NCBI GenBank assembly: GCA_951406725.2
Contig: OX597835.1
Location: 48,360,001-48,424,000 of the forward strand
Length of the DNA: 64,000 bases
Reading direction: 5' to 3'
Source: Octopus vulgaris
Taxonomy: Eukaryota
Shown here one piece after another: positions 1-64,000 of the stretch. Within the stretch, counting starts at the first letter, position 1. Each line of letters begins with the position of its first letter. The translations under genes were made by a program, and so were the position numbers. The notes under the pieces are model-generated. The model saw nothing but the letters and a program-made list of their open reading frames with translations, did not search any database and had not been told where the DNA came from.

Positions 1-23
1 TATGTATATATGTATGATGTATG

Positions 24-410
24 GTGGAAGCACTCCGTCGTTTACGACGACGAGGGTTCCGGTTGATCCGAATCAACGGAACAGCCTGCTCGTGAAATTA
101 ACGTGTAAGTGGCTGAGCACTCCACAGACACGTGCACCCTTAACGTAGTTCTCGGGGATATTCAGCGTGATACAGAGAGTGACAAGGCCGGCCCTTTGAA
201 ATACAGGTACAACAGAAACAGGAAGTAAGAGTGAGAGAAAGTTGTGCTGAAAGAGTACAGCAGGGATCACCACCATCCCTTGCCGGAGCCTCGTGGAGCT
301 TTAGGTGTTTTCGCTCAATAAACACTCACAACGCCCGGTCTGGGAATCGAAACCGCGATCCTATGACCGCGAGTCCACTGCCCTAACCACTGGGCCATTG
401 CGCCTCCACA
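24..410 (-). mobile_element. tRNA-derived SINE, full length (family A)
   Basis: Minus strand starts TGTGGAGGCGCAATGGCCCAGTGGTTAGGGCA (Pol III A-box), then GGTTTCGATTCCC (B-box). Its 3' ~190 nt recur at 58035-58210. Confidence 0.85.
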
Positions 411-413
411 TAT

Positions 414-908
414 ATAGAGTGAGGTTTATATATTGTCATCTAAATTAGGCATAAATGAAAATAACACTGACATCTCATTTTTATCAAAACCATATAAAAA
501 TATCTGGAAATACTGAAGAGTAAATTTATGCAATAAAATCGCCATTGGTTTCAACCAATGGCTTAGAGACGGCTTCGGAATCTTATTCAACTCTTCTGAA
601 CGGTCACCTTCTTTAAGTTGGTGAATTATGCCATAATCCTTGCCTTCAGTTCATATTTGTTTTTATAAGGAGTTTTGTTGATCTCTTGCTTAAATGCGCC
701 CCACACAAAATAATCAACGGAGTTGCAGTCTGGGGAGATATTATATGCAGGTGGCCAGATATTAGGGGTGATGTGATCGCAGGAATTGTCTGAGAGCCAT
801 GAATGGGTTCTCTTGTTCGTGTGGCATGGTGCAGAGTCTTGTTGCCAGACATAGGGTCTTCCCACAGCCACCCTCTTGACCCAGGGCAGCGCTACCTCTT
901 CCTCCAGT
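414..908 (-). mobile_element. Tc1/mariner (DD37D/maT-like) transposase C-terminal fragment, decayed
   Basis: ORF 626-871 has YVWQQDSAPCH...WPP(AYNI)SPDCNSVDYFVWG, and a degenerate FRSRLxAxVETNGDF C-terminus follows. D-to-D spacing is 40, or 37 without a 3-codon insertion. Confidence 0.8.
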
Positions 909-914
909 CTTCAT

Positions 915-1071
915 GTGTTTACGTCCCCGTTCGCCAAAAGAGATCGATAGAATAAGTACAGGGCTTAAAAAATTAAAAAAACATGGGGTCGATTTGTTCG
1001 ACGAAAACCCTTCAAGGCGGTGCTCCAGTGTGTCCGCAGTCAAATGACTGAAACGAGTAAAAGATAAAAGA
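915..1071 (+). mobile_element. 3' half of CORE-like octopus SINE (family C)
   Basis: TTCAAGGCGGTGCTCCAG..CCGCAGTCAAATGACTGAAACGAGTAAAAGATAAAAGA tail, shared with copies at 9408, 12368, 26695, 56960 and 62505. Confidence 0.8.
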
Positions 1072-1095
1072 TATATATATATACACACATGCAAA

Positions 1096-1187
<92 letters not shown>

Positions 1188-1245
1188 ATCTCTCTCTCTC
1201 TAACTATCTATCTATATCTCTCTATATCTATATATCTTATATATA

Positions 1246-1324
<79 letters not shown>

Positions 1325-1380
1325 ACACACACAGACACAGACACTCAGATATACACACTCACCGACACAAACATATACAC
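1070..1380. repeat. compound (TA)n/(TATC)n/(TG)n microsatellite
   Basis: Directly visible. Confidence 0.95.
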
Positions 1381-1474
1381 ACATAATCATCAAGGTAGTG
1401 TTTTTTTGTTTGTTTTATTTTTTAATTAGCTTGTCTTCTGTGTGGGTGGCAAACCATTTTTTATTTCTCTAACA

Positions 1475-1751
<277 letters not shown>

Positions 1752-2099
1752 GTTATTTTGTTATTTGTTGTTTATTTCAAGTTTCACCACATCTATTGCT
1801 AACAGGAAACCTTTTTGAAGACATTCTCATTATAAGGTCATAGCGTGCAAATAGTTGTATAATACCGGCGGATAATGGCGGTATACGCCATCGGAAGCAA
1901 GGAAATCATTTAAAAGTATTTAGGAAATAGAACCAATACATAGGAACCAATCTTGGCACGGTGATATTATTAGAAAGAAATTTTTCTTTGATGCCAGTCG
2001 TCTTACTTCAATTAAGTGGCGAGAATTTTTAAGCGCCATATTTGCGTTTAATATAAAATGTTGTTACGCCAACGGTTTATAACTTTACGGGCATCCGTA

Positions 2100-2250
<151 letters not shown>

Positions 2251-4003
2251 ATGGTGGTATGGAGAAGGAGGGGGATGTTGTTTTCGCCTCGAAGCGAGGT
2301 CCAAATACTGGAGACATTGACGGCCCACGAGGAAACCAGATTGGTTCTTCCAATAAGTTACGTTCTCGTTCAATTACTCCAAGATTAACTTATCCCAATT
2401 TTCCATTGTTTTTTTTTTTTCCATTTTCGTTGGTGATCTTTGTATTGTTATTCTTGCTGGTGGTCGTTTTTTTTTGTTGCTGTCGTTCATGTTGTTGTTG
2501 TCGTTCTTGTTATTGTTGTTGTTGGAGGTAGTGGTGGTGTTTCTTATTTACTGTTGTTCATGATGATGATGATGATAGTGGTTGAGATTTTCTTGTGTTG
2601 GTATTTGTTGTTGTGATTGCGATATTTATTTTTTATTGTTGTGCCGATGGTTGTGCCAGTGATCACTTTGTTGTGGTGGTATTTGTTGTTGTTTGTCGTG
2701 GTGGCGCTGATGGTGATAGTGGTATGTTTTGCTGCTGTGGCTGTTGCTGTTGTTGTTACTGGTGTAGTCACTATAAGGCCTTCACAATCATTGCTTTCGT
2801 ATTGGTGCTATTTTATGTAACTGTTGTTGTTGTTGTTGCTGGTTGTGGTGGTGGAGATCGTAGTGGTGGTGGTGGTTGTGGTGTGGAGGGGGGTGCAAGT
2901 CGCGACTGTGGTGGCTTCTTCACTACTGACAATTCTGCTGTTGCGTTGTCCTTGCTTAGATCCAGCTCAGTTATGAGCTAAACGAGCAATGGAATATGAT
3001 CATAGGCATTCCATCCATGCCCATCCCGTATAATTAAGGGACACTGAGGAGTACATAGTCCAATGTGTGCTTCTCTTACTTGGAAATGCAAAGTTTCATT
3101 CGACCGAGATTTCTTTGCTGCTTCTAATTGTTCAAGGGATCTCATAGGGATCTTTCCATAAGGTTTCATATCATTGAACCCTATTATCCTCACTGTGCCT
3201 CCCCGCCTTACACCAACACCATCAAAACATAATCAAGGACCTAACTACGAACTCAACTTCTACATTGTTTATCTACGGGTTAACTGGACCTTCTGGATAT
3301 AGCAATTAGACCTCTCTTAAATCACGGCCCTTGTTACTTCAATACGGAAGGAAGCTTGAGATAGAAGATCCTCGTAAAAAGATAATGGATGGCATGATCA
3401 TCGCTGGAGCGCATTTGAGTAATTTGTCTGCCAAAGAAATCCTTTCTCACATCAACAGAAATCTTATCAAATGCTGCTCTATATAACGTTGTTGCTGCTG
3501 GTTGTTTAACTTCAGATCAGCTTCGCTCAAGCAGCAAACTTGGAATCAAAGACATTCCAACCGTAACCACCTTAGATGGTTTTTTTTTATTTATCACATA
3601 TAGCGAATGTAGGCTACATTATTCTATGTGTCCTTCCGATATATTTTAGACGATAAGGCGTGACTGAGGGGAAATCTTCAGGATATTAACACCACTCTCC
3701 GATTTTCCGTGCGATGAAGATAAAAAGGGGGAAGTCGAGAAATGGATACAATCTCATCAATATTTTTCGCTCCACTCTGGTAATTTATAAATCCTTATTA
3801 TCTTTGATATCAGATCTATCACTAATTACTCGGCCTTCGTATCCACTTCTGATACATGGCTTGAGGCATGAATGTTGAAGCTCATAATACGAGATTTTTT
3901 TAAATACGTCTCTTTTCATCTATATATGGATCAAATAGTCGTTTTAACTATCTATTTAATTGCCTCACAATTTAGCTAATTATGTATCAGGTTATATATC
4001 CAT

Positions 4004-4345
4004 GTGAAGGCGCATGGCTTAGTGGTTAGAGCGTCGAGCTTACGATCGTGAGGTTGTGAGCTCGAATCCCGGACCGGGCTGCGTGTTGTGTTCTTGAGCA
4101 AGGCACTTTATTTCACGTTGCTCCAGTTCACTCAGCTCTAGAAATGAGTTGCGACGTCGCTGGTGCCAAGCTGTATCGGCCTTTGTCTTTCCCTTGGATA
4201 ACACTGGTGGCGTGGATAGGGGAGGCCGGTATGCATTGGCGACTGCTGGTCTTCCATTAACAACCTTGCCCGGACTTGTGTCTAGGAGGGTAACTTTCTA
4301 GGTGCAATCCCATGGTCATTCATGACCGAAGGGGGTCTTTACCCT
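4004..4345 (+). mobile_element. tRNA-derived SINE with CORE-like central domain, full length, 12-bp TSD
   Basis: A-box TGGCTTAGTGG and B-box GAGCTCGAATCC. TTCTTGAGCAAGGCACTT resembles the MIR/CORE CCTTGGGCAAGTTACTT. Flanked by direct repeat TTATATATCCAT at 3992-4003 and 4346-4357. Confidence 0.9.
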
Positions 4346-4379
4346 TTATATATCCATCCATCAATCTATATACATATTT

Positions 4380-4440
<61 letters not shown>

Positions 4441-5775
4441 GTGTAAATCGATTTTGAGCAAGCCATCGCTTGATTGTTCTCTTATATGTAAGTAGCATGG
4501 ATATGTATTTTCAGTCTTGCTAAGGGACTCCATTCTTGTGCATAGATGTGGCAAGTTGGACGCCTCTTACAGCAGGTGTTCAGAGAGCTTATTGCCGACA
4601 TTGGTGAATGCCTTCATTCGAATATGATATGTTTCTTTGCTTGGTTTGCTTTTTCTAGATTTGGCCAATCATAATCTACAACACATACAAGATGTACAGT
4701 GAATGTACATCTTGTGTTCTATGCATCCTTCCGATAATAGTGAAGTTAAAATATCAATCGATACCTGAGCTTGTAATTTCTTAATGTGATGAAAGACTTT
4801 CCATTGGACCAATCTCATTCCCTGAAAAACATAGATTTCTTCAAAACGAAAAACTATTTAAAAACACTAAAATTTGAACAATAAACAAGTCCACAAACTG
4901 CGCAAACTACACGTGTACAATATTATATGGACAGACTTATGTGCAGCGTCTGCGAAAACTATCACCAATGTGAACTTCCACCATATTCTACCGGAGCGGT
5001 TCTTCCTCTGTAGTAAAATGGTTATATTGGACGAAAGTAATACGGCGAGTTGTTATTGACCAATTACGGGTAGTAAGCTATGAAATCCTTACAGTCTCTC
5101 GATTTCCTGTAATACAGACCATCTCATGGTCCCATGGAACAAAATGAAAAAGGTGTTGCCTCGGAGATAGGCAAGAAAGAACCGCTGAAACACTCACTTT
5201 GACTTACGGGGCTCGCATTTGCGAACATTCATCTCCGCCCCGATAGCGGTGAGCAGGATTATAGTACGGGAGCTGAGAACGCTGAAGATCTCCAACGGTC
5301 ATAGACTCGACCAAAAATATACCATACTTTTGGCAGTTTGCTTTTCTCAGCCTGGGAAGCAATAGGTCCTGGGCTCTCCAAAAAATGGTGGCAAGTATTA
5401 TATCGGACATTTCCTTCAACAAGACAAAGATTTAACCAAGTTCACTCGCAGATATGGGATAGCCGTTGATTCTATTGCGTTTACTCGTCCGGCAGTGTGT
5501 TCAACGAAAACCACCCGTTTAACCTAGCAAACCTACCGGGACAGGTTATTGTTTCGCATTTTACAAGTAACCAAGTAGCACTGAGTGATCACATCCCCCG
5601 CCACACACATACCCATACTTCCGTTGTTCTTTATGCGTTTATCTCTTTCCTTTCTGCGAACCTACTTTCCCAACTATATATTCATCTATGCCTGTGTAAG
5701 TATCTCTGTCTGTATATGTTTGTGTACGTATATATGCGAGCATAAATACATGTGTGTGTGAGTGTGAATGTAAAA

Positions 5776-5816
<41 letters not shown>

Positions 5817-6267
5817 ATATATATATATATAGATAGATAGATAGATACATACATACATGCATACATACATACATACATATATACATACATACATACATAC
5901 ATACATACATACATAGGTGGATGGATAGATAGATAGCTAGATAGATAGATTCATAGATCGATAGATATACTAACACACATATATACATGCATATATACAT
6001 ATATATGTACATATCGGTATATGTGTGGGAGAGTTTCTTTACGCATGCGTGTGTCTCTATGTCTGTGTTACGACTACATGCATTGAAGATTGAACGGCAC
6101 CCATTAATATTTATATAATTTCATTAAACCATTCGCTATTTAGTTATATGCGGCGTGTATCGAGAAGCACAATTGTTGAGTGCTTATATGAGAGCACTTA
6201 GAAAAAAGAGGCGAAATTATACACAGTCAAATATATATGTATGCATCTACGTGTATGTGTGTGTTCT

Positions 6268-6328
<61 letters not shown>

Positions 6329-6781
6329 CATCATTTCGCAGTTAAAGAATGGCAGGACTGAGATTTCATAACAGTTTTTCTCTACAAAATTTCTAATCTG
6401 AAAAATCATATTCAATTTGCAATAAATATTTCCAAATGAAACACACACACACATACACATAGACACACACATGCACGTACTCATACACACACACAGTCAC
6501 AAAATATACATGAAACGTATACATTTTTGTAGTTTTAGCATACATTTTAATATACGTCTTTATGTCAACGTATGTCTTCCAGAGAGCAATATTAGATGAA
6601 GGAAAGCAAATGCGATCGGATAGCCCATGGACACTGAAAAAAAATAATAATAATATGGAGAATGTATGAACGGGGTCGGGGTGGAATTTATAAAATTATA
6701 TGAAAAATGTGAATGCGTGGCATCTTGCATGTATGAATTTATGCGTGTGTGTGTATGTGTGAGTGTGTTCATATGTGTGTT

Positions 6782-6850
<69 letters not shown>

Positions 6851-7303
6851 ATGCGCGTGTGTGTGCTTGGGATTGTGTATGGGTCTGCGTGCGAGTGGAG
6901 CGGGTCAGGGAGAGGGGTTTGTTTCTTGTCTGAGATATTATACTCAATCTTTAAGATCAGATATTTATACACATATTTATATATGTATACATTTTTTATG
7001 TATATAAATTGATATAGACACCTATATCACTTTCTAAGTATTTTATTTTTCTATGTATATGCGTGCAAGAATATATAATTATATACAAATTTCAAGAAAC
7101 AAGTCTCTCTCTCTTTCTATATATATGTGTATGTCTGTGTGTGTATGTGCACGCAAAAATAAATATATATTCACACGAATATACACACGGACACACACAC
7201 ACTCACCCCCCACCCCCCACACACACACTTGTATATACAAATATATAAACTTATATGCACACATATATATATATATATATATACTTCCATATCCCTATAT
7301 ATA

Positions 7304-7341
<38 letters not shown>

Positions 7342-8024
7342 AATACATACACACACACACACGTGCGCGCGCATATATATTTTGTATATATACACACACA
7401 TAATTTTCTATAAATTGATTAATAGAAAATTTTATAGATGGTTACCCAGGAACATGTTGACATAACGAGTAATTTTTACTCAGAAACAGCAGCATAAATA
7501 AGGAAATTATACACACGCACACATGTGTATAGAGACGTATATGAAAGTATATAGACAACGAGTGTAGACGCCAGAAGGCATGAGATGGTTTCGTTTAAAT
7601 ATACTTGTGTTAATCTCAGCAAATCTTTGATAGCAAAAAAGAGGAAAAAAATGTCTACAGATTAGTTTTAATGTTTCAAATCGTTTATATAAAACCCGAA
7701 AACATGAATCACCCACAGACATGTTAATATTTTCTCTGTTACTTAATATTGCTTCGCAATTATTCTACAGAAGGAATCGTATAATATGCGTATGTATGTA
7801 TGTATGTATGTACGTACGTATATATGTATGTATGTGTGTATGTATATGTGTGTGTAAGTATGCACACACACTCACACACATATTTAAGTGTATGTGCATG
7901 TTTGTTCCATATGTATATATGTATATATCTATGCATATACAACCTCCCTGAACAAAAATCATTAGACTGCTCAATATGTATTAAAGCTTAAAATATATTT
8001 TATGTATCTTAAATATCTGCAAAG

Positions 8025-8091
<67 letters not shown>

Positions 8092-9189
8092 ACAGAGTCA
8101 CAAAGAGATGTGTCATGTCACTGAAATGCTTCTGTGTAGGAAAACAAAACGTCACATCCTATTTCTTGATAATATCAACGAGTGTCCATATAATCGTCAT
8201 TTTTTCGGGTTTTTTCGTTTTTTCTTTTTGTTTTTCAAAATCATTTTCATAATAAAGTCTAAATAAACATTTGTTTTAGGCATGGGTTTAAATAGATGCA
8301 AGAGACACTGCTCCAGATATGCATATACACATTGCTTATACACATACAGTTATATACATACATAAACGTGCATATGTTATACATATACATGTATGTTTAT
8401 TTTGCAGAGTCTTTGTTTCAGGTGCTTTTCCCTCTTCGCATGCATCTATGTATATATTAATGTATCTATAAATTAATATGTATTGTATGTATGATACATT
8501 TGTGTAGGTATGTGTATATTAATACGTAGATCATTTTTGAAAGCACTCGCCGCATGTATACACATGGTTGTGTGTTTTTATACACGTATGTGTGTGTGTG
8601 TGTGTGTGTGTATACTTATAGCTATGCATGATCATATACACACACGTCTGTGTATATGTGCTACTATGCATGTGACAGTGTGTATTGATGTGCATGTGTC
8701 AGCGAAAATTTGTTTGACAGTTTAACGTGAATTTATATATTTAAAAATTTATTCCTATGTATACTGTTGTATATTTTCTACAAAATTTCTCGCGATTTTA
8801 ATAGACACACGTTTATAAATACATGCATAATACGCATTTTGACTACATACGTTGATGGTTATACACGTGTATACACACTTATAAGGGATGTATACACATA
8901 TACATCCATCATTAATAGACAACCTATTAACCCATGAACTAGATTTATAGAAAAGCAGCAAATCTAAAATGTAAAATGCGAAATTAGATGGAATCATAGG
9001 AACTCTCAATTATCCTATAACAGTTGTTGAATGTGAAAAATAGCTTTTATTACGGGACTCGATTTTGGAGATGAACAACAGAAAAATGAAATATAACTAC
9101 GAAAATAACAGCAAGGAAAAATTTATTTGAATCTCCGCCAAAGTAATTCAGCGGAGAAGAATACACGCTATCAAGGCAGTATTTAAGTT

Positions 9190-9338
9190 AAATACCTACC
9201 AATGTATCGAGCTTCACTCACAAGGCTTTGGTTGGTTCGAAGGTATAGTAGAAAACACTTGCCTAAGGTCTCACGTAGCGGGGCTGAGGTGAGAACCATA
9301 CGGTTGAGAAGCAAACTACTTACCACAAAGCTACACCT
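9190..9338 (-). mobile_element. 5' part of SINE family C, decayed
   Basis: Minus strand TGTGGTAAGTAGTTTGCTTCTCAACC...CCTTAGGCAAGTGTTTTCTACTATA...CCAAAGCCTTGTGAGTG, homologous to 12620-12768 and 45323-45490. Confidence 0.75.
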
Positions 9339-9357
9339 ATGCTTTATATAACAATAT

Positions 9358-9410
<53 letters not shown>

Positions 9411-10094
9411 TGATGCTCTAGCATGGCCACAGTCAAAAGACTGAAACAAAGTAAAGAGTAAAAGAATATATATATGTGTGTATGTATGTATGTCAGCCCT
9501 CAGCCAATTTCCCTCACTGAGTTCTGCTGTCGGTTTGCCAAGACTCTCCGGTCCACTCCCAGTTGTACTCCATGCATATACTTAACCAGGTTTTTATTTT
9601 CCCGTCCATTCTTTGACGTCATAAGTCCACTAATGCGTTTGATGACCTCTTGGTCCCTTAACGTCAACATTACTTGTCAGGGTGGCCGTGTGCTGTTACT
9701 CGTGGCCTCTTCTATTGCCAAAATACGATAGCTTTGTGCACTTGATCTTAAGCAGTACTACTGGTTCTGCAGCATTTTACAGTTTATCCTATCGAACCTT
9801 CGAAAGAACCACATTTCAAATGCTTCTACATTCTCTCCAAAGCACCGTACATTTTCCAAGTTTCTACAACGAAGAGAACAATGGATAAAACAAAACAGTT
9901 TACGAGTCTTCAGTTTTGATGCAGTATTATGTCGTTTAAATTTATATATATATATAAAGCACCTCTCTTTCACGGATCGAAGTGACTTTGTTATTGGTGT
10001 GAAATCCTTAAAATATACCACGACGTCTATACATTTTTAACCTTGAACTTTCAACCTTGAACTTGTTCGTATAAACTGTCCCGTTCGGCATTTT

Positions 10095-10270
10095 TTTTCT
10101 CTCCTTGTTTCTCTCTGTGTTTCTTTTCTGTGTATCTTTCTGTTGAAGAGCGTAGGCTCGAAACGTAAAAGACTTGTTTTAATTCCATTCCTGGGCGCCA
10201 TATAATACAATTGTTTGTTTGTACTCCCCCTGCCTTCGTCTTTTGTTTATTTTCGTAAAGCTTCCTGTTA
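10095..10270 (+). mobile_element. ~175-bp non-autonomous repeat carrying a minimal hammerhead-like motif (second copy 58405-58575)
   Basis: Aligns by eye with 58405-58575; both end in (TA)n. Confidence 0.75.
10135..10172 (+). ncRNA. minimal type-I hammerhead-like motif with variant core (CUGUUGA)
   Basis: UCUUU-CUGUUGA-A-GAGC(GUAG)GCUC-GAAA-CG-UA-AAAGA: 5-bp stem I, 4-bp stem II, palindromic ACGU stem III, GUA cleavage triplet. Confidence 0.6.
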
Positions 10271-10340
10271 TATATATATATGTATGTATGTACAGGTGAG
10301 AGAGTTTGTATGTGAACACACGAGGTTGGATTTATAAAAG

Positions 10341-10560
10341 ACAAAACAGTGTGAAAAAACTACAGAATACTTGTGTTATACGGTTAAAGAATATATTTAA
10401 ATAGTTATGTTAGGAAAATGTTATAAAATTTTGTGATTTTGGAAAAAATACGAAACTGTTACTTTACATAAAATGTTATAACATTTTCCTAACATAACGA
10501 TTTAAATATATTCTTTAAACATACACCACAAGTCTTCTGTAGTTTTTCACTCTATTTTGT
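10341..10560. repeat. long inverted repeat (~95-bp arms, ~30-bp spacer)
   Basis: GTGAAAAAACTACAGAATACTTGTG...TTAGGAAAATGTTATAA (10341-10436) is the imperfect reverse complement of 10468-10560. Confidence 0.9.
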
Positions 10561-10617
10561 GTCTGTGTTTCTCTGTGTGTGTGTGTGTGTAAGAGTGTGT
10601 GTGTTTGTGTGTCTGTG

Positions 10618-10730
<113 letters not shown>

Positions 10731-11025
10731 TTGTGTAGCTTTGCAATGGTTATATTCACAGTCGAACAATATACTTAAGGAATGTCGTTGCGAACTTGAC
10801 ACAACACGAAAACCATTGCAGTTTGCTCATTGAACATAGCACTCGGCACCACCGTTGCATTCACCGTTGCTCCACCCGCTGTCTCCTCCTGCCACCTCCA
10901 GAATCAAGGACAACAATTAATAATTTCTGAAACAATCCGAACAAAGATAACTTTATTTGAATTTATTGTTTCTTTACACAAGTCAGAAACGGCTCCATAG
11001 ACTCTCAGCATCGGTGGATAGTAGC

Positions 11026-11138
<113 letters not shown>

Positions 11139-12367
11139 ATAAGTTTAATAAAATTCCCACTGAACTGTGAGCTTGGGATCACCTGTACCTTTGACTGTTG
11201 TTAATATCATGGATATAACTAGATGTATGTACATAAATCTACAGGTGAGTGAGGATGGGAATGCGTGTGTGCATTTATGTGTTTGCACCCGCGTATGTGT
11301 GTGTGAATATGTGTCTGTATATGTTTGTGTTTATGTGAGCGTGTTTATATATGTGTTTATGTGTACGCATGTATGTAAAAATATTCGAGTATAAGTATGC
11401 GTTTGTGTGTATGTGTGTGCTTATGTACGTTCGGTTGTTATGTATATATGTATGTATATATGTATGTATGCATGTATGTATAAAATCAGCGTTTAACGTC
11501 ATATATTCACACGCATGCAAGTATTCGACACAAATAATCTCTAGACCCACAAGCGTCTATATATATTAATTTATCATTCTATGCATGTGCGTATAAATAT
11601 AGAAAGGTATACATACATATATCTTTAAGTATACATATATATATGCACGTGTGTGTGCGCCCGTGTGTGTGTACAGACAGGTAGACAGTTCATTTATACT
11701 TAAATGTCACAATTAATTACAAAGTGAATGTCACGTCTCTGGAAACCAGTATATCGAACTTCTGACTCGAGGACCTTAAGTTTACTGCAGACGTAGTTTT
11801 AGTACGGCATGTAATTCCCTCGTTTCCGCTGATGAGTTCTCTGACTGTCAGTTGTTAAAGACGTTTGACTCCACCTCATTAGTGTCTGCAGGAGACTATA
11901 GGAACGGAATGCTGGAAACAACATGAAAGACAAAAAGAAAAGGTAAGGTATTGTCAATATTATAGGAGATAATTAAATGGCGGATATTGGTTTGATATAA
12001 GAAAATAATGTGATAGTAGGAGGGGCAAGAGAGGGATGGAGAGAGTAAGTGTATAAGTGAATGAACGAGTGAGTGAGTGAGTGAGTGAATGAGTGGGTGA
12101 GTGAGTGAGTGAGAGGAGACGAGCCTCACAATCCTGTGGTAAGGAGCAGGAAAGGCTGAGAGATGGTGGTGAAACGAATGAGAACTTAGAACGACACATG
12201 CATACGTATGTATATATATATACGTAATGTATAAGGGTGCATATATTCGTGTGTAAACATATATATATATGTATATATGCACGTTTTTGTATATACATAT
12301 AAATAAATATAACTGTATGCATATATATATGTATGTAGATCTATATCTATATCTATCTATCTATACA

Positions 12368-12559
12368 TTTACTCTTTACTCTTTTACTTGTTTCAGTCAT
12401 TTGACTGCGGCCATGCTGGAGCACCGCCTTTAGTCGAACAAATCGACCCCGGGACTTATTCCTTTGCCGAACCGCTAAGTAACGGGGACGTACACACATC
12501 AGCATCGGTTGTCAAGCAATGCTAGGGGGACAAACACACACACACAAACACACACACAT

Positions 12560-12618
<59 letters not shown>

Positions 12619-12768
12619 CATATATACGACAGGCTTCTTTCAGTTTCCGTCTACCAAATCCACTCACAAGGCCCGGGGCTATAGCAGAAGACACTTGCCC
12701 AAGATGCCACTGAACCCAGAACCATGTGGTTGGTTAGCAAGCTACTTACCACACAGCCACTCCTGCGT
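12368..12768 (-). mobile_element. SINE family C (OR-like CORE SINE), near full length, with internal (TA)n/(TG)n
   Basis: Minus strand GCAGGAGTGGCTGTGTGGTAAG head, CTTGGGCAAGTGTCTTCT CORE-like box, internal microsatellite 12535-12626, tail ...GACTGAAACAAGTAAAAGAGTAAAGAGTAA. Confidence 0.88.
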
Positions 12769-12940
12769 CTATATATATATATTTATCTATCTATATATCT
12801 ATCTATCTATCTATCTATCTATATATATATATATATATATACTCAAAAATACGCAACAAGAATGACTCCGGTAATTTGGTACAATTGTTTCGCACTACAC
12901 CATTTTATTAAAAGTTGTAAGTATTACAGCAAATTTAAGA

Positions 12941-14700
<1,760 letters not shown>

Positions 14701-14898
14701 CCAAAACGATTCAAAATACAAATGAAATAGATAAACAATAAAATGTAACTTAGCTTGCCAAAGGAAAAATGTAACGGGCAAGGGCAACATATTTTGATTA
14801 TAATCACCCTGTTTTGAATTATATGGATAATACCATACCAAATTCTGGTGCCTTTAGCTTAAGTAACATATTCAACTGAATCTAAATTTTAATTTTTT

Positions 14899-15271
14899 TT
14901 CAGAATGAGATAAAAAACCAAATCTATGAAGATTTTAGAACATTTATAATTAGAAGGTCTTACAGCTGTTTCTTGTACCTATTTTAAATACTATTGGATT
15001 TTACTCACAAGGTATTGGAATCTTATATGTAAACCATTCAGCCTAAATAATGGATCTACAAATGCAATATCCCTGCATATCTCACATCTATTTTCATTCC
15101 TACACTACACTCTCTATTTCATATCTTCTCTAGAATAACTATTGCTTAACCATCCTCTCACACCGTCTCCGATGAAGGGATATAAAAAAATATGCTGGAA
15201 AAAGCTGTAAGATCTATTCATAAATGTTCTAAAATCTTCACAGCCTTGGATTTTTTTATCTCATTCTGAAT
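14899..15271. mobile_element. fold-back element: ~75-bp inverted repeats, right arm overlapping a hammerhead-like motif (15165-15213)
   Basis: 14899-14972 is the reverse complement of 15198-15271. GUCU-CCGAUGA-A-GGGAUAU..AUAUGCUG-GAAA-AAGCUG-UA-AGAU; the left arm preserves GAAACAGCUGUAAGAC. Confidence 0.7.
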
Positions 15272-15496
15272 TTATTTTTCATATATATACATGCTGATAT
15301 ATTACCTATACAAGAATGGATATTTGCATGACATAGATAATCACCGTACCTGGAGCATAACTATGGTCTCTCTATAGCATTTACTCAGCATTACCTGACA
15401 CCTTTGGGTGTTACTGACATCATTACTTTTCATAACCTCAATATATAAGATATATATATATATATATATATACAAGAATGGATATTTGCATGACAT

Positions 15497-15900
<404 letters not shown>

Positions 15901-16002
15901 AGACAGATAAATAGACAGACAGAAAGAGAGATACACAAACAGACTAACAGACAAAATAAAAAATATCACCTGATTTACAAAGCGCGCTGTCAAAAAAAGA
16001 CC

Positions 16003-16036
<34 letters not shown>

Positions 16037-16850
16037 CGTGCGTGTTTTGTGAGGGAGAAGAGAAGAAGTGGGAGAAAAGAGGAGAGAGAAATATATACAG
16101 ATAAATCGAGAAGAATGGATATATAGACATACAGAGAGAGATATGCGTACATGGATGCAAGCAACAATACACACGCGGATGATGACGAAAGATCAAACGG
16201 TGAGACACGAGATGAAAGCCAGAACCATAGAACCGCCATAGAACCACACAACCAAAGAAGCATAGAATAGCATTAAAGAAGGACAGAACCAAGTCAAAAG
16301 ACATAAAAGGAATTATAAAAGATGGACAAGAAACTTAGCGACAGAGATATGGAATGAAGCTGTTTAGCTTTGAGATTGTTCCATGCATATGTCAGAATCT
16401 TGGAATTCTTAATTGTATGACTTGCCAAAATTTATTTGAATCGAAATTCTATCGCTATATTCTTTGACGTCCCCTGCGATATGGTTTCTACTGGCACTTG
16501 ACATATTCTTTGTACCATTTATCCAGTTTCGAAGATGGAGACTCGTTCTCTGATAGGTTCACTTACGCATACACAGTTAATAACCATTCTCTAGAATTGT
16601 AACTAATATTTAAGCTTGTGTGTGTATATATGTATGCATGTGTGTTTGTAAATATGTGTACAAGTATGCATGTATGTATATGTATGCGTATGCTTGTATG
16701 TGTATTTGTATAAGTGCATGGATGTGTGTATATACGCAGGTATCATCGTATGCATATATATATGAAAGGACGTGGGAATGAATACATGTTTTATTCATGT
16801 ATGTATGTTTATGTTCACGTATATATTCAAACATACATACATGTAAGGAA

Positions 16851-16925
<75 letters not shown>

Positions 16926-17086
16926 TGGATGGATGGATGGATGGATGGAATGATGAATGGCTGTGTGCATGCACATATGTATTTATAATCGTGTACATAC
17001 GAAGGTATGCATCCGTTATAAACATACATATATGTATACATCATTATACATATACACGCATACAAACATGTATATTTATATATGCT

Positions 17087-17157
<71 letters not shown>

Positions 17158-17516
17158 GGTGGGGAGCAAACTAATATGCACGGATTTACATCTATATATC
17201 TGCATACATCTATATAAACTTATGTATGTCTATATATGTATTTGTCGATGATCATATGACATGAAAGTCTGTGTGTTACTCTTTACGCAACATCACCATA
17301 AATTAACAATGAAATCCAGTCTTGAATATTGATCACACCAACAACTTTTCAAAATACACTTATACCCCGCCACACTCACTCTTTCCTACTTTCTTCCTTT
17401 CATTCTTTCGTCCTTTCTACTAAGTCGACCTTTTCTTTCCTTTCTCCTTCACTATCTCTCTCTCTTTCTTTATGAGTCACATGCACGTATACATACACAC
17501 AACTATCGAAATGCAC

Positions 17517-17581
<65 letters not shown>

Positions 17582-18284
17582 TGTGTGGGGGTGTCTATGT
17601 GTGTGTGCGTGTGCGTGTGTACATATAAATATATACACATGTATGTATATATATGTATAGATATAGTGTGTGTGTATGCATCTGCATATGTAAAATACAC
17701 TTGAGTGTGTATACACCTCCACTCCACACACATGCACATATATTATTGATAATAATCGACAGTAGTTACCGATTGATATTCAAGGTCCAAGAGTTTTGTT
17801 AATTGGCATTTACTTTGGTAAATGCCGTCGGTGTTGTTCTCTGCGAATCTGTTTCGATGATCCCAAATATAGTTCTTTGGTTTGTCCAGTTAGAGTTGGA
17901 CTAGGGCTACAAAATAGGGGCAATGCATCCCACTTCTTTAGCACTGATTGATTAATATTGCTCTTGATTAACAGTAGATTTCCACGTTGGAACACGTACG
18001 TAGTCTCTCAACTTACTAAGAATAGCAGCCAAAATAATTCCCTCAAATCACTTTTCGCTGTCTTCGTGGAAATGAAAGGCACATCGCATAGAGACACTAT
18101 CAATTAAATGAATGTTGAAGAGTTCACGGTGAGAATTACTTTGAGCATAACTACTGTCCTTATAAAGGGAAGGAAGCTCTGAATTATATATTTTTAGAAA
18201 TGGTAGCATTACTGAAATAACAGTTGGTAAGATCTCGAGTAGAAAACCTGTGATCATAGCTCCTATTTTCAAAAAAGAGTCCGG

Positions 18285-18862
18285 CACGTTGCATAATATA
18301 CTTTTCTATTCTAGGTACAAGGCCTGAAATTCTTGGGGAGGGAGCCAGTCGATTAGATCGACCTCAGTACGCAACTGGTACTTAATTTATCGACCCCAAA
18401 ATGATAAAAGGCAAAGTTTACCTCTGCAGAACTTGAACTCAGAACGTAAATACAGGGGGCTAAACACAGAGAGAACAAACAAGGACAGACAAACGGATTA
18501 AGTCGATTATATCGACCCCAATGCGTAACTGGTACTTATTTAATCGATCCCGAAAGGATGAAAGGCAAAGTCAACCTTGGCGGAATTTGAACTCAGAACG
18601 TAGCGGCAGACGAAATACCGCTGAGCATTTCGCCCAACGTGCTAACGATTCTGCCAGCTCACCGCCTTGCACATTGCATAATATACAGAGATGTTTAGTT
18701 TCAAATATTGGTAATGGGGGCTAATCGATTAAATCGACCCCAGTGCTTAGCTGGTACTTATTTTGTTGATCCGAAATTATGAAAAATGAAGTCGATCCAG
18801 GCGTAATTTGAACTCAGAACGTCAAGACAGACGAAATACCGATTCTGCCAGTTCGCCGCCTT
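18285..18862 (-). mobile_element. cluster of three same-orientation copies of tRNA-like SINE family B
   Basis: Copies at ~18285-18450, 18455-18668 and 18695-18862 share GTTCTGAGTTCAA...AAGTACCAG...GTCGAT. The GGCGGCGAGCTGGCAGAATCG head is present in the latter two. Confidence 0.85.
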
Positions 18863-19095
18863 GGTCATAGAGACAATATTATTAAAATAAAGATCAGGTA
18901 GTTGACGGATGGAAACTCTTTTATCATAACTCTTTTATCATAGGTCTGCTCAATCATAGCTCTGCTCAATCATAGCTGAGACATGCTTAAACAGAAAGCA
19001 ACAACTGTCGAAACAACAACATTGAAAACAAGATCACAAGACATAGAAAAACTCTGTGGTTGGTCCCTGGATCTGCAAGAAATTAACACTCCATA

Positions 19096-20391
19096 CGAGG
19101 GGCGTTCAATAAGTAATGCTTCTGACGCACTTGCAGTTATTTGATCTAGCTGAAATTTTGCATGTACAATTATTTATATCTTTATAGATTAGATTAAGTG
19201 GCAAATTATAGCTCTGGACTAATTGTGGTTTCTGATTTACAAGTGTTTGAACTGAGTCAAGTGTGAAATGGAGCTTGTTGAGTGTCGAGCAGTGATCAGG
19301 GTTTTGTATTTGAAAGAACGCACACCACGGGAGACTTTTGATGAAATGAAAGTAACTTATGGTGATGATGCCCCATCATATGACCTTGTAAAACGCTGGC
19401 ATCGTGAATTCAAACATGGTCGGAACTCTGTGGAAACAGCTCCCAGATCTGGTCGCCCCCTTCTGCCATTGATGAGGCATCTGTCCGTCAAGTTGAGGCT
19501 GCCATTTTGGAAGATCGACGCATAATTATTCGCCAAATAGCCCATGAGGTCAAGATTAGTACCGGGTCTGTGGAAACTATCATTCATGACCATTTGCATA
19601 TGCAAAAGGTGTCTGCCAGATGGATTCCCAGGTTGCCCACATCTTTCCAGAAGCAAGAACGTGTCGATTGCTCGAGGATGAATTTGGAGATGTGCCAAGA
19701 AGATGAGTCAAAATTTTTCAAAAGACTGACGACACAGGATGAAACCTGGGTCCATCACTATGATCCAGAGACCAAAGCCCAGTCAATGCAGTGGACACAC
19801 CGTGACTCACCTCCTCCAAAGAAGGCAAGGGTGCAGCCTTCTGCTGGCAAGGTCATGCTCACAGTCTTCTGGGACCAGGACGGAGTACTGATGACAGATT
19901 TCCTGGCAAAGGGTGCCACAATTACAGGAGCCTATTATGCTTCACTTTTGAGGAAATTAAGAGAAGCTATCAAAATCAAGAGGCGGGGCAAGATCAGCAA
20001 AGGCATCCTCCTCTTGGAGGACAACGCTCCGGTTCACAACTCGCGTGTCGCCAGATCAGAAGCACAGGCGTGCAGCTATGAACTCATCCCCCATCCCCCT
20101 ACTCTCCTGACCTTGCACCCTCTGATTTTCACCTCTTCCCAGCCATGAAGTTGTTTTTGAAAGGAAAGCGTTTCCCAGATGATGCAGCCTCGATTTCTGG
20201 AGTCACGTTGTGGTTGAAGGACCAAGCTGAGGTCTTCTACAAAAACGGTCTTCAGAGCTGCATCAAACGATGTGAGAAATGCGTAACTCTGGGTGGTTCC
20301 TATGTAGAAAAGGTCTAATAAATGTGCCAAGTTTCGTTGCTCTACTGCTATGGGAAGTGGGTCAGGGGCATTACTTATTGAACACCCCTCG
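19096..20391 (+). mobile_element. full-length mariner (DD34D) DNA transposon, 1296 bp
   Basis: TIRs CGAGGGGCGTTCAATAAGTAATGC / GCATTACTTATTGAACACCCCTCG, TA target duplication at 19094-19095 and 20392-20393, internal transposase. Confidence 0.97.
19268..20318 (+). pseudogene. mariner transposase, two frameshifts (350 aa when restored)
   Basis: HTH region RSGRP, WIPRL (WVPHEL-like), DETW, EDNAPVH and YSPDLAPSD with 34-residue spacing, C-terminal EKCVTLGGSYVEK. Frameshifts lie in C5 runs at 19456-19460 and 20095-20099. Confidence 0.95.
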
Positions 20392-21598
20392 TATTTATTC
20401 CCTCAGATCATACACTACCGCCTAACGGTGGCGTGGGCACATAAATGATATAGCGGATATCGGTCGATCGACGACGAGGATTCAACACATTAAATTTCAC
20501 AGTCACGTATATTATCGGTATAATTTTCTCAGAGAATCAGTGAGATAGAATATTTCACAAGACATTTCTTTTTTAATTACAGGTATAATAACAACCGATG
20601 AGGCTTTATGCAGTTTCCGTCTACTCATTTTAACCTAGATATTATGGGAAGACAAGGGACCAAAGAAAATTATATTTGCCCAAGGTGCCAAACACTGAGA
20701 TTGAATCCAAGACCTCGAGGTTTGAAAAACGAACTTCTTAACCACAGTCCTAAGATAAATAAGGGAAGGGGTGGTTACTGCTAAAATTCCTTTGAAGTAT
20801 AGCTCCACTAAATTATGACTGACCTGGTGCTAACCAACAACAGCAACAATAACAACAAAAATGAAAACGAAGCCAGTAAACAACAACAACAACAACAACT
20901 GCTTTCGCAGAGTAAAGTGAAATGGCGAATATTATTCGTATGAATATCCTGCTTTCTGATCAATTTACGCTTGTTGTTTGAACCAAATGCAATTGCATAC
21001 ATCGATATGTATACACACTACACCTCATGTATACATCTTATTCTAGAAGAGATAAGAATCTTAATTCTAGTTTATGCACCTATGGGAATATGTAAGACCA
21101 TATGCTCAACTATAACTACATGTGTGCGTGTGTGTGTATGTATGGACGATGCTGCCAAACCTGTATGTGATTTTGCGTCAGTATGTGTCGGCGTGCGCAG
21201 GTTTCTGTGTGTTTCTGTGTAAATGTGCGTGTGAAGGTAAACGTGCAATCTTTAGTTTTGAAATGTGTATAGATACACTGTACACACTGTAGACATACAA
21301 ATACATACACACTTACATACACACGTATACAATCACACACCACAAAGTTACGTTAGTGTGTAATACGTGTTTGCATATATGTATATATAAATATATATAA
21401 ATATATATACATATATATACACATATGCACAAGCATATATAAAGATATTTGCACACGCACATATATATATGTGTGTACGCGTACATGTGCATATATATGC
21501 ACACACACAAATACGAATGTGTATACATATATGTGTACATGCATATATGCATTTACATTATATAGACACACATATTTGCATATCTATATATGCATAGG

Positions 21599-21629
<31 letters not shown>

Positions 21630-21644
21630 GTATATATATATGTG

Positions 21645-21713
<69 letters not shown>

Positions 21714-21982
21714 ATGTATGTATGTATATATGCAGGTTTTTGCGTGCCGCGCAGTTGCATTTGTCTCTTTGTGATCAAATTCAGCTTCAGCTTAGCAAAT
21801 TGCTTTTGATTGTCTTCCGAGACCGAATACAGAGATCACGGACTAAGCATTTGCAATAAGCTCCATCCTTGTAGAATAATTTACATTTTATACGAGATAC
21901 TTTGCGAAACAGATGATGTCCTTACCAAATACACACAGGACCAGCTAATGGCATTTCAGGCCTTATCTTTAGCAACTCTTAA

Positions 21983-22042
<60 letters not shown>

Positions 22043-22570
22043 TAATAATAATAATAATAATGTTAGTTTCTCATGTGTTAGGAATTAGATGTAACTACGT
22101 GTATCTTATTTGCAGATGTGGATGTCGGAATAACTTTTGTAAAAGTTTTCTACCGTTTCTGTATGCATGGAACTCAAAAGCTTGCGAACTTAGCAGCCAA
22201 GAACGCGAGGTGAATACTTTGTCTTTTCACCACTTAGTAATACAGGAATACAATAGGAATAGCAGCTACGGCGTCCTCACAATTAGTTCCCCTCTAGTTT
22301 CGTAACATAAATGAAGGACACATTAGATAAATATTGCGTATGGTTTAGTGTATTTCAATATAAGACGGGTTGGCTACGGGTGGGAAGCCTTTCATCATAA
22401 GTATGTCTAATGTAGGTTTATCTGAGGAAAACAATATCACACACAGTCAAATGCCGGGTATATTTTCGCTCTTTAAGTTACAAATACTAGCTGCATAAAT
22501 TAAAAGTTTAACTGGATATCATCAATATTATGGATATAATAATAATAATAATAACAACAACAACGACGAC

Positions 22571-22603
<33 letters not shown>

Positions 22604-22605
<2 letters not shown>

Positions 22606-23030
22606 CATTTATTTGTCACAAGGCGAAGGATGAGGGGGACAATACAAAGACAGACATAAAGTATGGGTGTTTAAGAAAATGATAAAAACGAAAGATGAGT
22701 AAACACAAAGAAGCGACATATGCATAGCATACAGAGGTAAGAAAAAATGGCGTGGGGGATAATAGGGATGTGGCCCTCCTGATACAGGAAGGCCTCTAGG
22801 GATAATCGAGAAACCCCTCTGAAATCCTAGGAGTAAGTGCCTTTACGAATTCCTTCTCTCCGACTCACATGTCTACACTTAGAGAGGTACCATCCACTCT
22901 TACCATTTTCGCAACTTTCACCCACCTTCAAATAAACTCATTCGAGGACAGCACTTCCCTCTCCACTCTCAATGAGAGTTCTACCTAAGAGGAATGTATC
23001 TGTCCTCATGCCTTTCAGCCTTGTCCACCA
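22604..23030 (-). mobile_element. 3' end of a Tx1/L1-like non-LTR retrotransposon abutting (ATC)n
   Basis: Decayed minus-strand frame WWTRLKGMRTDTFL..RVEREVLSSNEF..WVKVAKMVRV, then a 3' UTR ending AAATAAATGAAATCATCATC. Clade assigned from recalled similarity only. Confidence 0.55.
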
Positions 23031-23059
23031 ATGCCTTCAAACTTTGTTACAAGAGTAGC

Positions 23060-23228
23060 AATATTAGGGAAGTCGCGATTACATCGACCCCAGTGCTCTT
23101 CTGGTAGCAATTTTTACGAATTAAAAACGATGAATGTCAATTTCGACTTCTACGTTATTTGAAGGACCGCAAGAATTGTTGCTAAGCATTTTATCCTGTG
23201 CGCTAACGACTCTGCCAGCTCGCCGCCA
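23060..23228 (-). mobile_element. SINE family B, decayed
   Basis: GGCGGCGAGCTGGCAGAGTCGTTAGC head on the minus strand; CTGGGGTCGATGTAATCG. Confidence 0.75.
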
Positions 23229-24338
23229 TCAGTGACAACAATGAATAATAATAGCGAGAACAACAACGACGACGACTACGATGATGACGATATTTCTAAT
23301 TTGAAGCTAATCTTCAAATAAGTTGATAATAATATCGCCAAGAATCTATTCTATACAGAACAACTTCTGACTAAAAATTATACAAAATGACTAATAAAAA
23401 AAATTAATATCTATTAACATATATTCAATCTCCTACCCTATAGTTATATATCATGTGAAAGTTATATATATATATAACTGAATGTCAAATATGTCCGTCG
23501 AAATTTCATAAAATAATGTTGCAAACCATTACAATAGTGCACTAAAAGAGGGTGCATTCAAAAGAAAGAATGCAACGTATGCAACATCATAACAATATGA
23601 AAACCATAACAACCAGCATGATATTGTTTGGTTCAGTTTTAATGAATCATCAAATGTTTTCGCGAGTTTCCTTTCAGGATTCATACTCGTTACATGTTAA
23701 AGTTCCCTTTACAATCAATCTTTCTTCTAACTCTTCGATGAACATAACATCAAAATTAGTTATAGTTGTAATCAAAATGAGGCTACTACCAAACCTAGGA
23801 TGAAAGGCATGCATTTCGCATATTCAGAACCGACCCACTCAATTCAACTGCAGTAATATCAACACTATAGAAGTCAAACAATTTATAATTTCATTTCCAT
23901 ACTGTGTGAAGACAACTTCTGTAGATATTGTTTAAAACATAACATTGGCCTTACTGAGAATACTTTTAAGAAAAGTTCTCCGAAGAAAGCCTCTTCGAAA
24001 CTTTTCAGAAATAACAATCAACTTCATTAAGTGAACTAACAGAAACATTGCCTTCAGGGAGGTATTCTACCAGTCGTTAAATAATATTTACACATTTGCT
24101 TCCCAATATGTGCAATGTTTCTGATATATCGCGTTTAATTTTCCATTGTGCTATTCTTTATCCCTCTAATAGTGCTTATGTATGCTCGTGTAATATTATA
24201 GGAGTAAATATCAAATGCTATTTATATTTCTGTTATTAAGTGACACACACATACACGACCCCGCGCCTGCATAAATTCTATCTCTATTTCACCTACACTC
24301 TTTCACTCTCCCTCTTTGTCTATATCCATCTCTCTCCA

Positions 24339-24467
<129 letters not shown>

Positions 24468-25379
24468 ACACACACACACACACAGACACACACACACACA
24501 GAGGCACTTATATTCATGTATGGGCGAGTGTAGGCCTATATCTATTTCTGTTTGTCTTTCTATGTGTGTATATGTTGTATGTATCTGTAAATACGCACTC
24601 ACACGTGTATGTGTGTGTATGTGTGTGCATGTGTGTGCATGTCAATGCCGTATATTCTTGTGCACAGCGAAATCGACTGTGTATCTGTATTGTATTCGGT
24701 GCAAGACGCAGAACGTCTCAACAAAGTCAATCAGTCAAACAGCAAAAATAGACGAAAACACAAACAAAAAAAAAAACAGACATACAAGGAAAAGTAAACA
24801 ACGAAAGAAAGAAAGAAAGAAAGAAAGAAATCACGAAATTGAGAAAAGATCAACAATAAGCAGCATAAGTCACATGTCAAGGAAACCATACAATAATAAA
24901 ATAACAACAACAATAAAAACAACAACAGCAACAATAATACAAACACTGACAGAAATTGTTAACACCACCACCACCACAACCACCACGATCAACAACTACA
25001 ACGTTGACAATGACAACCGCCACCACCACCACCACTACAACTAATAGCAACAACATTAACAAGCAATAAAAGACCGAATTCTTCCAGTTAGTACAACGAA
25101 GGGTGGTCTCTGATGCTATTTATTTATTTATTGTGTTTAGTTTTTAAATTTTATTGTTTTCCCCTCTTTTTTTAATATTTGAACTGGTGTTGAATATCTT
25201 TGTTTTCGGATTATAGTTTGTATTGTACTGGACTTAATATACAAGTGAATGAGATCGTGCTTTAACAAGACACTAATACACAGAGACATACACACGCATA
25301 TATACACATATATGCATATATACTCATGCATATATGTATATGCACTTATATATACATATATTTACATGTATATATATAT

Positions 25380-25448
<69 letters not shown>

Positions 25449-25596
25449 ATATATAATATATATATATACACACACATACGCAAGTCCTCTCATATACACA
25501 TGCATATAAGTACATTTATTCAAGGTCATTTTTATACTTAGTCCTCTATCCCCTTTGTTAACTGTTTCTCTCCTTTTTCTTTCTTTCGTTCTCTCG

Positions 25597-25643
<47 letters not shown>

Positions 25644-26694
25644 TATAAGTGTACGCATATATACGCACGCACGCGCATGCATATACGACAGATTCTTCCG
25701 TCGAAGACGACATGTAAGTGTTCAGCGAGAAAACAGAGAATAAAATACATTCATACATAGACATTGATTTTTTTTTCAGCAAGTGCATAACTGTGCTGTC
25801 CTGCAACAAAATTATATTCTAAAGAAAATTGCAAAGTGCTATTGCACACCATTATTACGTCAGACATTACAGAAAAAAAAAATAACATACCTACCAACAC
25901 ATCTTACATTCTGTATTAAAAACTACGAAAATATATTAATGTAATTCACCATGGAACATTGATATAGAGACATTGGTATAACACGTACAAGGTGACACAA
26001 AACAAGTCGTTTCCCTCATCAAGAAACCTTTATTAAACAAGAAACAGTATTAAGATGAGCTCCAACTGCGTGAAAATGTTCTAGTGCCGTCAAGAATCAG
26101 TCCGAAATAAATTACTGAAGCCAACCGCATAGCAAAGGGAACCGTTGTGTATTTTGGTACATATCATTGAACATTGCAAGTGAAAAACAATACCAGGAAA
26201 AAATCCACGTACGCGAGGTTGTTGTTGGTTTTTCACTATTTAACAATATTATTCGAGGCGCATCTTGTTTTTAAAATGCTCGGTTTTATCACAGTTTAAT
26301 CGTCTCAGTTTGGTTATTACTAGTGATTCACACTTGCATTCAATGATGCAACAGCGTTTGGAATCGCCTTTACTTACCTTACTTTCAACGGGTTTGCATG
26401 GAACTGGTGGTTCGACTTACGCACAGCATGACCGGATCATTGAGAATAACTAGTTAAAGCACAGTGACTTTATTCCACGTAACACAGAGAAGCTCAGCCG
26501 ATTCCAGAACCGAAAGGAATTCTTAAAACGACTCTAAAACTTCGATTGCAGACACGAGTGTATGTGTGTGAGTCTGGTTTTATAAAACATATCGATGGAT
26601 AGAAAAGCAGATATGCATATATACAAGGAGAAGGGATGAGAGAGAGAGAGAGAGAGAAGTAACCAAGAAACCAGCAATATAACCTACCTTGATC

Positions 26695-27045
26695 TTTTAG
26701 CTTTTATTTGCTCCAGTCACTGGAGTGCGGCCATGTCGGGGCACCACCTTGAAGGGTTTTAGCCGAGCAAATGGACCCCAGGACTTATTTCTATGCATGG
26801 TACTAATTCTGTCAGTCTAGTATACCAAAAAGCTAAATCACAAAGATATAAACAAACTGACACCGATAGATAAGCGGGAGGTGGGAATACAAGCACAGAC
26901 AAAAAACACACACGCACGTATATGACGAGCTTCCGCACAGTTGCCGTCCACCGAATTCTCTGAAAGGTCATTGGTCGGACCAGGGCTACAGTAGAAAATA
27001 CCTGCTCAAGGTCCTAGGCAGTGGGACTGAAACCGAAACCAGACA
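26695..27045 (-). mobile_element. SINE family C, decayed, near full length
   Basis: Tail (CCAGTCACTGGAGTGCGGCCATG), body and CTACAGTAGAAAATACCTGCTCAAGG CORE-like box are colinear with 12368-12768. Confidence 0.75.
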
Positions 27046-27544
27046 GCCGTGTCTTTAATAACTGATTTATAATTATTGATTTCAGAATTGGTTTCCAGTT
27101 GCACGAGGAGACACGGTCAACTGACGAAATACATACTAAAGGCAGCAGCGCCTTTCTGATGAAAACTTTATCTCCTTGCCATTAAGAGTTTCTATTTCAT
27201 CCGCCAAGCGATGCTGTAGGGGTAGGCCATTATTCCAGTCCGTCGATATACATCAATCACAGCACATCTGTGCATCCTAAAGAGTTTTGTTTTGTTTTTT
27301 GCATTGATATTGTTTCATCATAACTTAAGATTTTGTTTTAAGATTAACTTATCTGGAAGGATCATACACAAGGCAAATGTCAGTCGCGGAAAACAAGGAA
27401 TTCTGGAAACAAGTCTTTGATGGTGCATGTCTGCAGGTGGCGTGGTAGGTAGGTAGTTAGGTAAAATTGTTTCAAAATATGGCTAATTCTACCACAGCAA
27501 ACAGACTTTACGCTAAGTGCTGTAAAATCTGCGCTCCTCAATAT

Positions 27545-27850
27545 TTGTAGAGACGAAAGCCACCAACATATGATCCACACGTTGATCAAGTTGTCTCTAC
27601 TATAGACCCAGAACAAGCAATGCCGTTTCAGTGAATTTGATACGGAGAAACTCTGTCGCATATAATTGTGCATGGGTGTCTCTGTTTGCACTTCTGCCGC
27701 CATTACTGTTCGACAATGTCTGTTCGCCATAACTTGGTAGTTCAGCAAAGGAGATCAATGTAATGAGAACCAGGCATAGAAACATTAGAAATGAGAAAAG
27801 AGAGGCCATGTATAACCGCAGTCCAACGACTGGAAGATATAAAGATTAAA
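27545..27850 (+). mobile_element. SINE family C, highly decayed
   Basis: TTGATCAAGTTGTCTCTACTATAG, AACTTGGTAGTTCAGCAAAGGAGATC and CCGCAGTCCAACGACTGGAA match family C modules in order. Confidence 0.6.
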
Positions 27851-27971
27851 AAGATGTTTATATATACATTAATAAATTGTAGAGTAGCTAAAAAATTTAG
27901 AAAATTTCTTGTCTACCAGTGGTCTAGCGAGAAGGAAAAACTAGTTAATAGACTATATAGCATTCATATAA

Positions 27972-28132
27972 AAATATAGTGTACATTTAGACACAAAAGA
28001 GATGGCCATAACAGGACATCTGACTCACTAGAAGGAGTAGTTAAACTACTCCTTCTAGTTTAACTACTCCTTCTAGCGGGTCAGATGTCCTGTTATGGAC
28101 ATCTCTTATGTGTTTAAATGTACATTGTATTT
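27972..28132. repeat. near-perfect palindrome (~70-bp arms) with an 18-bp central tandem duplication
   Basis: ATAACAGGACATCTGACTCACTAGAAGGAGTAGTT mirrored by AACTACTCCTTCTAGCGGGTCAGATGTCCTGTTAT. AACTACTCCTTCTAG occurs twice at the centre. Confidence 0.95.
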
Positions 28133-28147
28133 ATATATATATATGTA

Positions 28148-28201
<54 letters not shown>

Positions 28202-28376
28202 AACAAGGTAGGAGCGCACAATACCAGTTAGACCAGTGTAGGCACATGTGAAAATATACATTAATCCATGAGTTTTATATTATGAGAATATATGTGTGAG
28301 TGTGTTTCTGTGCGTATATATATATATATATATATATAAATGTATGTAAGTATATATATGTATATATAGATGTATG

Positions 28377-28476
<100 letters not shown>

Positions 28477-28592
28477 CACACTTTTGTAAAATGTCGACGT
28501 TTTGTGAATGTATTCCTATGAATAGTCTCAATGACAATGAAATGTATATATCAGAACAATGTACGAACATTCCGTATATATACTGTCTATAT

Positions 28593-28648
<56 letters not shown>

Positions 28649-28937
28649 ATGTATATATATATATGTGTGTGTGTAGATATATATATATAAGTCTACGTAT
28701 TTATACCTATATAAACATACATACACGTACATGTATCGCAGAGTCAGTATACAAAAATTTAACTATTTATAAAGTCTCTATTATATACATGTGTTTTTGT
28801 AGAATGAAAAGGACAGCTAGACGATATGAAACATATATGTAATTTTGCGTATACACATACATGTATGTATGTATATGCATGTATGTATGTATGTATATAT
28901 ATATATATGTATATATATGTGTGTGTGTCTGTGTGTG

Positions 28938-28983
<46 letters not shown>

Positions 28984-29132
28984 TACGCACATAGATATGT
29001 GTGCTTGCATATGTGCCTGTGTGTGTGTGAATTAGATGATAGATACGTGGAAAGATTGATATAAACATAACGAATATATATGTGTATATATATTATATAT
29101 ATACATATATATATAAAATATATATATGTGTA

Positions 29133-29172
<40 letters not shown>

Positions 29173-29783
29173 ATACATACATATATATACCCATAATATA
29201 GATACATACGTACATATATGTATATACTTACATACATTTCTCTATGTGTTACTATACACTCGCGTGCGTGTATATGTATCTATGCGTATACGCGTTTTGT
29301 CAGTATCGTGTGAGTGCATATTAACTATTTAGCGTTCTTTTTTTTTTTGTATTTTTCTTCCTTTGTGAAAAAACAAAATGAAAAATACATGAATATATGA
29401 TATATAAATATAAAAAATATAAACGAAGAATCAGCATAAAAATACAAAAAATAACATAAAAATCCTTTGTCAAAGATATGCGCATTTACACGAAAGTTTG
29501 CGTTAGAAAACGAACATAGTCTTTTTCGGAAATCTAATTAGAATAAAAGGGAACAGTGCAAGGAGGTGGCCCCGGAGAGAAAAGCCGTCACTGGTTGCTG
29601 AATGAATCAGTTAAAGTAAAACATATTTACCGTAACAAAGACTTGCCTGCAATGACAAGCAAACAACAGCTAGAATATATATACAAATGTCTGAATGCGC
29701 TTTTATCGAGAATATAACGCCATTTTGTTTTCTCTCTCTCTGTACATATACATACATATATGTATGTATATGTGTGTGTTTGT

Positions 29784-29817
<34 letters not shown>

Positions 29818-30250
29818 TTTCTTTTCTATTATTTTCTTCAGTATTATTATCTATTTATATTTTTATGGGAATTATGTTGAAATATATTTTTCCTCAAAGT
29901 ATATGTGTGAGGCTTTATATACATTTTATTTTCTGATGGCATTATTTGTATTTTTCAAGATTGTATCATAAAACTGAAGGCATCTTTAGTGTTGTCTTTT
30001 GTCATCAGCGTCGTTTTTGTTATTGTCCTGCTACTGCTGCTGCCGCTGCTGCTGCTGCTGTTGTATTTTTTGAAAATGTTTCTTATTATTTTCTTTCTCT
30101 TAATATTCTGTTTCACTTATAATGTCTTCTGGTTGTATTGTAATGTTTGATATTTGATTCTATTTTAACGATCAGAAACAATTGCAATCACAACTTCGAA
30201 AGGAAATCTCATTCTTGAGTGTTTTAGTTTATGTAAAATAATGTTATTCT

Positions 30251-30307
<57 letters not shown>

Positions 30308-30316
30308 CAGCAACAG

Positions 30317-30348
<32 letters not shown>

Positions 30349-30407
30349 GTAGTTATAATAATTATATTAATAAAGTTCTCAAGTACTTCTTTGTTGTTAT
30401 AACTCTC

Positions 30408-30493
<86 letters not shown>

Positions 30494-30509
30494 CATTATT
30501 ATTATTATG

Positions 30510-30710
30510 AAGGTGGTGAACTGACAGAATCGCTAGCTCTTCAGTGAAATGTGTAGCAGCATTTCTTCAGAGCTCTAATCCCAGCAAGGTAGTTTTCGCT
30601 CTCCATTGTCTCAGGGTCGTTTAATTAAAGTGCCAATCAAGTAACTAGCTCGATGGTATTTACTACCACTACTCTGTTCAAAATTCCTCGCCTAGAAGCG
30701 AAATCTAGTA
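30510..30710 (+). mobile_element. SINE family B, decayed, directly after (ATT)n
   Basis: AAGGTGGTGAACTGACAGAATCGCTAGC head. Confidence 0.6.
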
Positions 30711-31938
30711 TCATTGCTTTTGTTGTTGTTGTTAATGTTATTGTTTTTCTTTATTCGCCATAAACTTTCGAGATAATATATGTAAAAGTAAGGGATTGAA
30801 GCTCACTTTAATTGAATTAGTGTCATTCTCCTTTGTGGTTGGTAGAATTCAACACTAATATTATATCCCTAACTAACGCGGGGTACCATAAGCGGTGGCC
30901 TAGGAGCAATTCAAGTACCGCAGGTCACAGTATGTATCGCTTCTTTAAGAGGAATTTCCATGTCAAGTTATTATGGTCGATTTCCAAAATGTCTTTTTAC
31001 TGCCAGTGCTTCCGGGTTCATCGTAATAATCGCAATAATCGATCTTCTCAGAATGAGCATGTAGTTCTCTTGTGCTAACTGGATATAGAGTGGACAGGGG
31101 TTGAAGAGATGTTGAAATGTTACAGCGAAGTGTTTTCTCGTAGGCCAAACCCTCACCAACTTTGCCGAATAATATCTGAGGAGAATGGCAACAATGTACA
31201 ATAAATTTCAAGATAGGTGAATGAGCGTGGCGCAGTTGGTGTGGCTACATGAGCTTAATTGGATACAGTAACCGTAGGTTAGCGATAAGACTTAAAACGA
31301 ACATTGCTTTATGTGTGTCAGGTGAAGTCGTTGTTCTTTTATTTTCGTGGTTGATGTTTCGCACGTGTTGTTATTGGTGTTATGTGTTATATCTCAGGTA
31401 GTTTTGGCGGAACGCTTTTCAACCTCCTCAAGCCACTCCAATTTTAATCATTCCAGGTTTAATTTTAATTAAGTATTCATGTTGACCAGAACATTTTTGA
31501 ACGTGTTAGTAAAATTTATAATTTTTAACTATTTGAGTCGTTCGACAAACTACAAAAGTGCAGAACAGAGATCGCATAGCAGGGAGATAAAAATGAACAG
31601 AAAGAATGCTAAAAGCATTTTTGTCCTTCAGCTAAACATTTCAGGGTGACATTGAAAACCCTTAAATAAGAAACGAAATGATGAGAGAAAGGAAAATTAG
31701 TGATTCAGTATCACTTATCATAATTGTCTTTACGGTTTGCTTCCTGATAGTTTCCCTCCTTGAAGCTGCTGCTACCACATGAGATAATAAAGCTGCGCTA
31801 AGCTAGCGAAATCTCCGTAAGCTCCACTTCGACAACTGATAAAGGAAGCCTTCGTTTTATAGACCTTGTAGTTTTGATCTCGTTTTTTTTTTGTGCCTTA
31901 TAAGTATTCGGTACTCTCTGTTACTGTGATATGTGTGT

Positions 31939-31979
<41 letters not shown>

Positions 31980-32662
31980 TGTGTGTATGTGCGTACTAGA
32001 AACAAGCCTTCATCGTTGAAATGTTGAAAGCAAAATACAATGTCATGTACAAACAAATTGAACATGAGAAAATCCTTCATAGTTTTACTGTTCTTATACA
32101 CAAATTATAAATTCACATTTATATCAATAATAATTGCTCCACTAGTCTTTTTGAGTAAACGCCTAAATGACAATCTGGATAAGTTAGAGTTTTCTGAAAA
32201 AGAAATCAACAAACTGTCAGTGGCAGTGTTCCAGTATGGCCACAGTCATAGGGTTGAAACGTATTAAGAAGTAAACTAAGTCGCGCGTTACAAATACGAA
32301 CTCTATTTGAAGCGTGTTCGCCAGTTGATAGGTTTTCTTGAGAACTGCAGCTTCTTCAGCACTAACGAAGCGCGCCAATTATTATTGATAGAAACGTGAT
32401 TTTATAATCTAGATATGGAATCTGCTTTATCTGAAGCAGTTGCCCGAAGTTATCCTCTTCCAGTTTTGATTTTAGAAGAGGTATTCACATCATTCACATA
32501 TGAGTGAATGCATATGTATTTTTATGCATGTATAGATGTATACAGGTGTGTGTGTGTGTGTGTAAACATATATATGCTATGTATGATCAATAAGTATCCG
32601 GACTGTTGCCAAACTAACGACATTAAAGCACGCAGAGTAAAGCCTCTTGGTACAGACTGACC

Positions 32663-32748
32663 ATATGGCGTAGTGGTTAAGAACGCGGGCTACTAACCCC
32701 AAGATTCCGAGTTCGATTCCAAGCAGTGATCTGAACAACAACAACAAC

Positions 32749-32803
<55 letters not shown>

Positions 32804-32984
32804 TCGAAAAATATCATAGGAATGGGAACCCAGGTTCGAAATTTCCCCAAGATACATGAAGAAGGTTGGAGGGTATATCAGCCGAAATGTTGTGTTGACA
32901 ACAAACGAAATGAGGACAGATATACTTTGAATTTAAATAATGTAAATAATGCACATAATTCCTCATCTCTTAAATAAAGGACTG
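32663..32984 (+). mobile_element. tRNA-headed SINE with internal (AAT)n and hammerhead-bearing 3' tail (copy 1)
   Basis: A-box TGGCGTAGTGG (32666), anticodon-like arm GGG-CTACTAA-CCC, B-box GAGTTCGATTCC (32709), (AAC/AAT)n 32734-32802, decayed HHR 32851-32896. Colinear with 35209-36220. Confidence 0.85.
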
Positions 32985-33037
32985 AACACGCTCTCTCTAT
33001 ATATATAAGTGGAGTAAGAAGACACACGAAAAGGAAA

Positions 33038-33086
33038 AGTGTCGCTGAAGAGGTCACAGATGTGTGACAAAAGATTTCCGGACACT
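33038..33086 (+). ncRNA. decayed hammerhead-like motif
   Basis: AGUGUCG-CUGAAGA-GGUCACA(GAUG)UGUGAC-AAAA-GAUUUC-CGGACACU; stems I and II are present but CGAAA is mutated. Confidence 0.4.
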
Positions 33087-34022
33087 AGCCATGAGTTAAA
33101 ATAATAAAATAAGAATAGTAACAAACGAGAGAAGAATATTTGTATAGTATTCTTGTTTCTGCCTGTCTCTGTCTCTCTTGTGTTCTCTTGTGGGTTCGAG
33201 GTCGTTGTGAATTCTTGGCAGGGAAGATGAGCCTACCTCATGGCAGGAAACACTGATGAGAGCAGCGGCATCAAACTCCCTCATTCACTAAATGCCACAT
33301 ATCAGAAAAGGTTTCAGATAATAATGGAGTGGCACAGTCAATGGTGGTGCCCCAGCATGAGCGCTGCTTCAAAGCTGAAACACTCCAAAGAATTAAAGAA
33401 ACAAAGAATACACACACACACACATATACATATATATATATACACGTATATATATATATATATACATACAGACACTATATATATAAATATATAAAATATA
33501 CATACATATATATATTTAAAGTAAACATAACTGGTAACACCACCCCAACCACCACCATCCCCAGCACATAACTAACCGTAACACTATCCTGGAACCACAT
33601 TAGCTACCTCCTACCATACCCCTCAACCTAGTGACCTCTACCGTACATATCCCATACAACGCCACCGCCACTCACACCCCCTTCTTACTCTTTTCTAACC
33701 GACTTGCCCTTAATTTTCTCTAAAATAATCATTTGACCTACAATTCGTCGTTATTGTTTCTTCGTTTTGTTTTTATTTCATTTTGGTAATTAGAATAATC
33801 TATATTTTCTATCGAAACCAGACCTGTAGTAAAACCATTTAAACACTCAGTGTGTGTGCGTGTGTGTGTGTGTGTGTATGTGTGTGTGTGTGTGTGTGTG
33901 TGTACGCATGTTTGTGTGTATGTATGTATATTCTGATATGTGTATGAAACATTAGTAATTCATACACGCGAATTCAAGAACTCAAGCATTCATATGCATA
34001 TGTGAATATGTGTGTATACGTA

Positions 34023-34087
<65 letters not shown>

Positions 34088-34094
34088 GTTTGTC

Positions 34095-34134
<40 letters not shown>

Positions 34135-35136
34135 CATATAGATGTACCTATCTTGTCCGTATATATATACATATATACAAACGTAAATATATGTGTATCC
34201 ATATATATTATGTATACATATATATATATATATACACACACATATACACACACACATACAGATGTATATATCTTGTTATTGTTGTTGTTGATCTTTTTCT
34301 TCTTCACACATGCTTTTGTATTTTTATATACATTTTTTGTTATATTTCTCCGGTCTATTTTTTTTCTTTTTGTATATTTGTAAGAAAAATTGTTTTGTTA
34401 TTTAAGCAACCAGTAAAACATACATTTTTTAGTTTGAAAACCGTTACTTGAAGTTCGAAACACATATCAGAGTAACTCACTGTAAAAATTTTTATTAAGA
34501 TTAAAATAAAAATTGTCAACCCAAAAGGCCAACAACATGAAATACGAAAACAAATGAGTTAAATACGCAAATAATGAGACAAAAAAAGGACACGTAATAA
34601 CCCTTCATCAGTTGTGTGCTATCAATCTACTCTCCATTTCAAGCAATGAACGACAATATGAGTCTTCGAAAACAGTGGCTCGCATGAATACCAAAATAAA
34701 AGTTTGGATTTATGGGAGGGGGGGGGTTAAATTTGGGAACAAAAACAGGACAGTGGGGACATACAAGGAAACCGAACGAAAACATACATGGAGGGTCGTT
34801 AGTCCAGAACGAGAGGAAAATAGCAAACGCTGAAAGAAATATTTTCTTTGAAAAGAGAAAAAAGAGAGAGAGAGAGAGATAGGGGACGTCCAGTCCTTTG
34901 AACGCCTGTGCAAGGAAGAAAGATGGTCACGGGAGGAAAAGAAAGATGGACGATTGTCGCATGTGAGCAACGAGAGAGAGAAAAAGAGAAAGAGGAGAAG
35001 AGAGAGTCAGATAGAAAACAGTGTATATATATATATATATATATATATATGAATATACGGATATACAGTGTCACTGTGTGTATATACATATATACATGTA
35101 TGTGAATATAATACATATACTTGTACATATATATAT

Positions 35137-35177
<41 letters not shown>

Positions 35178-35296
35178 TATATATATATGAATATAGTTAT
35201 ATTTTCTACAGTTCTATATTTAAGATATGAGGAATTATTTACATTATTTGCATTATTTACATTTGACGTATTTTTGTCCTCATCTTGTTTGTTGTT

Positions 35297-35342
35297 AACA
35301 CAACGTTTCGGCTGAAATACCCTCCAGCCTTCATCAGGTGTC
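35297..35342 (-). ncRNA. minimal type-I hammerhead ribozyme, intact core
   Basis: GACAC-CUGAUGA-A-GGCUG(GAGGGUAUUU)CAGCC-GAAA-CG-UU-GUGUU: 5-bp stems I and II, palindromic ACGU stem III, GUU triplet. Confidence 0.8.
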
Positions 35343-35390
35343 TTGGGGAAAATTTAGAACCTGGGTTCTCATTCCTAAGGTATATTTTGA

Positions 35391-35459
<69 letters not shown>

Positions 35460-35490
35460 CATCATCATCATTATTATTATTATTATTATT

Positions 35491-35984
35491 GAGTGAGAGA
35501 GCAGTGCATGCCATCAAAGTGACACTGGGGTAAAATTTACGAAGCCCAATATACCCATCATGACTACCCGTCTGATAAAGGTACATCAGGCACATGCATC
35601 ACAACCATATGTGCGCGACATGGTGATCTCATATCAAGATAAACAGCACATGACCTTGCAGGTGGGGCCCAGTTAGAATTTTCTTCAGGTTGAGTAGCCC
35701 ATCCCGCTCAAAAGGTCCCTGAATAAGGGTTGTTTAAGGATGTTGAAAGAACCACCCATGTTTCCAGTGGTGAATTATTCAAACTCCAAAGAATCCCTCT
35801 CAACACATGGCTATGATGCTCCCCCACTACTTCTGCTCGTGATCAGAGATGCGCATATCGTCAGCCACTAAGGGACATGCTCAACTGGTTAAGGTCAAAC
35901 AACTGACAAGCAAATCTGTGGTATTGAGCAGAATATTTGCTGTAGCCCATCTTTTATACCAAGAACTGGTTAAGGTCAAACAAC

Positions 35985-35985
<1 letters not shown>
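35491..35985. mobile_element. ~495-bp non-coding interspersed element inserted in (AAT)n
   Basis: Complex, higher-GC block bounded by (ATT)n on both sides within HHR-SINE copy 2. AACTGGTTAAGGTCAAACAACT is duplicated at 35883 and 35964. Confidence 0.6.
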
Positions 35986-36073
<88 letters not shown>

Positions 36074-36232
36074 GTTTGACTTTTGCTTTATATTTGTACA
36101 AGTTGGCTCCAAGTCTCACCCAGAGACTATTATCATTATTATCATTATCCAGGTCACTGCCTGGGATTGAACTCAGTATCTTGAGGTTAGTAGTCAGCGC
36201 TCTTAACCACTACGCCATTTGTCGAGAGATAG

Positions 36233-36269
<37 letters not shown>

Positions 36270-36410
36270 TAGATAGATAGTTAGCCAGCCAGTCAGCCAG
36301 CCAGTCAGCCAGCCAGTCATTCAGCTAGTCAGACAGCCAGACAGACAGACAGGCAGGCAGGCAAGCAGGCAGGCAGACAGACAGGCAGAGAGACGGGTAG
36401 GCAGACAGAC

Positions 36411-36477
<67 letters not shown>

Positions 36478-37025
36478 CTGGTATGTATTTATGTATATAT
36501 GTGTGTGTGTAGACATACGTATATATACATACACACACCTCCTTACGAGCTGGCTACAGCCCCATCATCACACCATCAAGTGGTCTATTTAAATTCCACC
36601 AAATAAACACACTGAATAACAATGAATCTGTTCGGTTTAAATATCACAGATCGTGTGTTAATTGTGTAAATAAACAGACATTAGACACGGTATTCAAATC
36701 TGCACAAAGGCAGCACTTCCTCTAACCTCCGCAAAGAAACACACTGTTACCAAAGCCTTTTAGATATATGTTCTGTTGTATCAGCATAACGCATAGATTC
36801 TCTAGAAAATCCTTCAGCTAAATTTCTTTTAGCGTTTGTTCAAGAACTGAAGTTAGTGTCCCGTCTCCAAGACATTTTCTCATGGCTTCCAACAGGATAA
36901 CCGGAAGAAGAAGCGACATGCATGTGAAGTTTCTGTCGGAGGCCGTACACGAAGGTCCCTTCGAACAAGAACACTTACCCAGTGGGTTGCAACGGAGCTA
37001 ATACGGTATTAACACCTAATACTCG

Positions 37026-37800
37026 GGTGGCGGCAGTGGGGGTGATGATGGTGGCGATGGCGGCGGTGATGGTGGCAGCGGTGGTGGTGGTGGTGGTGGT
37101 GGTGGTGGTGGTGGTAGTGTTGGTGGTGGTGGTGGTGGTGGTAGCGGTGTAGCGGTGCCAGCAGCGGTGGTGGTGGTGGTGGTGGCGATGATGGTGGTGG
37201 TAGTAGCCTGACGGCGAAAGTGGTGGCGGTGGTGGTAGCGGTGGCAGCGGTGGCGGTGGTGGTGGTAGCGGTGGTTGTGATGGTGGCGGTGGCGGTGGAG
37301 GTGGTGATGACGGCGGCGATGGTGGTGGTGATGGTGGTGGCGGTGGTGGTGGTAGCGGTGGTTGTGGTGGTGGTGGTGGCGGTGGTGGTGGTGGTGGTGT
37401 TGGTGGTTGCGGTGGTGGTGGTGTTGGTGGTGGTGGTAGCGGTGGTGGTGGTGGTGGCGGTGGCGGTGGAGGTGGTGATGACGGTGGCGATGGTGGTGGT
37501 GATGGTGGTGACGGTGGTGGTGGTAGCGGTGGTTGTGGTGGTGGTGGTGGCGGTGGTGGTGGTGGTGGCGGTGGTGGTGGTGGTGGTGGCGGTGGTTGTG
37601 GTGGTGGTGGTTGGGGTAGCGGTGCCAGCGGCGGCGGTGGTGGTGGCGGCGATGATGGTGGTGGTAGTAGCCGTGACGGCGAAGGTGGTGGCAGCGGTGG
37701 CGGTGGCGGTGGTGGTAGCGGTGGCAGCGGTGGCGGTGGTGGTGGTAGCGGTGGTTGTGGTGGTGGCAGAGGTTGTGGTGGCGGTGGCAGTGGCGGTTGT
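37026..37800. repeat. degenerate (GGT)n array with higher-order internal duplications
   Basis: GGCGGTGGCGGTGGAGGTGGTGATGACGG recurs about 170 bp apart; 37150-37280 is duplicated at ~37615-37760. Confidence 0.9.
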
Positions 37801-38201
37801 AGTGTTTTTTTCCACTGGAAGGAGATGAATTCCAACTACTGAAATGATTAGAATCGATGAAGTTAAGAAAAGTTTATAATTTTACGGGTGAAAAATCCAC
37901 GATAACAAATATCTTCTCTTTTATGTTTTACTTCTTTCAGTCATTAAACTGCGGCCTTGGCGATCCAACTGACTTTGTCATTCTCTTTCACTCAACAGTT
38001 TTGTTACGGTAACGTAAACACAACAAAACCGGTTGCGAAGCGGTGGAGGTAGGGACAATTACAGACACAAAGATACACACACACACACACACTCTCTCTC
38101 TCTCTATCTCCTATTCTCTCTCTCTCTCTCTCTCTCTCACTTGTCTGAGCACGTAGAGGCAGACGATCAGCTGTATAAGCACATCCAGGTAAACCCTAGC
38201 T

Positions 38202-38459
38202 CAGTGGTTCTCAACCATTCTTTACCTATGGAGCCCTTTGATTCCTGTTCTAGTCAGATGGAGCTCCATGGTCATTCAAACTTTAGAAATCCCGTTTTAG
38301 ATTTTCATAATTACACATTATTAGGAATTGTATTAAAAAATTGCCCAAATATTTCGTGTATTTCTCTAAGAGTTTATCCAATTTATTGCAGATAAATTTT
38401 AACATCAAAATCATATGTGGATCCTCAAGGGCCAAATGGACCCCAATTAAGAGACAATG
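38202..38459. mobile_element. hAT (Charlie-like) MITE, decayed
   Basis: Starts CAGTGGTTCTCAACC with a degenerate right TIR TTAAGAGACAATG; 8-bp flanks CCCTAGCT / GTCTAAAT. Confidence 0.5.
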
Positions 38460-38764
38460 GTCTAAATCGTCATTGAATTTGCTAGAAACAACAACTAATT
38501 TCACTCAATTTCAACCATCTTATTTATAAGACACATTAGGTTTTGTAGATCGATGATGGCACAGCTTGTTAATCAACGTTGCGGTAGGAAATTAGACATA
38601 AAAAAGATACACTTACTCTGTGTAAGTTACACATCTGATTTGATATCTGTCTATCTTTATATCTCTCAGTCTCTTTCTTTCTCACTACATATATGTGTGT
38701 ATGTGTGTGTTTGGAGAGGGAGGGAGAAAAAGAGAAAGAAAGAGAGGAGAAGAGAGAGGAATGT

Positions 38765-38836
<72 letters not shown>

Positions 38837-38839
38837 ATA

Positions 38840-38889
<50 letters not shown>

Positions 38890-38907
38890 ATAATAATAAT
38901 AAATAAT

Positions 38908-39486
38908 AACGTTTCTATTTCTCTTTCAATTTCAGAATTACAACTATTAGCGGTTTGAGTTTGGCTGCTCTTTCTAGTGAGTCGAATGTCCTATATGGCC
39001 ATTCCTTATATTTTTGAATGTATATTATATAGTCTTTGACTATCTTTTCTTTCTCGTTGGACCGCTGGTAGCGGAGAATTTTTTCTAGAATTTTTTGTTA
39101 CCCTTATATTTATTAATTAATGATTTTTTGGCTAATTTTGAAATTAAATCAGCAGTTTATATCTGCTGCTGAGAAAACCGCACGATTGCGGTAGATTTTG
39201 AAAATTTATAGCATATAGACTGGAGGCTTCCTTACCATCGCCTCGTGGATATATACTCGTCCTTGGCTTCTCTGCTGACGAGGCACGCCAGTAGTAAATA
39301 AATTTAATTTAATTTAATTAATTCGTTTACTAAAGTTTTGCCGAAACTATGCATAGTCCAGAGATGAAAGAGGTAAACGTTTTTATTTCTCTTTCAATTT
39401 CAGAATTACAACTATTAGTGGTTTGAGTTTGGCTGCTCTTTCTAGTGAGTCGAATGTCCTATTATGGTCATTCCTTATATTTTTGA
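38908..39486 (+). mobile_element. retrozyme-like / non-autonomous Penelope-like unit: ~468-bp monomer plus ~110-bp partial tandem repeat
   Basis: Direct repeats at 38908-39017 and 39376-39486 with few differences, HHR at 39269-39364, flanked by (TA)n, no ORF. Confidence 0.8.
39269..39364 (+). ncRNA. canonical type-I hammerhead ribozyme
   Basis: UCUCUG-CUGACGA-GGCA...UGCC-GAAA-CUAUGCAUAG-UC-CAGAGA: perfect 6-bp stem I, G10.1-C11.1 pair, palindromic stem III, GUC cleavage triplet (cut after 39358). Confidence 0.92.
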
Positions 39487-40579
39487 GAGTATATATATGT
39501 ATATATATATATATATATAAACATTGATGTATGCACACGCACGCACACACACATATATATACAACATAGTGTATGTAAAATATGTATGTACATATGTATG
39601 TATGTCTCTCTCTCTCGCACTCTCCCCCTACCTCTCTCTCTCCCCACACACACAGACACATATATATGTAAGCGTATATGCATGTATATATATATATATA
39701 TACACTCACACACACACGCACGATAACACTCACACAACCTGCAATGTCTTCGCTTATCCACTACTAACATCAACAGCAACAACATCAACAATAAGATGCT
39801 GTGTCTACAAATGACGTTCTGTCAGTTCTGAGATGTCTACACTTGAAACCAACACGGAACAATTCGCCTCATACGTGTAAAACATTGAATATTAACGACC
39901 AACAAACTAAATAGCCAACGTTTTAATAACAAAGGAAACACGCAATGTGTTCAAGAGCCCGGATGTTCATAGGAATCAGTTTGCGATAATATAGCTTTCT
40001 TATGATTTCCACTAAAATCGCACTGTGCATTTTCTATCACTATGCAACCATATAATATTTCTTGAATTTCTGCCTTGGCGTAGTATTGGACACAAACGCT
40101 TGTTATTGAGGGTGTATAAGTGTGGTGTGTAGTATGTGAGAGAATGTCTGCCTGTACATATGCATCTCTATGCATCTAAGGCTATATATACGTATCATTA
40201 TACATAGTGTGTGTGTGTGTGTGTGCGGTCATCGTGTCCAAAATTCTTTTATATAAGTATCAATGAATAAATATTTGGGCACACACAAATACACACACAT
40301 GTGTTTGTATATATATATATTTCTTATGCAGAGCCAGAAAGCCGGGATCTGGAATTATCCAGTCATTTTTGCTAGTTTATTTTGTCTCTTTGCCTTCTCC
40401 CCTGGTACTGTATGTACATTTAATGTGGTTTTAGTGTCATTATTTGGCTGCTATTACCAACGTGGTGGTATCTCTTAGATACCCTAAAATATAATTTTAA
40501 TAATATTTATTACTTTCGAAGGTGTTTATTCCCATGCTGGCTACCTGATAGGATCAGTAAAATAACGATCTTATCCTTA

Positions 40580-41831
40580 TATATAGCTGCCAAAACAACT
40601 TTATGAATTTTAATAATAACACTTACAAACAGGTTTCAGGAACTGCAATGGGTACGAAAGTTGCCCCTATCTAAGCAAACCTGGTGATGGCCTACCCGGA
40701 ATCACATATTTATGAAAAATCCAAATATATGTACGGCCAGTCTTTCCACAAATACTTGTTGGAGAATTGGAAACGCTACTTAGATGATTGCCTCATCCTA
40801 TGGTCCCACACACTCGACCAACTTATTGACTTCGAGAACCTTATCAACAGTGTAAACAACAACATCCAATTCACAATGGAATATAGTCAGGACCAACTCC
40901 CTTTTCTTGACATTCTAATCATTAAAAAAGGCATCAACATTGAAACTGACATCCATTACAAACCCACTGATTCTAAACAATACCTTCTATTTACCTCCAA
41001 TCACCCAAAGCACACAAAGACAAATATCCCCTTCAACCTAGCGAGAAGAATCTGCACAACTGTCTCAAATGACACGACACGAAGTAAAAGACTCCAAGAA
41101 CTAAGGGCAATTCTTCTCGAAAGACATTACCCAGCATCACTAGTGGACAACGGAATAGAACGGGCCAAATCAATTAACACCCAAGACTTAGGAAAACCAA
41201 AACACATCCACAGTACAGTAAATAGCCTCCCCTATCTCTCAACACACAATCCAAGAAATGCAGAAGCTTACACAATTATATACAACAACATTCCACAGCT
41301 AAATCAAGACCCACGTCTAAAAAATTACTCGCAGCCCATAAAATAATAAAAAGTAAAAGACAACCCAAATCCCTAAAAAACCTACTCACCAATGCAAAAT
41401 TGCACAACACAAACCCACCGCCCACCGTCAGAAAATGTGGTCTTTCCAACTGCAGGACTTGCATCCATCTCATTGAAAGATCAGCGTACAAATTCCAGTC
41501 GCGACACACCTTTGTCATAAAAAAAAATTTCACCTGCGTATCAAAAAGTTTACTCTATGTCATAAGGTGTGAAGGGTGCCACGAAGACTACATAGGCCAA
41601 ACGAGCCTTACCCTCAGAGAAAGGATGACAGTTCACCGCCAACAACTGAGGGACCCCACCAAAAGACAGATACCACTTAGTGGACACTTAGACCGCTGTG
41701 CACACAATAAGTCCCCAAAATTCTTAGTCTTCCCACTATACCAATGCCCGGATAGCACCACAGACCAAACATGAATATATAGGGAAAATAATCTTATTCA
41801 AAAATACAGACCACAACTAAACATACTCTAA
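40580..41831 (+). pseudogene. Penelope-like element ORF, 5'-truncated: RT, Cys-rich linker and GIY-YIG endonuclease (Neptune-like)
   Basis: YKQVSGTAMGTKVAP, WKRYLDD, LPFLD, YKPTD..QYL..SNHP, CGLSNCRTC, LLYVIRCEGCHEDYIGQT..LRERMTVH, REN.LIQKY.PQLN. Stops at ~40672 and ~41772; frameshift in an A-run at ~41320. Confidence 0.93.
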
Positions 41832-42778
41832 CATATCCCCCAGGCACACATCCAAAACAAACACACACAGAAACACATACAGATATACAAAATCACACAC
41901 ACAAACAATGCCAACCCCCGACGCAAATACACTTGCACAAGCAGAATATCCTCACACTAGAACACAAACCCTCACACATCCCAAGAAAAAAAACACATAC
42001 ACATATACACTTGCAATAAGATTTTAGCATCCATAACCAACACTTTCACACATATATACACATGTGAACACGGACATGCACACACCTACACACACCATCC
42101 CGAAATTACAAATCACATCCACACAAACACAACCACACACACAGATACACAAACATGCAACTACAAAACAACCCACACAAACACACAAGCATTTACTTAC
42201 ACACACACACAATACGCCCGCACCCCAGTAATAATATCACACACACACACTCACATTCAAAAGGAAAAAACACACATACACGCACATACATGCATACACA
42301 CAAGCATGCATACACACATACATACACACACATACATGCATACACACAAGCATGCACACACACAATGACACACACCTCCCCGACAAATACAAGACACATA
42401 AACACACCCACACAAACACTCCTCACGCATACACACACATTGCACTAACGATACAAACAAAACAAATCACTCACAAATGCAACACACACACTCAGAAACT
42501 ACAGAACTACATAAACCATACCCATACATATACACACACACAAACACCGACCACCCAGATAAACCCAGGCACACACGGACGCACATACGAACAAACACAT
42601 ATACACACACTAGCGCACACGCAACACACTAACAAACATTAACCACACACATACACACAAACCAGCACACATATACACACACCATCATACGAAATTTTAA
42701 AAACACACGCAGACACATCTATTTACACCACAATGGATCCTGGGAATAATCAAAAACGGCCCACACACACAAATACAA

Positions 42779-42811
<33 letters not shown>

Positions 42812-43140
42812 AAGACACACACACTCACACCATTCTGACCTCCATACAGACGCACATATAAACACACATGCGCACACACAGCACCATGACAAATACCGAT
42901 CACGCACACACATACACACACATACACAACAACAAAACAATCACACACACGGATAACAAACGGACACACATATACACACACCATCCAACCAAATTTTACA
43001 AACACACACAGACACATCTATTTACAGCTCAATAAACCCTGGGACTAATCAAAAACGGCCCACACACACAAACACAAACACATGTATATGTATATACACA
43101 CAAAGACACACACACTCGCACCATTCTGACCTCTAAAGAC
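41832..43140 (+). repeat. CA-rich low-complexity tract downstream of the PLE ORF, with a ~300-bp-period duplication
   Basis: CAGACACATCTATTTACA..CCTGGGA.TAATCAAAAACGGCCCACACAC..CACCATTCTGACCTC at ~42670-42842 and ~42970-43133. Confidence 0.8.
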
Positions 43141-45322
43141 CAATCCCCCAAATCACTGATGCTTGAAGGAGAGACAAAAACACTTCTTTTCAGTTCCACA
43201 TTACTCTTCCTTACCCCCACCCAAACAGATCTACACTGTCCCTTGAAATATAAAATAGTCTTTTACGATAACATGGTGAACCAAGTCAGTTTAAGCTGTA
43301 AACTTTTTTGAACTTATAATATTCTGTGTGATTATACAAAGATACAATACTAATATTCCACTGAACTTTTTTAATAATTCCTTCTGGAAACTATCTCTAA
43401 CATTTTCTTGGGAATGTTTATATATGTTGTAATCTTTTGTGCCCAATATTTTAATGAACTTGTTCAAATTTTTTATATTTTCACAAGATTTTCCCTTGTA
43501 AACTGTTCTTAACATGTTCTTGTTATCAAAGAATGTATATATGTATTGTAGTATTTTGTGACAACGAGTTACTAACACAACCAAGCTTTTACATGCTACA
43601 TTTGACAATCTTTTTCTAAAAAGTGAAACCGGTAAAGTAAATAAACATCGTTTAAAATTGTATTTTCAAACCTTCTTTCATATATAATTCAACTCGTGCG
43701 GTACCTTACAACTCCACTTTGTTATATAGGGCGAGCCCATATCAATATCATATCTTCTCCACTACTTCAGTATTACGTGTTAAAAGTGAAACAAAGACAT
43801 TTCTCTATTTCATGTCAGATACTTTCACTTTAACAATAAAAATAATAATAACAATTGAATTATATGTAGTAAGTAATAATTAAAATCAAACTAAAGTATA
43901 ATATAATCGTAACATAACAAAAGTAAAAATACTAATTGGTATAAAATTGCATCAATGACTTGAACTTGAATAAGTGGTTTCACGTGAAGGGGAATAAATT
44001 TAAAATAAAATTGGTGTGTAGAAATGGAATAGTCTAGATGGAGCTGTGCACATACCATTTACCACGGCTTTTACATCAGATTATCTACTAATTAGCTAGC
44101 ATTAAGTATCTATATGAAGTTTGGCTGTATGTAATGTCTGTTTTCTCGAATAGCCGCTTCTACTGAGTACTGCTGTTGGTTTATTTATTATACATAAAGG
44201 ACTATAGCTTCAACTGCGTACTGCTTTTTCATTCACCGTAAGGTTTGTTGTTATTATCATTACTGTTTAACTATTGTTATCATATTTGTTGGTTCCTCGT
44301 AAGGGAAACGTTGTGTTGCATTTGTTAAATAATTGTAAACTGTAACCCTCCTCCTTTGGTTAGTGTTTAAAATTTGAATTGTGTCCCTGTTTGGGGAAAT
44401 TGACAATATTTTCCCCGTTTATACGGAAGCATTTTTGTTAGAATGCCTTTGATAGAAGAAAGTCCAGAAATGAATTTCGCTGCAGCCGTCGGCGGACGAG
44501 AACTCATTAAAATTAAAATGAAAGAAATACAAACCTATTTCGTATTGATCACCCACAAAGACGGTGAATCTAGGATAACACCACCAAACGAAATAAAAAA
44601 TTAAATTAAAGAAAAGACTATTGTCTATAAAATATACAATGTTCAGAAAAAAAAGATTTGAACATCTGGAAGAAAGCACCATCGATAAGTGTCTTGGTGC
44701 GACTATGAAAGATATCAAGTGCTAACCAGAGGCGGTAAATTCGCCGCAATAGAAGCAAGGTTCGAGTCAACGGAGCGTGCAAGGGAGTACTCGACTCGAA
44801 CCTTGCAAAGTGGAAATATTTTATTTTTACTTTATATCTGGGACGTAGGACATCCCGGATAAAAATTTAAAATGTCCCCCCAGAAGTAGAGGTAGGTTGT
44901 ATAGTAGCCACACTTCTATACAAGAGGGAGGACAAGATACAATTGATCGAAATTGCAAGAGACGGCCTACAATTCCAGTCTGTTATACATTTTAAGTATT
45001 GTTATCACTAGCGATATCAAGATATAGTTTTGTATTTTGTATTTTATGTGTAGATGTATATATATAGATGCACATGTAATATGTACACATATATACATGC
45101 ACTAGCACTATGACCCAGCAACGACGGGTCGTAATGCTAGTACTTTTATAATTATATACTTAAATATTAAGTTTACCGATGTGGTGGCTATGATACGCTG
45201 GCCACTGATTTAATCATTTTAATCATTTTAATGAGTGTGCGTACACACACACACACACACCCATATACACACACAAACACATACACACACATGCACGTAC
45301 GCAATCACAAACATACACATAT

Positions 45323-45600
45323 AGGCATAGGTGTGGTTGTGTGGTAAAAAACTTGTTTCCCAACCACATGGTTCCGGGTTCAGTTCCACAGCATGGAACC
45401 TTGGGGGAAAATGTCTTCTACTATAGCCTCGGGCCAACCAAAGTCATGTAAGTGGATTCAGTAGCCGGAACCGGAAAGAAATCCGTTGTATACATACATG
45501 TGTGTGTGTGTATGTTTATGTGTCTGTTTGTCCCCCCTCCATTGCTTGACAATCAATTTTGGTATGCTTACATACTAGTAATCTATCATTTTGATTCGTT
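45323..45600 (+). mobile_element. SINE family C, 5' two-thirds
   Basis: GTGTGGTTGTGTGGTAA..CCAACCACATGGTTCCGGGTTCAGTTCCAC..TGTCTTCTACTATAGCCTCGGGCCAACCAAAG. Confidence 0.85.
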
Positions 45601-46199
45601 TAACGAACCTAGCTCTTCAGGCTTCGGGAAACGAAAAACTACGTTCGTTTTACGAGAGCACGAAACTTTAAATTGCATAGAGTCAAACCAAACAGTTATT
45701 GAATTATACATATATATATGTGTGTGTGTGTATGTGTGTGTGTGTGTGTGTATGTGTGTGTGTGTGTATACACACACACACACATATATATGTTCTACTG
45801 TGCGGTACTCCGGTTATTGGCATTATCTTTTCTACAACACAAGCGTGTGTATAAGTGAATCCGCACATCCATCCATATATCTTATTTGTTTATACAATTA
45901 TACGAGTACATGTGTGCGTGTGCTTGTGACTGTAGAATGTTGTGAGTGTGTGTGTATGTGTGTATATTGGTGTGTTCTTGTGTGTGTGATTGAGTCTGTA
46001 GAGTGTTGTGTGTGTGTAAGTGCGTGTATATGTGTGTGTGTTTGTGTCTGTAGTGTTGCGTGTGTGTATATGTGTCTGTAGTGTCGCGTGTGTGTATGTG
46101 TGTATATATGTGTGTGCGTGTGTGTGTGTTTGTGTGTAAGCATGTGTGTGTTGGAGCGTGCGTCTGCAGAAATTAGGTTCACGAATAATAACTAACACA

Positions 46200-46535
46200 T
46201 CGTTGACCTAAATAATTTTTTCTATCATATCCAATACTCCAAGTATTACTGGTATTGTTTTCACCTTCATGCCCCACATCTTGAATACTTTAATTTCAAA
46301 GTCTTTGTACTTTGACAATTTCTCCACTTCTTTTGGGGAAAATGTTTTTGTCAGAAGGGACTGCAATGTCTATCAGTAAGTTGCTGCTTTTGTTTTTCGC
46401 TTTGTTTTTTTTTAAAAACACTTTATGATGTCTGGGCGATTAGCTTTACGTCTTTGTTAGTTTGAACAGGTTTATTCCAGATGATTGTGGCCTGGTCGTT
46501 GTCTTGTACCTTGTTTGGCATATGTTTATACCACG
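46200..46535 (-). mobile_element. R4/Dong-like LINE restriction-like endonuclease fragment, decayed
   Basis: WYKHMPNKV..TIIWNKPVQTNKDVKANRPDI, LLIDIAVPSDKN, EVEKLSKYKDFEIKVFKMWGMKVKTIPVILG. Confidence 0.85.
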
Positions 46536-47075
46536 TTGGCTCAGGAAAAGTATAAGAAATGGAAGCGCGACCAGGTTGTAAAAGATTTACACTGGAAACT
46601 CTGCCAGAAACGGGGATTTGAAACTGGAAACACATGGTATAATCATCGAGTGGAAAGAATACTGGAGTCGGAGGAATGTAAGATATTGTGAGATTTTCCT
46701 TGAAACGTACAAGAAATTAGAAAATAATAAACCGGATGTAACGATTGTAGATAAGGAAAAGCGAAGTTGCTTACCTATCGACCCATCATACCCGTTTGAT
46801 TCCAGGATTTTAAAGAAAGAAGGAGAAAACAACACAATCCTTTAAGATTTGAAATAGGATGAATTTGGAGCATCTGAACAGTAAGGGTCGTGCCTATGAT
46901 AATTGGTACGTTGGGGGACAGTAAGCAAAGATATAGAGAAATGGCTGAAAAAGATTGGAATAGAATGTCCGGTAGATCTTCTACAGAAAGTTTGTCTCTT
47001 AGGGACAGCAAGGATATCAGGAGGGTTCTAAGCTCTTGAAAGAATGCTGAAAACGTGTGGATACCTAAGATTGCA
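46530..47075 (+). mobile_element. second R4-like LINE RLE fragment (different family), decayed
   Basis: LAQEKYKKWKRDQV..LHWKLC..WYNH..E.ILES..CKIL, NKPDVTIVDK..C..ID...PFD, VRVVPMIIGTLG, LLQKVCLLGTARI. Confidence 0.85.
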
Positions 47076-47299
47076 GGCAGTAACCCACTACCGACATAGA
47101 TCCTACTAAGTATAAGATCGAACCTGAGCCAAACCAATATGATAGCAAAACAAACGGATGCAATACAATACCGGAAAAAGTTTACACTCACCCTGAAAGA
47201 GAACACACAACGCTGCACACACCTGAGCAACATGGTGGTGTGGCAGGTAATGCCTCAGATATATGCCTGAAACTATCCAATGTCGAAGAATAATATAAA

Positions 47300-47626
47300 A
47301 CCTTTCTACTATAGGTACAAGGCCTGAAATTATGAGGTGTGGGCGGTAAGTCGATTACATTGACCCTAATATTCAATTGGTACTTATTTCTTTCTTCTGT
47401 AGGCAGAAAAGCCGATATTTTGGGGGAAGGGGATAATCGTTTACATCGCCCCCAATCACCACCACCCCACCCCTCAACCGTGATTGAAAGGTACTTAATT
47501 CTTCGACTCAGAAAGGTAGAAAGTCAAAGTCGACCACCGCGGAATTTGAACTATGAACGTGAAGACGGACGGAATGACGCCAGGCATATTGTCCGACGAT
47601 CGAACTGTTCTGCCAGCTCACCGCCT
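47300..47626 (-). mobile_element. SINE family B (one copy plus a partial)
   Basis: GGCGGTGAGCTGGCAGAAC head at 47626; CTATAGGTACAAGGCCTGAAATT tail also seen at ~18310. Confidence 0.75.
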
Positions 47627-47659
47627 TAATAATAATAATAACAATAATAATAATAACAA

Positions 47660-47697
<38 letters not shown>

Positions 47698-47752
47698 ATG
47701 AAAATAAGATTATCAGTGTTATTATTTCTACAATTATTAATATTACTACTGT

Positions 47753-47819
<67 letters not shown>

Positions 47820-47824
47820 GCTAT

Positions 47825-47883
<59 letters not shown>

Positions 47884-48191
47884 TTATTATTATTATCATT
47901 TTATGCGTTTATTTCGTTTACATTTTCTTGTCAAGACATAAGCCATATGTGAACGAATTAATCAATACTAAGTTGTGAAAGATGAGACTAGTTTTGCACG
48001 ACTAATTAAGTAAAACTAATGATTTTAGCGAAGTTATCGGCAGCATTAAAATGGCGTACTTCCATCTGACGTCAGGAAGCTGTTATGGTAAAAGATATCC
48101 AAGGCATGTACTTGACATCATCTTTTCATATATTCATTTACATACACACGCACATGCATACTCCATAAGTGTGCGTGTCTCTGTGTGTCTA

Positions 48192-48830
<639 letters not shown>

Positions 48831-49012
48831 TAGCAATAATAATAATATGAGGGAATAATATTCCAAACTTACAGGGAAAAATTCAATTTAGAAATACTAA
48901 ATCAAATTTCACAAAATATTATATATATATATATGAAATTTTGAAAAAAAACACCTTTTATCGATGAAAAAATCAAATTATACCCTTTTTAAAAATTACA
49001 TCTTATAGAAAA

Positions 49013-49205
49013 TTTTTAATCGGGGGAATGCATGGAATAATTAATCAATTATTGAGATGTTCATAATGTTTAATTCTTGCCTGTATTCACCTGATGGAAA
49101 CGGTTTTATTTGCATGATGTAAAACTTCTATTCATCGATAAAAAGAACTCGCCTGAAACAGCCGTAGTGAGTCAGCCATAATAAGGTGCTTATTTTCTAA
49201 TTAGT
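49013..49205 (+). mobile_element. short repeat with hammerhead-like motif at 49085-49172 (decayed copy)
   Basis: AUUCAC-CUGAUGG...GAAA-CAGCCG-UA-GUGAGU; homologous to 50651-50845. Confidence 0.7.
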
Positions 49206-49369
49206 ATATAAATATATATATATATATACATGTAAACAGATCTCTCTCTTTCTTCCCCTATTTCTCTCCCTCTCCCTCTTTCTCACTCTCTCTGTATGTA
49301 TATATATAATATATATAATATATATATACATATATACACACGTAAATGTACATACTTAAATGTATACCA

Positions 49370-49434
<65 letters not shown>

Positions 49435-49694
49435 TATATACATATATATATATATATACATATGTGGGCACAGGACATCACGAAACGTGTACAACAAAAG
49501 ATATGATTTACGAGTACATGGAACATGAACACAAATGGAAAACAAAACGAACAAAATAAAGAACGACCTTTCATCAGTTGTTGGCTCTTTGTGTGTGTGT
49601 GTATATATATATATATGTATGTATGTATGTGTGTGTGTATGTATGTACGTATGTACCTACGTATGTATGTATGTATGTATGTATGTATGTTCAT

Positions 49695-50246
49695 GTCAGG
49701 TCACTTTCGATTGCTACTGGTAACATGTAACACAGTGCAACCTGTTGCATGGTCGGGTCGTCGGTGACTAAACCGGCAATCCCACCAAGCTTGCTTGGTG
49801 AGGAGGGTGTTTATTGGACACCCTGCGGGATGAAAAACAAAACCCGTCAAAGGGCGGAGGAACTCTTGAGAGTCAACAGCCGTCCAATAAATGTCTTAAG
49901 GCTGTATCATGCGCGGGGACATAGAAATAATCGGACTGAATACCCGATCGCGCGGTTAAACCATTGGGAGTGAAGGCCTCCTAGCCTTTGTTAGGGCATC
50001 CTTCTAGGAGAAGGTAACTCAGGTAACTGGGATAACTCCGACATAAAACCTGCTGCTCAGTGGTTACCGATGATGTTGACTTGTTCTTCTTTTCGAATTA
50101 TGGCTGCTGTTGCTTAGTGAGTGGGATTGACGCAGTGCACAGCCTTTCCTCACTTTAAAAAATCTTCTTGCACAGGCATTGCACAATAACAACATTGATT
50201 AAGCTTCATGCAATGGCCATATTCGATAACGAGGGGGCAGCCTCCA
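49695..50246 (+). mobile_element. non-autonomous RTE-type retroposon-like element in (TATG)n
   Basis: GC-richer, hairpin-rich block bounded by (TATG)n. GGGCATCCTTCTAGGAGAAGGTAACTC resembles RTE 5'-UTR motifs (recalled similarity). Confidence 0.5.
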
Positions 50247-50549
50247 TGTATGTATGTATACATGCATGTATATTTTATACAAAATTTCAAGATTAAACAA
50301 ATCAGGTAGTTCAATTGCAAAACAACAAGATCAGGTCGGTGATCTCCCTATCTTGTACAAACGACATTTAAAGACAAATACGCTCTTACTAAAGACGTAT
50401 ATACTCCGCTTGTGCGTACAATCCCATATGGCTGACTGAAAATACGACGTGTCATCAATATCGCACACGGGTGCAAAATCTGCACCCGTTGCACTGCACT
50501 CCATAGATTCCAGATCCAAGTGAATTGCAGATTCTGAGTAAGGTGAATG

Positions 50550-50845
50550 ATAAACAAATAATAACAGATGGAGTGCGGTTCACTACAGCTGTTTCAAACG
50601 TGTTTTCATTGATGAATATCAATGTTACATCATGCAAAATAAAGAAATCGTTTTAATCAGGGGAATGCATGTAAGAATTAATCAATTATTGAGAGGTTCA
50701 AAATGTTTAATTCTTACCTGTATTCACCTGATGAAAATGGTTTTATTTGCATGATGTAAGACTTCTATTTATCGATAAAAACAAGTCTGAAACAGCTGTA
50801 GTGAGTGAACCATAATTTACCCTCTTTTGTTATTTGTATATATAT
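50550..50845. mobile_element. fold-back HHR element: plus copy with hammerhead 50722-50806 and inverted partial copy ~50550-50640
   Basis: AUUCAC-CUGAUGA-(long stem II)-GAAA-CAGCUG-UA-GUGAGU. TTCACTACAGCTGTTTCA..TTACATCATGCAAA at 50579-50638 is its reverse complement. Confidence 0.75.
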
Positions 50846-52245
50846 TTAGTTATGTATATATATATATATAGAAAGATACACACACATATGCATATACGCA
50901 TACACACACACACGCACACATACACATATATATATGTAGACATACTTTTCTCCAAGTCTACGGAATTCGATGCCAAATGTGGAAAGCAATTGAGGAAATG
51001 AGCTTCTAATGGCGCATGGCATGTGTCACTAGCAAACTTTGTTTAAAATAAGATGAAGATGCAACAAACACAGTTTTATTGAGAAATAAGCAAAAGAAGA
51101 ATGAAAAGAAGAACGAATGAAAGAACAAAACAGCGAACGAACGAAAGAAGAAAGAAACAAGTCTGAGAAAAATGTAAAAGAAGAATGAGAATGAAAGAAA
51201 AACAGAACCAATAAAAGAAGAAAAGACATAAAAAAGAAGAATGGAAAATTTCATTTTGTCAGGTGAAGAGGAAGGAAAAGGGAAAAGAGAAGAGGAGAAA
51301 GGGAAGAAATGAAGAAGCACAAATAAAATTAGAAAGAATGAAAGGAAGAAGAAGAAGAAATGATCGAAATAGTAGAAGTTTTGTTGAACAATGCTTTAGA
51401 AAAGGAAGGTTGGATGGTTTAAACGTGAGCATGTTTAGCGAGGAATTGAATGGTGCTTTACAATTCTGTCAACTTTTCATCTTTTCAAGAGACAATACTT
51501 ATAGAATTTACCGCCAAACATTTATTTGTCCTCTCTTTCTTTCTTTCCCTTTTTTTTTTGTTTTGCAAAATAAACAAAAAAACAAACAAATAATAATACA
51601 TGCAAGAATACAAATAATTTTTCGGACAGTCTAGGTTCGTCCCTTGGTACGCGGTTCCTCGTCAGAGACCATTATACTTCCATTCTGACAGTGTCACCAT
51701 AACATTACCATTCGCTTCTTTCTTTGTCATCTTAAGGTTTTCTCTCCTTAATTTCTTATTATTGTCATTGAGTTTTCGTATTCTCCCCCCTTTTTTGTTT
51801 TGTTATTATGATATTTTATGAGTTTTTATTTATTCATTTTTTTGTTTCGCATTTTATGCTTCATATTCTTCTTGCCTTTTTTCCTATTTTTGCTAATCTT
51901 TACTTCGATATGTCGCTGTATTTTCTTAAATGTTTCTTTTTGTATTTCAAATGTGTCTAATGTTATTTTGAAGAATTTTTTCCTATATTTTCATTTGCCT
52001 TGCATATATATCATTTTATTTATTTATTTTGGGAGAAGTTCTTTCGAAATATTTCTATATTCTTCCCAAACCTTTTTTTTTAAATATATTTCCTTTTACT
52101 TTTCTGTCATCGTTGCTCTTATTCCATGTTTTGCTTTTCTCTTCGCAATTTTGGATATTTCCTTTCCCACTATTTTTCTATATATTCTTATTTCTATGTT
52201 TTTTCTCCTACAGGATTATTATCATCATCATCATCATTATTATTA

Positions 52246-52337
<92 letters not shown>

Positions 52338-55208
52338 GCTTTGTGAAGAATGGTCGATCGTCCTAGGGCAGTGCAATGGATTGACAAAGGATTGAGTAGG
52401 CAGAATTGTTAGACAAAATAGCCTTGGGATTTAGTCATATCCTTAAATATTTCTCCGTTGAAATGCCGCCAAGGTACATTTTGCCTTTCTTTATTTCGGG
52501 ACGTACATAACAAAGTACCTGTCAACAACTGTTTCTATGGCTTTTGTCGGCCAAATCTGACCGAATATATGTTGCTGGAAAGTTCCCCATGCCGAAGCGA
52601 AATGTGTCCATTTGAAAAGCAGTCAGTTGACTATGATGATATCGAGTTCCATTAAGTTCTTGCTTTATATCCCTCCTGCATCCTTTTTATCTTTCATTCT
52701 TCCAATATACAAGACATACTTAAGCGGATTTTAAATTCTTTTGTTACAAAATTCATGTTGAAATACGCTGATTTTGTTTGAATTAATTTTGACAAAAAAT
52801 AGAGAAGTTAATAAAATAATTTTGTTGTTATTAACTGGCGTTCGGAACATGATTTTAACGTGAATTTTAATTTGGATCACTTTAAAGCATGAAGTTTGTA
52901 TCATCGCACAACGGCTGGCCTTCTGTGGGTTCATATCAAAAGAGTAAGAGAGAAACTCGCTCGGTGTGTTTACAGGAGTTCCGACAGTGAAATGAGAAAA
53001 TATGAAGCAAGCATGAAAGTATGCAACAGAATAACATAAAGGTCGGTCAATGACTAAATACACCACCCAATTATAAACTCGACCTCTTCCGACCTTGCTT
53101 CTGCGCAATTTATATCCACTAAATTATATTCTCAACTCTAGGATCGATTTGAGGTTCTCTTAACAAAAGACATTTGTTCGCAATAACGTGTAGTGAAATC
53201 AAGAAAATGCAATCAAGCATTTGCCCTATTGGTTGGTTGAGATACACTCATGACCCCACAAAAACTGTAACACAAAACCAGAACTGTGTCCCGTAAAGGA
53301 TGCTTAAAGAAAGACTCTAAAGTTATGCATCCAAAGTAAAAAGCAAAAGTAGGTGTTACACGTGTGGTAGCCAAATCTGTTTAAAATCTGTTTCAGGGCA
53401 GAAAACGTGGAATAACCAAAGCAGGGAAGAGTCTTAGACACAAAATGCGAGTTGGTAAGTGCAGCTGCTGTTTCCTCCTTACCGGGGATGATCCGTAAGA
53501 CTGGGAATTCTCTTTCGCAGTTACAACCAGGAGAGGTAAGAAGAGTCAACCACATCAACAAGAGCTTCACAAAACAACCAGAAAGTATTTTCTCAGGGCA
53601 GAGCCAGTTCGGCCCTTTAAAGAAATGAGGGCCAAAAAGAGACCGATGGGAAAATCCAAACTTCTTGAAAACAGAAAAAGAAGAAAAACAAAGATTACGC
53701 AAATTCAAAGAAAGCTACGAAAAATGCCAAGTGGAGTCCATTTCATGCGAAGAAGTATTATTCCCTGAGAAAGAATCCACAACTTAGAAAAGGAAACAAG
53801 TGAAATGATGGATGGAGCAAGCCTCCGATTAAAATAAACTGAAATTCTGCAAGAACAACGAATTTCCAATAGAACACAGACATTGGACACAAGGAATATG
53901 CAAACTGAATCTAGATTGGGAAGAAAAGCAGCAAAACAAGGAGGGGATATTTGTTCACATTTCAAGTAGATTTCACAAAGGATTATAGTTTAACGATCCA
54001 AAAGAGATGTTTCCTCACCGGCTAAATGGAATACAAGAAAACCTCACAGAAGAATTTTGGGATTTCCAGCACTGAATCCTGTGCTTTGCTATTTAAGAAG
54101 TTTATCGAGATGTGACCAAGACGAATGGCAACGTACAGATTTGTTTTCAACGGGAAAGGATTTCTCATGACATCGAGGACTTGAAAAAATACAGTGCCAA
54201 GAGACAGCTTGCATCGGTCGGAGCCAAAAATTTGGTATCATAATTCTGGCGCCCATGACGGACGAATAAACTGTTGGTATTCATGTACTAAACATCAAAC
54301 ATACCTGTACTGTAGTATGTGGTAAAACGAAATGAGAGATACGATCAGAGGTACAGGTGAAAATGTCGATACTTCAGGTGTAATCGAGAAGTGAGGTAAC
54401 ACACACAAACTGTATCGAAGACAGTCTCATAGATAGCATCGTACGATTCAAAGAGCCCAGTCTCGTGTTACTCTGATTCAATATGTTGTAAATATGCAGA
54501 TGTTGCCGTGTTAATGGTGCGAATAAACTAACGAGGAACGATGGCGATGAGGTTGGGAATATACTGGCGGCACCAATGAGTGTTGCAGAGGTAAGTTCAT
54601 TGGTTCTATGACGAAAGTATCGTTAGGGACGATACTGTTATTGTGTTAGTGATGCAGTGGCTTTCATGATTACATAATTACGGCGATGTTATTAATGTAC
54701 TGAAAATGTTATGGATACCGGCGTCCATGTTGAAATGATTTATTTGGTTTATGGAGTTCTCAAGCTGAAAGAGTGTGTTCTTATTTGATATTGTGTTTGT
54801 TGTTAGTCGTTGTCATAATGCTAGACATCCGAAACGTTGGTATTGCGTGTGTACGTGTAGGTGCTTGTGCGTATGACTGAAGTGGGAGTTCGTGTGTGTA
54901 TGTGTGTGTGTGAGTGTGTTTGTGTGTGTTTGGGGTGGTAGTTCTTCTATCTGTGTGTGCGTGTGTGTGTCTGGCATTCGATATCTTTATCTTACCGAAT
55001 TAAATGGAGAAAGTATTTCGCAAGAACTTTTACAGATATTGTATGATGATTGATTGGAATGAAACGTCCACTTAATGTCTAACTTTTCCTTACATATACT
55101 TACCTATAGTTTATGTATAGATATAAATCATACATACATATAAATATACATATATATATATATATAAATAGAGAGAGCGCGAGAGTGGGTGTATGCTTGG
55201 ATTTACAG

Positions 55209-55258
<50 letters not shown>

Positions 55259-55651
55259 TTGTATGTATATATGCTTATATATATTCAAATCTCATTCGTT
55301 TATGTATATACGTATATACGGACATATACATATATGTGTGTGTGTGTATGTATAAGAAGAGAGAGGTAGTGAGGGAGGGAAAAACAAGGAGATATAACTA
55401 TGCACCTTATACTTTATATAGCTGTCTAAAAGTGAGTGCATATTACAGATATTGGTATTAATGTATATATACTTGTTTATGTATTTATACATTTTGTATA
55501 TCGATAGTTTTGTACTGGTCATGTCATAGCTATTGCATCAGATACTGTGTAATCAGTCAATGCTAAGGTAGTTTTACAGACACACGCACACACACACACA
55601 TACACACACACACACACACACACAAACAGACACACACAAACACAGAAACAC

Positions 55652-55701
<50 letters not shown>

Positions 55702-55841
55702 TTATCATATGTATATATATATATATTTATATATGTACGAATGTATGTATATATGTGTATATATAAAGATATAGACATATACACATGCATATACATAAAA
55801 ACTTATATATATATGTCTCTGTGTGTGCTTGTGTGTGCGTA

Positions 55842-55873
<32 letters not shown>

Positions 55874-56331
55874 TGTGTACATAGATGGAACATATAGAGA
55901 GGAAGATAGATAGAACACCATGTAGTTATACATACTGGTGGGGAAGGATCAAAGAGAAAGTGCAAGGGTGTAGATGACGATATAGCCAGTATTATGTATA
56001 TTATATACATACACACTAACACTCGATCGCACCCCTCACCTCGCATACGTATGTACATGTATACACACATTGTATGTATGTATGTATGTATGTACGTACG
56101 TACGTACGTATGTATGTATGTATGTTATGTATGCATGTATGTATGTATGTATGTATGTTACGTATATCTAAATAAGGAAAAACTAGCAAACAAGAGTCAG
56201 AAAATGTTTGCATGGTTATACTGAAGATTTATTTTATTATATTAAGAGATTGATAAAAGATTGGTAAAATAATGAACGATCTCACTTAATCTTTTAGAAG
56301 CTAGGCCGAAGGATAAGGTAAAACGTATGTG

Positions 56332-56382
<51 letters not shown>

Positions 56383-56736
56383 GTGTGCGTGCGCGCGTGT
56401 GTGTATGTGTGTGTGTGTGTGTGTGAAAGGGAAAAAAATGAAAGAAAGTATACGCCGCCATTGCATTATTGGAAAGGAGTTAGCCAACATGGTGCAAGAT
56501 GGCGTCTGCATAACATTTTGATGGGGAAGCGAGAAAACATGGCATCTAATGTATTGGTATGTGTCCGGATAAGGAGACGGATGAGAAATCAGAAGAAACC
56601 TGGAGAGAGAAGGCAGACGTTTGGGAAAGGTTGTAGGTGAGGATATTAGAATTTCTGTGAGATATATTTATAGATGGATGGACAGGAAAGTAGCGAGAGG
56701 GAGATGGCGATATACGCACGTATATAAATATGCATG

Positions 56737-56860
<124 letters not shown>

Positions 56861-56918
56861 ATGTATGTGTGTATGCATGTGTGTGTGTATATGTGTATAT
56901 TTGCATACTTCTATCTGT

Positions 56919-56960
<42 letters not shown>

Positions 56961-57519
56961 TTTTATTCTTTTATTCTTTTACTTGTTTCAGTCATTTGAC
57001 TGCGGCCATGCTGGACCACCGCTTATTATATATATATATATATATATACATGAAATTGTACACAAACATACTGTATGAATATACATATATATATATGGGT
57101 GCATGTTTATACATATATATGTGTGTGTTGCGTGTGTATATGTGCGCGTGTATAGGTATATGTGTGTATCTGTGTTAATACATGTGTATACGTGTTTCTC
57201 TGTATGAGATAGGGATGTATATGCTGCTATGTGCATTCTTATATCATCTAAGCTCATTTTCTCACTATTCGTATATCATTTAACGTGTGTGTAAAATGAT
57301 GCTTGATTTATATGCCTATAGCGTATCTCTATGTATGCCGAAAAATGGGCGTTTGTTTCTGTATCACTTTCCCTATTCTATCTCTATTCAGTTGTGTTTC
57401 TCATCTCTTCAAATTCTACGAGATTCAGTTAATGACATTCAATAAAACACCAGGACGGCAGACGTAGGACGGCAGCACTATATATTTGATATATCGATAA
57501 AGTGTGGTAGTATATTGGT

Positions 57520-57712
57520 CTCAAATGTTAGCCTAAAGTCAGCAAGTTCGAGGAAATGGGTTAAGTCGATTACATTGAGACCCTCGCATGCAACTTGTAC
57601 TTATGTTATCGACCATGAAAGGATAAAAGGTAGAATCGAGCTCGTCGTTAAAATGGACGGAATGCCGCTAAACATTTGGTCCGGGTACTAACGAATTCGT
57701 CAGATCGCCGTC
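57520..57712 (-). mobile_element. SINE family B, decayed
   Basis: TAAGTCGATTACATTGA..GTACTTATGTTATCGACC..GAAAGGATAAAAGG..GAATGCCGCTAA, colinear with 18455-18668. Confidence 0.6.
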
Positions 57713-57847
57713 TTATTGCGTGATAGAACATTAGAAAACGACTATAATAAACTATGGGAATTTTTAGTTGTTTCTACCACAACGTAGATATTTCAGTTTC
57801 AAGATGCGAAAACAGATCACGTGACTTAACAAGAAATTATGTATATA

Positions 57848-57930
<83 letters not shown>

Positions 57931-57954
57931 GTATATATGTGTATATATATGTGC

Positions 57955-58004
<50 letters not shown>

Positions 58005-58034
58005 ATACATATGTACATATATATATATATATAA

Positions 58035-58228
58035 GGAGCACACCGTCGATTACGACGACGAGCTGATACGATCAATGGAACAGCTTGCTCTTCAAATTAA
58101 CGTGCAAGTGGCTGAGCACTCCACAGACACGCGTACTCTTAACGTAGTTCTCAGGTAGATTCAGTGATACACAGTGTGACAAGGTTGGCCTTTTGAATTA
58201 CTGGTACAACTCATTTTTGCCAGCTGAG
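58035..58228 (-). mobile_element. 3' part of SINE sharing the family-A tail
   Basis: AAATTAACGTGCAAGTGGCTGAGCACTCCACAGACACG is nearly identical to 95-132. Confidence 0.85.
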
Positions 58229-58404
58229 AGGAATGGATCAACAAAGTGTTTTATGCTGTGGTGGGGGAACAAAGACTCAAAGACTCACAAACGTGCATGC
58301 GCACACAGACACACGTGTATGCTGTATACATATATATACACATACACACACACACGCATATATATATATATACATATATATATCATGATAGACACTACAC
58401 ACAT

Positions 58405-58569
58405 TTTTTCTCTAGTTGTTTCTTTCCTTGTTTTTTACTGTGTCCCTTTCTGTAGAAGAGCGTAGGTTCGAAACGTAAAAGACTTTTTCCAATTCCTGAG
58501 CGTTATACTAATACATCTGTTTGTTTTCTACACCACCTGTCTTCGTCTCTTGTTTTTTTTCGTGAACTC

Positions 58570-58575
<6 letters not shown>
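58405..58575 (+). mobile_element. second copy of the ~175-bp repeat with variant hammerhead (58446-58481)
   Basis: CUUU-CUGUAGA-A-GAGC(GUAG)GUUC-GAAA-CG-UA-AAAG; ends in (TA)n. Confidence 0.75.
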
Positions 58576-58623
<48 letters not shown>

Positions 58624-58626
58624 TAG

Positions 58627-58657
<31 letters not shown>

Positions 58658-58731
58658 GATAGATATATATATATATATATATATGTATATAGATATAGAT
58701 ATATATATATGTATGTATGTATATATATGTA

Positions 58732-58978
58732 TCGTTGCTATTACGTTAAACTGTCCTATATCCAAATTTGGCTAAATGCGTTTTTTTTCAATAGTTATTT
58801 TTGCTTGTAATAGCCGGTACTTTTGGTCAAACTATCGTATCTCCAGCTGCTCCAGATGCCAAAATATCAAAAATTCTCTAGGTGTAGTACAACGGTTTTC
58901 TTATGGAATAGTGAAATTATCTTTTCGTTTTCTGAAAAAACAACATTTTGGACTTACGACACTTTTGCATTATAGCAA

Positions 58979-58981
<3 letters not shown>
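58732..58981. mobile_element. 250-bp MITE with ~38-bp imperfect TIRs, TA-flanked
   Basis: TCGTTGCTATTACGTTAAACTGTCCTATATCCAAA versus the reverse complement of the right end, TCGTTGCTATAATGCAAAAGTGTCGTAAGTCCAAA. Confidence 0.75.
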
Positions 58982-59016
<35 letters not shown>

Positions 59017-59699
59017 CTGTGAATTAATATGTTACCATTATTCAATAGTCAAGATAAAACTCTGAGTTTCAGATGCCGAAGTGGAAATCCACAACACCAT
59101 ATCTTCGGTTATCTGGCCATCTGAAAACGCTATGAAAAAATACCGTTATATAAAGGGAAATTACTGTGTTATAATTCTGCTTAAGATTAAATGTTCGTAG
59201 TAAACACGTAAACATGGCTACTCATACGCTCACATGTGCGCTCGCGGACCCACGTGCGTACTAATACATCACTATGAAAACGTACACATCTTCACTCGCA
59301 TTTTTCACCATATGTATACGCATGTATATATACAAACTCATACACACACACGCGCGCGTACCGTAAAAGTTCATACATACGTCTATATACGCACAAGCAC
59401 AAGAAAAACCATGGTTAAAGGTAACAGAAAAAACATAAGGAAGTATACAAAGCATAAAAACCACGTTCATATACGGACATGCCCTTATGCACTCATACAC
59501 ACACACGCCCATATATGTACATACCCGCACATATTTATATACGCATACACAAAAAAGGAATATACATATGCCCCCCCAAAAAACTTTAAAAATTGTAAAA
59601 ATACTAATACAAATACACATTGTCCATAACCAAACAATTTACCACAATAAGAACGCTACTCGAAAAAGGTCGACAGAAATTTCTAAAAAATTCTGTTAT

Positions 59700-59757
59700 C
59701 ACCATATCGGACCGATTTCAGGGTTAGTTCATAAGAACCCTCCCTTCGTCAATGATA
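59700..59757 (-). ncRNA. type-I hammerhead-like motif (C3U variant or decayed)
   Basis: UAUCA-UUGACGA-AGGG..GUUC(UUAU)GAAC..CCCU-GAAA-UCGGUCCGA-UA-UGGUG. Confidence 0.6.
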
Positions 59758-60015
59758 AATGCGGCAAAAGAAATAAATGAAATACTTACTCATACCCATG
59801 GAAGAAGTAAACTCTAAGTCACGAGCACAACTAAGCTGGCCGGAGCCTATAGTAGAAGACACTTGCCTAAGATGCTACGCATTGGGGCTGAACCCAGATC
59901 CATGTGTTTGGGATGCAAGCTACTTACCACACACACATAAATATATATATGCATGTAAAAAGAGTGAAGTGGCGAGAAAAGAAAAAGGAAAAGAACAACA
60001 GTAGTAACAACAATA

Positions 60016-60575
60016 GGTAAGGAGAGGAGAGGGAAGAAGAGGGGCAGAAGGACGAAGTGAGCAAGAAGGAGGAGAAGGAGAAGAAGAAGAAGAAGAAGAA
60101 GAAGAAGAAGAAGAGAAGAAGAAGAAGAAGAGAAAAAGAAGTAGAAGGCGAAGAAGAGAAAGAAGAAGTGGAGGGTGAAGAAGAGGAGGATGGAGAAGAA
60201 GAAGAAGAAGAAGAAGAAGAAGAAGAAGAAGAAAAAGTGGGTGAAGAAGAAGAGGAAGGAGAAGGGGAAGAGAAAAAGAAGAAGAAGAAGAAAAAGAGAA
60301 AGAAAAAGAAGAAGAAGAAGAAGAAGAAGAAGAAGAAAAAGAGAAAGAAGAAGAAGAAGAAGAAGAAGAGGAAGGAGAGGGTGATGAAGAAGAAGAAGAA
60401 GAAGAAGAGGAAGGAGAAGAAGAGGAAGGAGAGGGTGATGAAGAAGAAGAAGAGGAAGGAGAAGAAGAGGAAGGAAAGGGTGATGAAGAAGAAGAAGAAG
60501 AAGAAGAGGAAGGAGAAGAAGAGGAGGAGAGGGTGATGAAGAAGAAGAAGAAGAAGAAGAAGAAGAAGAAGAAGA
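60016..60575. repeat. polypurine (GAA/GAG)n tract
   Basis: Directly visible; source of poly-K/E/R pseudo-ORFs. Confidence 0.95.
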
Positions 60576-60649
60576 ATTGGATGAGACTGTTAGCTAAGTC
60601 GGATCTTGAGGTGAGATGGAGAGAATACTGAGAAGGAGAGAATGGGATT

Positions 60650-60937
60650 GGTGGTGCTGATGATGATGATGATGATGGTGATGAGGAAATGATATTGAGG
60701 ATGATGATGATGATGATGATATTGGTGATTGGGTTAGTGGTGGTGGTGGTGGTTAAGATGATATTAGGGCTGCTGTGGTTGTTATTGTTGTGGTTGTTGA
60801 TTTCGTAGTTCTGGTTCGTTGTTGTTGTTGCTTTTGCTGTTAAAGTGGTGGTGGTGGTGGTGGTGGTGGTGGTGGTGGTGGTGGTGGTGGTGGTGGTGGA
60901 TCTGGTGCTGAACGTTGTAGTTGTGGTATTTGTATCG

Positions 60938-60969
<32 letters not shown>

Positions 60970-61386
60970 GGTGGCGGTGTGGGTGTAGCAATGTTCAATG
61001 TAAATGAGATAATGTTCTTTTTATTGTTGTCGTTGTTATTCTCGTACTTTTCGATCTCTATTATTGGTGGTGGTGGTGGTGATGGTGGTGGTGGTGGTGT
61101 GGTGGTGGTGGTGGTGGTGGTGGAGGTGGTGGTGTGGTGGTGATTTGGTGGTGGTGATGCTGGTTGGTGGTGGTGGAGGTGATGGTGCTGGTTGTGGTGG
61201 TGGTGGTGGTGGTGGTGGTAGTAGTGGTAGCGTTGATTTTGATGAGAGTGGTGCAATTGAAGTTGTTACTGTTGTTGCCGTTCCCCTACCTTTCGATCAT
61301 TTCTGGTGGTAGAGATGGTAAAGCTAATGGTCGTGTTGGTGGTGTCGTTGCCGTTGTTAATGTCGTTGATGTTGTTGTTTTGTTGC

Positions 61387-61417
<31 letters not shown>

Positions 61418-61517
61418 GGTGGTGGTGGTGGTGGTGGTGTGTTTGTGGTTGGCGTTGTAGTTCATTGCTGGTGGTGGTGATCCTGTTGTTAAGTTGTTGT
61501 TGTTGTTGCTGTTGTTG

Positions 61518-61549
<32 letters not shown>

Positions 61550-61610
61550 GGTGACGGTGGTGGTGCTAGTGTTGCAGCTGCTGCTGCTGCTGCTGCTAAC
61601 GTTGGTGGTT
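60650..61610. repeat. degenerate (GGT)n/(GTT)n/(GAT)n array
   Basis: Directly visible. Confidence 0.9.
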
Positions 61611-61943
61611 GGTGAACGTCGGAAAACTGAAGATCATCTCGAATTGTACAGCAAGTGTGCGTGACCTGTCATCACGGGTGAAAGAGACAGAGCTGGTGTG
61701 TGTTGAGCGATCAAGTAGCCAGCTTTACACGCAAGAGGTTAATTCGCAAGGGAGATAATCGTCAAAGCTTTGTCAAACACAATTTGCTGGTGAATTGAGC
61801 GTACAACTCCACTCCAATGTGGAAGCAGCTCTTTCGCAAAGGTGACAAGAAGAACTGGTCATTCCATAAGAAAAAAATACCACTTTCCCAGGACTTCCCC
61901 TCCACCTGTCACACACTAGAACACACATACGTACTATCACACT

Positions 61944-62016
<73 letters not shown>

Positions 62017-62063
62017 GAGGTAGATAGATAGATAGATAGATGGATACATACATACATACATAC

Positions 62064-62094
<31 letters not shown>

Positions 62095-62440
62095 GACATG
62101 CAGTTTCAGAGATATGTGTATGCGTGTGTAAATGTGTGTATGTGCGTGCGTGTGTGTATCATTGTTTCTCACATTGTATACCTGGGTTTTCTCTCCCACC
62201 CTCTCTCTCTCTCTCTCCTTCCCTCTCCCCCTCACTCACACATTTTCTTCCTCTCCCTCTCTCTTTCTCTCCGCTTCTACCTTGTTAATCTCTTTACTGT
62301 TTCGGTGTCTTATTATTTGACACAACTCGTCTTTCTCGCATTTGTCCTTCTAAATATATCATGTAAGCCGTGTGGGTGTGTGTACGTTTGTGTATGTACA
62401 CACACACACACATACACGCACACACACACACACACGCACA

Positions 62441-62490
<50 letters not shown>

Positions 62491-62504
62491 TTTTTATATA
62501 TATC

Positions 62505-62820
62505 TTTTATCTTTTATCTGTTTACTTGTTTCAGTCATTAGACTGCGGTCATGCTGGGGCACCGCCTTTAAGAGTTTATAGTCGAATGAATCGACTATAA
62601 ACCTTACTTATTTTCTTAGGCCTGGCATTTATTCTATCGGTCTCTTTGGCCAAGCCACTAAGTTATGAGGAAGTAAACACACCCACACCGGTTGCCAAGC
62701 GGTGATGGGGGAACAAACACAGACTCAAACACACACACGCGCGCGTACATATATGTATGTATATATGTATATATTTATGTATTTTATATTTTATATTTTC
62801 TTTTTGTAACATAATTTCGA

Positions 62821-62876
<56 letters not shown>

Positions 62877-63110
62877 TTAGAGTTATGTATTGGTTTATGT
62901 CTATCACTGTTTGAGTTGCATAATAGTGGTTTTATCTCTAATATATATTTTATATGTTTATACTGTGAAATTTGATTTAATACTAAATTGAAGGGTTTGG
63001 TTGGGGTGGGGCTATAGTAGAAGACACACGCCTAAGTTGCCATGCTGTAGGACTAAACCCGGAAACGTGGTTGGGAAGCAACCTTCTTACCACACAGTCA
63101 CTCCTGCACC
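62505..63110 (-). mobile_element. SINE family C with expanded, interrupted internal microsatellite
   Basis: Tail and body at 62505-62735, head and CORE-like box at 62995-63110, separated by AT-rich sequence. Confidence 0.75.
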
Positions 63111-63199
<89 letters not shown>

Positions 63200-63218
63200 T
63201 TGTGTGTGTGTACATAAG

Positions 63219-63264
<46 letters not shown>

Positions 63265-63288
63265 CATATATATATATTTATATATAAA

Positions 63289-63354
<66 letters not shown>

Positions 63355-64000
63355 ATACATACATATATATATATATGTATGTATATGAGTAATGCTTATC
63401 GCCACATAAACAGGAACCGGCATAACTGCCATTTTAACCCCAGGATGGAGCCCCTCCACCTGCTTATTTGATGCAACGAACCCATACCATTTTCTAGCCA
63501 AAAGGCCACCAGATCGTACAGTTTCGACCTATTTGTGGTCATCCGTCGTGGTGGATAATCGTCCGCTAGAAATCATAGTAGTTTATTCCAGTACATACAG
63601 TCACGGATCTTGCATGAAGCAAGTTAGCTTGAGAGAAAAATCTCAATAAGTGATGAAAGCAGTAACTATCGCCATTTAAACATGGCTCTTCCGTACGAAT
63701 CAACGTTACTGCCATACTAACCCCAGGAGGAAGCCTTCTGCAGCCAGTAATTCGATGCAATCTGAACCCGTACTCTGAGTTCAGCTCGTTTTTCATCTGA
63801 ATTAGATGTTTTCGATCATCCAGTTAGTGACTTGAACATACATTTTTTCTTCGAAATATTTATAATATTGAAATAAGGAAGCGAGTTGGCAACATCGATA
63901 ACAAGTCGGACAAAACCATCAACGGCGTTTCGTCTGTCTGTGTGTTTTGATTTCAAAAGCCGCCAAGGTTCACTTTCCGTTTTATATTTTAGGATTCGAT

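What the first reader, a model, noticed from the sequence alone, without database searches (positions are those of the whole stretch)
32663..36220. A tRNA-headed (Pol III) SINE whose 3' tail is a hammerhead-bearing, Penelope-pLTR-like module
Seen: two colinear copies (32663-32984 +; 35209-36220 -) of tRNA-like head (A-box TGGCGTAGTGG, B-box GTTCRATYCC), (AAT)n linker and ~180-nt tail. The tail holds a minimal HHR ~90 nt before the 3' end, intact at 35297-35342 and mutated at 32851-32896. There is no poly(A) or simple-repeat tail and no obvious TSD. Established: SINEs normally borrow the 3' end of a LINE, whereas HHRs mark PLE pLTRs. Inference: this could be a SINE that parasitises Penelope-like machinery, or a Pol III-driven retrozyme whose ribozyme defines the RNA end. 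I do not know of a described example, but I cannot search the literature here.
Basis: partly seen in the sequence, partly recalled or inferred. Interest (0 to 1): 0.88.

Follow-up and report, generated by a model that had tools for sequence, protein, structure and literature searches.

The report
Penelope retrotransposon with tRNA-type promoter
These two repeats are not a separate SINE but the end-repeat of an abundant protein-coding Penelope-like jumping gene, whose RNA is likely made by RNA polymerase III from a built-in tRNA-derived promoter, which would be unusual for an element that encodes its own enzyme.

Summary
In detail: two copies of tRNA-like head + (AAT)n + minimal-hammerhead tail. 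The unit is dispersed in G000 (about 2x10^4 arms). It is, however, the pseudo-LTR of an autonomous Penelope/Poseidon-type element, not an independent SINE. The head lies ~30 nt behind the stop of an 838-aa RT/GIY-YIG ORF, and the 'tail' is the first ~165 nt of that ORF. Insertions carry Penelope hallmarks: head-to-head arms, one long and one short 3' end (83 of 89 pairs) and ~12-bp TSDs (56 of 83). The ribozyme cut does not mark copy ends. Two tests point to Pol III: 24 of 30 position-picked heads begin within -7..+2 of tRNA +1, and the 2,648-nt consensus has no sense-strand TTTT terminator (P 0.004-0.03; other PLE families in G000 average ~3/kb). Pol III use is inferred, not shown; a TATA-like Pol II promoter is the main rival. 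Copy 2's 'linker' hides two nested repeats. Ten paper searches found no description. This scan found the family before on other DNA, twice with the pLTR reading.

The parts
32662..32738 (+). Copy 1 tRNA-derived head (A box 32666-32676, B box 32711-32720); 5' part of the PLE pseudo-LTR
   Evidence: 96% to consensus
32734..32803 (+). Copy 1 (AAC/AAT)n spacer
32800..32984 (+). Copy 1 'tail' = 22-nt leader + first ~163 nt of the PLE ORF (ATG at 32822), ending at the long 3' end
32851..32896 (+). Copy 1 minimal type-I hammerhead, core C3 mutated
36145..36221 (-). Copy 2 tRNA-derived head (A box 36217-36207, B box 36172-36163)
   Evidence: 87% to consensus
36071..36127 (-). Nested 3' end of another LINE; its ORF end in L081 resembles R4/Dong C-termini (label recalled). 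Not part of the unit
35985..36071 (-). (AAT)n array
35491..35985 (-). Nested, unrelated repeat (about 560 bp when whole) that sits in (AAT)n arrays genome-wide. Not part of the unit
35393..35490 (-). (AAT)n array in front of the tail
35207..35394 (-). Copy 2 'tail' = leader + first ~165 nt of the PLE ORF (ATG at 35372-35370), long 3' end
   Evidence: 94.7% to consensus
35297..35342 (-). Copy 2 intact minimal hammerhead; predicted cut 35302/35301; lies inside the ORF (codons PDE...PKRCV)

Best explanation
The window holds two solo pseudo-LTRs of a Penelope/Poseidon-type retrotransposon whose repeat unit is tRNA-derived head, (AAT)n, then an 838-codon RT/GIY-YIG ORF that starts just before the hammerhead, and whose template RNA is likely made by RNA polymerase III from the head's A/B boxes. 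Shown: this architecture, the pile-up of 5' ends at the head, the absence of TTTT, the two 3' ends, long+short pairing and TSDs. Inferred: Pol III starts at the G six bases before tRNA +1 and reads through the terminator-free ORF into the next pLTR. The RT/endonuclease nicks both target strands about 12 bp apart and starts cDNA at two internal sites (about ORF nt 120-140 and 165), one per strand. The two cDNAs grow inward and join by microhomology. Starts near the RNA 5' end give the thousands of SINE-sized copies; starts in the downstream pLTR give ORF-bearing, mostly 5'-truncated copies. How the protein is translated (from this uncapped RNA, or from Pol II read-through) is untested.
For: ORF link: 30 of 30 loci picked by the 118-nt leader have the head behind it, and the leader is the end of a PLE ORF. 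20 of 30 RT-picked loci have a head ~1 kb downstream. In N-terminus-picked loci the tail runs straight into the ORF. Majority consensus = one stop-free 838-aa frame; RT PF00078 E 2.4e-10; 47 RT-bearing PLE-type homologs among 51 hits, plus 2 weak ones; homolog P0001 has the same hammerhead-encoded N-terminus; C-terminus matches Anolis P0014, E 7e-18. 5' pile-up: 24 of 30 heads (24 of 28 after merging a local triplicate) start at -7..+2, where truncation at the ORF rate predicts about 4%. Genome-wide 22-mer counts: head 4,356, leader 40 nt upstream 927, pLTR|ORF junction 100. ORF fragments join the head exactly at -6 in L422, L434/L435 and L448. ORF-bearing copies L270 and L274 begin at the head. 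No T>=4 in 2,648 nt against 30 A>=4: P=0.028 (synonymous permutation), 0.0035 (Phe codons redrawn), 0.008 (base shuffle). Other PLE ORFs of G000 have 1.0-4.7/kb. None of 18 foreign PLE ORF spans of 2 kb or more has zero. Real long copies have 0.5/kb. Long+short pairing 83 of 89; TSD of 10 bp or more in 56 of 83 against 2.4% of 410 shuffled pairs. In 15 of 83 pairs the long arm is cut inside the tail while the short arm keeps a full head, which one folded-back cDNA cannot give. PAc nicks and extends both strands and starts RT at two internal sites (PMC11167929).
Against: No direct transcription evidence. A TATA-like TTTATAA (containing the ORF stop) lies about 28 nt before the inferred start, which also fits Pol II. 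The known PLE promoters are Pol II-like (PMC2377424 abstract; PMC8557442, PMC3846280 passages). The TTTT test is modest by the strictest null (P=0.028), the protein is Phe-poor (2.4%; 5 of 47 homologs are as low), and 2 of 80 shorter foreign PLE spans also have zero, with 3 of 80 at or below 0.5/kb. The head is not called by Rfam or ARAGORN and no longer folds as a tRNA. Few ORF-bearing copies keep an upstream head (about 4 informative of 30). No intact ORF was found among the fetched copies (longest stop-free frames about 375-379 aa). An uncapped Pol III RNA is a poor mRNA (recalled).
Confidence: 0.68

Rival explanations
1. Same PLE, but a TATA-driven Pol II promoter (or an RT stop at the small hairpin in front of the head) sets the 5' end; the tRNA head is a passenger, e.g. 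an old SINE fixed in the pLTR.
For: TATA-like motif at -36..-30; a TATA/Inr pLTR promoter was proposed for Adineta Pen2a and 5' palindromes occur in other pLTRs (PMC3846280 passages); Penelope uses a LINE-like internal promoter (PMC2377424 abstract).
Against: Does not explain the lack of TTTT on the sense strand only, nor A and B boxes that are perfect in a head only ~60% like the best tRNA. A 4-bp hairpin is unlikely to stop ~85% of cDNAs (inference).
Confidence: 0.18
2. One reading: the short copies are an independent, self-propagating tRNA SINE that parasitises the PLE, and the autonomous element has its own Pol II route.
For: Short copies outnumber pLTR|ORF junctions about 40-75 fold. Internally deleted mini-tandems exist, and L434/L435 share a junction and private variants, so at least one non-autonomous master spread.
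Against: The head is part of the autonomous unit at both ends. No alternative head or promoter was seen on ORF-bearing copies. PAc needs ORF sequence beyond its RT start sites (first 172 nt, PMC11167929), which solo copies would lack (inference). No systematic subfamily analysis was done.
Confidence: 0.11
3. Pol III-driven retrozyme (Sm-alpha-like) whose ribozyme defines the RNA ends.
For: Intact consensus hammerhead; weak excess of 5' truncation points at the cut (13 of 69 in positions 90-98, expected 6.8, P=0.017, window chosen after looking).
Against: Only 6 of 313 3' ends lie near the cut; copies are dispersed, not tandem arrays; the ribozyme sits inside the ORF; in PAc, cleavage is dispensable for insertion in vitro (PMC11167929).
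Confidence: 0.03

Closest known systems
Penelope/Poseidon PLEs: Anolis PAc (PMC11167929), Adineta Pen2a (PMC3846280), D. virilis Penelope (PMC2377424)
   Same: Single ~840-aa RT + C-terminal GIY-YIG ORF; pLTR includes the ORF start; hammerhead overlaps the ORF start; inverted 5' copy; optional 30-40 nt tail; short TSD.
   Different: The pLTR begins with a tRNA-derived A/B-box head and the unit lacks Pol III terminators; the described promoters are Pol II-like.
Schistosoma Sm-alpha / Sj-alpha SINE-like elements (PMC6765202, PMC2770079 passages)
   Same: Pol III-type promoter plus hammerhead in a short high-copy repeat.
   Different: There the ribozyme frees monomers from tandem transcripts and no ORF is described as attached; here the ends are set by RT start sites and the module belongs to an autonomous ORF.
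TRIMp3: Cassandra, Helenus, Ajax (PMC10886601 passages)
   Same: A small-RNA-derived Pol III promoter inside a terminal repeat.
   Different: Those are non-autonomous LTR elements with PBS/PPT; that paper argues that their autonomous partners must use Pol II.
Non-LTR retrozymes and non-autonomous PLE derivatives (10.64898/2026.07.22.740005 part 1; MRC1 in PMC8557442)
   Same: Short non-coding products related to PLE pLTRs.
   Different: Retrozymes are tandem arrays of hammerhead units; no tRNA head was described in the parts read.

Membership tests
EN+ Penelope-like element (Penelope/Poseidon type) | Single ORF with RT and C-terminal GIY-YIG endonuclease | tested here: met
   838-aa consensus frame; PF00078 E 2.4e-10; C-terminus aligns with Anolis P0014 across the YxIPCSC/IAxH region, E 7e-18. 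Pfam GIY-YIG itself did not hit the decayed frames.
EN+ Penelope-like element (Penelope/Poseidon type) | Direct pLTRs that include the ORF start (partial tandem) | tested here: met
   L261, L265, L277, L278
EN+ Penelope-like element (Penelope/Poseidon type) | Inverted 5' copy, one-sided 30-40 nt tail, TSD | tested here: met
   83 of 89 pairs long+short; TSD of 10 bp or more in 56 of 83 against 2.4% in the control
EN+ Penelope-like element (Penelope/Poseidon type) | Minimal hammerhead in the pLTR | tested here: met
   Consensus intact; core intact in 71 of 208 copies
EN+ Penelope-like element (Penelope/Poseidon type) | Clade placement with Poseidon | tested here: inconclusive
   Groups with 15 homologs including Anolis P0014, apart from two other G000 PLE families (100/100); sister to P0001. 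No named reference clade was in the tree; 'Poseidon' for P0014 is my inference.
EN+ Penelope-like element (Penelope/Poseidon type) | Pol II-type internal promoter in the pLTR | tested here: inconclusive
   TATA-like motif present, but A/B boxes, the 5' pile-up and TTTT absence favour Pol III
tRNA-derived SINE (SINE2) | tRNA-derived head with A and B boxes | tested here: met
   Aligns end to end with G000 tRNAs, best Arg(TCT), z 7.8, among the Arg/Cys/Ala/Thr/Ser/Lys/Glu genes sampled; isotype not settled
tRNA-derived SINE (SINE2) | Non-autonomous unit distinct from its partner, sharing only a LINE 3' tail or poly(A) | tested here: not met
   Head and tail are both part of the autonomous element; the tail is coding 5' sequence
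tRNA-derived SINE (SINE2) | Transcription by Pol III | not testable with these tools
   Only sequence signatures
Non-LTR retrozyme / Sm-alpha | Tandem units whose ends are set by hammerhead cleavage | tested here: not met
   Dispersed; 6 of 313 3' ends near the cut
TRIMp3 (Helenus/Cassandra) | Non-autonomous, true LTRs with PBS/PPT, 4-5 bp TSD | tested here: not met
   Autonomous PLE ORF, ~12-bp TSD, inverted arms

The most novel reading that the evidence does not exclude
An autonomous, protein-coding retrotransposon that is transcribed end to end by RNA polymerase III: it captured a tRNA promoter, purged every TTTT from a 2.5-kb ORF, and sheds SINE-sized copies of its own 5' end because its RT starts internally. 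It would be a LINE-like element and its 'SINE' in one unit, and its insertion scars would show two separate RNA-templated priming events, one per target strand.
Probability: 0.6. Interest if true: 0.88.

Novelty: new variant of a known kind. Interest (0 to 1): 0.74.

Why it matters
Pol III is taken to serve only short non-coding mobile elements; PMC10886601 and PMC5786205 state that autonomous partners use Pol II and that SINEs cannot encode protein. A terminator-free 2.5-kb ORF behind a tRNA promoter would break that rule and raise a direct question about translation of such RNA. It also offers a route for SINE origin without tail-borrowing, and suggests that some annotated 'SINEs' are PLE terminal repeats. 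With thousands of scars, the family makes the open PLE problem (why inverted arms and a one-sided tail) testable: long+short pairing is nearly obligatory, and simple single-cDNA fold-back fails for 15 of 83 pairs.

Tried and rejected
1) Rfam and ARAGORN call neither tRNA nor hammerhead. 2) The search for a separate partner PLE through PF01541 found other families (young 781-aa ORFs) whose pLTRs do not match the tail; the true parent was reached through the sequence upstream of the head. 3) RNA: no holder was listed as RNA on record. Two raw RNA runs with a related species label cover the element on both mate orientations, with depth following DNA copy number, and show no pile-up of ends except one 5-molecule place. 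Fragmented 150-nt libraries cannot show RNA ends, so this is no evidence either way. 4) 80 PLE loci from metagenome contigs: none has an A/B-box match within up to 700 nt behind the matched ORF span, and many are cut short there; the trait was not traced outside G000-like genomes. 5) My idea that AC/GT junctions reflect mismatch repair was dropped: they show which arm kept its 5' end. 6) Arms of one locus share non-CpG variants 3.7 times more than arms of different loci (39 in 6,727 sites; maximum of 200 shuffles 0.0032/site). This fits one source copy but does not separate one RNA from two, or later gene conversion. 7) One search's pair counts (71 of 73) held duplicates and were replaced. 8) One local duplication as the origin of the two window copies: rejected. 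9) Structure prediction and complex prediction were not run. Repbase, Dfam, SINEBase and the repeat library and supplement of PMC13282606 were not seen and may hold this consensus under another label.

Full report
Observation. The two copies are at the stated places. Heads are 84.7% and tails 84.4% alike. A and B boxes match the consensus motifs (motifs recalled). Copy 2's hammerhead is intact and folds with stems I and II (z -2.8), with a loop-less palindromic stem III of the minimal, dimer-forming kind described in PMC4209133 (parts 1-2 of 4 read). Copy 1 has lost C3. Copy 2's linker contains two nested repeats: a ~495-bp piece of a repeat found in 7 of 40 random 10-kb regions, and a 57-bp LINE 3' end. 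No ORF part lies in the window.

Abundance and linkage. G000 is a 2.8-Gb animal genome. An exact hammerhead 22-mer occurs 7,569 times; 15 of 41 sampled arms match it exactly, so there are roughly 2x10^4 arms. The tail was in 3 of 40 random 10-kb regions. Among the first 30 exact head matches on contig C1, 27 have the tail downstream. Among the first 30 hammerhead matches, 20 have the head upstream on the same arm. Copies are a median 91.6% like the consensus (n=42).

What it is. A few heads shared upstream sequence. Searching with it returned 30 loci in which it is the 3' end of a PLE ORF. Walking upstream reached the ORF start, which is preceded by the same head-(AAT)n-tail module and runs out of it without a break. 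The majority consensus is 2,648 nt with one stop-free 838-aa frame whose ATG lies 22 nt into the 'tail'. Real frames hit RVT_1 and PLE proteins of 660-1,040 aa. P0001 shares the N-terminus encoded by the hammerhead, and the C-terminus matches the Anolis protein P0014. The tree separates this family from two other PLE families of G000. So the only non-coding part of the unit is about 30 nt, the tRNA head, (AAT)n and 22 nt. This is the PAc layout, where the hammerhead overlaps the ORF start (PMC11167929, parts 1-2 of 4), with a tRNA head where the promoter should be. No fetched copy has an intact ORF.

Insertion scars. 3' ends are bimodal: 144 of 313 at unit positions 138-165, 148 at 178-198, and 6 near the ribozyme cut. 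Of 89 distinct head-to-head pairs, 83 have one long and one short end (25 of 27 among position-picked loci). 56 of those 83 have a TSD of 10 bp or more, against 2.4% of shuffled pairs. Inverted pLTR, one-sided tail and TSD are known PLE traits (PMC3846280, PMC8557442, passages). New here is the near-obligate pairing, and that in 15 of 83 pairs the long arm is cut inside the tail while the short arm keeps its head; the reverse occurs 7 times. One folded-back cDNA cannot make the former, so RNA was copied twice. PAc extends both strands and has two internal start sites, which suggests one start per strand (inference). Arms share variants more often than chance, so both usually come from one source copy.

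Where the RNA starts. 24 of 30 position-picked heads begin at -7..+2 of tRNA +1. The other 6 (three are local duplicates) run 26-920 nt into the ORF end. Ends at -7 can be mimicked by the inverted partner, but ORF fragments join the head exactly at -6 in L422, L434/L435 and L448. Genome-wide, a 22-mer 40 nt upstream is 4.7 times rarer than the head 22-mer (927 against 4,356; the head pattern has two degenerate letters). Truncation at the rate seen in the ORF would stop about 4% of copies in such a window. ORF-bearing copies L270 and L274 also start at the head. I read this as a transcription start 13 nt before the A box.

Which polymerase. The sense strand of the unit has no T run of 4 or more, but 30 A runs. 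P is 0.028, 0.0035 and 0.008 under three nulls. Nine ORF stretches of other PLE families in G000 have 1.0-4.7 per kb, and one LINE stretch has 0.6. Among 80 PLE spans from metagenome contigs the median is 3.6 per kb; none of the 18 spans of 2 kb or more has zero, and two shorter ones do. No position of the consensus hides a common TTTT allele (at most 7 of 57 copies). Against: low Phe content, a TATA-like motif 28 nt before the start, and no direct RNA evidence. The head aligns best with tRNA-Arg among the isotypes sampled but is not recognised by Rfam or ARAGORN.

Model. Pol III likely makes the template RNA. Internal RT starts near its 5' end yield SINE-sized solo pLTRs such as the two window copies, which are long-ended and have no visible partner or TSD. 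Starts in the downstream pLTR yield ORF-bearing copies. The ribozyme does not set the ends, though a weak excess of 5' truncations at the cut (13 of 69, P=0.017, post hoc) hints that cleaved RNA is sometimes copied.

Literature. Ten full-text searches gave no listing that describes a tRNA-headed PLE or a Pol III-transcribed autonomous retrotransposon; most hits were seen only as listings. Hammerhead-bearing Pol III SINE-like elements are known from Schistosoma (PMC6765202, PMC2770079, passages; the primary paper was not held). Pol III promoters in terminal repeats are known from non-autonomous TRIMs (PMC10886601, passages). I also saw passages of PMC5786205, the abstract of PMC2377424, part 1 of 5 of 10.64898/2026.07.22.740005, and parts 1-2 of 3 of PMC13282606, which lists only class totals. 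Earlier notes of this scan (read after the ORF link and the TTTT and 5'-end tests were done) cover the same family: most call it a Penelope-mobilised SINE, and two call it a pLTR with a tRNA promoter.

Verdict. A real, abundant, decayed Penelope-type family. PLE membership is shown; Pol III transcription of the whole coding unit is the best reading (about 0.68) and is the surprising part.

Noticed in passing
L131-L140 (e.g. L131:2745-5087): A young two-ORF PLE family with many intact 781-codon frames; its pLTR hammerhead has the U3-A8 core variant and the same hammerhead-to-end spacing with a one-sided tail.
   Followed up: partly
window 35491-35985; L038, L045, L049, L086, L089: An unrelated ~560-bp repeat with a fixed 5' end, always inside (AAT)n arrays and in the same orientation; seen in 7 of 40 random regions; origin not identified.
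   Followed up: partly
window 36071-36127; L081:7316-7640: 3' end of a LINE that lands in (AAT)n; its ORF end looks R4/Dong-like (recalled).
   Followed up: partly
L422 about 1655-1675 (oriented): A run of about 12 A lies between an ORF fragment and the head's -6 start, as if RT jumped onto a polyadenylated truncated RNA.
   Followed up: no
L434, L435: Two loci 1 Mb apart share one internal-deletion junction and private variants: a non-autonomous mini-tandem lineage.
   Followed up: partly
L432, L423: Mini-tandem units end repeatedly at unit positions 266-280, beside the first TTT runs of the ORF; could be premature termination in a source copy.
   Followed up: no
L357 about 2513-2570: A tRNA-like A/B-box stretch 484 nt before the matched span of a foreign PLE; probably a separate SINE.
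   Followed up: no
L055 and L170: Other tRNA-headed repeats, unrelated to this one, occur near sampled loci.
   Followed up: no
window 37036-37787: A 750-bp degenerate (GTG)n array; the whole window is very rich in microsatellites (178 TRF rows).
   Followed up: no
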